DNA of 64,000 bases from Thermoanaerobaculia bacterium (GTDB lineage: Bacteria; Acidobacteriota; Thermoanaerobaculia; UBA5066). The notes beneath the pieces were generated by a model, which saw nothing but the letters and a program-made list of their open reading frames with translations, was not told the origin of the DNA and searched no databases. The position numbers were made by a program, and so were the translations under genes. The stretch spans positions 1,088,001 through 1,152,000 of the forward strand of contig CAVRAY010000001.1 in assembly GCA_963719225.1 (NCBI GenBank). The letters run 5' to 3'. Shown one piece after another: positions 1-64,000 of this stretch (within the stretch, counting starts at the first letter, position 1; each line of letters begins with the position of its first letter).

Positions 1-10
1 CAGCGAATCG

Positions 11-1090
11 TCACGGACGGAAGACCGCGATCACTCCGGCGTGGTCGGAGGCGAAGGGCGGGGACACCCCGTCCGGGGGCAGCGCGGAGACCACCTGGTC
101 GGAGCTGATCGCCTCCATGCCCTTCGAGAAGAAGAGGTCGATGCGTTCGAACGGTGCGAACGGAACGAAGAAGGGCGGCGCGGGGTACAGGTCCTCGAGG
201 TAGAAGGGCCAGGTGAGCCCGGGATCACCGCTGCCGTGCGTCATCGGCCACGTCTCCGCGTAGCCGGCGGCCTGGATGAGACCGGCCGTCGGCGTGGCAT
301 CCACGCCGGACCCGCCGTTCGCGTCGGAGTTGAAGTCGCCGCAGATCACGACGGGAATCGTCAGGTTGCGCAGCTCGTGGATCAGCTCCTCGGCCTGCGC
401 GACCTGCACGTCCGTCGCTTCCGGAACGCCGGCAACGGGGCTCTCCAGGTGGGTCGTGACGAAGCGGAACTGCCTGTTTCCCATGTGGACGTCGGCCGAG
501 ATCCAGCCCGCCGTGACCGTCAGCCCCGCGAACGGAAGGGCCGTGTCGAAGGTGCGCGCGTGGACGTTGGAGAGGTGGAGCTGGGGCGGGCGCAAGTCGG
601 ACCTCACGAGGACGGCGTTCCGGTCCGTGAAGCGGAGCGCGCCGCCGATCAGGTTCCCGGGCGCGGCCAGGTCGGTCAGGCGGTTCACGGCGACGACGTC
701 ATAGGGGACGCCGGCCGCGTTGAGCGCCGAGACGAGCAGGCTGACCTGGTCGAAGAGGACCACCGTCGCGGTATCGGGAGCGGGTCCGAACCGCCAGAGC
801 GCCGCTTCCTGGAGAGCGACGATCTCCGGCTTCCGGGCGGCGATCTCGGTCGCCATCTGCGTCGCGCGCCCCTGGAAGTTGGACGCCTGGAGCTCGGCGA
901 AGGTGAGGTCCACGGCGTCCGGCAAGTCGAATTGCCCCAGGAGCGCCCCGATGATGTACGTCTGATCCGTGCCGTCATCCATGTTCTGGGTCATGATCGT
1001 GACCGGCGCGCTTGCTCCCGGGTGAGCAGCCAGCGCCCCGCCGGCCAGGGCCAGGCTGAGAGCCACAAGAACCGTGAATTTTCGAAGCAT
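11..1090 (-). CDS. Secreted endonuclease/exonuclease/phosphatase (EEP) family protein
   Basis: Signal peptide; motifs TQN, ALQE, THLE, GDFNS, RID, SDH; start taken at ATG 1090. Confidence 0.85.
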   Translation of the reverse strand: MLRKFTVLVALSLALAGGALAAHPGASAPVTIMTQNMDDGTDQTYIIGALLGQFDLPDAVDLTFAELQASNFQGRATQMATEIAARKPEIVALQEAALWRFGPAPDTATVVLFDQVSLLVSALNAAGVPYDVVAVNRLTDLAAPGNLIGGALRFTDRNAVLVRSDLRPPQLHLSNVHARTFDTALPFAGLTVTAGWISADVHMGNRQFRFVTTHLESPVAGVPEATDVQVAQAEELIHELRNLTIPVVICGDFNSDANGGSGVDATPTAGLIQAAGYAETWPMTHGSGDPGLTWPFYLEDLYPAPPFFVPFAPFERIDLFFSKGMEAISSDQVVSALPPDGVSPPFASDHAGVIAVFRP

Positions 1091-1189
1091 GAGCTTCCTC
1101 CTCAAGGACTTGACGAGATCCATTCGTTGGCTTGCGTCCGACTGTCGGGCGGCATTTCGATGATGAATATGGTTCCCGCCGGGCGGAGA

Positions 1190-1294
1190 AGTCCTCAGGG
1201 ATTCTCAGGATTCTTCTGGCGTTCGGGTTGATCCCTCGCGCCCTTCAACACCTCGAGGAAGTCACCAGAAAGATCCTGAAGAACCCTGAAGACT
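1190..1294. promoter_or_regulatory. Inverted pair of ~30-bp TCAGG-repeat arrays between divergent genes
   Basis: 1190-1219 AGTCCTCAGGGATTCTCAGGATTCTTCTGG is an imperfect reverse complement of 1265-1294 CCAGAAAGATCCTGAAGAACCCTGAAGACT. Confidence 0.55.
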
Positions 1295-1340
1295 CTCGGG
1301 AGCGGCTGAACCCATGTTCGCTGTCGGAAAGGAGCCACAC

Positions 1341-1802
1341 ATGAAGCGAACGCTCGCTCCCTCGCGAAACGCACTTCGCATCGGCCTCGCCGTCCTGGTC
1401 GCATTTCTTCTTCCCGCGTGCAACAAGAGCCTCGGAACGATCGATTTCTCCGGCCCGTTCGACATGCAATGGACCATGCTTCGGGTCTACGTTCAGAATT
1501 CAGCTTCTTCGGAGATTCTCATTTCGCATCAGGGAAGTACCGCGCAGTCCGCCCCTGCGGGCCAGACCGTCTATTTGACGCCGTACAGTTCCTTGACCGC
1601 CCTTCCAACCTCGGACTGGTTCTTCATTCAGCGTCAGTCCGGGACGCTTGCCCGCGTTTCCTTCCAGCCGTTGCACTATCCGGAAAAGAAGGGTGACGTG
1701 AAGGACACGACGATCGTGATCGCGGAACCCTCCCCGGGTCAGTTCACCGCGACGGCCGAGCCGGGCTGGATTCGAATCGTCTCCGTGACCCCGATGCCGT
1801 GA
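1341..1802 (+). CDS. Hypothetical lipoprotein
   Basis: AAGGAG RBS, hydrophobic stretch and LPAC lipobox. Confidence 0.65.
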   Translation: MKRTLAPSRNALRIGLAVLVAFLLPACNKSLGTIDFSGPFDMQWTMLRVYVQNSASSEILISHQGSTAQSAPAGQTVYLTPYSSLTALPTSDWFFIQRQSGTLARVSFQPLHYPEKKGDVKDTTIVIAEPSPGQFTATAEPGWIRIVSVTPMP

Positions 1803-1835
1803 GGAGAATCGAAGGCAAGCGCGGCCTCGGATCCG

Positions 1836-2729
1836 TCAGCGCTCCGCGGCGGCGCGGGCCCCGCGCACCATGTCGAGGAACGCGTGTGCGGAGTTGCCGA
1901 AGTTTCCGGCGGCGCGGTAAACGAGGCGGAGGTCCCGCGGGCGGCGCAGCTCGGGAAGCGTCGAGGCGGCGAGCCGGCCGGCCTCGATCTCGGAGAGAGC
2001 GGTGCGCCGGGGAAGCAGGGCAACGCCCATGCCGCGCTCCACGGCACGCTTGACGCCGTCGAGGCTCGGGAGCGAGACCTTGATGTTCAGCGGCACGCCG
2101 CGCTCGGCGTACTTGCGAAGCACGCGCTCGCGGGCGGGCGACGGGTCGCTGTGGGCGATGACCGTCGCCCGGCCGAACTCCTCGAGGGTCACGCGGGCCT
2201 GCTTCGCGAAGGGATGCTTCGGGTGCGAGAGGACGACGAGCTCGTCGGACGCGAGGACGACCGTCCTCAGGCCTTTCTCCGAGGGGACGAAGGTCACGAC
2301 GCCGAAGTCGAGCGCGGCCCCGAGCACTTCGACGCCGAGCAGGCGCGAAGGCGACCGCCGCACGTCGAACTCGACCCCGGGGTGCGCGTCACGAAAACGC
2401 GCGATGAGCGGGATGAGGACCTCGACGCCCGACTCGTTCGCGCCGATCACGACGCGGCCGCGCTTCATGTCCTTCAGGTCCCTCACGGCCCGCTCGGCTT
2501 CTTCGGCCACGTTCAGGACGCGCTCGGCGTAGTCCTTCAGTGTGCGTCCCGCCTCCGTGAGACGGGCCTCGCGCGTCGTGCGGTCGAAAAGTGCTTCGCC
2601 GAGAACGACTTCGAGGCGGTGCACGGCCTGGCTCACGGCGGACTGCGTGCGGAAGAGCCGGACGGCGGCGCGCGAGAAGCTGCGCTCCTCGGAAACCGTC
2701 AGAAAGACCCGCAGGGAGAAGATATCCAT
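1836..2729 (-). CDS. LysR-family transcriptional regulator
   Basis: N-terminal HTH (SFSRAA..TQSAVSQ), 297 aa, divergent from the ilv operon. Confidence 0.95.
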   Translation of the reverse strand: MDIFSLRVFLTVSEERSFSRAAVRLFRTQSAVSQAVHRLEVVLGEALFDRTTREARLTEAGRTLKDYAERVLNVAEEAERAVRDLKDMKRGRVVIGANESGVEVLIPLIARFRDAHPGVEFDVRRSPSRLLGVEVLGAALDFGVVTFVPSEKGLRTVVLASDELVVLSHPKHPFAKQARVTLEEFGRATVIAHSDPSPARERVLRKYAERGVPLNIKVSLPSLDGVKRAVERGMGVALLPRRTALSEIEAGRLAASTLPELRRPRDLRLVYRAAGNFGNSAHAFLDMVRGARAAAER

Positions 2730-2792
2730 TAGCAGATCTAATATTAGCAGCAGAAAAATTAGTTTGACTGAAATCTTCTTTCAAGGTGCAAT
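2728..2792 (+). promoter_or_regulatory. LysR box and sigma70 promoter of the ilv-leu operon
   Basis: Palindrome ATTAG-N5-CTAAT (T-N11-A) at 2728-2742; TTGACT (2764-2769) + 17 bp + TGCAAT (2787-2792). Confidence 0.65.
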
Positions 2793-2798
2793 GCGCCC

Positions 2799-2873
2799 GT
2801 GAACAGCCGCGTCCTCGGTCTCCTCCGCATTAACGTCCTCGTCCTTACGGCGAGCGGGGTGCAGGCCGGCTAA
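2799..2873 (+). CDS. ilv/leu attenuator leader peptide (MNSRVLGLLRINVLVLTASGVQAG)
   Basis: 24-codon GTG ORF with clustered Val/Leu/Ile codons immediately before a terminator. Confidence 0.85.
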   Translation: MNSRVLGLLRINVLVLTASGVQAG

Positions 2874-2894
2874 GCGAGAAAACATCGAACAGCC

Positions 2895-2929
2895 GCCCCG
2901 CACCCCGAAAGGGGGCGGGGCTTTTTTTT
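2895..2929 (+). terminator. Attenuator intrinsic terminator
   Basis: GCCCCGCACCCC-GAAA-GGGGGCGGGGC stem followed by T8; antiterminator CGGGGTGC (2855-2862) is complementary to the 5' arm. Confidence 0.9.
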
Positions 2930-2958
2930 GACTCGACGGGAAGGAGATCGAAAAAGCC

Positions 2959-4671
2959 ATGAGGAGCGACGCGATGAAGAAAGGGCCGGCGCGGGCGCCC
3001 GCGCGCGCGATGCTGCGCGCCACGGGTCTCACGCCCGAGGAGATCGCCCGCCCGCTCGTGGCCGTCGTTCACTCGTGGACGGACCTCGGCCCCTGCAACG
3101 CGTCCCTCCGCGCCCTCGCCGAGGAGGTCAAGGCCGGCGTCCGCGAGGCCGGCGGCACGCCCTTCGAGTTCGGGACGATCGCGATCTCGGACGGCATCAC
3201 GATGGGGACCGACGGCATGCGGGCATCCCTCGTCTCGCGCGAGATCATCGCCGACTCCATCGAGCTCGCCGTCATGGGTCACGCTCTGGACGCCGTCGTC
3301 GTCCTTTCGGGCTGCGACAAGACGATCCCCGGCTCCGCCATGGCGCTCGCGCGCCTCGACCTTCCTTCCGTCGCGCTCTACGGCGGGTCGATCGAGCCGG
3401 GACGCGTGAACGGAAAGGACGTCACGATCCAGGACGTCTTCGAGGCCGTGGGCGCGCACTCGGCGGGAAAGCTCTCCGACGCGGGGCTGTGCGACGTCGA
3501 GGCGGGGGCCTGCCCGGGTGCGGGCGCGTGCGGCGGCCAGTTCACCGCGAACACGATGGCGACGGCTCTCACCTTTCTCGGGATCTCGCCGATGGGCGCG
3601 AACGACGTCCCCGCGACGGATCCCGCAAAGGCCGAAGTCGCGCGCGCCGCGGGCCGGCTGGTCATGCAGCGCCTCGCGGACGGCCTCACGCCTTCGAAGA
3701 TCCTCACGCGCGCGGCCTTCGAGAACGCGATCACGTCCGTCGCCGCCACGGGCGGGTCGACGAACGCGGTCCTGCATCTCCTCGCGATCGCCCGCGAGGC
3801 CGGCGTGCCGCTCGTCCTCGACGATTTCGACGCGATCGCGTCCCGGACGCCTATCTTCGTCGACCTGAAGCCGGGCGGGCGTTTCACGGCGCCCGACCTC
3901 TCGCGCGCGGGCGGCTCGCGCCTGATCGCGAAGCGGCTTTCGGACGCGGGGCTGCTGAAGAGCGCGATGACGGTCACGGGCCGGTCCATCCAGGAAGAGG
4001 CCGCAGAGGCACGGGAGACTCCGGGGCAGGAGGTCGTGCGCGACCTCGCCCGGCCGCTCAAGAAGACGGGCGGGCTCGCGATCTTGCGCGGTTCGCTCGC
4101 GCCCGAAGGCTGCGTCGTGAAGCTCGCGGGGCACGAGCGCCTGAAGCACACCGGAGAGGCGCGCGTTTTCGACGGTGAGCTCGCCGCGTTCGCGGCGGTC
4201 GACCGACGGCAGATCCACGCGGGCGACGTCGTCGTGATCCGCTACGAAGGTCCGAAAGGAGCACCAGGCATGCCGGAAATGCTCGCCGTCACGGCGGCAC
4301 TCGTGGGACAGGGCCTCGGCGAGACGGTCGCCCTCGTCACGGACGGCCGCTTCTCCGGCGCGACGCACGGGCTCATGGTCGGACACGTCTCCCCGGAGGC
4401 GGCGGCCGGAGGCCCGATCGGGCTCCTCAAGGACGGAGACCGGGTGACGCTCGACGTCACGGCCCGCCGTCTGGACTTCGAGGTCGGCGACGAAGAGATG
4501 GCCGCACGCCGGCGCGCGTACCGCGCTCCCGCGCCGCGCGCGACGACGGGTGTCCTTGCGAAGTACGCGCGCCTCGTTTCCTCGGCTTCCGAGGGAGCGG
4601 TGACGAGCCCGGTTGCGCCCTCTCCCCGCCCCATCGCAACGGCGCGCGAGCAAGCGGAGGTGACCGCGTGA
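2959..4671 (+). CDS. ilvD: Dihydroxy-acid dehydratase
   Basis: [25 protein letters not shown] and TDGRFSG motifs. Confidence 0.97.
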
Positions 4672-6416
4672 GCGCCCAGTTCCAGCCGACGGCCCAGTTC
4701 CAGCCCCGCGAGAAGACGCGCGTGCGCGCCGCGAACGCGATGGCCGCCGAGCTCGTCGCGCAGGGCGTGACGCACATCTTCGGCCATCCCGGAGGCGCCT
4801 CGCTCCCGCTGTACGACGCGCTCCTCTCGGCGCCCATCTCGCACCTCCTCATGCGCCACGAGCAGTGCGCGGCGCATGCCGCCCAGGGCTACGCGCGGGC
4901 GACGGGCCGGCCCGGCGTGTGCCTCGCGACGTCCGGGCCGGGCGCCACGAACCTCATCACGGGCCTCGCCGACGCGATGCTCGACTCCACGCCGGTCGTC
5001 GCGCTCACGGCCCAGGTCGCGACGCCGCTCCTCGGCCGCGACGGCTTCCAGGAGGCCGACATCCTCGGAATGACGGCGCCCGTCACGAAGCACAACTGGC
5101 TCGTCCTCGAGCCGCAGGACCTTCCCGGAACCGTGCGCGAGGCCTTCCGTCTCGCCGCCTCCGGGCGGCCGGGTCCCGTCCTCGTGGACGTGCCGCGCGA
5201 CGTGCTGCAGGCCGAGATCGAGTGGGAGGCCGGCATCCCGACCGCGTCGATTCCGCCGCGGCGCGCGGATCCCGTGGGCCTCCGGCGCGCGGCGTTCGCG
5301 ATCTCGAACGCCAAGCGCCCGATCCTCTACGTGGGGGGCGGCGTCATCTCGTCCGGAGCGTCCGCCGAGGTGCGGCGCCTCGCGAAGAAGACGCGCATCC
5401 CCGTCACGACGACGCTCATGGGAAAGGGCGCGTACCCCGAGACGGATCCTCTGTCCGTCGGCATGCTCGGCATGCACGGCACGGCCTACGCGAACTGGGC
5501 GATGAACGGCAGCGACCTCATCATCGCCGTGGGCGCGCGCTTCGACGACCGCATCACGGGCAAGCTCGCCACCTTCGCGCCGTACGCGAAGGTCGTCCAC
5601 ATCGACATCGACGAGGTCGAGATCGGCAAGAACCGCAAGGCCGATTACCCCCTCCACGGCGACGCCCGCGCGGTCCTGCAGCAGCTCCTGCCGCTCGTGG
5701 GCGCCCCCGACACGGCCGCCTGGTGGAAGGAGATCGAGGCCTGGAAGTCGAAGGCGCCCCTGAGATACCGGCAGGACGGCGACGCCATCCTGCCGCAGTT
5801 CGCGATCGAGCGGCTCTGGAAGCTCACGCGCGACCGGCGCCCGATCCTCACGACCGACGTCGGCCAGCACCAGATGTGGGCCGCGCAGTTCTGGAAGTGC
5901 GACGAGCCCGGCGTGTTCATCACGTCCGGCGGCCTCGGCACGATGGGCTTCGGCCTGCCCGCCGCGCTCGGCGCGCAGTGCGGGCGGCCGGACCGGCTCG
6001 TCATCAATCTCAACGGCGACGGCAGCTTCCAGCAGACGATGCAGACGCTCGCCACGGCCGTGGAAGCCCACCTGCCGCTGAAGGTCGTCGTCATCGACAA
6101 CCAGGGCCTCGGCATGGTTCGGCAGTGGCAGGACCTGTTCTACGACCGGCGGTTCTTCTCGGTGGCGCTGAAGAACCCGGACTTCGCGAAGCTCGCGGAC
6201 GCTTTCGGCGCCGTGGGCTTCACCGCGCGGCGGCCGGACGAGCTCGACGCCGTGTACGAGAAGGCGCTCGCCGTCACGGGCGGGCCCGCGCTCGTCCACG
6301 TCATCACCGACCCCGCCGAGAACTGCTTCCCCATGTGGCCCGCCGGCCAGTCCATCGACACGATGGTCGTCGAGGACCCGAAGTACGCGGCGAAAAGCGC
6401 GAAAAAGACGAGCTGA
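4668..6416 (+). CDS. ilvB: Acetolactate synthase large subunit
   Basis: [29 protein letters not shown] and MVRQWQ motifs. Confidence 0.97.
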
Positions 6417-6444
6417 GAAGAAAGAGCGACGAAGAGGAGACGCG

Positions 6445-6732
6445 ATGAGGCATCAATTCGAGATCACAGCGACGGACACTCCCGGTCTTCTCGCCAGGGT
6501 GGAGTCGATCTTCCGCCGGCAGCGCACCCCCATTCGCAGTTTTTTCTTCGAAAAGGGTGACGGGGCGTCGGCAGTCCTTGCGATCGAGGCCGACGCGGAG
6601 GCCGAGAAGGCCGACCTTCTAAGAAAGCAATTAATCCGCCTTCTCGACGTGACCGAAGTGCGGGAGGCCGCCGGGACGCGCGCCTTCGCTCCGCCCGAAT
6701 CCCAATTCACCTTCAAAGAAAAAACAGCCTGA
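6445..6732 (+). CDS. ilvN: Acetolactate synthase small ACT subunit (short IlvN/IlvM-like)
   Basis: ACT domain (PGLLARV...KQLIRLLDV) between ilvB and ilvC. Confidence 0.8.
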
Positions 6733-6763
6733 CGAGAAGCGAGAAGAAGGCAGGAGTAGATCA

Positions 6764-7777
6764 ATGGCCACGATCTGGTACGACAAGGACGCCGACATCT
6801 CCCGCCTCAAGGGGCGGACGGTGGCGATCATCGGGTACGGCAGCCAGGGGCACGCGCATGCGCTGAACCTCAGGGACAGCGGCATCTCCGTGGTCGTCGG
6901 GCTGCACGCGACGTCGAAGTCCGCCGGGAAGGCGAAGGCGGACGGGTTGACCGTGCTGAGCGTGGACGAGGCCGCGAGGCGCGCGGACGTCATCATGATC
7001 CTGACGCCCGACACCGGCCAGAAGAACCTCTACGACTCGTCCATCATGCCGTACCTGAAGGCCGGCAAGACGCTCATGTTCGCGCACGGATTCAACATCC
7101 GGTTCGGGCAGATCGTGCCGCCCGCGGACGTGGACGTCTCGATGGTCGCCCCGAAAGCTCCGGGCCACCGCGTGCGCGAGCTCTTCCAGGAAGGCGAGGG
7201 CACGCCCGCGCTCCTCGCGGTCGAGCAGAACGCGAGCGGCCACGCCCGCGAGGACGCGCTCGCCTACGCGCGCGCCCTCGGCGCGACGCGCGCGGGAGTC
7301 CTGGAGACGACCTTCGCCGAGGAGACCGAGACGGACCTCTTCGGCGAGCAGGCGGTCCTGTGCGGCGGCACGTCCGCGCTCGTGAAGGCCGGTTTCCAGA
7401 CGCTCGTCGACGCGGGCTACCAGCCCGAGGTCGCGTACTTCGAGTGCCTGCACGAGCTGAAGCTCATCGTGGACCTCATGTACCGCGGCGGCCTCAACTA
7501 CATGCGCTATTCGATCAGCGACACGGCCGAGCACGGCGACTACACGGCCGGCCCGCGCATCGTCACCGAGGCGACGCGCGGCGAGATGAGGAAGATCCTC
7601 CAGGAGATCCAGGACGGCGTCTACGCCGAGAAGTGGATCGACGAGAACCGGAACGGGCGTCCCGAGTTCGAGGCGACTCGCGAAAAGGAGAAGAGCCAGC
7701 TCATCGAGAAGGTCGGCGTGGAGCTCCGCGCGAAGATGCCGTTCCTCAATCCCGTCGTCGTGGACAAGGTGGCCTGA
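6764..7777 (+). CDS. ilvC: Ketol-acid reductoisomerase
   Basis: [13 protein letters not shown] and [16 protein letters not shown]. Confidence 0.98.
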
Positions 7778-7778
7778 A

Positions 7779-9014
7779 ATGAGAATTACGATCTTCGACA
7801 CCACGCTCCGCGACGGCGAGCAGGCGCCGGGCTTCTCGATGCGCGAGGCCGAGAAGGTGCGCCTCGCCCGGAAGCTCGACGCCCTCGGCGTGGACGTCAT
7901 GGAGGCTGGCTTCCCGATCGCCTCCGAGGACGACTTCAACTCGGTCCGCGCCGTCGCGCGCGAGGTGCGGCGCCCGATCGTCGCGGCCCTCGCGCGCTCC
8001 GTGGACGCCGACATCGACCGCGCCGCGGCGGCGCTCGAAGGCGCCGCGCGCCCGCGCATCCACACGTTCATCGCGACGTCCGACCTCCACCTCGAGCACA
8101 AGCTCCGGATGTCGCGCGCCGAGTGCCTCGACGGCGCCGCGGCCGCGGTGCGCCGGGCGCGCCGTCTGGTGGACGACGTGGAGTTCTCGGCCGAGGACGC
8201 GACGCGCAGCGATCCCGACTTCCTCGCCGCGGTCGTCGACGCCGTCGTCGAGGCGGGTGCCACCACCGTGAACCTCCCCGACACGGTCGGCTATTCGACG
8301 CCGGACGAGATCACACGATTCTTCCGCGCCGTGCGCGCCCGCGTGAAGGGCGCGGATCGCGTCGTCTTCTCGGCGCACTGCCACAACGACCTCGGCCTCG
8401 CGGTGGCCAACTCGCTCGCGGCGCTCGAGGGCGGGGTCCGGCAGCTCGAGTGCACCGTGAACGGCATCGGGGAGCGCGCGGGGAACGCGTCCCTCGAGGA
8501 GATCGTCATGGCGCTCCGCGTGCGGCCCGACAAGCTGCCGTTCACGACCGGCATCGTGACGCCGGAGCTCTTCTCGTCGAGCCAGCTCCTCGCCGAGATC
8601 ACGGGCGAGAGCGTCCAGTCGAACAAGGCCATCGTGGGCCGGAACGCGTTCGCGCACGAGGCCGGCATCCACCAGGACGGCATTCTCAAGGACCGACGGA
8701 CGTACGAGATCATGCGTCCCGAGGACGTCGGAGTCCCGCAGACGACGCTCGTTCTGGGCAAGCACTCGGGGCGCCACGCGCTCAAGAACCGCTGCGCGGA
8801 CCTCAAGATCGAGCCCACGCGCCTCGAGCTGGACGAGCTCTACAAGCGGATGATCGCGCTCGCGGACCGGAAGAAGGTCGTCCGCGACAACGACCTCTTC
8901 GACCTTTGGAGCGCCATGAACCGCTTCCAACCGCGTGCGAAGGCGCCCGCCTTGCGCCTCATTCGCGAGGAGACCGCGCTCGCCGAGGAAGCGGGCTACG
9001 GGCACGGGGTCTGA
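7779..9014 (+). CDS. leuA: 2-isopropylmalate synthase, short form lacking the C-terminal regulatory domain
   Basis: [33 protein letters not shown]; only 411 aa. Confidence 0.93.
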
Positions 9015-9015
9015 C

Positions 9016-10101
9016 GTGGGGCGACGCGCGCGCATCGCGGTCCTCCCCGGGGACGGCATCGGCCCCGAGGTGACGGCTGCGGCGTTGACGGTCCTCAAGG
9101 CCGTCGCCGCGCGTTTCTCTCACGACTTCGTCCTGTCGGAGTGGCCGATCGGCGCGATCGCGATGCGCACGATGGGCGTGCCGCTTCCCGAGGAGACGAT
9201 GGCGGCCTGCCGCGACGCGGACGCGGTGCTCATGGGCGCCGTCGGGGATCCCGCGTACGACCTGGCACCGCGTGACAAGCGCCCGGAGGCGGGCCTTCTC
9301 GAGATCCGCAAGGCCCTCGGCCTCTACGCGAACATCCGCCCGGCACGTATCTACAAGGGCCTCGAAGCCGCCGGTCCGCTCAGGCCGGAGATCGCCCGCG
9401 GCATGGATCTCGTCGTCGTGCGCGAGCTCACGGGCGGGCTGTATTTCGGGTCTCCGCGCTCGCTCGATCTCGCGGCGGGAACGGCCGTGAATACCCTCCC
9501 CTACACGCGGCCCGAGGTGGAGCGCATCGCCGAGGTGGCGTTCCGCCTCGCGAGGGACCGGCGGAAGAAAGTCACGTCCGTCGACAAGTCCAACGTCCTC
9601 GAGACTTCGCAGCTCTGGCGCGCGGTGACGACGGAAGTCGGCAATCGGCACCCGGACATCGTCCTCGAGCACCAGCTCGTCGACTCCTGCGCGATGAACC
9701 TCGTCCTCTACCCCTCGGCCTTCGACGTCGTCGTCACGGAGAACCTCTTCGGCGACATCCTGTCGGATGAGGTGGGCGCGCTCGTAGGCTCCCTCGGGCT
9801 CCTGCCCTCGGCGAGCCTCGGCGACGGGCCAGGTCTCTTCGAGCCGGTGCACGGCTCGGCGCCCGCGCTCGCGGGGCGCGACATCGCGAATCCGATCGGG
9901 GCGATCGCGACGGTCGCGATGCTCCTCGCGGACGGGCTCGGGCTCTTCGAGGAGGCCGCCGCGGTTCACGCGGCGATCGAAGGAGTTCTCGAAAAAGGCG
10001 CGCGCACGGCCGATCTCGCGCCGCGCGGCGCCCGTGCGCTCGGGACACGCGACATGGCGCGGGCGGTGGCCGAGGCTATCCCGGCCCGCGTGCCGGCCTG
10101 A
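9016..10101 (+). CDS. leuB: 3-isopropylmalate dehydrogenase
   Basis: GDGIGPEV, RELTGGLYFG, NLFGDILSDE, EPVHGSAP; GTG start at 9016. Confidence 0.96.
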   Translation: MGRRARIAVLPGDGIGPEVTAAALTVLKAVAARFSHDFVLSEWPIGAIAMRTMGVPLPEETMAACRDADAVLMGAVGDPAYDLAPRDKRPEAGLLEIRKALGLYANIRPARIYKGLEAAGPLRPEIARGMDLVVVRELTGGLYFGSPRSLDLAAGTAVNTLPYTRPEVERIAEVAFRLARDRRKKVTSVDKSNVLETSQLWRAVTTEVGNRHPDIVLEHQLVDSCAMNLVLYPSAFDVVVTENLFGDILSDEVGALVGSLGLLPSASLGDGPGLFEPVHGSAPALAGRDIANPIGAIATVAMLLADGLGLFEEAAAVHAAIEGVLEKGARTADLAPRGARALGTRDMARAVAEAIPARVPA

Positions 10102-10113
10102 GCGGAGGAAATC

Positions 10114-11097
10114 ATGGGGATGGAATCGAAAACGATCTGGCTGAACGGGGAATTCGTCGACTTCGAAAAGGCGACGCTCCACTTCCTCACGCCGGGGCTG
10201 CATTACGGGATCGGAGTCTTCGAGGGGATCCGCTGCTACGAGACGTCCGGCGGGCCCGCGGTCTTCCGCTTGAAGGAGCACATCGCGCGCTTCTTCCATT
10301 CCGCCTTCTGTCTGGGCTTCCGCGAGCTTCCGTTCACCGAGGAGCAGATCGTCGAGGCCTGCGTCGAGCTCGTCGTGCGCAACGAGTTCGGCGACTGCTA
10401 CATCCGCCCGCTCCTCTATCTCGCGAGCGGCGGCTCCGGCGGCGGCTGGAACCTGAACCTCGACGGCGGCTCACCGGCCATCGGCATCGCCGCCTGGGAG
10501 TGGAAGAACTACCTCGGAGCCGAGGCCCTCGAGAAGGGCGTGCGCGCGAACGTCTCGTCCTTCACGCGCCACCACCCGAACGTCACGATGACGAAGGCGA
10601 AGATCAGCGGCAGCTACGCGAACAGCTTCCTCGCGAAGACCGAGTCGGTGCGGCTGGGCTTCGACGAGGCCATCATGCTCGACCCGCAGGGCTACGTGGC
10701 CGAGTGCACGGGCGAGAACCTCTTCCTCGTGAAGAACGGCACGATCGTCACCTCGCCGTCGGCGCCCATCCTCGAGGGCATCACGCGTGACGCGCTCGTC
10801 ACGCTCGCGGCCGACCTCGGCATCCCGGCCATCGAGCGGCCCGTCTCGCGCGACCAGCTCTACACCGCGGACGAGGTCTTCGTGTGCGGCACGGCGGCCG
10901 AGTGCATCGCTCTTCGCGAGATCGACTTCCGCAAGATCGGCCTCGGCACGGCGGGACCCGTCACGCGGAAGCTCCAGAAGGTCTTCCACGCCGCCGTGCG
11001 GGGCGAGCATCCGCGCTCGAACGAATGGTGCACCTGGGTCCGCGAGGAGGCGGCGCTGCCCGCCCCCGCGCGGTTCGTCCGCGGACGGCACCGCTGA
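10114..11097 (+). CDS. ilvE: Branched-chain amino acid aminotransferase
   Basis: LHYG..FEG, KAK..G.Y, LEGITR, EVFVCGTAAE. Confidence 0.96.
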   Translation: MGMESKTIWLNGEFVDFEKATLHFLTPGLHYGIGVFEGIRCYETSGGPAVFRLKEHIARFFHSAFCLGFRELPFTEEQIVEACVELVVRNEFGDCYIRPLLYLASGGSGGGWNLNLDGGSPAIGIAAWEWKNYLGAEALEKGVRANVSSFTRHHPNVTMTKAKISGSYANSFLAKTESVRLGFDEAIMLDPQGYVAECTGENLFLVKNGTIVTSPSAPILEGITRDALVTLAADLGIPAIERPVSRDQLYTADEVFVCGTAAECIALREIDFRKIGLGTAGPVTRKLQKVFHAAVRGEHPRSNEWCTWVREEAALPAPARFVRGRHR

Positions 11098-11129
11098 GCC
11101 GTTCGGCCGCGCCGGCGCGAGCGGCCGCC

Positions 11130-12647
11130 GTGAAGACGGGCGAGGAATATCTCGGGCGGATTCTCTCGGCGCGCGTCTACGACGTCGCGGTGGAAACGCC
11201 GCTCGAGGCCGCCCCTCTCCTGAGCAGGAGGACGGGCAACACGGTCCTGCTCAAGCGCGAGGACCTCCAGCCCGTCTTCTCCTTCAAGCTGCGCGGCGCC
11301 TACAACAGGATGTGCCGGCTGCCGCGCGCCGCGCTGAAGCGGGGCGTCATCGCGGCTTCGGCGGGCAACCACGCGCAGGGAGTGGCGCTCGCGGCGGAGA
11401 AGCTCGGCTGCTCGGCCACGATCGTCATGCCGGTCACGACGCCGCGCATCAAGGTGGACGCCGTGGCCGCGCGCGGCGCGGAGGTCGTCCTGACGGGCGA
11501 CTCGTACGACGAGGCGTACGCCGAGGCGCGGCGCCTCGCCCGAAAAGGGCGCAAGACGTTCGTCCACCCGTACGACGATCCCGACGTCATCGCCGGGCAG
11601 GGCACGGTCGGCATGGAGATCCTCAGGCAGCGGCCGGCCGGAATCGACGCCGTGTTCGTGGCCGTGGGCGGCGGCGGCCTGATCGCGGGCGTCGCGGCCT
11701 GGGTGAAGACGATCAGCCCGAAGACCCGCGTGATCGGCGTCGAGCCCGCGGACGCCGACGCCATGAGGCGTTCGCTGAAGGCGGGCCGGAGGGTCCGGCT
11801 GGAGAAGGTGGGTCTCTTCGCGGACGGGGTCGCCGTCCGGCAGGTCGGCCGCGAGACGTTCCGCCTCTGCCGCGATCTCGTGGACGAGATCGTCCTCGTG
11901 GACACGGACGCGATCTGCGCGGCCATCAAGGACGTCTTCGAGGACACGCGCTCCATCCTCGAGCCGGCCGGCGCGCTCTCCGTGGCGGGGCTGAAAGCCT
12001 GGACCGAGCGCCACCGGACGAAAGGCAAGACGCTCGTCGCGATCGCCTGCGGCGCGAACATGAACTTCGACCGCCTTCGCCACGTGGCCGAGCGGGCCGA
12101 GCTCGGCGAGCGCCGCGAAGCGATCCTCGCCGTGACGATCCCGGAGCGGCCCGGCAGCTTTCGCGAGTTCTGCGCCGTCGTGGGGCCGCGCAACATCACC
12201 GAGTTCAACTACCGCTATGCGGACCCGAAGCGCGCTCACGTCTTCGTGGGAGTCGAGGTCGAGAACCTGGGACAGACACGCTCGCTGCTCGCGGCGCTTC
12301 GGCGTCACCGCCTGCCGGCACGCGATCTCTCCGACAACGAGATGGCCAAGCTCCACGTCCGGCACCTCGTCGGAGGGCGCGCGCCGCTCGCGCACGACGA
12401 ACGGCTCTTCCGCTTCGAGTTCCCGGAGCGTCCCGGCGCCCTGCTCCGGTTCCTGAACAGCATGCGGGGCGGATGGAACATCAGCCTCTTCCACTACCGC
12501 AATCACGGGGCCGATTACGGCCGCGTGCTCGCGGGGATCCAGGTCCCCCGCAAGGACGACGCGAAGTTCCGGCGATTCCTGAAGGAGCTCGGCTACCGGC
12601 ACTGGGACGAAAGCGCCAATCCCGCGTACCGTCTCTTTCTGGCCTGA
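11130..12647 (+). CDS. ilvA: Threonine ammonia-lyase, biosynthetic
   Basis: KREDLQPVFSFKLRGAYN, GANMNFDRL, two C-terminal ACT-like domains (FPERPGAL). Confidence 0.96.
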   Translation: MKTGEEYLGRILSARVYDVAVETPLEAAPLLSRRTGNTVLLKREDLQPVFSFKLRGAYNRMCRLPRAALKRGVIAASAGNHAQGVALAAEKLGCSATIVMPVTTPRIKVDAVAARGAEVVLTGDSYDEAYAEARRLARKGRKTFVHPYDDPDVIAGQGTVGMEILRQRPAGIDAVFVAVGGGGLIAGVAAWVKTISPKTRVIGVEPADADAMRRSLKAGRRVRLEKVGLFADGVAVRQVGRETFRLCRDLVDEIVLVDTDAICAAIKDVFEDTRSILEPAGALSVAGLKAWTERHRTKGKTLVAIACGANMNFDRLRHVAERAELGERREAILAVTIPERPGSFREFCAVVGPRNITEFNYRYADPKRAHVFVGVEVENLGQTRSLLAALRRHRLPARDLSDNEMAKLHVRHLVGGRAPLAHDERLFRFEFPERPGALLRFLNSMRGGWNISLFHYRNHGADYGRVLAGIQVPRKDDAKFRRFLKELGYRHWDESANPAYRLFLA

Positions 12648-12668
12648 CGACGGCGTATTCTCGCCGCC

Positions 12669-12932
12669 ATGTGGTTGCTCGTCCTGGCCGGCGTCGTGGT
12701 CCTCGTGGTCTTCGCCGAGAGGTTTCGGCAGACGAAAAAGTACGGGCGCGCTTCGGGGAGGCCGAACCTCGCCGGCGTCGGGATGCTCGAGCTCCAGCGC
12801 CATCTGCAGCCGGATCGCCGGGTGGAGGTGATGGAGACGCAGCTCAAGAATCAGGACGCGGCCGACGCGGAGCAGGACCCGTCAGGCGCCGGCCGAGGCG
12901 GCAGGAAAGAACCTCCTCTTCGGCCTCAGTGA
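12669..12932 (+). CDS. Small membrane-anchored hypothetical protein
   Basis: N-terminal hydrophobic helix; follows ilvA. Confidence 0.55.
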   Translation: MWLLVLAGVVVLVVFAERFRQTKKYGRASGRPNLAGVGMLELQRHLQPDRRVEVMETQLKNQDAADAEQDPSGAGRGGRKEPPLRPQ

Positions 12933-13345
12933 GCGTTCTTGATCTCGGCGAGGGTCGCGAGGGCGGAGACCTCGCGGATGTGCCGGACCTCGAGCCTCAG
13001 TCCCCGGCCCTCGGCATATCGCGACGCGGCTTCGATCGCGTTCAGAAGAGACGCCGGAAGCTTCCGGGCGTGCGCCGCGGCCACGGCCTTCTCGCCCAGG
13101 GCGAACGACACGAGGAAGTGCCCCTTCCGAGGAGTCATGTAGAGGATGACGCGACCCTTGCGCTTCAGTCGGAGGCCCCATCCGGTGACTCCGCTCGTGA
13201 AGCCCCAGACCGGCAGGATCTGGTCGACACGCGCGGCGACCAGCTCGATGAGGCGAGCCCAGGCATCGTGCGACTTGCCGAGGACGAACCGAAGGTCGTC
13301 GTCGGTGGGCTGATGGACCTTGTCGGAGAACGCGCTGAGTGCCAT
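12926..13345 (-). CDS. DUF3788-like protein
   Basis: W.F....GWGLRLK.K.R.I.YM.P and YAEGRG patterns. Confidence 0.75.
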   Translation of the reverse strand: MALSAFSDKVHQPTDDDLRFVLGKSHDAWARLIELVAARVDQILPVWGFTSGVTGWGLRLKRKGRVILYMTPRKGHFLVSFALGEKAVAAAHARKLPASLLNAIEAASRYAEGRGLRLEVRHIREVSALATLAEIKNAH

Positions 13346-13352
13346 GGCGACC

Positions 13353-13709
13353 TCAACCTTCGTGGCCGACGCCGTCGTCGGCCGGCGGAAGCGGCGTGGC
13401 GAAGAACCTGTAGATTAGCGCCAGGAGCACGGAGATGACGGCGACCGTGAAGGCCAGGGATCTACCGTGCCACAAGCCGTCGAACCAGCGCCTGAATTCC
13501 GTCGCGAGGACGTTCGCCTTACCCCCATATACCTCCAGCTCCCGAAGGTATTTCTTCGAGTTCTCGAACTCGAAGCCGGCCTCGTCGGGCGTCGTGGCGT
13601 TGACGAAATAGATCACGGCCGCGCTCGCGAGCCCGACCGCCAGGATCACGCGGGTCACGAGGCGGACACGAGCTTCGGGCCGCGAAGCTTCGTCCGTCTC
13701 TCTGTGCAT
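13353..13709 (-). CDS. Two-TM hypothetical membrane protein
   Basis: TM - SKKYLRELEVYGGKANVLA - TM pattern. Confidence 0.65.
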   Translation of the reverse strand: MHRETDEASRPEARVRLVTRVILAVGLASAAVIYFVNATTPDEAGFEFENSKKYLRELEVYGGKANVLATEFRRWFDGLWHGRSLAFTVAVISVLLALIYRFFATPLPPADDGVGHEG

Positions 13710-13734
13710 CGCGCCCACGACCTCGACCCTCGGG

Positions 13735-14217
13735 CTACCGCGGCGTCCGGGAAAGCGCTGCCGCAAGCGCGGGAGGCGTGAGCGTCATGGCCTGGGCGAA
13801 CCCCGCGATGAACCGAATCGAGATGGGACGTATCTCGAAAAGAAGAAAATCGGGCAATTCGAACGTGCTGGCAGCCTGAGGAAAGCGCGAAAGATAGGCT
13901 TTCGCGGCGGCAGAGGAGGCCGCCGTCGAGGCCTCGTGCTTCTCCGCGCGCCCCTGGATCGTGGCTCGGGCCAGCGCCTGCGCCGGTGTGCCTCCAGTGT
14001 CGGGCGCGACGACGAGGAGGCTGACCGGAGGACTCTCGAGCATGTCCCTGGTGTGAGCGGAGAGCTGGCTGACGTGAATGACGAAGGCCGAGCCATCCGG
14101 GAGCAGCGCGAAGGGAACCATGGAGACATAGGGCTGCCCCTCGTGAAGCGTCCCCAGAGAGGCGATGCGCTGCCCTTCGAAAAGCCGGCAGAGCGATTCA
14201 GTCTGCTCGGCGTTCAT
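13735..14217 (-). CDS. Pyridoxamine 5'-phosphate oxidase-like (HugZ) protein
   Basis: SLGTL..G.PYVSMVPFA, S.LSAHT, DF.LFEI.P...RFIAGFAQA. Confidence 0.85.
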   Translation of the reverse strand: MNAEQTESLCRLFEGQRIASLGTLHEGQPYVSMVPFALLPDGSAFVIHVSQLSAHTRDMLESPPVSLLVVAPDTGGTPAQALARATIQGRAEKHEASTAASSAAAKAYLSRFPQAASTFELPDFLLFEIRPISIRFIAGFAQAMTLTPPALAAALSRTPR

Positions 14218-14252
14218 GACACTCGTCGCAGCCGCTCTCGAAGGTCAGGAGA

Positions 14253-14525
14253 TCATTCATCCCGCCGGTTCCCCGTCCGATGGGGTTTCATGAAGGGGAT
14301 GTCGTTCTCGAACCGCATCCACTCGACACCGTAAGGGCTGGTGCTGAAGCCGGAGACGTGGAGACCAAACGGTTTCAGATGCGTCTCGGGGTCGTGCACG
14401 ACGCTGGTGGGGATTCCGATGTGGTGGAAACGCCATCCGAGTTGTGCGACCACGGGCGGTAGTTCGTAGTCGAGCCGCCGAGTGAAGCGAAGGCCCCTGG
14501 GGTATTGGGTGAGGTTGTGGCGCAT
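14253..14525 (-). pseudogene. Probably truncated VOC-like cassette gene
   Basis: GWRFHHIGIPT...SPYGVEWMRFE then ends abruptly; preceded by a lone GTTAGGC core at 14564-14570. Confidence 0.5.
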
Positions 14526-14573
14526 GGGGTCCTCGGTGTGTGTTCAAGTATGAGAGTCAGATCGCCTAACGAC

Positions 14574-14960
14574 TCATTGGCCTTGAAGCGGCTCCCATAG
14601 CTCGACCTTGTTTCCCTCCGGATCAATGACCCAGGCAAACTTCCCATACTCGGAATCGTCGATCTTCTCGAGCACGTTGCAGCCTTCTTCCTTCAAGACC
14701 TTGACCAAGGCGTGGAGGTCTTCCACTCGGTAGTTGACCATGAAGCGAGCAGTGCTCGGAGCATAGTGATCACTCTCTTCCGGATCGATAGACCAGGCAG
14801 TTGTGCCCGCGAGTGGCTTGCCCTCGGCGTCGGTCCAAGTGAAGGCAGCTCCGCCCCAGACCTGGACATCGATTCCCAGGTGCCGCTTGTACCAGGCCTG
14901 CAGTGATGGAGCGTCTTTCGCCTTGAAGAAAATGCCGCCGATGCCAGTGACTCGCCTCAT
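14574..14960 (-). CDS. VOC/glyoxalase family protein (gene cassette)
   Basis: RVTGIGGIFFK and DPEGNKVELWEP. Confidence 0.9.
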   Translation of the reverse strand: MRRVTGIGGIFFKAKDAPSLQAWYKRHLGIDVQVWGGAAFTWTDAEGKPLAGTTAWSIDPEESDHYAPSTARFMVNYRVEDLHALVKVLKEEGCNVLEKIDDSEYGKFAWVIDPEGNKVELWEPLQGQ

Positions 14961-15006
14961 GTGACCTCCGGTGCGTGGTGCTCGTAAGAGGAATGTTCCT
15001 TCTGCG

Positions 15007-15064
15007 GCCTAACGATATCAAGCTCAGCGGCGAGCGCAGCGAGTCCGCTCCAGCGTTGTTAGGG
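15007..15064 (-). mobile_element. attC: Integron attC site (intact, 58 bp)
   Basis: Minus strand CCCTAAC...GCTGGAGCGG...CCGCTGAGC...GTTAGGC hairpin just after a cassette stop codon. Confidence 0.92.
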
Positions 15065-15086
15065 ATCGTCGCGCGTGTGCCGGCAT

Positions 15087-15554
15087 CTATCTTCCCGGCA
15101 CAGGTCCAATCTCGAAACGTCCAGAAGACATCAGGGCGAACACGCACTCGGCTCCGCTCGCACACTTCGCCGAGTGCGGCGTGTTGGCGGGAATCTCCGA
15201 GTAGGAGCCGGGACCGAGCCTCTTCTCGGTAGATCCCGCGTAGCTCACCAGGACCACTCCTGAAATGACGACCAGCCGCTCCACCGAAGGGTGGGTGTGA
15301 AGCGGAGGCGCGAAGCCGGCCGGAAACTTCCGAAGCATTCCGTGCGCTCCAGTCTGCGGATCGCCCCACAGCAGGACGCTCTTCACACCCGGTAGCCGCT
15401 TGTCTTCCTCCCACCTCATGTCGTTAGCGGCCCAGAGCTTGGGTGTTTTGGATGGCTCCTCAGCTGCAGCCGTGGCGCTCGCCAATGCCCACACACACCA
15501 GGCGAAAAGCCCGACGCAACGTGCGATTCGACGAACGGTACGGACGCTACTCAT
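15087..15554 (-). CDS. Secreted cupin (DUF4437-like) cassette protein
   Basis: Signal peptide; LWGDP, P.HTH, PANTPH. Confidence 0.8.
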   Translation of the reverse strand: MSSVRTVRRIARCVGLFAWCVWALASATAAAEEPSKTPKLWAANDMRWEEDKRLPGVKSVLLWGDPQTGAHGMLRKFPAGFAPPLHTHPSVERLVVISGVVLVSYAGSTEKRLGPGSYSEIPANTPHSAKCASGAECVFALMSSGRFEIGPVPGR

Positions 15555-15607
15555 AAACTACTCCGTTTCCCAGGCGGCTAACGATGTCCGCGATCATTAC
15601 ACGGTGG

Positions 15608-15639
<32 letters not shown>

Positions 15640-15669
15640 TACCGAAGGGGTCGAATTACGTAAGACCGC

Positions 15670-16245
15670 CTATGGTGATAGGGCCGGGTCGCTGCCCGAA
15701 AGTAGGGCGTAGACGTGGAAGTCTCGAGCGATACCTCTGGCAATGCGAAACTGGACGAGGGTGCCCTCGCGCGAGAAGCCGAGCTTCTCGAGCAGACGAA
15801 TCGATGGCGCGTTGCTGGTCATGACGAAGGCATGAACCCTGTTGAACCCGGCCGTGTGAAACGCCCACGATAGGACCTGCTGGACAGCGGCGCGCATGAG
15901 GCCGCGACCCCAGAATGACGGGCTGAGGTCATACACCAGTTCGGCGTGCGAGTGAGGCAACGACCAGTTGGAAAAGCCGCAGGTGCCGATGAGGCCATCG
16001 CTGGCGTCGACCAAGGCCCAGCGGCAGGACGCCCCGTGTAAATAGCCGTCGAGCGCGTGAGAGACCATGGCCTCGACGGCCGCGCCGCTCAGCAGAGGGA
16101 AGCTCGTGTGTTCGATGACGAGCGGATCGGAGAGATATGCATGCCATGCAGGCGCATCCGACGACCGCAACGGTCGGAGGCGGAACTGGCCGAGCGACCA
16201 CGTTGGTGGCACGACGACTCCTCCTGGAGCTGGAGGGGTAAGCAT
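15670..16245 (-). CDS. GNAT RimJ/RimL acetyltransferase (cassette)
   Basis: IGTCG, WGRGLM, N.PSIRLLEKLGF.REG. Confidence 0.9.
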   Translation of the reverse strand: MLTPPAPGGVVVPPTWSLGQFRLRPLRSSDAPAWHAYLSDPLVIEHTSFPLLSGAAVEAMVSHALDGYLHGASCRWALVDASDGLIGTCGFSNWSLPHSHAELVYDLSPSFWGRGLMRAAVQQVLSWAFHTAGFNRVHAFVMTSNAPSIRLLEKLGFSREGTLVQFRIARGIARDFHVYALLSGSDPALSP

Positions 16246-16261
16246 GATCGTTCCCTGCGCC

Positions 16262-16314
16262 GCCTAACGATATCGTTTCAATGAAGAGGAGAAAAGGGCT
16301 GTCCTCGCCGACGT
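16262..16314 (+). mobile_element. attC R' core fused to the left end of an IS1111-like element (remnant)
   Basis: GCCTAACGATATC followed by GTTTCAATGAAGAGGAG; 16264-16314 matches 17053-17103 at 50/51 bp. Confidence 0.65.
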
Positions 16315-16479
16315 CTCAGGACGGCACAGATCAACGCAGCGAAAAAGATGCTTCGGAGCGCGGGACTCTCGGAAGTCAGCCGCCAGTACCTCGGGACCCC
16401 TCGCGCCTGGCGTCGTGGCGCCGACGGCCTAGCCAAAGACCAAACTTCAGCGGAATTACCTTCCCTGAGAGTTGCGAGA

Positions 16480-17010
<531 letters not shown>

Positions 17011-17052
17011 GCGCTCTTCCTTTTCTTGCGCGCTGGAAGTGCTTCCTGTGTT

Positions 17053-17436
17053 CTAACGATATCGTTTCAATGAAGACGAGAAAAGGGCTGTCCTCGCCGA
17101 CGTGGTCACCGAAAAATCGGGCCACAAACTTTAACGGGGTCAGCCTCCGAGAAGGTGCCCCAAGCACGGGAGGACAGCCCGATGAAATCTTATGTGGAAC
17201 TGGACGTTCACAGCAAGTCGAGCGTATTCGTGATCCAGAACGAGCGGGAAGAGGAGCTGGGACGAGGTGAGGTGCCGACGTCTGTGGAGGGGTTCTCCTC
17301 GCTTCGGGGGCGTTTCAGGCTTCGCGCCTCGACGACCGTTCCAGGAGTGGGAGAGATCGTGGCGCTGACGGCAATCGCGGTCTTCTCTGACGCCACACGC
17401 TTTCCGAACGCCAAGCGTGCTTCCAGTTACGCAGGG
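17053..17436 (+). pseudogene. Internally deleted IS110/IS1111 element inserted at an attC R' end
   Basis: ORF from 17182 MKSYVELDVHSK (DEDD N-terminus) joined directly to TVPGVGEIVA...FPNAKRASSYAG (Tnp_20 part); left-end hairpin 17085-17095/17170-17180. Confidence 0.8.
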
Positions 17437-17571
17437 TGTACAAGTCCCGTAATTCCCCGACACCGGCCCTGGCATCGCGGCGCCCGCGCTGGACGCGCCC
17501 AAGAGGGTTCAACGCACGAAGATTTCCTCGATTTCCACTGCGCGACGACTACGAGGTAACTGTTGATAAGA

Positions 17572-17620
17572 GTTACCCATGTGCCTGGACTAATGTGTTA
17601 CCTATGTGCCCGACCGTTCA
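17572..17620 (+). mobile_element. IS481-like terminal remnant
   Basis: GTTACC(C/T)ATGTGCC repeated at 17572 and 17597, ending ...GTTCA; resembles IS481 ends. Confidence 0.5.
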
Positions 17621-17636
17621 GCCGCCGACTCGATGG

Positions 17637-17849
17637 CTACGCGGCGACGGTTACGTACGAGGCTCGCGTTTTCGGTTCGGGGACAGGAAGCCCCTCGGCG
17701 CGCATGCCTTCGATATGGAATTCGATAGCCTCATGCATAACGCGCTCGACCTCTTCCTGTGTGGTACCGGTTGCAACGCAGCCGTCAAGGTCAGGCGAAA
17801 ACGCCGAGAAGCCGGTCTCTGTGGGCTCGATAACGATGAGGTATTTCAT
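17637..17849 (-). CDS. hicB: HicB antitoxin
   Basis: SAFSPDLDGCVATG.T.EE, AIEFHIEG. Confidence 0.92.
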   Translation of the reverse strand: MKYLIVIEPTETGFSAFSPDLDGCVATGTTQEEVERVMHEAIEFHIEGMRAEGLPVPEPKTRASYVTVAA

Positions 17850-18034
17850 TTCTTGAGACCCGCCTGCTTGAGTACGCTGTTAAGAGTGCCGGGTGCGAGA
17901 TCCTGGCCGCCCTGACCGGCCAGTGTGACGAGACCCTTCTTGACCGGGTGCTTGAACTGGCGATGACTACCTTTCGTTCTCACGTGCTGGCACCCGACGG
18001 CTTCGAGAAGCTTCTCGACTTCCCGTACCTTCAC
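17846..18034 (-). CDS. hicA: HicA toxin
   Basis: KGSHRQFKHP, GTLNSVLKQAGL; 4-bp overlap with hicB. Confidence 0.92.
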   Translation of the reverse strand: MKVREVEKLLEAVGCQHVRTKGSHRQFKHPVKKGLVTLAGQGGQDLAPGTLNSVLKQAGLKK

Positions 18035-18070
18035 GACGTCAGGATATCAGGACGAGGCCACCACTCGCGG

Positions 18071-18130
18071 GCCTAACGATATCAAGATCAGCGGCGAGCG
18101 TAGCGAGTCCGCTGCAGCGCGGTGTTAGAC
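18071..18130 (-). mobile_element. attC: Integron attC site (intact, 60 bp)
   Basis: GTCTAAC...GTTAGGC; its R'' flank is the 12-bp complement of the cassette start at 18591-18602. Confidence 0.93.
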
Positions 18131-18216
18131 GCCGTGGTGCTCCGCGAAGATAGGTGCGAGCCGAGCCCAGATCGGACGAGCGAGTCTCAGGGGGAGTGAG
18201 GGCAGTTCAATCCACG

Positions 18217-18543
18217 CTATACGCCCGGCGCTCGGTACGCGACTCCCTTTGCCTTGCGCAGTGCTTCCAGAGTGTCGTCGACGCTCACGAGCACCGTGGT
18301 GTCGAATGCACTGAGTGCACCCCCGGCGCCAATGGCCAGTGCAACCGCCGCCATGGAGACGTTGTCGGGCGCCTCCCACAGATTGTAGCCGTCGTGCGTG
18401 CCGAAGGCGTACCAGAATCCGTGGAGTTTGCCTCCGACCGACTCGATATACGACTGTGCGGCCTTGCGACGGTCCTCTGGGTTTGCGATGAGCTTGGCCC
18501 AGGTGGCAGGTGTATAGCTGAACCTCGTTAGGTAGAGCGGCAT
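18217..18543 (-). CDS. GYD domain protein (cassette)
   Basis: NPEDR, ESVGGKLHGFWYAFG.HDG. Confidence 0.88.
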   Translation of the reverse strand: MPLYLTRFSYTPATWAKLIANPEDRRKAAQSYIESVGGKLHGFWYAFGTHDGYNLWEAPDNVSMAAVALAIGAGGALSAFDTTVLVSVDDTLEALRKAKGVAYRAPGV

Positions 18544-18595
18544 CGGTTCTCCTCCTTCGTAGAATTTCAGCCGGAGTCGTCCAGAGAGGGACGGC

Positions 18596-18632
18596 GTCTA
18601 ACGATATCAAGCTCAGCGGCGAGCGAAGCGAG
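18596..18632 (-). mobile_element. attC: Half attC, interrupted by an IS3-family end
   Basis: GTCTAACGATATCAAGCTCAGCGGCGAGCGAAGCGAG matches the other attC sites, then diverges. Confidence 0.85.
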
Positions 18633-19420
18633 GGATGTTGACCCGGTCTCGTTGACACGCTGTTAGGCGGCGTTTCGTTCGTAGTTGATCGGCGAAAGAT
18701 AACCCAGGGACGAGTGGAGGCGTTTTCCGTTGTAGCGGCGGACGTAGCGACATACGGCGAGGCTGAGCGAGCGATCGTCTTCGAAGGTGCGGCCGTGGAA
18801 GACGTCGGATTTCATCGAGTGGAAGAAGGACTCGATGAAGGCGTTGTCACAGATCTCTCGGGGGCGCTTCATGCTCTGCGTGATGCCGAGGGCAGCCAGG
18901 CGCGCGCGAAAGGCGTAGGCCGAGTACTCGACGCCGCGGTCGGAGTGAAAGATCAGGCCGGGTCGTGGCTGCTGGTGGCGAATCGCGCGATTGAGAGCCA
19001 TGCGGGTGAGAGTCAGGTCACGCCTGGAGCGAAGACTCCAGCCCAAGACTCGCCGGGAGTGGCGATCCAGCACGACGGCCAGGTAGCGCCAGCGGCCGGC
19101 GCTGCTGAGGTACGTCACGTCGCCGACCCAGATCTCTCCGGGCGCCTTCGTACTCAGGCCGAGTACGCGATTGGGGATCGCGGCATAGAAACGGCGGGTG
19201 CCCGGCGTGCGCCGGTAGAGGCGAGCCGAGCGCGCCTTAAGGGCCGCAGAGCGCATCAGGCGGGCCACTCTCGCCAGCGAGCCGCAACGCGGCATGAACG
19301 CGTGGGCTGCCATAGGTGCCCTCGCTCGCTTCGAAGACGGCGCGAATACGCCCGAGCAGCCGCTCGTCCTCTCGGGCTCGAGCACTCGGCTCGCGGCGGC
19401 GAAAGGAGTAGTACGGCTCT
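18633..19420 (-). pseudogene. Truncated, frameshifted IS3-family element (OrfB and right end)
   Basis: rve DDE domain (WVGDVTY, HSDRGVEY, DNAFIESFF, RLHSSLGYLSP); the N-terminal GTYGSPRV segment is in another frame near 19290-19415; terminal GGATGTTGACCCGGTCTCGTTGACAC; no OrfA. Confidence 0.85.
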
Positions 19421-19526
19421 GTCGGGAGAGCCGATATTTAGGTATTCGTGCACGAGCCTGGCCGCTAACGAGCGTCATTACGATCTCGGTCCGGGGATGT
19501 TGGCTTTGGCCCTTCGGTGTTCGCCT

Positions 19527-19751
19527 TCAGGTTAAGGATGGGCCGCGCCGAGCGACGACGAAGAGCGAGAATGCGGATTCCCCCAGCCGCGAGGCCTGCG
19601 GCGATAGGTGCGAGAACCACCACCCTACAAGTCTGGCGCCCATAAACAGGAGGTAGGCGGCCAAGAGTACGAGTGGGATAACTCCTGGCGAAGGGACACG
19701 TGACGCCGTGTTCCGATACTCGACCTGGGGAAGAACCTCGGGCTTCTTCAT
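19527..19751 (-). CDS. Small membrane hypothetical (cassette remnant)
   Basis: Follows attC R' at 19799-19805; one hydrophobic segment; own attC missing. Confidence 0.35.
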   Translation of the reverse strand: MKKPEVLPQVEYRNTASRVPSPGVIPLVLLAAYLLFMGARLVGWWFSHLSPQASRLGESAFSLFVVARRGPSLT

Positions 19752-19923
19752 GACGACGTGGAGGTTGACATTAATGCTTCGGGTCTCTCGTTCCGGGGGT
19801 CTAACGATATCAAGCTCAGCGGCGAGCGTAGCGAGATGGGATGAGAAGGCCGGTCTCCCCAACGCAGTCGGAGAATCCGCTGCAAGGGAAAAGCGGGCTC
19901 GAGGCCCAGAAGGGAGACCGGCC

Positions 19924-21018
19924 GTGAAGAAGCGTAGCACTGGGAACGGGGCCGAGGTGACGGGGGCGTGGACGCTGGGAATGGACTTGGGGGATCGGAC
20001 GAGTCACATCTGCGTGCTTGACGAGGGAGGGACGGTCGTCGAGCGGGGCAAGGTCCAGACGACGCAGGAAGGGATGCGGAAGCGGTTCGAAGGAGCGCCC
20101 CGAATGCGAGTTGCCATGGAGGTGGGGACACATTCGCCGTGGGTGAGCCGGCTTCTAAAAGGGTTTGGGCACGAGGTCCTGGTGGCCAACCCGCGAAAGA
20201 CGCGGCTGATCTACCAGAACCGCGGGAAGCAGGATCCTGTGGATGCCGAGGCGCTGGCGAGGATCGCGCGGCTGGACCCGAAGCTTCTCTATCCCGTGGC
20301 GCACCGGGCCGAGAGCGTCGCGCAGGATCTGGCCGTGGTTCGGGCGCGCGATGCGCTGGTGAGGACACGGTCGCTGCTCATCAATCACGTCCGCGGCGCG
20401 GTCAAGGCGACGGGCCACCGCGTCAAGAAATGCTCGACCCGGACGTTCTCGAAAAGAGCGGTGGGTGAAATCCCCGAGCAAGTGCGCGAGGCGTTGTCGA
20501 GTGTCGTGACGACCATCGAGGTCGTGTCGAAACAGATTCTCGTGCTGGACAAGCGAATCCGAGAGCTGGGGAAAGAGAAATACCCCGAGACAGCGTTGCT
20601 CAGGCAGGTAGGCGGAGTGGGCCCGATCGTGGCGCTGGCCTACATCCTGACGCTCGAGCATCCGGGTCGCTTCCTGAAGAGCCGGGCCGTGGGGCCCTGG
20701 CTCGGGCTTGTGCCGGCGCGAAGCCAGAGCGGAAACTCCGACCCGCAGCTGCGCATCACGAAGGAAGGAGACACCTTGCTGCGCCGGCTTCTTGTTCAGG
20801 CGGCGCAGTACATCCTCGGGCCATTCGGAGAGGACTGCGATCTCAGGCGATTCGGTCAGGCTCTTTCGGCCCGAGGGGAACGCAACGCCAAGAAACGAGC
20901 CGTCATCGCCGTCGCAAGAAAGCTGGCCGTGCTGCTGCATCGGCTGTGGAAGAGCGCAGAGGTCTATGAGCCGCTACGCAGGGCCGGAACGCTCCAGGAC
21001 GCGACCGTGGCGGCCTAA
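19924..21018 (+). CDS. IS110 DEDD recombinase/transposase
   Basis: GMDLG, MEVG, KQDPVDA, SQSG serine motif, AVARKLA. Confidence 0.95.
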   Translation: MKKRSTGNGAEVTGAWTLGMDLGDRTSHICVLDEGGTVVERGKVQTTQEGMRKRFEGAPRMRVAMEVGTHSPWVSRLLKGFGHEVLVANPRKTRLIYQNRGKQDPVDAEALARIARLDPKLLYPVAHRAESVAQDLAVVRARDALVRTRSLLINHVRGAVKATGHRVKKCSTRTFSKRAVGEIPEQVREALSSVVTTIEVVSKQILVLDKRIRELGKEKYPETALLRQVGGVGPIVALAYILTLEHPGRFLKSRAVGPWLGLVPARSQSGNSDPQLRITKEGDTLLRRLLVQAAQYILGPFGEDCDLRRFGQALSARGERNAKKRAVIAVARKLAVLLHRLWKSAEVYEPLRRAGTLQDATVAA

Positions 21019-21059
21019 GAAATCAGCCAAGGGAAACAGCGAAAGGAAATAGCGAGAGG

Positions 21060-21270
21060 TCTCGATCAATCGTGGCCATCCCAATTCGAGCTAACGCCCC
21101 GTCAGGGCGACTGCGCAGCGGACTCCGGTCCCCACGGGTTTCGGCCCGTGAAGGAAAACCGGCGCCGAGATTGCAGCGCCCCTACGGATTGGACCCCCTC
21201 ATGCACCGGGCCAAAAGAACATGGCCTACACGAGTGCGAATGGAAGCTCGGCGAACAACTCGAACCCGGG
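21060..21270 (+). ncRNA. Putative bridge/seekRNA of IS1111 copy A (boundaries approximate)
   Basis: Internal-loop guide GCAGCGGACT (21115-21124) equals the attC target; CATCCCA (21077-21083) and ATGGAAG (21240-21246) match the IS circle junction. Confidence 0.75.
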
Positions 21271-21354
21271 GATTCCCAAAGGAGATCTCAGCCCTCTCTT
21301 GACTACGACCGGCCTTCTCATGGAAGTCCGCTGCAACGAGTTGTTGGGCGGCGA

Positions 21355-21624
21355 CTAACGCTGGCCGATGAGACGCTCGTACTCGTCGTGCGAGCCGACC
21401 CAGAACCAGACGATGTCCTCGCCCTCCCGCACGCCGAGAGCGCGATAGTGGATGCCGATGCGAACCGAGTAAATCGGACGCGAAGGGTGCACCGGCTTGA
21501 AGCGCAGACCTGGATGATTGGGATCGGACCGAAAGAGGGTGTAGGCGCGCTGAGCCTGCGCACGAACCTGAAGAGGAAGCGCCTCGAGTGCCTTACGGAA
21601 GGCGGCGGTAGTACGCGACCTCAC
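21355..21624 (-). CDS. RelE/ParE-like toxin (cassette)
   Basis: HPGLRFKPV, YSVRIG..YRALG, WFWVGSHDEYE. Confidence 0.85.
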   Translation of the reverse strand: MRSRTTAAFRKALEALPLQVRAQAQRAYTLFRSDPNHPGLRFKPVHPSRPIYSVRIGIHYRALGVREGEDIVWFWVGSHDEYERLIGQR

Positions 21625-21839
21625 CGAGGCTTCGGGTCGAGATCCCGAGTGTTGCCCGAGCGATGCTCCGCGAGCGCCGCATCAGCGAGACGCTCGAGCG
21701 TGGAGCCGGAACGAGAGAAGGACTCGGCCCAACGCGCCTCATCCTCAAGCTCGGCCAGCAGCCACGAAGCTACTTCCTCCTGCTGGGGAGGAGGGAGCTT
21801 TGAGATTTCTGCGAGAGCCTTTTCGAGAAGCGCTGTCAT
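21621..21839 (-). CDS. Cognate antitoxin (cassette)
   Basis: MTALLEKALAEISKLP...LAELEDE; overlaps the toxin; palindrome GGGAG..CTCCC around a TAGAAT -10 at 21851-21868. Confidence 0.8.
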   Translation of the reverse strand: MTALLEKALAEISKLPPPQQEEVASWLLAELEDEARWAESFSRSGSTLERLADAALAEHRSGNTRDLDPKPR

Positions 21840-22019
21840 GACTTTACCGCGGGAGATTCTACTCTCCCTGAGCCGCCTAACGATACCGAGTTCAGCGGCG
21901 AAGAGGAAGGAGCGAAGCGACTGACGATGAGATGGGATGAGAAGGCCGGTCTCCCCAACGCAGTCGGAGAATCCGCTGCAAGGGAAAAGCGGGCTCGAGG
22001 CCCAGAAGGGAGACCGGCC

Positions 22020-23114
22020 GTGAAGAAGCGTAGCACTGGGAACGGGGCCGAGGTGACGGGGGCGTGGACGCTGGGAATGGACTTGGGGGATCGGACGAGT
22101 CACATCTGCGTGCTTGACGAGGGAGGGACGGTCGTCGAGCGGGGCAAGGTCCAGACGACGCAGGAAGGGATGCGGAAGCGGTTCGAAGGAGCGCCCCGAA
22201 TGCGAGTTGCCATGGAGGTGGGGACACATTCGCCGTGGGTGAGCCGGCTTCTAAAAGGGTTTGGGCACGAGGTCCTGGTGGCCAACCCGCGAAAGACGCG
22301 GCTGATCTACCAGAACCGCGGGAAGCAGGATCCTGTGGATGCCGAGGCGCTGGCGAGGATCGCGCGGCTGGACCCGAAGCTTCTCTATCCCGTGGCGCAC
22401 CGGGCCGAGAGCGTCGCGCAGGATCTGGCCGTGGTTCGGGCGCGCGATGCGCTGGTGAGGACACGGTCGCTGCTCATCAATCACGTCCGCGGCGCGGTCA
22501 AGGCGACGGGCCACCGCGTCAAGAAATGCTCGACCCGGACGTTCTCGAAAAGAGCGGTGGGTGAAATCCCCGAGCAAGTGCGCGAGGCGTTGTCGAGTGT
22601 CGTGACGACCATCGAGGTCGTGTCGAAACAGATTCTCGTGCTGGACAAGCGAATCCGAGAGCTGGGGAAAGAGAAATACCCCGAGACAGCGTTGCTCAGG
22701 CAGGTAGGCGGAGTGGGCCCGATCGTGGCGCTGGCCTACATCCTGACGCTCGAGCATCCGGGTCGCTTCCTGAAGAGCCGGGCCGTGGGGCCCTGGCTCG
22801 GGCTTGTGCCGGCGCGAAGCCAGAGCGGAAACTCCGACCCGCAGCTGCGCATCACGAAGGAAGGAGACACCTTGCTGCGCCGGCTTCTTGTTCAGGCGGC
22901 GCAGTACATCCTCGGGCCATTCGGAGAGGACTGCGATCTCAGGCGATTCGGTCAGGCTCTTTCGGCCCGAGGGGAACGCAACGCCAAGAAACGAGCCGTC
23001 ATCGCCGTCGCAAGAAAGCTGGCCGTGCTGCTGCATCGGCTGTGGAAGAGCGCAGAGGTCTATGAGCCGCTACGCAGGGCCGGAACGCTCCAGGACGCGA
23101 CCGTGGCGGCCTAA
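22020..23114 (+). CDS. IS110 DEDD recombinase/transposase (copy B)
   Basis: Same protein as copy A. Confidence 0.95.
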   Translation: MKKRSTGNGAEVTGAWTLGMDLGDRTSHICVLDEGGTVVERGKVQTTQEGMRKRFEGAPRMRVAMEVGTHSPWVSRLLKGFGHEVLVANPRKTRLIYQNRGKQDPVDAEALARIARLDPKLLYPVAHRAESVAQDLAVVRARDALVRTRSLLINHVRGAVKATGHRVKKCSTRTFSKRAVGEIPEQVREALSSVVTTIEVVSKQILVLDKRIRELGKEKYPETALLRQVGGVGPIVALAYILTLEHPGRFLKSRAVGPWLGLVPARSQSGNSDPQLRITKEGDTLLRRLLVQAAQYILGPFGEDCDLRRFGQALSARGERNAKKRAVIAVARKLAVLLHRLWKSAEVYEPLRRAGTLQDATVAA

Positions 23115-23155
23115 GAAATCAGCCAAGGGAAACAGCGAAAGGAAATAACGAGAGG

Positions 23156-23366
23156 TCTCGATCAATCGTGGCCATCCCAATTCGAGCTAACGCCCCGTCA
23201 GGGCGACTGCGCAGCGGACTCCGGTCCCCACGGGTTTCGGCCCGTGAAGGAAAACCGGCGCCGAGATTGCAGCGCCCCTACGGATTGGACCCCCTCATGC
23301 ACCGGGCCAAAAGAACATGGCCTACACGAGTGCGAATGGAAGCTCGGCGAACAACTCGAACCCGGG
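23156..23366 (+). ncRNA. Putative bridge/seekRNA of copy B
   Basis: Same sequence as the copy A region. Confidence 0.75.
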
Positions 23367-23522
23367 GATTCCCAAAGGAGATCTCAGCCCTCTCTTGACT
23401 ACGACCGGCCTTCTCATGGAAGTCCGCTGCAAGGATGGAGTGGACTCCTCCTTCATGACGTGAAACGGCATCTGTGTGCCAACGTCATCGAGTCGGAGAG
23501 TGAAGCCGAAAAGGAGGAGTCC

Positions 23523-24578
23523 ATGGAGAATCCTACGACGATCGCGATCGACCTGTCCAAGAGCGTTTTCGAGATCGCCGTCGAGCGCGGGGGGCGGATC
23601 TGCCAGAGGAAGCGGCTGAGCCGAGGGCAGATGATCACGTTTCTTTCGCAGTGCCCCAGGGCCACGATCCTCATGGAGACGTGTGGCACCTCGCACTACT
23701 GGGGCCGCAAGGCGCAGGAGCTCGGGCACGACGTGCGGCTGCTTCCGGCACAGCACGTCAGGCCGTACCGCATCGGCCAGAAGATCGACCGCAGGGACGC
23801 CGAAGCGATCCTGAGCGCGCGGCACCGAGAAACGATCGTCGCCGTGCCCGTCAAGACGGTCGAGCAGCAGACCATCTGCGCGCTTCACCGGGTGCGCGCG
23901 GCGCTGATGAAGACCCGGACCGCCCGGCTGAACACCGTGAGAGGTCTGCTGAGGGAATTCGGGGTTGTGATTGCCGAGGGAGCCGAGAGAGTCCAGCCGG
24001 CGCTTTTCGAAGCCCTCTCGCAGTCTTCCTCGCCCGTGCCCGAGCCCCTTCACGCGGCGCTCATGGCGATGATGGCCGAGGCCCGAGAGCTCGAGGAAAG
24101 AAGCGGGCAGGTCGAAAAGCAGCTGAAGGCCCTGGCCCGGACGGCTCCTCTCGTCGAGAGGCTCGAGACGATTCCGGGTGTAGGTCTCCTGAACGCCACG
24201 GCGTTTTCTGCGATGGTCGGAGACTTTCGGCGCTTCAAGTCGGGACGGAAGTTTGCGAGCTCGCTCGGGCTGACGCCGAAGGAAAGCTCGAGCGGAAAGA
24301 GAAGGTGGCTCGGGTCGATCAGCAAGGCCGGAGACCCGTACCTCAGGACGCTTTTGATCGGCGGGGCCCGCTCGATGCTGCTCTCGGCCCACCGCAGGAA
24401 AAGGCCGCATGACCTGCAGCGATGGGCGCTCGAGGTCGAGAACAGGCGCGGGCGAAACCGCGCCGCAGTCGCCGTCGCAAACAAGCTCGCCCGGATCATC
24501 TGGGCCGTCGCGACGCGGGGCGAGCCGTTCAAGGCCAGGTTCGCCGCTCAGAACCCTCCAGCAACCGCTTCTGCCTGA
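23523..24578 (+). CDS. IS110 DEDD recombinase/transposase (element C)
   Basis: IAIDLSK, METCG, KIDRRDA, PKESSSG, AVANKLAR. Confidence 0.95.
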   Translation: MENPTTIAIDLSKSVFEIAVERGGRICQRKRLSRGQMITFLSQCPRATILMETCGTSHYWGRKAQELGHDVRLLPAQHVRPYRIGQKIDRRDAEAILSARHRETIVAVPVKTVEQQTICALHRVRAALMKTRTARLNTVRGLLREFGVVIAEGAERVQPALFEALSQSSSPVPEPLHAALMAMMAEARELEERSGQVEKQLKALARTAPLVERLETIPGVGLLNATAFSAMVGDFRRFKSGRKFASSLGLTPKESSSGKRRWLGSISKAGDPYLRTLLIGGARSMLLSAHRRKRPHDLQRWALEVENRRGRNRAAVAVANKLARIIWAVATRGEPFKARFAAQNPPATASA

Positions 24579-24639
24579 AACGAGAAAGTGGGAGAGAAAC
24601 CCGTCAGCCCTTCCCGCCGACGAACGCGAAAGATGCGAC

Positions 24640-24815
24640 AGATGAGCTCGGTCCGACCGACACGGGGCAAAGCCGATAACACCTCTGGCTCCAAGAAGCC
24701 GTTGCACAACGATTGGCCCCCCGTGTGCGGATTTCATCCTGGCCCGGAGCCCACGAAGGCTCCAACAGAAGAGGCCGTAGATACGAGTGCCGTCGCGACC
24801 TTCTCCGCTCATCAC
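24640..24815 (+). ncRNA. Putative two-loop bridge RNA of element C (boundaries approximate)
   Basis: Loop 1: TAACACCTC (24677-24685) and GTTGCA (24701-24706) match the attC target. Loop 2: CATCCT (24735-24740) and AGATA (24779-24783) match the IS ends. Confidence 0.68.
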
Positions 24816-24976
24816 CATCGATCGCGTTCCCACGCAGGAATCGCCCCCGACGACCCAGGATCGCCTGATTTCTTAGAAGGAGAAAAACCACAGACCGCCC
24901 GCACTTGATCCCAAGGAGGAGTCCAGATACGAGGGGTTAGGCCTCGTACGATGCGTGAATAATGGACGACCGAGGC

Positions 24977-25393
24977 TTAAGGAGCGACGGGCCTGAGCCT
25001 GCGCCAGATGAAGAGCGCAAAACTGGCAACCGCGACTGCGGGGACCAGAAGGGTAAGTAGGAAAGGCGGCATACGGTCCGCGCGGACGAGACTCAGTGTG
25101 AGCCGATACGCGAGGCCGGCCGAGACAAGGCCCATGAACGCGAACGCCGAGAAAAGCGTAGGACGGAGCAAGCGAACGGCCTGCGCGCTATGGAAAGTGC
25201 TGGCAGCGACAAGGATTAGCCCGCTAACCCCGAGGTAGAGCTTGGTGACGAGTTGAACCGTAGTGAAGGGAGGATGAGCGACGAAGAAGTCGATGGCGCC
25301 AAGGATGAGAAACGCGAGGCCCACGAGAAAGGCCCCGAGACGAAGATGGCTGGGTATCGACGACCCGGCAGAACTCCGTAGGGATGAGGTCAT
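24977..25393 (-). CDS. Four-TM hypothetical protein (cassette 2)
   Basis: Bounded by complementary GTTAGGCCTCG / CGAGGCCTAAC ends; AAAGGA RBS. Confidence 0.7.
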   Translation of the reverse strand: MTSSLRSSAGSSIPSHLRLGAFLVGLAFLILGAIDFFVAHPPFTTVQLVTKLYLGVSGLILVAASTFHSAQAVRLLRPTLFSAFAFMGLVSAGLAYRLTLSLVRADRMPPFLLTLLVPAVAVASFALFIWRRLRPVAP

Positions 25394-25409
25394 GCGATTT
25401 CCTTTCGAG

Positions 25410-25489
25410 GCCTAACGATATCGAGTTCAGCGGCGAAGAGGAAGGAGCGAAGCGACTGACGATGAGTCCGCTGCAATGAGTTGTTCGGC
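25410..25489 (-). mobile_element. attC: Integron attC site (intact, 80 bp)
   Basis: GCCGAAC...TGCAGCGG...CCGCTGAAC...GTTAGGC on the minus strand. Confidence 0.93.
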
Positions 25490-25495
25490 GGCGGC

Positions 25496-25951
25496 CTACG
25501 GCCACTTGAAGAAGCTGAAGACGGCCGCAGCGCCTTGAGCCTCCGTGACGAGTTGAAAACCGTGGCTTAGCAGCTGGCACGGGCCGTTTGAGGAAGGTGA
25601 CAGGCCTTGCCCCATGACCCCGAATTGGACCGGGATACCGGCCTCCTTTGCATTGCTGAGGGTGCGGAGAGCTTTCGCGTGCTGCTCTGGTGTGCTTGGC
25701 GTACCGGTAGAGCGCCACCAGTGCGAGCGCCGATAAGAGACGCTGACGGTTACCTCGGTGCATGAGCCCGGCAGGATGGCAGGATCGTGAGCGAGGGGCA
25801 GGAGCCGAATGACTTGGTGTTCGCGAGACGAGACGTCGACTGCTACGACGCGAACGGGGAGGCTTGCGCCGCCCGCCAACACGCCCCGAGCGGCACCGAG
25901 GCCAGCGGCTAGCGCGAGGAGCGGACAGAGGAGCCGGCGAAGGGTGACCAT
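25496..25951 (-). CDS. Secreted hypothetical protein (cassette 1)
   Basis: Signal peptide, two Cys; lies between attI and the first attC. Confidence 0.7.
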   Translation of the reverse strand: MVTLRRLLCPLLALAAGLGAARGVLAGGASLPVRVVAVDVSSREHQVIRLLPLAHDPAILPGSCTEVTVSVSYRRSHWWRSTGTPSTPEQHAKALRTLSNAKEAGIPVQFGVMGQGLSPSSNGPCQLLSHGFQLVTEAQGAAAVFSFFKWP

Positions 25952-25962
25952 GAGATTTAGCC

Positions 25963-25981
25963 GCCGAACTAGTATTAGACG
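25963..25981 (-). mobile_element. attI: Integron attI site
   Basis: Minus strand CGTCTAATACTA-GTTCGGC; GTTCGGCGGC is the exact complement of the cassette 1 R'' GCCGCCGAAC; no attC hairpin here. Confidence 0.8.
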
Positions 25982-26000
25982 TCTGGTGGGGTGGGTACAT

Positions 26001-26525
26001 CTAGGAACTTCTGCCCGAATTGTGGCCCAGGTTCCTATTAGTAGTCACCTGGCGGTGAGCATATCTAGGAACCGCAGGGCGGGTGGGGTCGGGGTGGCGG
26101 GAGGGGGTTTCGAGGGTCCCGGGGGTTCCGGGGGTTCCGGGGGTCCCGAGGGGCCCGTGAGTCCCGAGGGGGGTTCGAGTTGGCGCCACGATCCGGCTCC
26201 TCAGCCTGAGCCTCTCGGCGACGTCGTACCGCGTCCGCCAGAGCATCCTTTCCCTGTCCCACCACGCCCTCGCGTCGCGGAGCCGCTGAATCGCCTTCCA
26301 GTCGTTCGGGTCGATCCTGAGGTAGACCAGCGCACCCGGCGTCGGGCGCCTTGGCGGGTTCCAGGGCCGCAGCTCCGAGGTCACGATCTCGACGGTCGTG
26401 TATCGGATCCGCTCTTTTGCGTCGAACCGGTACCTTACGGATACGAGCCGTTCGCCCCAGTCCCGGACGAACCGGGCTGTACCTTTCTCGCCCGGTCGCA
26501 TCGTCTTGCGGACGACTCCCTGCAT
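26001..26525 (-). CDS. Hypothetical protein in the intI operon, with low-complexity C-terminal tail
   Basis: RPGEKGT...GERLVSVRYRFD...RYTTVEIV core; follows the ydeI-like gene. Confidence 0.7.
   Translation of the reverse strand: MQGVVRKTMRPGEKGTARFVRDWGERLVSVRYRFDAKERIRYTTVEIVTSELRPWNPPRRPTPGALVYLRIDPNDWKAIQRLRDARAWWDRERMLWRTRYDVAERLRLRSRIVAPTRTPLGTHGPLGTPGTPGTPGTLETPSRHPDPTRPAVPRYAHRQVTTNRNLGHNSGRSS
26103..26174. repeat. Degenerate 9-bp tandem repeat (about 8 copies, G(G/A)GGGT(T/C)CC)
   Basis: Units at 26103, 26112, 26121, 26130, 26139, 26148, 26157 and 26166; encodes (GTP)n. Confidence 0.85.
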
Positions 26526-26545
26526 GGCGCCGTTCGCGTGCGTAA

Positions 26546-27040
26546 TCACGGCGCCTTCTTCTCCGGCCGCGCGAGGATCCCGATCCGGCGTCCGGCGTCG
26601 GAGTCGGCGATCAGCTGCGCGAGGCGACGCGCGCGGGTCTCGGGCTTCTTCGCGCTCGCGACCCAGAACGTCGAGACTCTCGTGTAGCCCGGCGGCTGGG
26701 CCTGGAAGAACCGCCACGCGCCCCGGTGTGCCCGGAACGTCCGCGCCGCCTCGCGGTCGAACGTCAGGGTGCTCCTCTGCTCGAAGGAGTAGACGCCCGT
26801 GCGCTTCGCCTCGATGTACCAGCGGCCTGAGTCGAGGCTGCGCCTGACGCCGTCGATCCACCCGAAGCAGAGCGCCTCGTCCAGCGCCTCGAAGTACGTG
26901 AGGCTCGTGCGCCCGGGCGCCTTCTTGAGGAACCCGACGAGGAGCTCGGTCACCTTCGCGTGGTTCTTCTGGAGCCAGCGGCGGAAGGCGGGGGCATCGT
27001 CGAAGAAGATCGGAGGCGGTGAGCGAGGTGCGTCTCTCAC
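26546..27040 (-). CDS. YdeI/OmpD-associated family protein
   Basis: [35 protein letters not shown]; start overlaps the intI stop (GTGA). Confidence 0.85.
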
Positions 27041-27990
27041 GGCCCGTCCAGCGGGCTCCTGACGCCGCGGCCTCCGGAGTTGAGAACGTGGGTGTAGATC
27101 ATCGTCGTCGCGACGTCGCGGTGGCCGAGGAGCTCCTGGATGGTGCGGATGTCGTAGCCGCTCTCGAGAAGGTGGGTCGCGAAGCTGTGGCGCAGGGTGT
27201 GGCAGGTCGCGAGCCTCGTGATGCCGGCGTCCGCGACGGCCCTCTGGACGGCCCGCTGGACGACGGATTCGGGGAGGTGGTGACGGCGGATTTCACCGCT
27301 CCGCGGGTCGACGCTCTCGCGCCCCGCGGGGAAGACGTACTGCCACGGCCAGCTCTTTGCGGCGCCGGGGTACTTGATGCGAATGGCGTCGGGAAGGTGG
27401 ACGTCGCCGCCGCCGCGCGCGCGGTCCGCGTCGTGCCGGGCGCGGACCTCCTCGAGATGCGCCGCGAGGTCCGGCCTGAGAACGGCGGAAAGCATCGTGA
27501 CGCGGTCCTTCTGGCCCTTGCCGTCGCGGACGAGGATCTCGTTGCGGGAGAGGTCGAGATCCTTGACGCGCAGGCGCAGCGCTTCCATGAGCCTGAGTCC
27601 GGAGCCGTAGAGAAGGGTCGCGACGAGGCGCGGCTCGCCGCGGAGGCGGGCGAGGATCCGGCGGACCTCCTCGCGCGTGAGGACGACGGGAAGGCGTGCC
27701 GGACGCCGGGCGCGGATGAGAGTCGACATCTCGGGGAACGGCTTGTCGAGGACGTTGCGATAGAGGAAGAGAAGCGCCGAGAGCGCCTGGTTCTGGGTGG
27801 AGGCCGCGACGCGGCCCTGCGTCGCGAGGGAGGAGAGAAAGGCGCCGATCTCGGCTTCGCCCATCTCGTCGGGATGGCGTTTGTCGTGAAAGACGACGAA
27901 CCGCCGGATCCATCCGACGTAGGCTTCCTCGGTCCGGAGGCTGTAATGGCGCGTGCGGAGCGCGGCACGCACGCGTTCGAGGAGCTTCAT
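27037..27990 (-). CDS. intI: Integron integrase
   Basis: [24 protein letters not shown], IntI-specific insert (KYP.A...WPWQYVFP...RRHH), [24 protein letters not shown]. Confidence 0.97.
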
Positions 27991-28117
27991 GTTTCCTGCC
28001 GCGCAAAAGGTAGATCCGCGGTGCTCGCAAGTCAAGCGTAAGTTTAGGCCTAGAATGAGCCACGATTCATTTTTTCCATGACGCGCCTCGAAAGGCATGC
28101 TACGTTCCCGGGTTGCC

Positions 28118-28906
28118 ATGAATCAGATCGTCTGCATCGCCTACGTCCCCGACACGGAAACCAGGATCCGCATCGCCCCGGGCGGCGTCTCGATCGACGA
28201 AGCCGACGTGAAGTGGATCGTGTCCCCCTACGACGAGTACGCGCTCGAGGGCGCGCTCAAGACGAAGGAAGCGAAAGGCGGGACCGTCACGGCCCTGACG
28301 TTCGGCCCCGCGCGCGCCGACACGGGCCTGCGCGAGAGCCTCGCCCGCGGCGCCGACGACGCGATCCGCATCGCGTCCGAGGGCCTCGGCGACGTGGATT
28401 CGCTCGGCGTGGCGCGCCTCCTCGCCGGCGTCATCGAGACCCTGCCCTACGACGTCGTGTGGATGGGCAACAAGGGCGTCGGCACGGACGCGCAGCTCCT
28501 CGTGCCCATGCTCGCCGAGCTCCTCGACCTGCCGCACGTGAATCTCGTGACGCAGCTCGAGTGGAAGGACGGCACGGTCGTCGCGCACCGCGAGATCGAG
28601 GGCGCGCAGGAAGTCGTCGAGATGCCGCTTCCCGGCATCATCGGTGCCACGAAGGGGCTGAACGAGCCGCGCTACGCGTCGCTGAAGGGGATCATGGCCG
28701 CGAAGAAGAAGGCGATCGCCGTGAAGACGCCCGCCGACGCCGGCGTCGATCCGGCGTCGATCTCCGGAGACGCCGTGCACGTGCGCTGGACGAAGCTCGA
28801 GCTGCCGCCCCCGCGGCAGGCCGTGAAGCTCGTCCCGGCGGATGACCCGGCGAAGGCCGCGACGGAGCTGCTGCGGCTGCTGCGGGAAGAGGCGAAGGTC
28901 CTTTGA
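28118..28906 (+). CDS. etfB: Electron transfer flavoprotein beta subunit
   Basis: [30 protein letters not shown]. Confidence 0.95.
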
Positions 28907-28962
28907 GTAAGAAGGAAAAGAGAAAGAGAAGATTTTCTTAGAAGGTAAGAGGGAAAGATCGC

Positions 28963-29937
28963 ATGTCGAACGTCCTCGTTTTCATCGAGCAGCGGGACGG
29001 CAAGCTGCGGAAGTCCTCGCTGGAGGCCTTGAGTCTCGGTCATTCACTTTCTAAGAAAAGCGGCGGTGCACTTGCCGCTGTGATTGCCGGATCCGGCATC
29101 GGGTCTTTGGCCTCAGAGCTCGCTGCGTACGGCGCCGCGAAGGTGTTCGTCGCCGACAAGCCGGAGCTCGCGTTGTTCTCGTCCGAGGGCTACACCGCGG
29201 CCCTCGATGCCGCGGCGACGGCCTTCAAGCCGTCCATCGTCCTCGTCTCGGCCACCGCCATGGGTCGCGACGTCGCCCCGCGCTTCGCCGCGCGCCGCGG
29301 CGTCTCGGTGCTGTCGGACGTGATGACGCTCGACGTCGAGGGCGGCCGCCTCGCGGGCGAACGGCCGGTCTATTCGGGAAAGGCGCGCGTGCGCGTCACG
29401 CCAGCGGCGAACGCCGAGATCCAGGTCGCGACGCCGCGCCCGAACGTGTTTCCGGCGTCGAAGAGCCCGGGCGCGGGCGAGGTCGTGAACCTCGACCTTC
29501 CGGCTCTGAAAATCCGCGCGAAGGTCGTGAAGGTGGAGGCGGCCGAGGCCGGCGAGATCGACGTGGCCGAGGCGGACAAGATCGTCAGCGGGGGTCGCGG
29601 CATCAAGGGGCCCGAGAACTGGCCCATCCTGCGGGCGCTGTGCCACGAGCTGGGCGCCGCGCTGGGCGCCTCGCGTGCCGCGGTGGATGCCGGCTGGATC
29701 GGGCACGAGCACCAGGTGGGGCAGACCGGGAAAGTCGTCTCGCCGTCGCTCTACATCGCGTGCGGCGTCTCCGGCGCGATCCAGCATCTCGCGGGGATGG
29801 GCTCGTCGAAGGTCATCGTGGCCATCAACAAGGACCCCGAGGCGCCGATCTTCAAGGTCGCCACGTACGGCATCGTGGGCGACCTCTTCCAGATCGTGCC
29901 TGCGATGACGGAAGCGGCGAAAAAGCTGAAGGCCTAG
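28963..29937 (+). CDS. etfA: Electron transfer flavoprotein alpha subunit
   Basis: [33 protein letters not shown]. Confidence 0.96.
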
Positions 29938-30146
29938 CGGCCGCGCTGTCCCCTGACCGCCTCCTACCGCGAACGCTCGGGCCCCTATTTCCGATGCCCT
30001 CTTGCCCTCGCTCTCGAGCTCCGCGCGCGGCGATCTTCTCTGAGGCTTCGGCCGTCGGACGCGCGTCGCTCGACGTCGCGCACGAAGGCAGTCAGGCGCC
30101 TTCGCGCCGCTGCCTCTTCACCTTCTAAGAATTCTCTTCTTGATCC

Positions 30147-31949
30147 CTAGTTGACGATCGCGCGGAACTCCGCGTAGGACGGGCCGCAGCCGTTCGTGTA
30201 GAAGACCCGGATGATGTCCTGTCCGGGGAAAGGCCCGGGGAGGTAAGCGAAGACTCCCGGGCTCGATTCCGAGAAGTGCATCGCGCTCTGGTTCTGCACG
30301 ATGACGAAGCGGAGGAGCGTCGGGTCCGCGACCCCCGTCACGTTGATGAACACGTAGCCCGAGCTCGCGGGCACGGTGACCATGTTCGGGTTCAGGATCG
30401 GCGTGAAGGGCTGCAGGTCGACAGGGACGGTGAGCGTCGCCGTCGCGGTCGGTCCTCCGACGAGGATCGGAAACGCGGTCAGCGTGAACGTGGTGTCGCC
30501 GGTGATCGTCGTCCCGACCGATCCGTTCGGCGCGAGTCCGAAGGGCGAGACCACGGGGTCGATGTTCACGCTGCGGGCGTTCTCGGTCTCCCACGACAGG
30601 ATGATGTTCGACGACGAGCCGCAGCCGCGCGCCGGATCGGCCGTGAAGAAGTTGACCGCGGGCGAGCCGGGCGTGATGACCGTCGCCGTGAACGTGGCGG
30701 TGCCGGCGCCGCAGGAGCCGCCGGGCACGGTGAGGCGGACGATGTCGGTGCCGGGGATCGAACCGGCGGTGTACGTGAAGCTGTTGCCGTTCACGACGAA
30801 CGTCGAGCCGGTCGATTCGTGCTTGTCGAAGGTGATCGTGACGAGGGTCCCCGTGTAGACCACGGGGATCGAGCCGATCACGACCTGGCTGGTGCCGACC
30901 GTCATCGATGCGGGCGTCGGCGTGGGCGGCGTCGTGGGCGGCGTGAGCGTGATTTTGCGCGACGACGTGGAGGTGGCGCCCGAAAGCGCGACGGCCGTGA
31001 GCGTGATGTCGCCCGCCGAGACGACCTGGAGGTTCGCCGTACCCGAGGCCGCGAGGTCGCCCGCGGCGCCCGTGATGTTCACGTGGTCCGCCCCCGTCGT
31101 CGTCCACGTCGCGGTGACCGACAGCGGCGGGCAGCCCGAGGAGGGCGAGATCGTGAAGGAGGTGATGACGGGCGCCGTCGAGAAGGCGCCACGCGCGACG
31201 GAGAGCGACAGCGCGCTGCCGTCGCTCGTCAGGTTGTCGTTCTTGATCGCGTACGGGAGCCCCGCCCCGGTGAGCATCCGGAAGCGCAGCGCGAGCTGCG
31301 CGCGCTCCGCGGTTTCGGGCACGAGGACCGAGAGCGCCTGCTGCCCGGCCGAGCCGGGCACGGCGAAGATCTGGCCGGTGCCGAGCGGATTGCCGCCTTC
31401 GAAGGCCGTCACCTCGACCGTGCAGCCCTGCGCGGAGAGAGGGCTGCACAGGACGCCCACGTTCGTGCGCGAGTGGCCGGGGTCGAGCGAGGACGACGCC
31501 TCGGCGCCGCCGCCCCAGGACTCGTCGCCGGCCGCGAGGAAGTCGGAGATCGGGAAGGCCGTCGTCACCGTGCCGAAGCGTCCGCCCGGCGTGTCGTTGA
31601 ACGTCTCGGACCAGGCGTTGACGGGGGAGTCGCTCCTGAGGTGATAGAGGAATGTCCCTCTCCCGTCGACGGCCGCGGGCGCGGGGATGACGGCGACGCC
31701 GCGGGTGGAGAGCGTGAACGGCAGGCTCGCGAGGGTGGCGCCGCCCACGAAGAAATCGATGGATCCCGTCGCCGCGCCGACGCTCGAGACGTAGATGTTC
31801 GTGTCGAAGCGCGCGTTCGCGCCCACACCCTTCGCGGCCGGGCCGCCCCAGAGATCCGTGCCGGCGGGCGCGGCGGCTTGAAGGGCGCCGGCCGCGGCCA
31901 GCGCGAACACGATCGAAGCGGTCCGGAAGGACCTTCGGAGATGCGTCAT
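30147..31949 (-). CDS. Secreted beta-rich (Ig-like repeat) surface protein
   Basis: Signal peptide; Thr/Gly/Ser-rich repeats (P.I.SFT..P..GC). Confidence 0.7.
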   Translation of the reverse strand: MTHLRRSFRTASIVFALAAAGALQAAAPAGTDLWGGPAAKGVGANARFDTNIYVSSVGAATGSIDFFVGGATLASLPFTLSTRGVAVIPAPAAVDGRGTFLYHLRSDSPVNAWSETFNDTPGGRFGTVTTAFPISDFLAAGDESWGGGAEASSSLDPGHSRTNVGVLCSPLSAQGCTVEVTAFEGGNPLGTGQIFAVPGSAGQQALSVLVPETAERAQLALRFRMLTGAGLPYAIKNDNLTSDGSALSLSVARGAFSTAPVITSFTISPSSGCPPLSVTATWTTTGADHVNITGAAGDLAASGTANLQVVSAGDITLTAVALSGATSTSSRKITLTPPTTPPTPTPASMTVGTSQVVIGSIPVVYTGTLVTITFDKHESTGSTFVVNGNSFTYTAGSIPGTDIVRLTVPGGSCGAGTATFTATVITPGSPAVNFFTADPARGCGSSSNIILSWETENARSVNIDPVVSPFGLAPNGSVGTTITGDTTFTLTAFPILVGGPTATATLTVPVDLQPFTPILNPNMVTVPASSGYVFINVTGVADPTLLRFVIVQNQSAMHFSESSPGVFAYLPGPFPGQDIIRVFYTNGCGPSYAEFRAIVN

Positions 31950-32035
31950 CGGGCTTCTCCCGTGGCGGACGTCGCGTTGAAAGGACGGAGCTACCACGGC
32001 TTATCTTACAACACGCTGCGCTATCCTCCCTTGCG

Positions 32036-34129
32036 ATGACGATCACGCCGGCCCAGGCCACGTACTTCGGCTTCCCCGGGACCCTTCTCTTCGCCCTGCT
32101 GCTGCTCTCGGCGCTTGCCTTTTTCACGTACACCGTCTCGCGCCGGGTCCAGCTCCTCACGCTCGGCGGCTCCCGCGAAGACCGCCTCGACCGACCGCTC
32201 GCGCGCCTCTGGCACATGGTCGAGTACGGGCTTCTGCAGCGGAAGATGTTCCGCGACCCGTACGCCGGCGTCTATCACGCGCTGATCTTCAGCGGCTTCA
32301 TCGTCCTCCTCCTGCGCACGCTGACGCTCGTCTTCGAGGGCCTGTTTCCCGGGGCCGGCCTGCCGTTCCTTCCGGCGGGATTCTGGCGGGGATATCTCCT
32401 TCTCAAGGACCTCGTCCTCGTGACGACGTTCGCCGGCGTCGTCCTCGCGCTCGCGCGCCGCCACGTCGTGAAGAAAGAGCGGCTCGATCCGTCCTTCGAC
32501 GCGGACCTGATCCTCCTCCTCATCGGCTTTCTGATGGTGACGGACTTCGGCGCCGGCGCCGCGAAGATGGCGCTGGAGGCGGCGAAGACGCCCGCTTCGG
32601 CCTTCGCCGCCCTCGCGGGAAACGCTCTCTGGGAGCCCCTGACCTATTCGCTCTCGAAGCAATTCTTTTCTTCTCTTTCTCCTTCTTCTCTCAACTCAAT
32701 TTATTTCGGTTGCTGGTGGGCGCATCTCGTCGCGATCTTCGTGTTCGCGAACTACCTGCCGTTCGCGAAGCACTTCCACGTGATCACGGCCCTTCCGAAC
32801 CTGTTCTTCGCGAAGCTCGAGCCCGCCGGGAAGATGACGACGTTCGACATCGAGAAGGCGGCCGAGGCCGAGAAGTTCGGCGTGTCGAAGATCGAGGACT
32901 TCACCTGGAAGCAGAAGCTCGACATGTTCACGTGCACCGAGTGCGGGCGCTGCCGCGAGGTGTGCCCGACGCACCTCACGGGGAAACCGCTCACGCCGAA
33001 GGGCTTCATGGTGGACCTGCGCAACGCGCTCTACACGGACGCGGACGCGCTGATCGACGCCGACGCGGGCCGCGGCGACGGCTCGGCCGAGAAGGCGCTC
33101 GCGGCGCGGACGCCGCTCATCGGAGGCTGGATCGACGAGGAGACGATCTGGGCCTGCACGACGTGCCGCTACTGCGAGCACGCGTGCCCCGTGGGGATCA
33201 CGTACGTCGACAAGATCACCGACCTGCGCCGGCACCTCGTCCTCGAGAAGAGCGAGTTCCCGAAGGAGGCGCAGACCGCCTTCAACGGCATGGAGCGCCA
33301 GGGAAACCCGTGGAACCTCGCCGCCTCGGACCGCGCGGCGTGGACGAAGGAGCTGCCGTTCCCCGTCCTGACGATGGCCGAAGCGGGCGACGCGAAGGTC
33401 GACGTCCTCTTCTGGGTGGGCTGCGCCGGGTCGTACGAGGACCGGGGCAAGCGCGTGTCGCGGTCGCTCGCGCTCCTCCTCCACGAGGCCGGCGTGACGT
33501 TCGCGATCCTCGGGACCGAGGAGACGTGCACGGGCGACGCGGCGCGCCGGCTCGGGAACGAGTACCTCTTCCAGACGCTCGCGCAGCAGAACGTCGAGAC
33601 GATGAAGGGCTACGGCGTGACGAAGATCGTCACGAACTGCCCGCACTGCTTCAACACGCTCGCGAACGAGTATCCCGACTTCGGCGGCAAGTTCGAGGTG
33701 ATGCACGGGACCGAGCTCGTGTCGCGGCTCGTCACGGAGGGGCGGATCCGCCTCGTGAACGGGAAGGCGAGGTCGATCTCGTTCCACGATCCCTGCTACC
33801 TCGGGCGCCACAACGGCATCTACGACGCGCCGCGCGAGCTCCTGAACGCGATCCCTGGCATCCAGCTCAAGGAGCTGCCGAGAAGCCGCGCGAACGGCAT
33901 GTGCTGCGGCGCGGGAGGCGGGCGCATGTGGCTGGAGGAGACGATCGGGGCGCGCGTGAACCAGTCCCGTTTCGCCGAGATCGAGGCGAACGGGACCGAC
34001 GCGGTCGGCGTCTCGTGCCCGTTTTGCATGGTGATGCTCGGCAACGCGAAGACTGAGCTCGCGGGCAGGACCGAGGCGTACGACGTCCTCGAGCTGGCCG
34101 CCCGCGCGCTGCCCGTCCACCCGGCCTGA
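32036..34129 (+). CDS. Membrane Fe-S/CCG oxidoreductase (FadF / ETF:quinone oxidoreductase-like)
   Basis: TM N-terminus, CTECGRCREVCP, CTTCRYCEHACP, CCG domains. Confidence 0.9.
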   Translation: MTITPAQATYFGFPGTLLFALLLLSALAFFTYTVSRRVQLLTLGGSREDRLDRPLARLWHMVEYGLLQRKMFRDPYAGVYHALIFSGFIVLLLRTLTLVFEGLFPGAGLPFLPAGFWRGYLLLKDLVLVTTFAGVVLALARRHVVKKERLDPSFDADLILLLIGFLMVTDFGAGAAKMALEAAKTPASAFAALAGNALWEPLTYSLSKQFFSSLSPSSLNSIYFGCWWAHLVAIFVFANYLPFAKHFHVITALPNLFFAKLEPAGKMTTFDIEKAAEAEKFGVSKIEDFTWKQKLDMFTCTECGRCREVCPTHLTGKPLTPKGFMVDLRNALYTDADALIDADAGRGDGSAEKALAARTPLIGGWIDEETIWACTTCRYCEHACPVGITYVDKITDLRRHLVLEKSEFPKEAQTAFNGMERQGNPWNLAASDRAAWTKELPFPVLTMAEAGDAKVDVLFWVGCAGSYEDRGKRVSRSLALLLHEAGVTFAILGTEETCTGDAARRLGNEYLFQTLAQQNVETMKGYGVTKIVTNCPHCFNTLANEYPDFGGKFEVMHGTELVSRLVTEGRIRLVNGKARSISFHDPCYLGRHNGIYDAPRELLNAIPGIQLKELPRSRANGMCCGAGGGRMWLEETIGARVNQSRFAEIEANGTDAVGVSCPFCMVMLGNAKTELAGRTEAYDVLELAARALPVHPA

Positions 34130-34161
34130 AACGGATTCGCGCGAGGGTGTAACCTTTCTGC

Positions 34162-34596
34162 ATGGCGGAGGACCCGAAAGTCCCGCGTGCGCCGACCCCG
34201 GCGGGCGGCACGCGGCCCGTACCGCGCATCGTGGGGCCCGTGGCGCCGCCCGTTTACACGGCGGGCGCGAAGCCCGGCGCGGCGCGCATCGCCTCGGAAG
34301 GGGCCGAGCCGCTCGTCACCGAAGGGATGAAGGCCCGTCGGCGCGACCTCGAGAAGAAGCGTCGCGTCGTCGCCTCGCTCCGCCAGGTCGAGGAGGAAGA
34401 AGCGACCGAACGCTGGCGGCGCGCGCGCGCCTGGATCTTCCGGCTCGTGGGCATTCTCGTCGCGCTCGGCGTTTACGCGAAGATCCAGTCGATGTACGGC
34501 AACCGGTGGCCGATGATGGCCGTGTGGATCTTCCTCGCGGTCGTCCTCGGCGTCGCCGTGTCCTGGCTGCTCTGGTACCTGGACTACTCCGACTAG
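34162..34596 (+). CDS. Hypothetical membrane protein
   Basis: Two C-terminal TM helices. Confidence 0.6.
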   Translation: MAEDPKVPRAPTPAGGTRPVPRIVGPVAPPVYTAGAKPGAARIASEGAEPLVTEGMKARRRDLEKKRRVVASLRQVEEEEATERWRRARAWIFRLVGILVALGVYAKIQSMYGNRWPMMAVWIFLAVVLGVAVSWLLWYLDYSD

Positions 34597-34886
34597 TCGT
34601 CGTCGAAGATCCCCTTCGGCTTCCCGGGATCGGCCTTCGCGCGCTCGAGCGCTTCCTTGAACGTCTTCTCGAGGATGCCGGCCTTGTTCTTCTCGCGCTC
34701 GACCGTCGCGGCGAAGAGGTCCTCGGCGCGCTCCTTGCGCCGCACGTTCTCCTTCGCGGCCTCCTCGAGCGACCCGAGCTTGTTCTTGGAGGACAGGGGC
34801 TCGTGCGACAGGACGGCCCCGGAGTCGGGGTCCACCTTCAGCGTCGAGCCGCAGTCGGGGCACAGCACGAGGAGGGTGTCGCTCAT
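34593..34886 (-). CDS. Small CxxC / coiled-coil hypothetical protein
   Basis: CPDC motif followed by a charged helix. Confidence 0.7.
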   Translation of the reverse strand: MSDTLLVLCPDCGSTLKVDPDSGAVLSHEPLSSKNKLGSLEEAAKENVRRKERAEDLFAATVEREKNKAGILEKTFKEALERAKADPGKPKGIFDDD

Positions 34887-35127
34887 GTCCGGGGGGAATT
34901 ATCCTCCGAACGTGAATTCCGAAGAAGGTACGGACTGGAAGAAGCGGCTGAAGGCGCTGGGAATCGTCAGAAAGAGGAAGAAAGGGAAGAAGAGAGAAGA
35001 TTCTCTTAGAAGGGAAGAGGGGAAGGGCGGCGCGGCCGCAGGCGTCCCGCATCGAAGCGAGGCGCCGGCGGCAGTCCCTCTTTCATTCGAAGAAAACCCC
35101 GGTGGTTCTCTTCGGACCTTACAGAAA

Positions 35128-35475
35128 GTGAGAAGCGGACAGGAAGGCGAAGACATCGCCTGCGCCCTACTAGCAGAGAATTCTCTCCTCGTCCTCGATC
35201 GAAATGTCCGGTACCGGGACGGGGAGATCGACATCGTCGCCCGGGACGGGGAGACGACCGTCTTCATCGAGGTCAAGCGCCGCCGGGACGCGGCGCTCGG
35301 CACGCCGGCCGAAGCCGTGACGCGGACGAAGCGCGCGCGCGTGTTGCGGGCCGCCCGCCGCTGGCTCGCGGCGCACCCTTCGCGGTCGGGCCTGGTGCGC
35401 TTCGACGTCGTCGCCATCCAGGACGATTCCCCCGACGTCGAATGGCTGCGCGGGGCGTTCGACGCGTCACGGTAA
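35128..35475 (+). CDS. yraN: YraN family PD-(D/E)xK nuclease
   Basis: G..GE..A, GEIDIVA, VFIEVK.R, RFDVVAI; start approximate. Confidence 0.88.
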   Translation: MRSGQEGEDIACALLAENSLLVLDRNVRYRDGEIDIVARDGETTVFIEVKRRRDAALGTPAEAVTRTKRARVLRAARRWLAAHPSRSGLVRFDVVAIQDDSPDVEWLRGAFDASR

Positions 35476-35485
35476 ATTGGAGCTC

Positions 35486-35517
35486 AAAAAACGGGGCCCG
35501 GCAGACGCCGGGCCCCG
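35486..35517 (-). terminator. Intrinsic terminator after the tRNA
   Basis: CGGGGCCCGGC / GCCGGGCCCCG stem with a T6 tract on the minus strand. Confidence 0.85.
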
Positions 35518-35527
35518 GATTCGACTA

Positions 35528-35602
<75 letters not shown>

Positions 35603-35659
35603 TCAGGAGTTGCGGAGAATAAGGGACCGCTTCGGAACCGTCAAGGACGCGGAGCGGTC

Positions 35660-36070
35660 CTACGCGCGCTGTGCGCGCGGGTCGCGCGGGTTGGGCGTGG
35701 GCGAGAGGATCTCGCGGGGGCCGGGCGTCGGAGTCGGGACGATCTTGTCCCCCGGATTTCCGCCGGGAGTGCGGCTGATCCCCGGCGTCCTGAGCGGATC
35801 GAGCCTCGGGATTCCCGGCGTGCGCGAACCGCGCAGCTCGGGAGTCGGCATCGGCGTTGGGATGATCTCGCGCGCGGGACTCGCGGGCGGCGTCCCCTCC
35901 GGTCGCGGCGGAGGAGTCGTCTCGGGAGTGAGCTCGAGCCCCGGCACGGCCGTCGGCACAGGCGTCGCCGCGGGCGGAGGCACGGGAGTCGGCGGGGGCG
36001 TCGGCTCCTGCATCAGGCCCGCGATCGCGCTGCCCAGAGTCCCGGCCAGGATCAGCGCTTTGTAATTCAT
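35660..36070 (-). CDS. Pro/Thr-rich secreted hypothetical protein
   Basis: Signal-like N-terminus and PT repeats. Confidence 0.55.
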   Translation of the reverse strand: MNYKALILAGTLGSAIAGLMQEPTPPPTPVPPPAATPVPTAVPGLELTPETTPPPRPEGTPPASPAREIIPTPMPTPELRGSRTPGIPRLDPLRTPGISRTPGGNPGDKIVPTPTPGPREILSPTPNPRDPRAQRA

Positions 36071-36125
36071 GCCCTTCCCGATGAGCGGGAGGCACGGCAC
36101 ATGCCAGCGATACCTTCCTCGCGCG

Positions 36126-36548
36126 TCACGCGGCGGCGCGGACGACCACGACCGGGCAGAGCGCCTCGCAGACGACGCGCATCGCCACGCTGCCGAAGAC
36201 GAGCCGCGAGACGCCCGTCCGGCCCTGCGTGCCGAGGACGAGGAGCGCCGCGTTCGCCCGGGCCGCCGCTTCCACGATCGCCGTGTGCGGAGTGCCGTCG
36301 AGAAGCTCGATGCGCACCCTGACGCCGGCGGCTTCGGCCCGCCGCCGCAGGGCCTCGAGCTTCTTCAGGCAGATCGCGCGAAGCGGCGCGACTTCGCCGA
36401 TGCCGGTGTCGAGGAGGACGGAGGTCGGGATGACGTGCGCCACGACGAGCTCGGCCGAGCGGAGCCTCGCCTCGTCGAGCGCCGTGAGGAACGCCCGGTC
36501 GGATGCGGGCGAGAAGTCCGTCCCGAAGAAGATCGTTCCGTCGCTCAT
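36126..36548 (-). CDS. Universal stress protein
   Basis: GTDFS..S, LVLGTQGRTG...FGSVA, CPVVVV. Confidence 0.92.
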   Translation of the reverse strand: MSDGTIFFGTDFSPASDRAFLTALDEARLRSAELVVAHVIPTSVLLDTGIGEVAPLRAICLKKLEALRRRAEAAGVRVRIELLDGTPHTAIVEAAARANAALLVLGTQGRTGVSRLVFGSVAMRVVCEALCPVVVVRAAA

Positions 36549-36570
36549 GAGTCCTCCGATCCCGGCCCGA

Positions 36571-37026
36571 TCAGCCGCGGGCCTTGCCGGCTTTTCTCGG
36601 CCGTCCGATCTTCGCCACGCGCCTGGTCCGGGTCGCGCGCGCCGGCGTCGGCGGCTGCTCGGCGAGGAGGCGGAGGAGGTCGGAAACGGTGACGATGCCG
36701 GCCAGCTTGCCGTCCGCCTCGATCACGGGCAGACAGCCGATGTTCCAGCCGCGCATGACGTTCGCCGCCTGGCGCACGGGCATGCTCGGCGTCGCCTTGA
36801 CCGCGTACGCCGTCATCATCGCGGAGATCGGACGTATGCGGCGGATCTCGTCGCGATCGCGTCCGCCGAGGTCGCGCGCGGAAACGACGCCGACGACTTC
36901 ACCGCCTTCGCCGGTCACGACGAGATGGTGGATTCGCTTCCAGCGCATCAGATTCCACGCCGCCTCCGCGTTCTCCCGATGGGAGACGGTCTGGACGCGC
37001 CTGGTCATGATGTCCTGGACTCGCAT
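36571..37026 (-). CDS. CBS domain protein
   Basis: Two CBS repeats (IHHLVV..GVVS.RDL; IGCLPV..GIVT.SDLL). Confidence 0.92.
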   Translation of the reverse strand: MRVQDIMTRRVQTVSHRENAEAAWNLMRWKRIHHLVVTGEGGEVVGVVSARDLGGRDRDEIRRIRPISAMMTAYAVKATPSMPVRQAANVMRGWNIGCLPVIEADGKLAGIVTVSDLLRLLAEQPPTPARATRTRRVAKIGRPRKAGKARG

Positions 37027-37052
37027 GGGAAACCCCCTCTATACGATCGGGA

Positions 37053-37068
37053 CGTGACGCACCTCACG
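37053..37068. promoter_or_regulatory. CRP/FNR-type palindrome
   Basis: CGTGA-N6-TCACG between the divergent CBS/USP and hemerythrin genes. Confidence 0.55.
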
Positions 37069-37166
37069 CCATGAGCCACCTGAATCAGGCACACTCGCGA
37101 CGGGCGTTCGCCCGGTTGTGCTCACGCCGTATCATTTCGGATGTACAAGGGAAGAGGAGGAGATCG

Positions 37167-37571
37167 ATGGCGATGGCCGCAGGCCGGAAAGACGTTCCCG
37201 GCCTCCCCGAGATCGAGCGGGAGCACGATCTCCAGGTCGCGCTCGTGGATGCGTTCGAGAGAGCCGTGGGGGCGAACGAGCGCATCGTGGCCGGGAAGAT
37301 CCTCGAGGAGATGGCCGATCTCTTCGAGACGCACTTCCTCGCCGAGGAGCTCGTCATGCGGTTGCATCAGTACCCCGCTTTCGAAGAGCACGCCGCCGAG
37401 CACGTGAGGCTGATCCGCGAGATGAACGAGCTCCTGCGCCTGAACACGGCCGGCACGCTCGAGATCACTCTGGACCTCGCCGAGCGCCTCCGGCGCACGC
37501 TCACGAGTCATCTTCGCGGGGCCGACCACGCCTTCGCGACGTTCATGCGCCGCGAACGCGTGGCGACCTGA
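37167..37571 (+). CDS. Bacteriohemerythrin family protein
   Basis: H...HF..EE..M...YP...H...H...H....D motif. Confidence 0.88.
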   Translation: MAMAAGRKDVPGLPEIEREHDLQVALVDAFERAVGANERIVAGKILEEMADLFETHFLAEELVMRLHQYPAFEEHAAEHVRLIREMNELLRLNTAGTLEITLDLAERLRRTLTSHLRGADHAFATFMRRERVAT

Positions 37572-37593
37572 CCGACCCCAAGAAAAATCCTTC

Positions 37594-40500
37594 CTACCAG
37601 AGCAGGTGGACTCCGAGCTGTACCTGGCGCGGGTCGCCGAGGCCGCTCTGAACGGTGCCGTCGAAGTTGAAGAGCAGTGACGTCGACTCCGGCTTCCTGA
37701 GGTTCTTGCTGTTGAAGAGGTTGAACACCTCGACGATGGGCTCGATCGTGAGCCCTCCGGCGGCGAACGCACGGGAGATCCTGAGATCGAGCGAGTTGAA
37801 CTGGTTGTCCTTGCGGCCGAGGTTGCGCGTCGTGACGGAGCCGTCCGGGTTGATCCGGTCCGTCGGCGGCGACAGAACCGAGTCGGCGCCCGTCCCCGTG
37901 ATCGACTTCGGCTGCGCGGAGCGGTACGACCAGCGCGCGTTCACGTTGACCTCGCCGGGCGCCTTCCAGAGGACGTAGGCGTTCACGCGGTGCCGCTGGT
38001 CGCGGTCCGAGTAGCCGTACTCGGCGTCGAGGTCCGTGACCTTCGCGTAGCGGAGCGTGAAGGGGTCGCGCTCGTTGTCGTCATCCGACTTGTCCCACGA
38101 GAGCGTGTAGAACGCCTGGAACTCGAAGTTGTTCGTGAAGCGCCTGATGAGCCCGAGCGTGATCCCGTTGTAGACGCTGTGGCCCGTCGACTCGACCGTC
38201 GTGAGCGAGCCGACGCCGTTCGTGCCGTCGGCGCCGAGGCCCGTCGACCAGGGCGAGCCGAGGAGAGGGTCGTTGCGGTCGATGAACCGCGTGATGTTGA
38301 CCGTGTGGGCATAGTTGTACTTGAGCGAGACGGCGACGTCGGGCGCGACCTCGCGTTCGATCGCCAGAGCGGCGCTGTACGTCCGCGGGTTCTTGAAGTC
38401 CTTGCTGAACACGTACACGCCCGGGTGGTCGGGGACGGCCGGCAGGGAGGAGAGCGGAATGAGGTTCGGATACGCGGGAACCGGCAGGCCGAACGGCGTC
38501 AGGAAGCTCGCGCGGAACACGTCGTACCCGAGGCTGCCGTTCGTCGAGCGCGTCGAGGCGAGGTTCAGTCCGGGCACGCGGCCCGAGAAGATACCGGCGT
38601 TCGCGCGCAGGACCGTCTTGCCGTCGTTCTTCGGGTCGAACGTGATCCCGAGCCGGGGCTGCCACATCGAATAGTCGGACGGGATCTTGCCGTCGGACGG
38701 GAATTCCTGGCCCTTCGAGGTCTTGCCGATGAAGCCGGCGAAGAAGACCTTGTCGGGCGGCGTGATCGGGTCAGGCTCGATCTGCGCCTCCCAGCGCAGG
38801 CCGACGCTGATCGTGAGGTTCGGCAGCGGCTGCCATTTGTCCTGGAGGAACACGGCCGGCTCGTGCTGGACGATGTCCTGAGTGCCGGCCTCGTCGATCG
38901 TGAGGCCCGGTCCCGGCACGTGCTGCAGGTAGAGCGCGACGGGCCCCGTGATCGACGCTCCCGCCGGGCAGTTCCCGGTGTTGTTCGACGTGCCGTCCGA
39001 GCACTCGACGTACAGGTTGTTCTTCGTGAAGTTCAGGAATCCCTGGACCGAGCCGAAGATGACGCGGCCGTTCGCGAAGCCCCGGAACGTCTGCGCCGCG
39101 TTCGTCCGGTTGTACTCGACGCCCGCCTTGATCGTGTGGCTGCCCATGAGGAACGTGACGTTCTCGTTGAGCTGAAGGCGCGTGTCGTGGTAGTCGACGG
39201 GGATGAAGAACGGCTCGCCGAACCGGTAACCGTGGGCGAAGTCGACACCCGTGTCGGGGAAGGGGCGCTCGCCGCCGGGCACCGTCGGACCCTCGTACGG
39301 GCGAGGCCTGTCCTCGCGCGCCCACTGGAAACGAAATTCGTTCAGGAGGTTGCTCGTGAAAGTCGAGTTCAGAGAGCCGCTGCCGGCGTTCGAGTTCACG
39401 TCCTCGATCGCGTTCGAGCTGCGCGCCCATGGATCCACGTCGAACGTGCCGTTCACCTGCTCGGACCACGTGTAGTTGTACTTGAGGGAGAAGAGGTGCT
39501 GCTCGCTCGCCTGCCAGTCGAACTTCGCGAGGAAAACACGCGCGTCGTTCGTCCGGTCGATCGGACCGTTCTCGTTCGGTGCGCCGACCGAGGCGAAGTA
39601 CGACACGAGAAGAGGATCGATGCGGTTCGGGTCCGTCTGCTTCGTCGAGCGCCCGCGCTGGTAGTCGAAAGCCGTGAAGAAGAAGATCTTGTCCTTCACG
39701 AACGGCCCGCCGAGCGTGAAGCCGGCCTGGAGCTGGTTCGAGTCGAACTTCTCGGCGGAGCTGCCGTCCGGCTTGACGGCGGCCGAGGACAGGCTGTCGT
39801 TCTTGAAGTAGCCGTGGACGCTCCCGTGGATCTCGTTCGTGCCGGACTTCGTCACGACGTTCACGAAGCCGGAGCTCGCGCGCCCGAACTCCGCATTCGC
39901 GCCGTCGGAGACGACCACGACCTCCTTGACCGCGTCGAGGTTGAACGTGAAGGCTGGCCGCTGCCCGCCTCTCTGCTCGCCGAAGAACGGATTGTTGTAG
40001 TCCGCGCCGTCCACCGAGACGTTGTTGTTGATGCCCTTCTGACCGTTCACCGAGAGCTCGTCGCCGTCGGGGCCCTGGACGATCGTCACGCCGGGCGTCA
40101 GCTTCGTGAAATCGAGGTAGTTCCGGCCGTTGTTCGGAAGGCCCTTGATCGCGGCTGAGTCGATCTGCGTCGAGCCCTCGGTCCGCGTCGTCTCGACGAC
40201 GGGAGCCGCGCCGGTCACGGTCACGGACTCAGCCCTCTGGGAGAGCCTGAGTGCGAGTCCGGTGAGGTTGATCGTCTGGCCGACGCCGAGGTCGAGTCCC
40301 TCGCGGACGAGCGTCGTGAAGCCCGCGAGGCTCACGGTCACCCGGTAGGGGCCGAGAGGCAGGGCCACGCCGCGGAAGCGGCCGTCGGGGCCCGTCGTCG
40401 TCGCCTTCTCGAAGTTCGTGGCCGTGTTCCGGAGCGCGACCGAGGCTCCCGGAAGAGGAGCACCGGCCTCGTCGGAGACGGTGCCCTCGATGACGCCCGT

Positions 40501-40602
40501 CGTGGCCTGTGACTGGGCGAGCACGACTCCCGGCAGCGCCGCGAGGAGAAGGAACAGACCGACGACTCCCGTTCGAAAACATCGCATGACAGCCTCCGAC
40601 AC
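37594..40602 (-). CDS. Oar-like TonB-dependent receptor with carboxypeptidase regulatory domain
   Basis: G.IEGTV.D, AEFGR.S.G.VNVVTKSGTN, C-terminal PRQVQLG...W. Confidence 0.92.
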   Translation of the reverse strand: MSEAVMRCFRTGVVGLFLLLAALPGVVLAQSQATTGVIEGTVSDEAGAPLPGASVALRNTATNFEKATTTGPDGRFRGVALPLGPYRVTVSLAGFTTLVREGLDLGVGQTINLTGLALRLSQRAESVTVTGAAPVVETTRTEGSTQIDSAAIKGLPNNGRNYLDFTKLTPGVTIVQGPDGDELSVNGQKGINNNVSVDGADYNNPFFGEQRGGQRPAFTFNLDAVKEVVVVSDGANAEFGRASSGFVNVVTKSGTNEIHGSVHGYFKNDSLSSAAVKPDGSSAEKFDSNQLQAGFTLGGPFVKDKIFFFTAFDYQRGRSTKQTDPNRIDPLLVSYFASVGAPNENGPIDRTNDARVFLAKFDWQASEQHLFSLKYNYTWSEQVNGTFDVDPWARSSNAIEDVNSNAGSGSLNSTFTSNLLNEFRFQWAREDRPRPYEGPTVPGGERPFPDTGVDFAHGYRFGEPFFIPVDYHDTRLQLNENVTFLMGSHTIKAGVEYNRTNAAQTFRGFANGRVIFGSVQGFLNFTKNNLYVECSDGTSNNTGNCPAGASITGPVALYLQHVPGPGLTIDEAGTQDIVQHEPAVFLQDKWQPLPNLTISVGLRWEAQIEPDPITPPDKVFFAGFIGKTSKGQEFPSDGKIPSDYSMWQPRLGITFDPKNDGKTVLRANAGIFSGRVPGLNLASTRSTNGSLGYDVFRASFLTPFGLPVPAYPNLIPLSSLPAVPDHPGVYVFSKDFKNPRTYSAALAIEREVAPDVAVSLKYNYAHTVNITRFIDRNDPLLGSPWSTGLGADGTNGVGSLTTVESTGHSVYNGITLGLIRRFTNNFEFQAFYTLSWDKSDDDNERDPFTLRYAKVTDLDAEYGYSDRDQRHRVNAYVLWKAPGEVNVNARWSYRSAQPKSITGTGADSVLSPPTDRINPDGSVTTRNLGRKDNQFNSLDLRISRAFAAGGLTIEPIVEVFNLFNSKNLRKPESTSLLFNFDGTVQSGLGDPRQVQLGVHLLW

Positions 40603-40626
40603 TTCGCTTCGCGGAATGGCGGAACC

Positions 40627-41952
40627 CTATGGGGAGGCCAGTTTCGAGTCAAGTAAATTTGTTTGAGGCTCATTCGCAAGCGCCTTCTGCTTCCGCCCGA
40701 GCGCGAGCGCGTTCGCGACCCACACGCCGGCCACGGGGAGGAAGAGCCACGCGAAGCCCAGCGGCGAGAGCCCGAGGAAGGCCACGAGCCGGTCGGCGAG
40801 CGCGCCCAGCGCATCGCCGCTCCGGTAGACGAACGTGTCGATGAAGCTCTTCGCCGTGTATTTCTCCTCGCGGGGCACGACGGTGAAGAGGGCCTCGCGC
40901 GCCGGCTTCACGAGCGCGAACTCGCTCGCCCGCCGGAGGACCTGGACGGCGAAGAGCGTGTTCGCCGTCGACGAGGCGCCGAGCGCGAAGAAACCCGCCG
41001 CTGTGACGGCCGGCAGCAGCGCGAGCGCCGGACCGAGGCCGACGGCCGGCAGGAGGCGCCCCGTCAGGAAGAGCTGCGTGACGGCGGTCAGGACGTTCAC
41101 GACGAGGTCCGCCTTGGCGAAGAAGGCGGTACGGGAGCCGGCGTCGTGGAACTCGCTCCGCACGATTCGCGCCTGCGCGAGATACAGGAAGGTCGAGCCG
41201 ACCGTGAAGAGCAGGAGGAAGCCCGCGATGCCCAGGAGGTACCGCGACTTCAGGAAGAGCGTCAGGCCCGAGAGCGCGCCCGTGCCGGGCGGAAGGCCGT
41301 CGCCGCTCCCGGCCGCCCGCTCGGCGGCGCCCGCGTCCACGCCGTAGATCGCCGCGAGCCGGTGGAGGCAGACGACGCCGGCCTCGAAGAGGGCCGCCGC
41401 GACGAGGAGCAGCGGGACGGGGCCGAGGCGCCGCGCGAGCACGACCGTCACGGCGCCGCCCAGGATGCCGCCCAGCGTGCCGCCGAGGCCGATGGCTCCG
41501 AAGAGGCGCTTGGCCTGCTCGGAACGGAAGAGGTCGGCGAGGAAGCCCCAGAAGACCGACACGACGAGGAGGTTGAAGACGCTCGCGTACACGAAGAAGA
41601 ACCGCCCCGCGGCGAGGCGCGCGGGGCCGCCGAGGAACGTGAGGAGCCCGTAGAACGCCACGAAGCTCGCGGCGAACGCGTGCATGACCGCCGGGACGAA
41701 CACGCGCCGGGGGGTGCGCTCGACGAGGGCTCCGAACAGCGGATTGACGACGAGCGTGCCCGCGAGCGTTCCGAAGAAGAGCCAGTTCAACGCGAAGCCG
41801 CTTCCCGTCGAGGCACCCATCTCGTCGCGGAGGGGCCGGATGACGTAATAGCCCGCGAGGATGAAGAAGAAGGAGAGCGCGGACCAGACGAGGCCCGCGC
41901 CCTCTCCGGGCTCGATCTTCACGAGGCGGGAAAGCGCGCGCCGCCCCCGCAC
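40627..41952 (-). CDS. NTP/NDP exchange-like MFS transporter
   Basis: YYVIRPLRD, EQAKRLFG, KPAREALFT, KY.AKSFIDT. Confidence 0.85.
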   Translation of the reverse strand: MRGRRALSRLVKIEPGEGAGLVWSALSFFFILAGYYVIRPLRDEMGASTGSGFALNWLFFGTLAGTLVVNPLFGALVERTPRRVFVPAVMHAFAASFVAFYGLLTFLGGPARLAAGRFFFVYASVFNLLVVSVFWGFLADLFRSEQAKRLFGAIGLGGTLGGILGGAVTVVLARRLGPVPLLLVAAALFEAGVVCLHRLAAIYGVDAGAAERAAGSGDGLPPGTGALSGLTLFLKSRYLLGIAGFLLLFTVGSTFLYLAQARIVRSEFHDAGSRTAFFAKADLVVNVLTAVTQLFLTGRLLPAVGLGPALALLPAVTAAGFFALGASSTANTLFAVQVLRRASEFALVKPAREALFTVVPREEKYTAKSFIDTFVYRSGDALGALADRLVAFLGLSPLGFAWLFLPVAGVWVANALALGRKQKALANEPQTNLLDSKLASP

Positions 41953-41956
41953 GCCG

Positions 41957-43063
41957 TCAGCCGGCCTTCGGCGTCTTCTTCGCCTGCGCCTCGTGCCAGG
42001 CCGCGAGGACCGCGGCTTCCCGCTCGGGCGAAAGGCCGCTCTTCAGCTTGGACGTCCGCTCTTTCGGGAGGGTCTTCCACCAGGCGAGCGTGTCCCGGCA
42101 CGTGTCCTTCAGGGGCCGGAACGACAGGCCCTTGCCTGCGGCCTTCGCGTTGGAGACCTTGTTGCCGCCCGCGTCGTCGCCCGTCGGCGGGAGCCAGCAG
42201 GGGAGATCGCCCCAGGCGTAGACCTTCTGGGAATCGAGGAAGGCGGCGTCGACCCACGTGAACTTCGCGTCGCTCGAGCTCACGGCCTTGCACGTGTCGA
42301 GGAGGGTCCCCACGGGAAGCGGATTGCCGGTCGCGTTGAAGACGCCGACGGTCTTCGTGTCGAGGCATTTCACGATCCACGTCCCGAGGTCGCGGACGTC
42401 GATGAACTGGACCGGGTCCTCGGGCCGGTTCGGGGCGAGGACCTCGCCCCCCTTCGCGACGCGGACGGGCCAGTACGTGAAACGGTCCGTCCCGTCGTCC
42501 GGGCCGACGATGAGGCCGGGGCGGACGTTCGTGACCCGGCCGGGCATCGCGGCCTCCGCCGCCTTCTCGCAGAGCGCCTTGAGCCCGCCGTACGTCTTCT
42601 CGTCGATCTTCTCGACGGTCGGGTCCGGGAGGATCGCGACGGGCCCCGTCTCATCCACGCCGGGCTTCGACAGGTCCGAGAACACCGAGATCGAGGAGAT
42701 GTAGACGTACTGCTTCACGTGCGGGCCGAGGAGGGTCGCGGAGTCCTTCACCTGGCGCGGGAAGTAGCCCGAGGTGTCGACGACCGCGTCCCAGGAGCGG
42801 CCCTCGAGCGATTTGAGATCTCCGTTGCGGTCGCCCTGCAGCTTCTCGAGGTCCGGAAAGAGGCCGGGGTTGGTCTTGCCCCGGTTGAAGAGCGTGATCG
42901 TCCAGCCGCTCTTCTTCGCGGCGTCGACGACCGCGGGGCCGAGGAAGCGCGTGCCCCCGAGGATGAGGAGGGTCTTCTTCGTTTCGGAAAAGGCCGGGAG
43001 CCCGCCGGCGAGCAGGCCCGCGGAGGCGGCCGTTTTCCAGAGGAAATCGCGTCGCGTCGTCAT
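41957..43063 (-). CDS. Tat-exported NAD-dependent epimerase/dehydratase
   Basis: TRRDFL Tat signal; GGTRFLG, YGGLK. Confidence 0.88.
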   Translation of the reverse strand: MTTRRDFLWKTAASAGLLAGGLPAFSETKKTLLILGGTRFLGPAVVDAAKKSGWTITLFNRGKTNPGLFPDLEKLQGDRNGDLKSLEGRSWDAVVDTSGYFPRQVKDSATLLGPHVKQYVYISSISVFSDLSKPGVDETGPVAILPDPTVEKIDEKTYGGLKALCEKAAEAAMPGRVTNVRPGLIVGPDDGTDRFTYWPVRVAKGGEVLAPNRPEDPVQFIDVRDLGTWIVKCLDTKTVGVFNATGNPLPVGTLLDTCKAVSSSDAKFTWVDAAFLDSQKVYAWGDLPCWLPPTGDDAGGNKVSNAKAAGKGLSFRPLKDTCRDTLAWWKTLPKERTSKLKSGLSPEREAAVLAAWHEAQAKKTPKAG

Positions 43064-43119
43064 GTCCTTTCTCTCCTGTCCGGGGAGATACGGGCGCGCC
43101 CGCGCCCCGGTTGCGCTCT

Positions 43120-43992
43120 TCAGCCGATCCCGTCCTCCAGCATCTGGAGAAGGTAGCGGCCGTAGTCGCTCTTCATCTGCTTCGCGAGCCGGGTCACGTC
43201 GGCCGCCGAGATCCAGCCGGCCTTGTGAGCGATCTCCTCGGGGCACGCGATCTTCAGGCCCTGGCGGGCTTCGATGGCCTGGATGAAGTTCGAGGCCTGG
43301 AGAAGAGCCTCGTGCGTGCCCGTGTCGAGCCAGGCCATGCCCCGGCCGAGGAGCTCGACGTGGAGGTCGCCGGTCTCGAGGTAAGCCCGGTTGACGTCCG
43401 TGATCTCGAGCTCGCCGCGCGGCGAAGGCTTGAGCGCAGCCGCGATGTCGAGCACGCGGTTGTCGTAGAAGTAAAGGCCCGTGACGGCGTAGCTCGAGCG
43501 CGGCTCCTTCGGCTTCTCCTCGAGGCCGATCGCGCGCCCCTTCGCGTCGAACTCCACGACTCCGTAGCGCTCGGGGTCGAGCACGCGGTAGGCGAACACG
43601 GTGGCGCCCGCCGCGCGGGAGGCCGCGCGCTGGAGCATCTCCGGCAGGCCGTGGCCGTAGAACAGGTTGTCGCCGAGGGCGAGCGCGACGCCGTCCTCGC
43701 CCACGAACGAGCGCCCGATGAGGAATGCCTGCGCGAGGCCCTCGGGTTTCGGCTGCGTCGCGTAGGAAATCCGGATGCCGAACTGCGCGCCGTCGCCGAG
43801 GAGGCGCACGAATCCCGTCTCGTCCTCGGGCGTCGTGATGACGAGGATGTCGCGCAGGCCTGCGAGCATCAGCGTCGAGAGCGGGTAATAGACCATGGGC
43901 TTGTCGTAGACGGGGCAGAGCTGCTTGCTGACCGCGAGCGTGAGCGGATAGAGGCGCGAGCCCGACCCGCCCGCGAGGATGATTCCTTTCAC
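43120..43992 (-). CDS. rfbA: Glucose-1-phosphate thymidylyltransferase
   Basis: [29 protein letters not shown]. Confidence 0.96.
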
Positions 43993-45089
43993 GCGCGGAC
44001 TCCGAGACCGAGACGCTCGCGTCCATAGTTTTCCGCCTGGACGACGGCGCACCACTCCGGGTGATCGACGTACCACCGCACCGTCCGAAGAAGACCTTCT
44101 TCGAATGAGTAAGAGGGGCTCCACCCGAGCTCGCGGCGGATCTTCGAGGCGTCGATGGCATACCGGCGGTCGTGGCCCGGCCGGTCTGGAACGAACGTCT
44201 TCAGTTCCGAATAGCCTCTCAGCACCTTCGAAGAAATCTTTTCCGAGATCTTCTCGTTCTCTTCGAACGGCACGGTTTGCTCCAGCGCCGCACAGAGCGC
44301 GTCGACGACCTGGAGGTTCGTCCTCTCGTTGCCGCCTCCGATGTTGTACTTGCTCCCGGGCGCGCCCCTCTCGAGGACGAAAAGGATGCCCCTGCAGTGG
44401 TCCTCGACGTGGAGCCAGTCGCGTACGTTGCCGCCGTCGCCGTAGATCGGAAGGGGCTTCCCCTCGAGCGCGGTCAGGATCATGAGCGGAATGAGCTTTT
44501 CGGGGAACTGGAACGGCCCGTAGTTGTTCGAGCAGTTCGTGAGGAGAGTCGCGAGGCCGTACGTCTCGCGCCAGGCGCGGACGAGGTGGTCCGCGGCGGC
44601 CTTCGACGCGGCGTACGGCGAGTTCGGGGCGTACGGCGTCTCCTCGGAAAAGAGCCCGCTTTCTCCCAGCGTGCCGTAGACCTCGTCGGTGGAGACGTGG
44701 AGGAAGCGGAAGCGCTCCGCGTCGGCCGGGCGAAGGGCCGAGACGTGGGCACGGGAGGCCTCGAGGAGCTCGTACGTGCCGTTCACGTTCGTTCTGACGA
44801 ACGCCCCGGGCCCGTCGATCGACCGGTCGACGTGCGTCTCGGCCGCGAAGTTCAGGACGGCGCGAGGCCGGTGAGCCTCGAAGACCGCCTTCATAGCGGC
44901 GGCGTCCGCGACGTCCGCCTTCACGAACGCGAAGCGCGGGTGCTTCTCGACGTCCGCGAGGCTCGCGCGGTGACCCGAATACGTCAGCTTGTCGACGACG
45001 ACGACGCGGTCGGGCGTGTCGGCGAGCGCGAGCCGCACGAAGTTCGAGCCGATGAAACCGGCCCCGCCGGTGACGACGATCGACTCCAT
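43989..45089 (-). CDS. rfbB: dTDP-glucose 4,6-dehydratase
   Basis: [34 protein letters not shown]. Confidence 0.96.
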
Positions 45090-45159
45090 GCGGCGGCAAG
45101 GATAACGGACTCGGCCGCCGACTGCGCTATCGTCGCGCCTTTCGACCCGGGAGGTGCGC

Positions 45160-46529
45160 ATGAGCGAAACCGGACGGTTCCTGCTGGACGAATCCAGGCT
45201 GCCGAAGGCCTGGTACAACGTGAACGCGGACATGCCGGTGGCGCCGTCGCCGGTCCTGCATCCCGGCACGATGGAGCCCGTCACGCCGGACTTCCTGTCG
45301 GTCCTCTTCCCGATGTCGATCGTGATGCAGGAGGTTTCGCCCGAGCGCTGGGTCGAGATCCCCGAGCCGGTGCGCGACATCTACCGGCTCTGGCGCCCGA
45401 CGCCGATGTGCCGCGCCCTCAGGCTCGAGAAGGCGCTCGACACTCCGGCTCACATCTACTACAAGAACGAGAGCGTGAGCCCCGTCGGCTCACACAAGCC
45501 GAACACGGCGGTCGCGCAGGCCTTCTACAACAAGGAAGCCGGCACGAAGGCGCTGACGACCGAGACCGGCGCCGGGCAATGGGGCTCGGCCCTCGCGATG
45601 GCCTGCAGCTTCTTCGGCCTCGACCTCGAGATCTTCATGGTGAAGATCTCGTATCAGCAGAAGCCTTACCGCCGGTACATCATGGAGAACTTCGGGGCGC
45701 AGGTCTTCGCGAGCCCGACGGACCGGACGCAATTCGGCAGGAAGCTCCGGGCCGAGTCGCCGGACTCGCCGGGCTCGCTCGGGATCGCGATCTCCGAGGC
45801 GGTCGAGGTGGCGGCGACGAGCGGCGGGACGAAGAAGTACAGCCTCGGCTCGGTCCTCGGCCACGTCCTGATGCACCAGACGGTCATCGGGCTCGAGGCG
45901 CTCGAGCAGATGGAGATGGCGGGGGAGTATCCCGACGTCGTGATCGCCTGCGCGGGCGGCGGCTCGAACTTCGCTGGCTTCGCATTCCCGTTCCTTCACA
46001 AGAACCTCACGGAAGGGAAGAGGACGCGGATCGTGGCCGTCGAGCCCGCCTCCTGTCCGACCCTCACGAAGGGGCGGTACACGTACGACTACGGCGACAC
46101 GGCCGCGATGGCGCCCATCGTGAAGATGCACACGCTCGGGCACACGTTCGTCCGCCCGGAATCCACGCGGGCGGCCTGCGCTACCACGGGATGGCGCCCT
46201 CGGTGAGCGCGCTCGTCGCGCACGGCGACATCGAGGCCCGCTCGGCCCGTCAGCTCGAGACGTTCGACGCGGCCGTCCGGTTCTCGAAGGCCGAGGGGAT
46301 CATTCCGGCTCCCGAGTCCGCGCACGCGATCCGCGCGGCGATCGACGAGGCGCTGCGGTGCAAGGACATGGGGGAGAAGAAGGTCATCGCCTTCAACCTC
46401 TCGGGTCACGGCCACTTCGACATGACCGCCTACCAGAGCTATCACGCCGGGCACCTGCAGGACTTCGAGTATCCGGACCACGCCGTCGAGGAGGCGATGA
46501 CGCACCTCCCGAAGGTACCGGGGGCCTGA
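45160..46529 (+). pseudogene. trpB2: TrpB2 (tryptophan synthase beta-like) with a -1 frameshift near 46152
   Basis: GSHKPNTA and TETGAGQWG in one frame; [19 protein letters not shown] and NLSGHG continue in another frame. Confidence 0.88.
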
Positions 46530-46588
46530 GCCGAGGGCTAGAATCAGGGGCTGACCGAAAATTCTGTCCCTTCATCAAAGGAGATTCC

Positions 46589-47383
46589 ATGAAGAGAGTT
46601 CTCTTGAACGTCCTCGCGGGCGCCGCCCTGGCCGCGGCCCCGGCGCTCGCCCAGTTCGAAGGCGAGGTCGACATGAAGATCACGAGCCAGGGCATGACGG
46701 GCACCGGCAAGGCGTTCGTGTCGAAAATGGGCTCACGAACCGAGATCGACATGCAGACGGCGCAAATGCCCATCCACATGGTCTCGCTCATGAAGTTCGC
46801 GACGCCGGACATCGTCTACCTCATCAACGACAAGGCGAAGACGTACACCGAGATGGACGTCAAGAAGGCCCGGGAGACGACCTCGAAGATGAGGGACAAG
46901 GAGCCTTATACCGCCAAGGTCCTGGGCTCGGAGAAATTGCTCGGCTATTCCACGAAGCACGTCCTTCTCACCCGTGCGGGCGACCGCTCGGAGATGGAGC
47001 TGTGGACGACGAAGGACATTCTCGGCCTGAACTACGAGGCCGTGCGCGGCCTCATGCGGCGCGGCTCGAGCCAGGATGACGGCTCGTTCCTGAAGGCGCT
47101 GAGGGACGCCGGGGCCGACGGTTTCTTCGTGAAGATGGTCACCCGCGAAAAGGGCAAGACCGAGCCCCTGTCGACGATGGAGCTGACGAAGGCCGAAAAG
47201 AAGTCGCTGTCCGCGTCGCTCTTCGAGATCCCGCCCGGCTACACGAAGCAGGAAGGGATGATGGGCGCGGCCGGAGTCGTCTCGCCGGAAGCGGCCGAGG
47301 CGATGCGCAAGGCGATGGAGAACATGACCCCCGAGCAGCGCAGGCAGCTCGAGGAGGCGATGAAGCAGAGGCAGAGAAACTGA
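46589..47383 (+). CDS. Secreted DUF4412-like protein
   Basis: Signal peptide, FEG, G.EK.LGY, SLFEIP.GY. Confidence 0.75.
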   Translation: MKRVLLNVLAGAALAAAPALAQFEGEVDMKITSQGMTGTGKAFVSKMGSRTEIDMQTAQMPIHMVSLMKFATPDIVYLINDKAKTYTEMDVKKARETTSKMRDKEPYTAKVLGSEKLLGYSTKHVLLTRAGDRSEMELWTTKDILGLNYEAVRGLMRRGSSQDDGSFLKALRDAGADGFFVKMVTREKGKTEPLSTMELTKAEKKSLSASLFEIPPGYTKQEGMMGAAGVVSPEAAEAMRKAMENMTPEQRRQLEEAMKQRQRN

Positions 47384-47433
47384 ACGATTTCGCCACGTCC
47401 CGGGGCCTTGGTGCCCTTGCCTCCCTGATTCTC

Positions 47434-49131
47434 GTGTCCGTGCCTTCCATCCTCGCCGCCGGCGCGCCGCCCCCGGCGCCCGTCGCGTCTCCCGCGGCGC
47501 TCCGGGCGCTCGCCTCGGACTACTACCGGTGGCGGAACGAGGAGTACCCGGTCGCGGCGAGCGACCAGGGCCTGCACGCGGGCGACGCGCGGCTGACGGA
47601 CTGGTCGGCCGCGGCGGTCGCGGCGCGTCGGGAGCACGTGCGAAGCGTTCTGGAGGCGATTCGAGCAGCGAAGACGGCCGCCTGGACGAAGGACGACCAC
47701 ATCGACGCGGTCCTCTTCCGCGCACAGCTGGAAGGAGCCGACCTCTTCGACCGTTTCCTCTCCTTCCACGAGACGAATCCGGGGCTTTACGTCGAGGAGT
47801 GCAGCAACGCCATCTTCTCGCTCCTGAAGAAGGACTACGCGCCGGCACGGACGCGCGCCCTCGCGGCCGCGTCGCGCCTCGAGCGGATGCCCGCCCTTCT
47901 CGCGCAGGGCCGGAAGAATCTGAAGCGCCCCGTGGCGCTCTACGCGCGGCTCGCGATCGCGTCCGCGCGGGGGATGGACGGGCTCTTCAGGGACAGCCTC
48001 ATGACGCTCGCGGGCGGCCTGTCTCCCGCCGAGCACGGGCGGCTCGTGAAGGCTCGGGACGAGGCTCTCGCCGCGCTGGGCTCCTTCGCCGACACCCTCG
48101 AGAAGGACGTGCCGAAGATGGTCGCGTTCGCCCCGATGGGGGAAGGGAACTACAACGAGCTCCTGAAACGCGCGTACCTGCTCCCGATCGACGCGCGGGA
48201 GCTCGCGATGCTCGGCGAGGTCGAGCTCGCGCGCTTCCGCGCTCTCGAGGCGCTCCTCGCGGACCCGTCGATGGCGGATCCCGACCCGGCGCGGGCCGCG
48301 AACGTCCCGAAGGACCAGGAGTCGTTTCTGAGAGCGTACGAAAGCCGGCAGGCGGAGATGATCCGCTTCCTCGGAGAGAAGCGGCTCGTCACGCTGCCCC
48401 CCTCGCTGGGGGTGTTCCGCATCCGCCAGCTTCCGGAGGCGTTCAAGCCGACGAGCCCGGGCGGCTTCATGAACCCTCCCGGCCTCTACGACACGGACAG
48501 CGGGGGCTTCTACTTCATCCCGACGTACGACCCGAAGAGCCGGAACTTCTACATTCGCGCGGCGATCGAGGACCCGCGTCCGATCCTCGGACACGAGGGC
48601 ATCCCCGGGCACTTTCTCCAGCTCTCGATCTCGAAAGGCGTCGCGAGCGAGATCCGGCGCGAGCACTCCGACGGCGTTTTCGTCGAAGGCTGGGCGCTCT
48701 ACGGCGAGGAGATGCTGATGCGGCAGGGCCTTTATGCCGAGGGGTCTGCGGGGCAGGGACAGATCCTGCGCCTCGCGCGCTACCGCGCCGCGCGCATCGG
48801 CGTCGACGTCAACCTCCACACGGGACGCTGGACGTTCGACGAGGCCGTGAAGTCTTTCATGGAGGCGGGCGGTCTGGACCGCGAAGCGGCGGAAGGGGAG
48901 GCCGCGGGCGCCGCCGCGAGCCCGACGCAGAAGATGACCTACATGACCGGCAAGTGGCAGATCATGCGGCTCCTCGGAAAGTGGCGCGAGAAGAAGGGCG
49001 CCGCCTTCCGCCTCGGCGAATTCCACGACGCGCTGCTCGCGAACGGAAGCCTGCCGCTCTCCGTCGTGGAGTGGATCCTCTTCGACGACACGTCGTCGGT
49101 CGAGAAGGCGCTCGGCAACCCGAAGCCCTAG
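47434..49131 (+). CDS. DUF885 family protein
   Basis: HEGIPGH.LQ, EGWALY.E, Y..G, FHD.LL..G.LP; start uncertain. Confidence 0.9.
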   Translation: MSVPSILAAGAPPPAPVASPAALRALASDYYRWRNEEYPVAASDQGLHAGDARLTDWSAAAVAARREHVRSVLEAIRAAKTAAWTKDDHIDAVLFRAQLEGADLFDRFLSFHETNPGLYVEECSNAIFSLLKKDYAPARTRALAAASRLERMPALLAQGRKNLKRPVALYARLAIASARGMDGLFRDSLMTLAGGLSPAEHGRLVKARDEALAALGSFADTLEKDVPKMVAFAPMGEGNYNELLKRAYLLPIDARELAMLGEVELARFRALEALLADPSMADPDPARAANVPKDQESFLRAYESRQAEMIRFLGEKRLVTLPPSLGVFRIRQLPEAFKPTSPGGFMNPPGLYDTDSGGFYFIPTYDPKSRNFYIRAAIEDPRPILGHEGIPGHFLQLSISKGVASEIRREHSDGVFVEGWALYGEEMLMRQGLYAEGSAGQGQILRLARYRAARIGVDVNLHTGRWTFDEAVKSFMEAGGLDREAAEGEAAGAAASPTQKMTYMTGKWQIMRLLGKWREKKGAAFRLGEFHDALLANGSLPLSVVEWILFDDTSSVEKALGNPKP

Positions 49132-49610
49132 GCTTTCTCGGCCGCGGCGCCGATGCCCTTCTGGTGCAACAGCACGAGCGAGCCCGTGAGAGCCACGATC
49201 AGGACCGTGAGGATGCCGAGCTCCCACGCGAGGTGCTGGAACGAGGCCGACGTCTCCACCTTCAGCTCGGTGAACTGCGCCGTGAGGAGCAGCACGCGGC
49301 GGATCGCCGCGATCAGGCCGACGAGGAGGAAGGGCTCCGGCACGACCCGGTGCTCGCGGAACGAGACCTGGAGCGTGTACAGGAGCTCCACGATGAGCAG
49401 CACGAGAAGGCTCTGGTCGAGGAGCGAGACGATCGAGCCGGGCAGCGTGCCCGCCGCGACGCTCTTCACGAAGGCGACCAGGCTGAACACGAGGAGGACC
49501 GTCGCGCTCGCCCCGAGAAGCAGGCCGAGCCCCACGTAGGCGACGTCCTCCACGAGCGAGAAGCCGCGCGCGATCAGGTTACGGGTCGGCTGCGGACTCG
49601 CTGTCGGCAA
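49128..49610 (-). CDS. Phosphate-starvation-inducible PsiE family membrane protein
   Basis: LLIVELLYT, EPFLLVGLIAAIRRVL; TTG start inferred. Confidence 0.8.
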   Translation of the reverse strand: MPTASPQPTRNLIARGFSLVEDVAYVGLGLLLGASATVLLVFSLVAFVKSVAAGTLPGSIVSLLDQSLLVLLIVELLYTLQVSFREHRVVPEPFLLVGLIAAIRRVLLLTAQFTELKVETSASFQHLAWELGILTVLIVALTGSLVLLHQKGIGAAAEKA

Positions 49611-49621
49611 CCGGTGCTCCG

Positions 49622-50548
49622 TCAGATCGCTTCCGCGGAGGGAAGCGCGGGCGCCTTCGATGCCGCGGCCAGGAACTCCACCGTGCCCGAGATGACCTCG
49701 GGGGCACGCAGGATGCGGTGATGTCCGACCCCTCGCAGCGGAACGAACCGGGCGTTCGGCCACGTCGCGGCGATCGCGCTGCCCTCGCGGAAGGGGACCT
49801 TTGTGTCCTTCCGGTCGTGGTAGACGAGCAGCCTGGCCGTCATCTTGTGCGCGAACGAGATGACCGAGACGTCGTTCCAGCGGATGCCGTAGCGCGTCAG
49901 GAGCCGTCGCTTCATGAAATCGCAGCCCTCCTCCGGCATTCCCAGAAACCGCCCGAAGCGGCCCGGGTAATTCTCCGGCGTCGCCGCGGGCGCGAGGAAA
50001 ACGGCATGGAAAAAGCAGGCGCCGTCGCGTGCCGCGAGCGCCGCCGCTGTCGCTCCAAGGGAGTGCCCGACGATGGCGAACGGGTTGATCACCGCGGCGA
50101 GGGCGCGGACGGACGCGGCGATCTCCGGAAGCGAGCACAGAGTCCTGTCGGAGTTGCCGTGACCGGGAGCATCGAAGGCCACGACCGAGAAGCCGGCGGC
50201 CGTCAAGGGCGGGACGAAGCGCGCGAGACGTCCGGCATGCCCTCCCCATCCGTGGACGAGGAGGACCGTGGGTCCGGTGCCCCATTTCCAGGTCGCGAGC
50301 CGGCCGGCCGGGCCGTCCGCCCAGGAAAGTGTTCCCCCGTCGAGGACGTCCCGCTCGAAGCGCGTCCGGGGGCAGGGGGGAGGCGTCAGGAAGAGCGCTT
50401 CCGCGCGCTCGGCCGCGAGCGAAGGCGCGACTCGTCCGACGAGCCCGAAGACGCCCTTCAGGACGCTTTTCCCCAGCCGCCGCAGCCGGTACCGCCTTGG
50501 GAACCGGATGAGCTGCGGCGTGGAAGACTTTCCTTTCACGCCTCTCAC
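49622..50548 (-). CDS. Alpha/beta hydrolase
   Basis: VHGWGG, DAPGHG, GHSLG, D...GH; start uncertain. Confidence 0.88.
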   Translation of the reverse strand: MRGVKGKSSTPQLIRFPRRYRLRRLGKSVLKGVFGLVGRVAPSLAAERAEALFLTPPPCPRTRFERDVLDGGTLSWADGPAGRLATWKWGTGPTVLLVHGWGGHAGRLARFVPPLTAAGFSVVAFDAPGHGNSDRTLCSLPEIAASVRALAAVINPFAIVGHSLGATAAALAARDGACFFHAVFLAPAATPENYPGRFGRFLGMPEEGCDFMKRRLLTRYGIRWNDVSVISFAHKMTARLLVYHDRKDTKVPFREGSAIAATWPNARFVPLRGVGHHRILRAPEVISGTVEFLAAASKAPALPSAEAI

Positions 50549-50602
50549 GCCGCGGCTAATGCCAGTTCCGGGCCAACCTCAGGGAGCGATGACGCCGGAC
50601 CC

Positions 50603-52255
<1,653 letters not shown>

Positions 52256-52258
52256 GGC

Positions 52259-52678
52259 TCAGGAAGTCCCGATCACGTCGAGCCCGCAGGCGCGGGCCGC
52301 GCGGGCCAATGCGAGGTCGTGCGTGGTGAAGATGACGGGCTCCGCCTCGACTTCCTGCCAGAGGAGGGCCGTCGAAAGATGGAGGGCGTCGAGGGTTCCG
52401 AGGACGGTGGGAAGAGGCTGAGCGGCTCGCTCGAGGATTGCCGGAACCAAATCGACGAGAACGAAACTCCTGAGCAGGCGAAAGACCGCCTCCCGCCGGA
52501 CCGCCAGCTCTTCGTCGGGGAAATCCTCTTCGAGGCGCACGCGGTCCAGAGTCCTCAAACACTCCACTCGTGTCAGAGCGCTCGTGATCGAATGACCGGG
52601 CTCGACCGATCCGGCCAGCGCTCCTCGCTGACCGAGCACCGCCCTCAGGACGACCGAAGAATCGACGTAGCGAATCAC
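52259..52678 (-). CDS. vapC: PIN-domain (VapC) toxin
   Basis: YVDSS, E, LGTLDALHL, THD. Confidence 0.88.
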   Translation of the reverse strand: MIRYVDSSVVLRAVLGQRGALAGSVEPGHSITSALTRVECLRTLDRVRLEEDFPDEELAVRREAVFRLLRSFVLVDLVPAILERAAQPLPTVLGTLDALHLSTALLWQEVEAEPVIFTTHDLALARAARACGLDVIGTS

Positions 52679-52938
52679 CGGTGGCTTTGCCGCTCCTCCA
52701 GAAGAATTTCCACGATGTCGCGCTTCGTCTTCAGAGGGGGCGGCAGCTTCACCCTGCCCGGCGGAGGCACACCGGGCTCGGGCCGGTGGACCACGAGTAC
52801 TTCCCGCTTCTCTTCGACCGGGACGAGGCGCGCCACGGGGATGTCCCGGTTTGTGACCGTCACGGTCCTCCCGCGTCGCGCGAGGCGCACGTAATGTGAA
52901 AGCCGCGCCTTCAGGTCCGCGATGGAAACGCTGCTCAT
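52675..52938 (-). CDS. Phd/YefM antitoxin
   Basis: SIADLKARLS.Y, G.TVTVT.R..PVARLVP; inverted repeat over the start. Confidence 0.9.
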   Translation of the reverse strand: MSSVSIADLKARLSHYVRLARRGRTVTVTNRDIPVARLVPVEEKREVLVVHRPEPGVPPPGRVKLPPPLKTKRDIVEILLEERQSHR

Positions 52939-52991
52939 GACCAGATCATAGTCCTTTCTAGTCATCCGGCGCAGCAAGATTCCCCGTCCCC

Positions 52992-54848
52992 CTATGCCGC
53001 CGCCTCGCGGTCCTTGAGCTGGAGCGCGTAGAGGCGGGCGTAGAGGCCGTTCTTCGCGAGGAGCTCCGCGTGCGTGCCGGACTCCTTCACCTCGCCGTGG
53101 GAGAGGACGAGGATCTCGTCGGCCCGCACGATCGTCGAGAGGCGGTGGGCGACGACGATCGACGTGCGGCCCGAGAGGACCCGTTGGACGGCGCGCTCGA
53201 TCGTCTTCTCCGTCTCGGGATCGACGGAGGACGTCGCCTCGTCGAGGATGAGGACGCGCGGATCGCGCGCGAGCGCGCGGGCGAAGGCGACGAGCTGCTT
53301 CTCGCCCACCGAGAGGCCGCCGCCGCGCTCGGAGAGCTTCGCGTCGAGGCCTCCCGGGATGCGCGCGAGGAGCGGCGCGAGGCCGACCTCGATGCAGGCC
53401 TCCTCGATCCGCGCGCGCGGCATGTCGGGATCGAAGAAGGAGACGTTGTCCGCGATCGTCCCGGTGAAGAGGAACGTGTCCTGCAGGACGATGCCGAAGT
53501 GCTCGCGCAGGCGGACGGGGTCGTACCGGCGGACGTCCGTGCCGTCCACGAGGACGCGCCCCGAGGTCACGTCGTAGAAGCGCAGGAGGAGGTTCAGGAC
53601 CGTGGACTTGCCCGCGCCCGTCGCGCCCACGAGAGCGACCGTGCGCCCGGGCGGCACCTGGAAGGAGACGCCCTTCAGGATCTCCTCGCCTTTCTTGTAG
53701 GAGAAGCGCACGTCTTCGAAGGCGACGTCGCCGCGAAGGGGTCCCCTCGGGGCGACCGGATCCGCGGGCACCGCGATCTCCGGCTGCGCGTCGAGGAGCT
53801 GGAAGATCCGCTCGGAGGACGCCATCGCGGCCTGCAGGATGTTGTACTTCTCGGAGAGGTCCATGAGCGGGCGGTAGAAGCGCTTGCTGTACTGGAGAAA
53901 CGCGACGACCGCGCCGATCGTCATGCGGCCGCGGAGCACCTCGCCGCCGCCGTACCACACGATCGACGCCATGCCGACCGCCGACAGGAAGTCGAGAGCG
54001 GGATAGAAGACCGAGTAGTAGAAGATCGAGTCGATGTTCGCCTGGCGGTGCGCGTCGTTCACCGCGGCGAAGCTGCGGCGCGACACCGGCTCGTGGCGGA
54101 AGAGCTGCACGACGTTCATTCCGGAGATGTGCTCCTGGAGGAACGCGTTCACGCGGGCGATCTTCACGCGCACGTCGCGGTAGGTGTCGCGCGCTCCCTT
54201 GCGGAACCAGTTCGTCACCCAGAGCATCGGGAGGAGGATCGCGAACGTGATCGCGGCGAGCTTCGTATCGAGCGCGAAGAGGACCGCCACGATCCCCGCG
54301 AGAGCCGCGACGTCGCCGAGGAGCGCGACGAAGCCCGAGGTGAAGAGCTCGTTCAGGGCGTCGACGTCGGTCGTGAGGCGCGTCATGAGCCGGCCCACGG
54401 GCGTCCGGTCGAAAACGGCGATGTCGGCGCGCTGGAGGTGCGAGAAGATCCTCGTCCTGAGGTCGTACATGACGCCCTGGCCCATCTGCGAGGTCCAGGC
54501 GACCATGACCATCATGAAGACGAACGCGAGCGCGGCCATGAGGACCGAGAGCGCCGCGATCCATTCGATGCCGTGCCCCGCCCTCAGGTCGATGCCGAAA
54601 AACCGGAAGAAGCCGTCGACGCCGTGCGCCGCCGGGCCGGCTCCCGTGGCTCCCTTCGTGAACAGGAGATCGATCGCCGCCGCCATGAGGAGCGGCCCCG
54701 CGAGCTGGGCGAGCGACTCGAGGAGCAGCACGACGACGGACCCGACCACGTAGCGGCGGTACGGCCGCGCGAGCGAGAAGAGCCTCTTCGCGAGGCGCAG
54801 CTCGAAGGCTTTCCCGAGGACCTCCTCGTCGTGAGCGGTTTCGGGCAT
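52992..54848 (-). CDS. ABC exporter, fused TMD-NBD (heterodimer subunit)
   Basis: GATGAGKST, LSVGEKQ, LILDEATS. Confidence 0.93.
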   Translation of the reverse strand: MPETAHDEEVLGKAFELRLAKRLFSLARPYRRYVVGSVVVLLLESLAQLAGPLLMAAAIDLLFTKGATGAGPAAHGVDGFFRFFGIDLRAGHGIEWIAALSVLMAALAFVFMMVMVAWTSQMGQGVMYDLRTRIFSHLQRADIAVFDRTPVGRLMTRLTTDVDALNELFTSGFVALLGDVAALAGIVAVLFALDTKLAAITFAILLPMLWVTNWFRKGARDTYRDVRVKIARVNAFLQEHISGMNVVQLFRHEPVSRRSFAAVNDAHRQANIDSIFYYSVFYPALDFLSAVGMASIVWYGGGEVLRGRMTIGAVVAFLQYSKRFYRPLMDLSEKYNILQAAMASSERIFQLLDAQPEIAVPADPVAPRGPLRGDVAFEDVRFSYKKGEEILKGVSFQVPPGRTVALVGATGAGKSTVLNLLLRFYDVTSGRVLVDGTDVRRYDPVRLREHFGIVLQDTFLFTGTIADNVSFFDPDMPRARIEEACIEVGLAPLLARIPGGLDAKLSERGGGLSVGEKQLVAFARALARDPRVLILDEATSSVDPETEKTIERAVQRVLSGRTSIVVAHRLSTIVRADEILVLSHGEVKESGTHAELLAKNGLYARLYALQLKDREAAA

Positions 54849-56575
54849 CAGGCGGCCTCCATCTCCTCGGCAAGGCGCTGCCGCTCGGCGATCGCCGCGT
54901 AGACGCCGCCTTTCGCGAGGAGCTCCGCGTGCGTGCCCATCTCGGCGATCCGGCCGCCCTCGAGGACGGCCGCGACGTCCGCGTTCTGGAGCGTGGACAG
55001 GCGGTGCGAAACGAGAAAGACGGTCCGCCCTCCGGCGGTGGCCTTGAGCGCGTCGAGGATCTTCGCCTCGGTCTCCGTGTCGACGGACGAGAACGCGTCG
55101 TCGAGGACGAGGACGGGGGCGTCCGTCAGGAGAGCGCGCGCGAGAGCCGCTCGCTGTTTTTGTCCTCCGGAGAGCGTGATTCCGCGCTCGCCCACGAGCG
55201 TGTCGAGGCCCCTGGGAAACCGCGCGACGTCCGGCGCGAGCCCGGCGGCCACGACGGCGCCCTCGATCTCCCCGCGCGTCGCCGTCGGGCGCCCGAAGGC
55301 CACGTTGTTCGCGAGTGTGTCGGAGAAGAGGAACGTCTCCTGCGGCACGACGGCGACGTTCCGGCGGACGACCGGCAGCGGGATCTCCGTCAGGTCGCGG
55401 CCGCCGATGAAGATCGTGCCCTTCGGCGGATCGTCGAGCCTCAAGAGGAGGTTCAACAGCGTGGACTTGCCGGCTCCCGTACGGCCCACGACGGCGACGG
55501 TCGTGCCGGGCGACACCCGGAAGGTGACGTCCGAGAGGATCGGCCGATCTCCGTGCGCGAACGAGAGCCCCCGGAACTCCACCTCTCCCGAAAGGCGCTC
55601 GCCGCTGTCCGCCTCGGAGGGTTGCGGCGCGGCCTCCCAGATGTCCACCATGCGGTTCCACGACGCCGACCCGCGCTGCCAGAGGTTCACGACCCAGCCC
55701 AGCGCGGTCGCCGGCCAGATCAGCTCGATCATGTAGAGGTTGAACTCCACGTACCGCGCGACCGAGAGCTTCCCCGCGAGGATGAAGTGTCCCCCGGCCC
55801 AGAGCGTGAGAGCGAAACCGACGCCGACGAGGAGCTGGAGGAGCGGGAAGTAGAGCGCGTTCAACCGCGCGAGGCCGAGGTTGCGGCGCTTGAACTCGCG
55901 GTTCTTCGCGTCGAACCGCGATTCCTCGCTGGCCTCGCGCGCGAAGGCGCGTACGAGGCGGGCGCCGGAGAAGTTCTCCTGTGCTTCGGCGGAGATCTCG
56001 GCGAAGAACTCCTGGATCTTCGTGAAGCGCCGGTGCGTCGCCTGGCCCATCACCTTCGTCGCGATGGCGACGATCGGCAGCACCGCGAGGGCGACGCCCG
56101 TCAGGGCGGGCGACACCATGAACATGAGCGCGAGCGCCACGCCGCCGACGAAGAACGTGTTCGCGGCCTGCATGATCCCGGGACCGAGCAGCATGCGCAC
56201 GGCCGAGAGGTCGTTGACGGCGCGGCTCATGAGGTCGCCCACGCGGTTCTTCCGGTACCACGGCGCGGGAAGGCGCAGCAGGTGCTCGAAGAGGTCCTGC
56301 CGCATCTCGTACTCGATGTGGCGCGAGGCGCCGATCAGGATGCGCCGCGTGAGGAAGAGGGCGATCGCGTCGCCCACGGCGAGGAGCACGATGAGCGCCG
56401 CGAGGCGGAAGAGCCGCTCCGGGGTCACGCCCGCGTCGAGCTCCTCGATCGCACGGCGCACGATGCCCGGCATCGCGAGGAAGAGGCCCGTCGAGGCCAG
56501 GATCGATGCGAAGCCGGCCGCATAGGCGCCGGGACGGCGACGGAAATAGCTCAGGAAGCGGGGGAGGTCTCTCAT
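54848..56575 (-). CDS. ABC exporter, fused TMD-NBD (degenerate-site subunit)
   Basis: GRTGAGKST, LSGGQKQR, LDDAFS. Confidence 0.93.
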   Translation of the reverse strand: MRDLPRFLSYFRRRPGAYAAGFASILASTGLFLAMPGIVRRAIEELDAGVTPERLFRLAALIVLLAVGDAIALFLTRRILIGASRHIEYEMRQDLFEHLLRLPAPWYRKNRVGDLMSRAVNDLSAVRMLLGPGIMQAANTFFVGGVALALMFMVSPALTGVALAVLPIVAIATKVMGQATHRRFTKIQEFFAEISAEAQENFSGARLVRAFAREASEESRFDAKNREFKRRNLGLARLNALYFPLLQLLVGVGFALTLWAGGHFILAGKLSVARYVEFNLYMIELIWPATALGWVVNLWQRGSASWNRMVDIWEAAPQPSEADSGERLSGEVEFRGLSFAHGDRPILSDVTFRVSPGTTVAVVGRTGAGKSTLLNLLLRLDDPPKGTIFIGGRDLTEIPLPVVRRNVAVVPQETFLFSDTLANNVAFGRPTATRGEIEGAVVAAGLAPDVARFPRGLDTLVGERGITLSGGQKQRAALARALLTDAPVLVLDDAFSSVDTETEAKILDALKATAGGRTVFLVSHRLSTLQNADVAAVLEGGRIAEMGTHAELLAKGGVYAAIAERQRLAEEMEAA

Positions 56576-56700
56576 CTCGGGAGAAGCGGGGCGCGAGGAA
56601 ACGGACGTTCCAGGGCCGCCTTGCGAAATATACAGGACGTTGATGCCGACGCATCATGGACGCCCGGGCCCGAAAGGCCCCAATAGAGAAGGGGGATCCT

Positions 56701-57255
56701 ATGAGTATCCCGTTCGTCCTTCTCGCCCTCCTGGTTCTCGGCCTCCTGACAGCGCTCGTGCTGATTCCGATCGTGCGCGTTTACCGCGGCACGCGCCTCG
56801 TGGCGTGCCCCGAGACGAAGCGGCCGGCCGCCGTGGAGCTCGACGCGATGCGCGCGGCCTTCACGCTGCTCGGGGACGAGCCCGGGCGGTTTCGCCTGAC
56901 GAGCTGCTCGCGCTGGCCCGAAAAGGCGGGGTGCGGGCAGGAATGCCTCTCCGAGGTCGAGCGCGATCCCGGCGCGTGCCTCGTGAGGACGATCGTGGCG
57001 GGATGGTACCGGGGACGGTCGTGCGCCTTCTGCGGGAAGCAGATTCCCGAGGTGACGTGGACGGAGCACCGGCCGGCGCTCGTCGCGCCCGACGGGGTCA
57101 CGGTCTCGTGGACGGATGTGAAGCCGGAAACGCTGCCCGAACTCTTCGCGACGCACAAGCCCGTGTGCTGGGACTGCCACGTCGTGCAGAGCCTCATTCG
57201 CGAGCGCCCGGACGCCATCACCGTGCGCCCGGAGCGGGAGCATCTCTGGAGCTGA
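56701..57255 (+). CDS. Membrane-anchored Cys-rich hypothetical protein
   Basis: TM; CPET, CSRWPE, CGQECL, CAFC, CWDCH. Confidence 0.75.
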   Translation: MSIPFVLLALLVLGLLTALVLIPIVRVYRGTRLVACPETKRPAAVELDAMRAAFTLLGDEPGRFRLTSCSRWPEKAGCGQECLSEVERDPGACLVRTIVAGWYRGRSCAFCGKQIPEVTWTEHRPALVAPDGVTVSWTDVKPETLPELFATHKPVCWDCHVVQSLIRERPDAITVRPEREHLWS

Positions 57256-57280
57256 GGAAGCGGGGTTCGGGAGGTACGTC

Positions 57281-57550
57281 ATGACCATGCTCGTCGCGGG
57301 ACTGATCATTCTCGCCATCGCCTTTTCCGTGATCGGCTTCCTGTGGGTTCTGCCGGCCTGGCGCGACTACAAAGGGACGAAGAGCGTCACGTGCCCGGAA
57401 ACAGGCCAGTCCGCGACCGTGGAGGTCGACGCCGCCCGCGTCGCGCGCACCGCGTGGGCCGGCGTGCCCGAGGTCCGCCTGAAGAACTGCACGCGCTGGC
57501 CCGAGCGCGCCACGTGCGGGCAGGATTGCCTGCTCCAGGTGGAGGGGTAG
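57281..57550 (+). CDS. Short paralogue of the preceding Cys-rich protein
   Basis: TM; CPET, CTRWPE, CGQDCL. Confidence 0.75.
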   Translation: MTMLVAGLIILAIAFSVIGFLWVLPAWRDYKGTKSVTCPETGQSATVEVDAARVARTAWAGVPEVRLKNCTRWPERATCGQDCLLQVEG

Positions 57551-57878
57551 AAGCCGACCCAGGCTTTCGTGCCCCTCGGGGAGATCGAGGCCTGGATCTC
57601 GGGCTACCCGAGCGAGAAGAGGATCCTCCGCAAGGCACGAGAGCGGACGGCAGCCGTCGGCGCCGATGCGCTCGTCCTCGACCGCGAGCGCGACATGCTG
57701 TGGGGACCGCCGACCGTCGGAAATACCGGCGAATCAGACAGAAACATGAAGCTGATCTATGTCAGATTCGCGGCAATCCGGTTTCTTCCCGAAGGCCCAT
57801 CCCAAAACCCGTAGCGCCCGGCCGAGCGGCACCGAAGACAAGGAGGTAAAGACCTCGTAGAATTCGTGCCGAGGGCTT

Positions 57879-58148
57879 ATGAGTCGTGTTGCTGCCAAGA
57901 CCGGCAAGAAAAGAACATCCACCGCGGGCACATTCGTCATGACGAAGTCGGCTACCGGGCGTTTTCTCGACCGAGACCGTCTGGTCCTTCGTCGAGGGGG
58001 CAGGGCCGTGGGAGTCGTAATCTCGATGGACGAGCTGCATTACTTTGAGGAGCTCGAGGACCGGCTGGACGTCCGAGATGCCGAGAAAGCTCTGGCCGAC
58101 CCCAAGCGGATTCCCTACGAAGAGGTCCGACGCAAGCTCGGTCTGTAG
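57879..58148 (+). CDS. Phd/RelB-like antitoxin
   Basis: R.VL.R.GR.V.VVIS, EELEDRLD, EEVRRKLGL; palindrome at 57843-57856 next to a TAGAAT -10. Confidence 0.8.
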   Translation: MSRVAAKTGKKRTSTAGTFVMTKSATGRFLDRDRLVLRRGGRAVGVVISMDELHYFEELEDRLDVRDAEKALADPKRIPYEEVRRKLGL

Positions 58149-58414
58149 TGGCCTACGAACTCGAGGTCACGAACACCGCGGAGCGGGATCTACTGGCTCT
58201 ATCTCGGAAAATGAGGCTGCGGGTCGACGCCAAGATCCTCACCCTGGCTGATCAACCGCGCCCCGACGGCGTCGTTAAGCTCAAGGGCACCAAGGGTGAT
58301 CTCTGGCGCGTCCGCGTCGGCACCTTTCGGATTCTCTATGCTGTCGACGACGTAAAGAAGATCATCGAGATCTCGCGTGTCCTCGACAGAAAAGAGGCCT
58401 ACCGCGGCCTCTGA
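58148..58414 (+). CDS. relE: RelE/ParE toxin
   Basis: PRP.G..KLKG, WRVRVG.FRILY, RKEAYR. Confidence 0.9.
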   Translation: MAYELEVTNTAERDLLALSRKMRLRVDAKILTLADQPRPDGVVKLKGTKGDLWRVRVGTFRILYAVDDVKKIIEISRVLDRKEAYRGL

Positions 58415-58427
58415 CGCGTTCTCCCCC

Positions 58428-58727
58428 CTACCGCCCCGGCACACCGAGCCAGCCGCGCGTGCCGTAGTCCGCGGCCAGGAGCAGGAAGAGGATGAACAGG
58501 AAGAACAGGCCGGACATGATGACGACCGGCACGAGCTTCGTGTTTCCCTTCACGTGCATGAAATAGAGGATGACGAGCGTGGCCTTCGCGACCGCGATGC
58601 CGAGGGCCACGAAGTTGTTCGCGGGCCCGAGGTTCACGAAGGCCGCGAAGACCGTCAGCGCCGTGAACGCCATGAGCGCCAGGAACACGGCGAAATACGT
58701 CTTGAGAGGCTGGACGTGCACCGACAT
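58428..58727 (-). CDS. ctaF: Cytochrome c oxidase subunit IV
   Basis: KA.LV..YFMH; three TM helices. Confidence 0.88.
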   Translation of the reverse strand: MSVHVQPLKTYFAVFLALMAFTALTVFAAFVNLGPANNFVALGIAVAKATLVILYFMHVKGNTKLVPVVIMSGLFFLFILFLLLAADYGTRGWLGVPGR

Positions 58728-59374
58728 CAGTGCCTCCCGATGAGATAGAGGAGCGGGAAGAGGAAGATCCACACGAGGTCGACGAAGTGCCAGTAGAGGC
58801 CCGTCCCCTCGAGGAAGTTGTGGTTCTCGGGCGTGTACGCGCCGCCGGCGGCCCGCTTCGCGACGTACACCACGAGGACGATCCCGATGACCATGTGGAG
58901 CGCGTGGAGCCCCGTCATCAGGAAGTAGAGGCTGAAGAAGAGCTGCGCGTGCCCGGCGTCGGGCCCCTCGAAGTGGAAGCTCGCGCCCGGGACGTGGTGC
59001 TCGACGAACTTCTCGTGGTATTCGAATCCCTTCACGACGAGGAAGGTCGTCCCGAGGAGAAGCGTGAGAACGAGGAAGAGAGCCGAGAGCTTTCCCTTGC
59101 CGGTCTGGCCCCCGCGCACGGCGAGCGCCATCGTGAGCGAGCTCGCGATGAGGACGACGGTGTTGAACGTGCCGAGCTGGATCGAAAGCGTGTGGCTGGA
59201 GGCCCGGAAGACCTCCGGATAGAGCGAGCGGTAGAGGGCGTACGCCGCGAAGAGGCCGCCGAAGAACAGGATCTCCGTGACGAGAAAGATCCAGATCCCG
59301 AGCGAGGCGGAGTCCTTCTGCTGCTCGTAGCTGTCGAAATGGTGTGCGAGCGTCCCGTGCGCGTCAGGAGCCAA
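58727..59374 (-). CDS. ctaE: Cytochrome c oxidase subunit III
   Basis: FLVTE.LFF, TGLH.LH, YWHFVD.VW. Confidence 0.93.
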
Positions 59375-61034
59375 CGGCCACCTCCGGGGAAGGTCCTCGC
59401 GCCGGATAGGTGTACGGCGGCGCGATGACGACCGGTTGGACCTTGAAGTTCTCGACGGGCGGCGGCGACGTCGTCTGCCACTCGAGGCCCGTCGCCCCCC
59501 ACGGGTTCGGAGGGGCCTTCGGGCCGTAGCGCATCGACCAGATGAAGTAGACGAGAGGCATGAGGTAGCCGAAGCCGAGGATCGTCGCGCCCGCGGACGA
59601 CATGACGTTCAGGACCTGGAACTCCGGCGGGTAGGCGTGATAGCGCCGCGGCATTCCGAGGTAGCCCAGGATGAACTGCGGGAAGAACGTGACGTTGAAC
59701 CCGACGAAGACGGTGAGCGCCGACAGCTTCGACCAGAAAGCCGGATAGAGCCGGCCCGTGATTTTCGGCCACCAGAAGTGCAGGCCGCCGAGGTAGCCCA
59801 TGATCGCGCCGCCCACCATGATGTAGTGGAAGTGCGCGATGATGAAATACGTGTCGTGCACGTGCGCGTCGATGCCGAGCGTCGCGAGCATGACGCCGGT
59901 CAGCCCGCCGATCGTGAAGAGGCCGATGAACCCGAGCGCGTAGATCATCGGCGTGTCCCACGAGATCGAGCCCTTGTAGAGCGTGGCCGTCCAGTTGAAG
60001 ACCTTGATGGCCGAGGGCACCGCGACGAGCATCGAGAGGACCGAGAAGACGACGCCGGCGTAGATCGACTGGCCCGCCACGAACATGTGATGGCCCCACA
60101 CGAGGAAGCCCAGGACCGCGATGCCGATGGAGGCGAAGGCGACGAACCTGTAGCCGAAGATCGGCTTTCGCGCGAACGTGGCCACGAGCTCCGAGATGAC
60201 GCCCATGGACGGCAGAATCATGATGTAGACGGCGGGATGCGAGTAGAACCAGAAGAGGTGCTGGAAGAGGACGGGATCGCCGCCGAGCTTCGGGTCGAAG
60301 ACCCCGATGTGAAGCGCGCGCTCGGCCGCGACGAGGAGGATCGTGATCGCGATGACCGGCGTCCCGAGGATCTGGATGATGCTCGTCGCGTAGTGGCCCC
60401 ACACGAAGAGCGGCAGCCGGAACCACGTGAGGCCCGGCGCGCGCATGCGGTGGATCGTGACGACGAAGTTCAGGCCCGTCAGGATCGACGAGAAGCCGGC
60501 GATGAAGATGCCGACCCCCACGGTGATCACGGACGTATTCACGTAGTTCGTCGAGAGCGGCGTGTAGAACGTCCATCCCGTGTCGACGCCGCCGTGGAGG
60601 AGAGCCCAGAGCGTGAGCGCGCCGCCGATCGTGTAGAGGTACCAGGAGAAGAGGTTGATGCGCGGGAACGCGAGGTCCTTGGCGCCGATCATGAGCGGGA
60701 TCAGGAAATTCCCGAGGACGGCGGGGATCCCGGGGATCAGGAAGAAGAAGATCATCAGGACGCCGTGCATCGTGAACAGGCGGTTGTAGATGTCCGGCTG
60801 GAAGAGATCACCTTCCGGCGTCGCGAGCTCCATGCGGATGAGGACCGCCATGAGGCCGCCGAGCGCGAAGAAGACGCTGATCGAGACGAGATAGAGAAGC
60901 GCGATCCTCTTGTGGTCCCTCGTCAACAGCCACGATTTCAAGCCGTACGCGGCGTTGAGGTAATGGACGCGCGGGCTGCCGTCCGCGTGCGTCGTCCCCG
61001 GCGCGGGGTCCCGGGGCGCTTTCGCCGCGGTCAT
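59364..61034 (-). CDS. ctaD: Cytochrome c oxidase subunit I (A2 type)
   Basis: [28 protein letters not shown]. Confidence 0.96.
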
Positions 61035-62002
61035 TTCCGGACCTCCGCCGTCGTGGCCGAAGCGGCCTTGAGCGATTTGACGTAGTTGACGAGCTGGATG
61101 AGCTCCTCCTCGGAAACCTGCCCCTTGAACGTGGGCATGACGGGCTGGTAGCCCGCCACGACCTTCGCGGCGGGGTTCAGGATCGATTCGCGGACGTAGT
61201 CCTCGTTCACGAGGGCCTTCGTGCCGTCGTTCAGGGAGGCGTGCGTCCCGAACACCCCGTTCAGGATCGGCGCGCGCGCCGAGCTGTCGGGCCGGTGGCA
61301 CGTGTTGCAGGACTTCGCGACGAACAGATCCTCGCCGGACGCGACCGCGGAGGGCCCCGTCTTCTCGCCCGCGAGCCAGGCCTCGTAGGCGCGCGGCTCC
61401 ATGACGACGATGTGGCCGACCATCTTCGAGTGCTCGACGCCGCAGTACTGGCCGCAGAAGAGATGGAACGAGCCGGTGCGGTTCGCCTTGAACCAGTACG
61501 TCGTGTAGCGCGAGGGGAGGACGTCCACGTGGACGCGGAACGCCGGCACGTAGAAGTCGTGGATGACGTCCTCGGAGATCATCCTCAGCCGCACCGCCCT
61601 GCCGACCGGGACGTGAAGCTCGTTGATCTCGCGCCGCCCGTCGGGATGCTGGATCTTCCACATCCACTGGCGGCCCGTGACCCAGTACTCCACCGCGCCC
61701 GCGGGCGGCCGGTTCTGCTCGAAGAAGACCTTCGTGCCCCACCCGAAGAGGACCAGGAGAAGGGTGAGCGGGATGACGGACCACACGAGCTCGAGGACGT
61801 GGGATTTCGGGTTCGTCTCGTAGATGTCGACCCCGACCTCGTCGTCCTTCCGGCGCCGGTACTTCACCATGAAGACGAGGACGAGAATCGCGATGAGGGC
61901 CGAGAAGAAGACGAGACCCGAGAGCGCGAAGAGCATGAGGTGGTCGACGGACCTGGCGACGTCCGAAGCCTGCTCGGGGAGGAGCGGCGAGCCCGGGATC
62001 AT
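61031..62002 (-). CDS. ctaC: Cytochrome c oxidase subunit II with fused cytochrome c (caa3)
   Basis: [21 protein letters not shown]. Confidence 0.95.
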
Positions 62003-62832
62003 CGGGGCGCCCCCGCGCGCTCGCGCCGCAGCATGATCGTCACGAAGCCCGCGACGAGGACGAGCGTGATCACCGCGCCGCCCCGCACGAGGTTGCGCAC
62101 CGTGGCCGTGTAGCGGCCCGCCTTCGGGTCGTAGTGGAAGCAGAGAAGGAGGAGCTGGTCGACGACGTTGCCGATCCTCTCCTCCGACGCCTCGATGAGC
62201 GCGAGGCGGAGGTCCTTCGCCGGGTATTCGATCCCGAAGAACACCTTCGCGATGCGCCCCTGCGGAGTCAGGACCGTGATGCCGGTCGCGTGCGCGAATT
62301 GCTTCTGTTCCGCGTCCCAGACGTACCGGAACCCGAGGGCCTTCGTGAGCGCCGCGACGGATGCGGCGTCGCCGGTCAGGAAATGCCATCCGCCCGGCCC
62401 GCTCTGCCGCCCGTATTGCGCCATGACCGTGCGCTTCTTCTCGGACGCCATCTCGGCCGTCTCGCGCGGGTCGAAGCTCACGGACAGGATCTCGTAGTCG
62501 GCGCCCGGCTCGAACCTGAGGGCGCGCACGCTCCTCACGAGGCCGTCGGTCGTCATGCCGCAGAGCATCGGGCAGTTGAAGTAGACGAGGGACAGGACGA
62601 CGGGACGTTTCCCGAAGTACTTCGAGAGGCGGACGCTTGCACCGGTCTCGTCGCGGAAGACGAGATCGAGCGGAACCGACTCTCCGAGCCGCTGGTCGAA
62701 TCCGACGTCCTTGACGGGAGGCGGAGGAAGCGGGAGGTCCGGCGGCGGGGAGCCGGGAGCTCCCGAGGCGTCCGCTCGCACGGCGGGAAAGAGGATGAGC
62801 CCGAGGAGCGCGAGACGCACGATGCGCGTCAT
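61999..62832 (-). CDS. SCO family protein
   Basis: CPMLC motif and FAHA. Confidence 0.88.
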
Positions 62833-63260
62833 GGCGCAGCCACCGCGGCGGGAGCGGGCGGCATGGGCGGTCGCGGGGGCAGGCCGCGCGCGGTGACGAT
62901 CTCGAGAGCGCGGTCCACCGGGACGCGCGCGACGGACTTCTCGCGATCGACCCAGGCCCACGCCTCAAGCTCTGCGTCCTCGGCGGCGCGGAAAGCCGCG
63001 AGGTCGGAGCTGGGATTCGGCTGCAGGTTCGGCGCCGGGGGCACGCGCGCCTCCCGGGCCTGCGCGAGAGCGGGCGGAGCGGGGTCCTTCCGCGCGAGCG
63101 AGCCCCTGAAGAGCATCGCGACGCCCCACATGAGGCCCATGACGACGAGCGTCACGGCGACGAGCCCCCCGACGAAGGCGAAGATGCCGCGGAAATTCAG
63201 CTCGCCATCGACGGGGCCGCCGGAGGAATCGGGAGCGTGGGACGCCGGCCGCTCAACCAT
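62829..63260 (-). CDS. Single-TM protein (ActG-like) in the ACIII/oxidase operon
   Basis: TM helix, P.P.LQ and WVD....AR.P...A patterns; operon position. Confidence 0.65.
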   Translation of the reverse strand: MVERPASHAPDSSGGPVDGELNFRGIFAFVGGLVAVTLVVMGLMWGVAMLFRGSLARKDPAPPALAQAREARVPPAPNLQPNPSSDLAAFRAAEDAELEAWAWVDREKSVARVPVDRALEIVTARGLPPRPPMPPAPAAVAAP

Positions 63261-64000
63261 GTGCGTGCGCCTCGAGCGCGACGGCGAGGTTCGGGTCGTT
63301 CGCCGGAATCAGGGACCGCGTTCCGAGCTCGCGCGCGAACGCCGCGAGCCAAAAGCCGAAGAGCGCGACGGGCGTCGTGAGGTCCAGCCAGTGGACGTTC
63401 AAGCTGCCGGGATGGAACGCGGGAGAAGCGAGCCAGAAGAGATCCACCCACCGCATGAAGAGGAGGAGGCCCGCGGCCCACGCCAGCTTGCGGATGTCGC
63501 GCTTGAAATCTCGAGAGAGGAGGAAGACGAAAGGCACGGCGAATTGAAAGACGGCGAGGAACACCGACAGGGCTCCCCAGAGGCCGTTGAGGCGGGAATG
63601 GAAGAAGCCGATCTCCTCAGGCAGGTTTCCCGACCAGATGATGATGAGCTGCGAAACCGCGAAGTACGCCCAGAGCATCGTGAAAGCCAGAAGGAGGTTT
63701 CCGTGGTCGTGCACGTGGCGGGGCTGGAGGACGCCGCGCATCGGCCCCTTTCGCACGAGGAAGAGGCTGATGAGGAGCGTGAACGACATGCCCGAAATGG
63801 CCTGGCCGCCGACCACGTACATGCCGTAGATCGCCGAGAACCAGTGAGGGTCGAGCGACATGAGGAGGTCCACGGAGGCGATCGTGACGAGGAGGCAGTA
63901 GACGACGAGGCCGGGAGCGGCGACGAGCTGCATCCGGCGCTCGAGGCCCGGCACGGGCGCGTCGTCCTGCTTTTTCGAGAGGCGGCTCAACGCCTGCGCG
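63253..64000 (-). CDS. actF: Alternative complex III subunit ActF (5' end outside window)
   Basis: D..MSLDPHW.S, HD.G.LL.AF..LWAY...SQ..IIW.GNLPEE. Confidence 0.88.
   Translation of the reverse strand, partial: AQALSRLSKKQDDAPVPGLERRMQLVAAPGLVVYCLLVTIASVDLLMSLDPHWFSAIYGMYVVGGQAISGMSFTLLISLFLVRKGPMRGVLQPRHVHDHGNLLLAFTMLWAYFAVSQLIIIWSGNLPEEIGFFHSRLNGLWGALSVFLAVFQFAVPFVFLLSRDFKRDIRKLAWAAGLLLFMRWVDLFWLASPAFHPGSLNVHWLDLTTPVALFGFWLAAFARELGTRSLIPANDPNLAVALEAHAHG

Follow-up and report, generated by a model that had tools for sequence, protein, structure and literature searches.

The window, a 64,000-nt stretch of DNA, contains an integron integrase gene and a cassette array that shares its strand, and attC repeats recur along it. 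One attC, starting at 21875, is split twice, by element B and then, beyond a 10-bp remnant of the site, by element C; a second copy of B, element A, occupies the next attC (Table 1). The attC sites were picked by eye from their repeats and boxes, and the names applied to the interrupted site, L'' among them, follow the general anatomy of attC. Between the integrase and the first cassette lie an OmdA-domain gene and a GC-rich repeat stretch, and an 11-bp direct repeat is present near 26009 and 26063 on the array side of the integrase. A second cassette array is located at C1 2,197,000-2,210,300 of the source genome; no integrase match was found near it, and the whole source genome has a single intI match at E < 1e-20.

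Table 1. Positions of the integron features, insertion sequences and predicted RNA guides in the window.
Feature	Position	Strand	Basis or remark
Element A, second copy of B in the next attC	19834-21324	+	one base different from B
R', L' and variable loop of interrupted attC (bottom strand)	21875-21929	+	98% identity over 57 nt to intact attC at 25410
Element B, separate IS110/IS1111-type lineage	21930-23420	+	AG core; 15-bp subterminal repeats 21937-21951 and 23403-23417
Predicted guide RNA of B (limits approximate)	23195-23349	+	
Predicted guides of B	right-target 23212-23220; left-target 23258-23265; right-donor 23291-23296; left-donor 23336-23342	+	
Stranded attC L'' segment TCCGCTGCAA, between B and C	23423-23432	+	sequence; compared with intact attC sites
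Element C, IS1111-attC group insertion sequence	23433-24929	+	4 left and 5 right junctions in source genome; relatives
Left subterminal inverted repeat of C, 13 bp perfect	23441-23453	+	
DEDD transposase of C, 351 aa	23523-24578	+	PF01548, PF02371; NF033542, 292.7 bits (cut-off 140)
Predicted long seek/bridge RNA of C, 151 nt	24650-24800	+	alignment pairing
Right-target guide of C, TAACACCTC, pairing target +2 to +10 (spacer, R'')	24677-24685	+	covariation
Left-target guide of C: CAACG (24707-24711), spanning junction, and probably GTTG (24701-24704)	24701-24711	+	covariation
Right-donor guide of C, TTCATCCT, 8 nt, complementary to circle junction A/GGATGAA	24733-24740	+	covariation
Left-donor guide of C, AGATA, then CG	24779-24785	+	covariation
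Predicted -35 box TTGATC of circle-junction promoter	24905-24910	+	spacing kept in relatives
Right subterminal inverted repeat of C	24913-24925	+	
Remainder of interrupted attC: spacer and R'' (bottom strand)	24930-24942	+	sequence
Integron integrase	27037-28119	-	TIGR02249, 467 bits (cut-off 265)

Element C encodes a DEDD transposase with the residues D10, E52, D89 and D92 and the motif GLTP...SSG, its 351 aa being in keeping with the size of about 330-350 aa in the IS1111 family. The source genome carries five copies that are 98.7-100% identical, one of them truncated and four of them in the second array, and all five sit in attC at one register; the copy at C1 2,200,825 occupies a short-spacer attC. 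Among the four copies with a left end, the base preceding GGATG is A in two and G in two. This variation assigns the base to the target DNA, so that C runs GGATG...AGATA, and the string AGGATG occurs solely as the predicted circle junction. Insertion is without target duplication and in a fixed orientation, in the copies as in the relatives. Outside the subterminal inverted repeats C has a 7-nt left and a 3-nt right extension (one terminal mismatch being counted), as in the rule described in PMC11187229 for IS1111 elements, whose subterminal repeats measure 11-13 bp.

The best plasmid match of C is ISPa25 (47.5% identity); ISPpu24, ISPa62 and ISPa21 come next, at about 42%. A quick tree of 59 transposases puts C among 25 rows that include ISPa25, ISKpn4, ISPa21 and ISPa62, a group with a moderate SH-aLRT of 90 that also has members with other than attC targets (L102, L105, L111 and L115 among others). 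The insertion junction CAA/CGAGGGGTTAG (junctions are marked here by a slash) has the same register, AA/CG, as the published GAA/CGAATTGTTAG, and Table 1 of PMC13604230 gives targets with this register for ISKpn4, ISPst6 and ISPa25. Judged by its sequence, C adds one new member to the known IS1111-attC group, an ordinary one when taken alone, and is not a new lineage.

The non-coding region of C lies downstream of the transposase gene and aligns with the RNAs of ISPa25, ISPa21, ISPa62 and ISPpu24, with which it shares a scaffold; an alignment with IS1111-attC elements had been proposed in a first-pass annotation made from the window alone. In the predicted RNA an outer stem surrounds a target arm (24660-24726) and then a donor arm (about 24727-24791), and the two tandem stem/internal-loop/stem modules that the annotation had described are backed by folding and covariation. 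Across 35 sequences 93.5% of cells are paired, a score tilted toward the window structure because the model was written from the window sequence; 14 of 40 pairs have changed on both sides, and none of 500 shuffles did as well. Sliding the partners lowers pairing to 32-46%. The stability of single-sequence folds is modest (z of -2.33 for 351 nt and -1.48 for the core) and is no evidence by itself. Rfam gave no match at the C locus, its sole match in the window being a tRNA elsewhere.

Covariation of the guides with their partners was measured in relatives of C. Both ends and an RNA that could be parsed were available for 54 of 101 candidate loci, most others being truncated; L013 was left out for a mis-parsed left end, and the remaining 53 loci, some of them redundant, represent 12 lineages. 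All four guides match their own partners better than those of other elements, with permutation p-values that overstate the case since the lineages are related. The right-target guide scores 0.82 with cognate and 0.53 with non-cognate targets (p=1e-5; shifts of -2 to +1 allowed), the left-target guide anchored on CG 0.87 against 0.37 (p=1e-5), the right-donor guide 0.79 against 0.64 (p=1.5e-4) and the left-donor guide 0.98 against 0.84 (p=9e-5), each over 12 lineages. The reading of TAACACCTC as a guide to the right target, first made from the window, is thereby sustained. Target position +6 is paired in 20 of 24 close relatives (12 A-T, 5 C-G and 3 U-G) and mismatched in the other four, a count that skips four short-spacer or atypical targets. 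Within the source genome the right-target guide matches 8, 9, 9, 8 and 6 of 9 positions at the five occupied sites, the six being that of the short-spacer site; in 14 attC sites free of C, hand-picked from the pattern matches, it matches 8 of 9 once, 7 of 9 twelve times and 5 of 9 once.

The four motifs reported by the first-pass annotation all exist where it placed them, and its proposal that they be compared with shuffled controls gave a divided outcome. When the non-coding region was shuffled 5000 times with its dinucleotides preserved, the match was reached 3377 times for GTTGCA, 623 times for AGATA, 333 times for CATCCT, 14 times for TTCATCCT, and for TAACACCTC 182 times against the window target and never against the commoner target, so most single motifs are weak alone. 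The ordered set of four was reached in none of the 5000, a post hoc result in that the motifs were chosen with the sequence in view.

GTTGCA, which had been taken as the left-target guide, proved to be misregistered. The motif G[CT]TGCA is intact in only 11 of 28 close relatives, although every one of the 28 has the target GCTGCA; CA[AG]CG is found in all 28. GYTG is conserved in the C clade and the 2-3 bases that follow it vary. GTTG probably pairs with the target across this variable bulge of 2-3 nt, after which CAACG takes over; the bulge is an added assumption, because an unbroken left-target match of 5 nt scores only 0.67 in the C clade.

With regard to the donor arm, the pairing of CATCCT with a left end AGGATG holds as far as a donor guide is concerned, and differs in its limits: the left end is GGATG, and the guide is the 8-nt TTCATCCT. 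The equality of AGATA with the right end marks the left-donor guide, as had been suggested. The CG that follows (24784-24785) matches target +1/+2 and not the donor, and the corresponding bases are GG in L115 and L116, whose targets begin GG, an arrangement reminiscent of handshake pairing. It is conceivable, though improbable, that only the target arm works, as a short seekRNA, and that the donor arm is a conserved by-product of elements whose ends are recognised by the protein at the subterminal repeats. Movement of ISEc11 needs no more than an 82-nt seekRNA with target matches, according to PMC11187229; donor ends also vary so little that non-cognate scores are already high (0.64 and 0.84), and the window copy of C has a changed left end (GGATGGA, against GGATGAA in the other copies; position 23439) with an unchanged guide. 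Both donor guides nevertheless covary with the ends across lineages, down to ISKpn4, where ATATG stands at the right end and in the left-donor guide alike, and donor-binding nucleotides were predicted in a multi-loop for many IS1111 RNAs (PMC11208160, in part).

The predicted circle junction of C would join a -35 box TTGATC to TAGGAT over 17 bp, in the form foreseen by the first-pass annotation. Every one of the 9 end variants of the C clade (40 right ends) has TTGA starting 25 nt ahead of the right end, which gives a spacing of 17 bp to TAGGAT; the ISKpn4 group has its TTG at 20 nt, and from there 17 bp separate it from TGTAAT in the left end. A promoter scan of the linear sequence gave none upstream of C on its strand. 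The junction sequence itself was absent from all loci, from the source genome and from four sequencing runs of relatives. Twenty sequencing runs contained only 5-11% of the words; the four that were aligned gave contigs of relatives of mixed identity. Two RNA libraries, both from one study, yielded contigs that span the RNA region, which shows neither transcription nor a habitat.

Elements A and B have the features of IS1111 elements, namely 15-bp subterminal repeats, 7/3 extensions, a 3' RNA and the guide order, and their transposase is 27-33% identical to core IS1111 members, standing apart from ISEc11/IS4321 in a tree that lacks an IS110-type outgroup. Identity to the C transposase is 27-31%. 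Of 301 genomes of the class, 37 have relatives of A/B, and matches to plasmid IS110 elements reach 34% identity at most. A TTGACT box precedes the right repeat of B (window about 23397-23402), and TTGAC is kept in most relatives; no clear -10 box was seen at 17 bp across the predicted junction of B.

Alignment columns gave the guides of this lineage for the 24 elements, out of 30 aligned, that have both ends; 23 of them, in 12 lineages, were used. The target guides covary with sequences that flank a duplicated AG core (0.85/0.45 and 0.88/0.32 for cognate/non-cognate, p=2e-5). The right-donor guide, placed after the target arm, gives 0.74/0.68 (p=0.005), and the attC subclade by itself 0.60 over 4 nt, a weak signal that comes mostly from one position; at +4, guide and end pair in 21 of 22. 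A parse of 15 of the 30 loci, which missed the attC subclade, had given p=0.13 for this tandem donor site over 8 lineages. The left-donor guide ATGGAAG is found in 29 of 30 loci, an invariance that is not independent evidence, since ATGGAAG served as the anchor for extracting the rows.

The relationship between C and A/B bears on two statements of the first-pass annotation, that C carries a second, unrelated bridge RNA and that tandem and nested RNA architectures converge on attC about 10 bp apart. The two transposases are indeed distant; C belongs with ISPa25, ISKpn4 and ISPa21. Of 24 A/B-type elements 7 have targets in attC, and the six of them that the tree includes make up a single subclade (SH-aLRT 100). 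Flanks of the remaining 17 are unrelated and often palindromic, as judged by eye. An AU test rejected the union of the attC A/B subclade with the C/ISKpn4 group as one clade, a group named after the tree had been seen (p-AU 1.95e-86, gap of 273 likelihood units). The tree separation and this rejection indicate that C and A/B reached attC independently, and convergence is thus supported by the sequence comparisons. The crossover of C lies 10 bp from that of B if the latter is placed after the AG core and 12 bp if before it; A/B accordingly inserts 10-12 bp inward of the ISKpn4 register, on the other side of L''. Within the literature searched, no IS110-family element was seen to use a second register inward of L''; Tetu and Holmes 2008 or Post and Hall 2009 may describe further attC positions. 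That unrelated elements target attC is already published for group IIC-attC introns (PMC3001079), as is the presence of IS1111 elements with seekRNAs in attC (PMC11187229), in the parts of both accounts considered here.

The proposed difference in architecture did not stand, and the topology is common to both lineages. In 30 A/B-type RNAs the right-target, left-target, right-donor and left-donor guides follow one another under one outer stem, as in C, and the same order and stem indicate that the RNAs share a topology; the outer stem over both arms has 85.8% of cells paired, and 2 of 4 pairs have changed on both sides. A tandem C and a nested A/B architecture with GTTGCA as the left-target guide of C is a very unlikely reading: the motifs exist at C, CATCCCA (23173-23179) is a 7-nt complement of the left end of B, and the GTTGCA register beats permutation (0.64/0.48, p=3e-4; 0.90 within the C clade, owing to the conserved GYTG), but the nested upstream donor site, for which CATCCC is our guess at what was meant, is limited to 3 of 24 elements and shows no covariation (0.67/0.66, p=0.26), the tandem structure of A/B under its outer stem has 93.4% of cells paired and 13 of 24 pairs changed on both sides, and the low count of intact GTTGCA tells against that register.

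Further elements adjoin attC or sites that resemble it. L052 and L055 have an attC-like left flank with a junction that looks about 2 nt shifted; they are 37-40% identical to C, branch with IS5708 and not with the IS1111-attC group, and are possibly a further independent origin of attC targeting. Relatives of both lineages lie in short palindromic, REP-like repeats (L079-L082, L087 and the L102 group), and such sites are a possible route between palindrome and attC targeting. An IS3-family (rve) fragment in the window (18595-19478) ends inside an attC, a few bases from the register of B. An 87% identical fragment likewise ends in attC in locus L007 (153 minus, 1367), and end motifs resembling those of this fragment adjoin attC loops in three loci (L007, L047 72 and L074 2718); the IS3-type element is possibly a third type favouring attC.

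Taken together, these comparisons make it likely that the 3' RNA of C guides the transposase into double-stranded attC at AA/CG, and that the distant B retargeted a similar RNA to inner L''. By analogy with ISKpn4 and IS621, C would circularise, and the joined ends would form the TTGATC-17-TAGGAT promoter from which the transposase and RNA are made. A complex of the two would recognise duplex target and donor, the target arm reading CAA/CG on one strand and +2 to +10 on the other and the donor arm reading the circle junction. Strand exchange would then insert C without duplication and inactivate the attC of the cassette. The geometry is borrowed from IS621 (PMC11208158 and PMC13626964, in part).

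That duplex rather than hairpin attC is recognised is what we infer, a view favoured by the presence of non-attC relatives on the same scaffold and by the hairpin arm that lacks a CAACG partner in 3 of 3 attC sites. attC folds as a hairpin, if weakly so in the DNA folds computed here, and it is highly improbable that the elements recognise this folded single strand, like IntI, with guides that only fine-tune position: many A/B relatives do lie in palindromic flanks, but the two target guides require opposite strands of one locus, and the same RNA scaffold hits unrelated targets.

The guide footprints explain how double occupancy can arise, which need not mean that it is selected. On the two sides of its AG core B reads about 5 nt (left) and about 7 nt (right); the reach of C to its own left is 9 nt at most. 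Each insertion therefore leaves the site of the other intact, which would allow the arrangement observed. B-type ends adjoin C-type ends at 4 of 50 left ends outside the source genome (2 of 18 distinct flanks); none of 60 related genomes had the B-then-C junction pattern, so double occupancy is uncommon there. A bolder and rather doubtful reading would make L'' a partitioned target, in which two unrelated RNA-guided lineages, and possibly the IS3-type element too, stack in one attC and spare each other's sites, and would make the IS1111-attC RNA, that of ISKpn4 included, a true two-loop bridge RNA whose left-target guide is bulged in the C clade. If true, two orthogonal natural recombinases would be addressable to one short sequence.

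The donor guides, which track the element ends in ISKpn4 as well and whose bases are named here, bear on the choice between a target-only seekRNA and a two-loop bridge RNA. The A/B lineage, with many naturally reprogrammed targets and one branch at a second attC register, offers a clean example, found in nature, of how guides are retargeted, as well as a source of new programmable recombinases. Insertion of either C or A/B would freeze integron cassette mobility.

Among known systems, C is closest to the IS1111-attC group (ISKpn4, ISPst6, ISPa21, ISPa25, ISPa62, ISPpu24; PMC11187229, in part), with which it shares a DEDD transposase at 43-48% identity, subterminal repeats with 7/3 extensions, a 3' non-coding RNA on the same scaffold, a top-strand match that lies 5' of the bottom-strand match, the insertion register and an orientation antisense to the cassettes; its predicted RNA of 151 nt equals the long form of ISKpn4 in Table 1 of PMC13604230. 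Unlike the named elements, C represents a new clade whose closest named records are Acidobacteriota, with guides retuned to the attC of its host, a 2-3 nt insert in the left-target strand, a longer non-coding region, and predicted -35 and -10 boxes of the junction both shifted by 5 nt. The A/B elements are like IS1111-type elements (the nearest named row in the tree being ISGdi15) in the features listed above, and differ from them in general by the duplicated AG core and the inner-L'' register. Group IIC-attC introns, as described in part of PMC3001079, resemble C in being RNA-based, in inserting near the 5' end of attC and in lying antisense to the array, but they are group II introns and not DEDD recombinases. 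The bridge RNA of IS621 (PMC11208160 and PMC11208158, in part) likewise has target- and donor-binding loops with one guide for each strand, and a junction promoter; by comparison with these accounts, C has its RNA 3' of the transposase gene, a reversed guide order, long subterminal repeats and, in place of a shared CT core, only an A at -1 that is shared in some targets.
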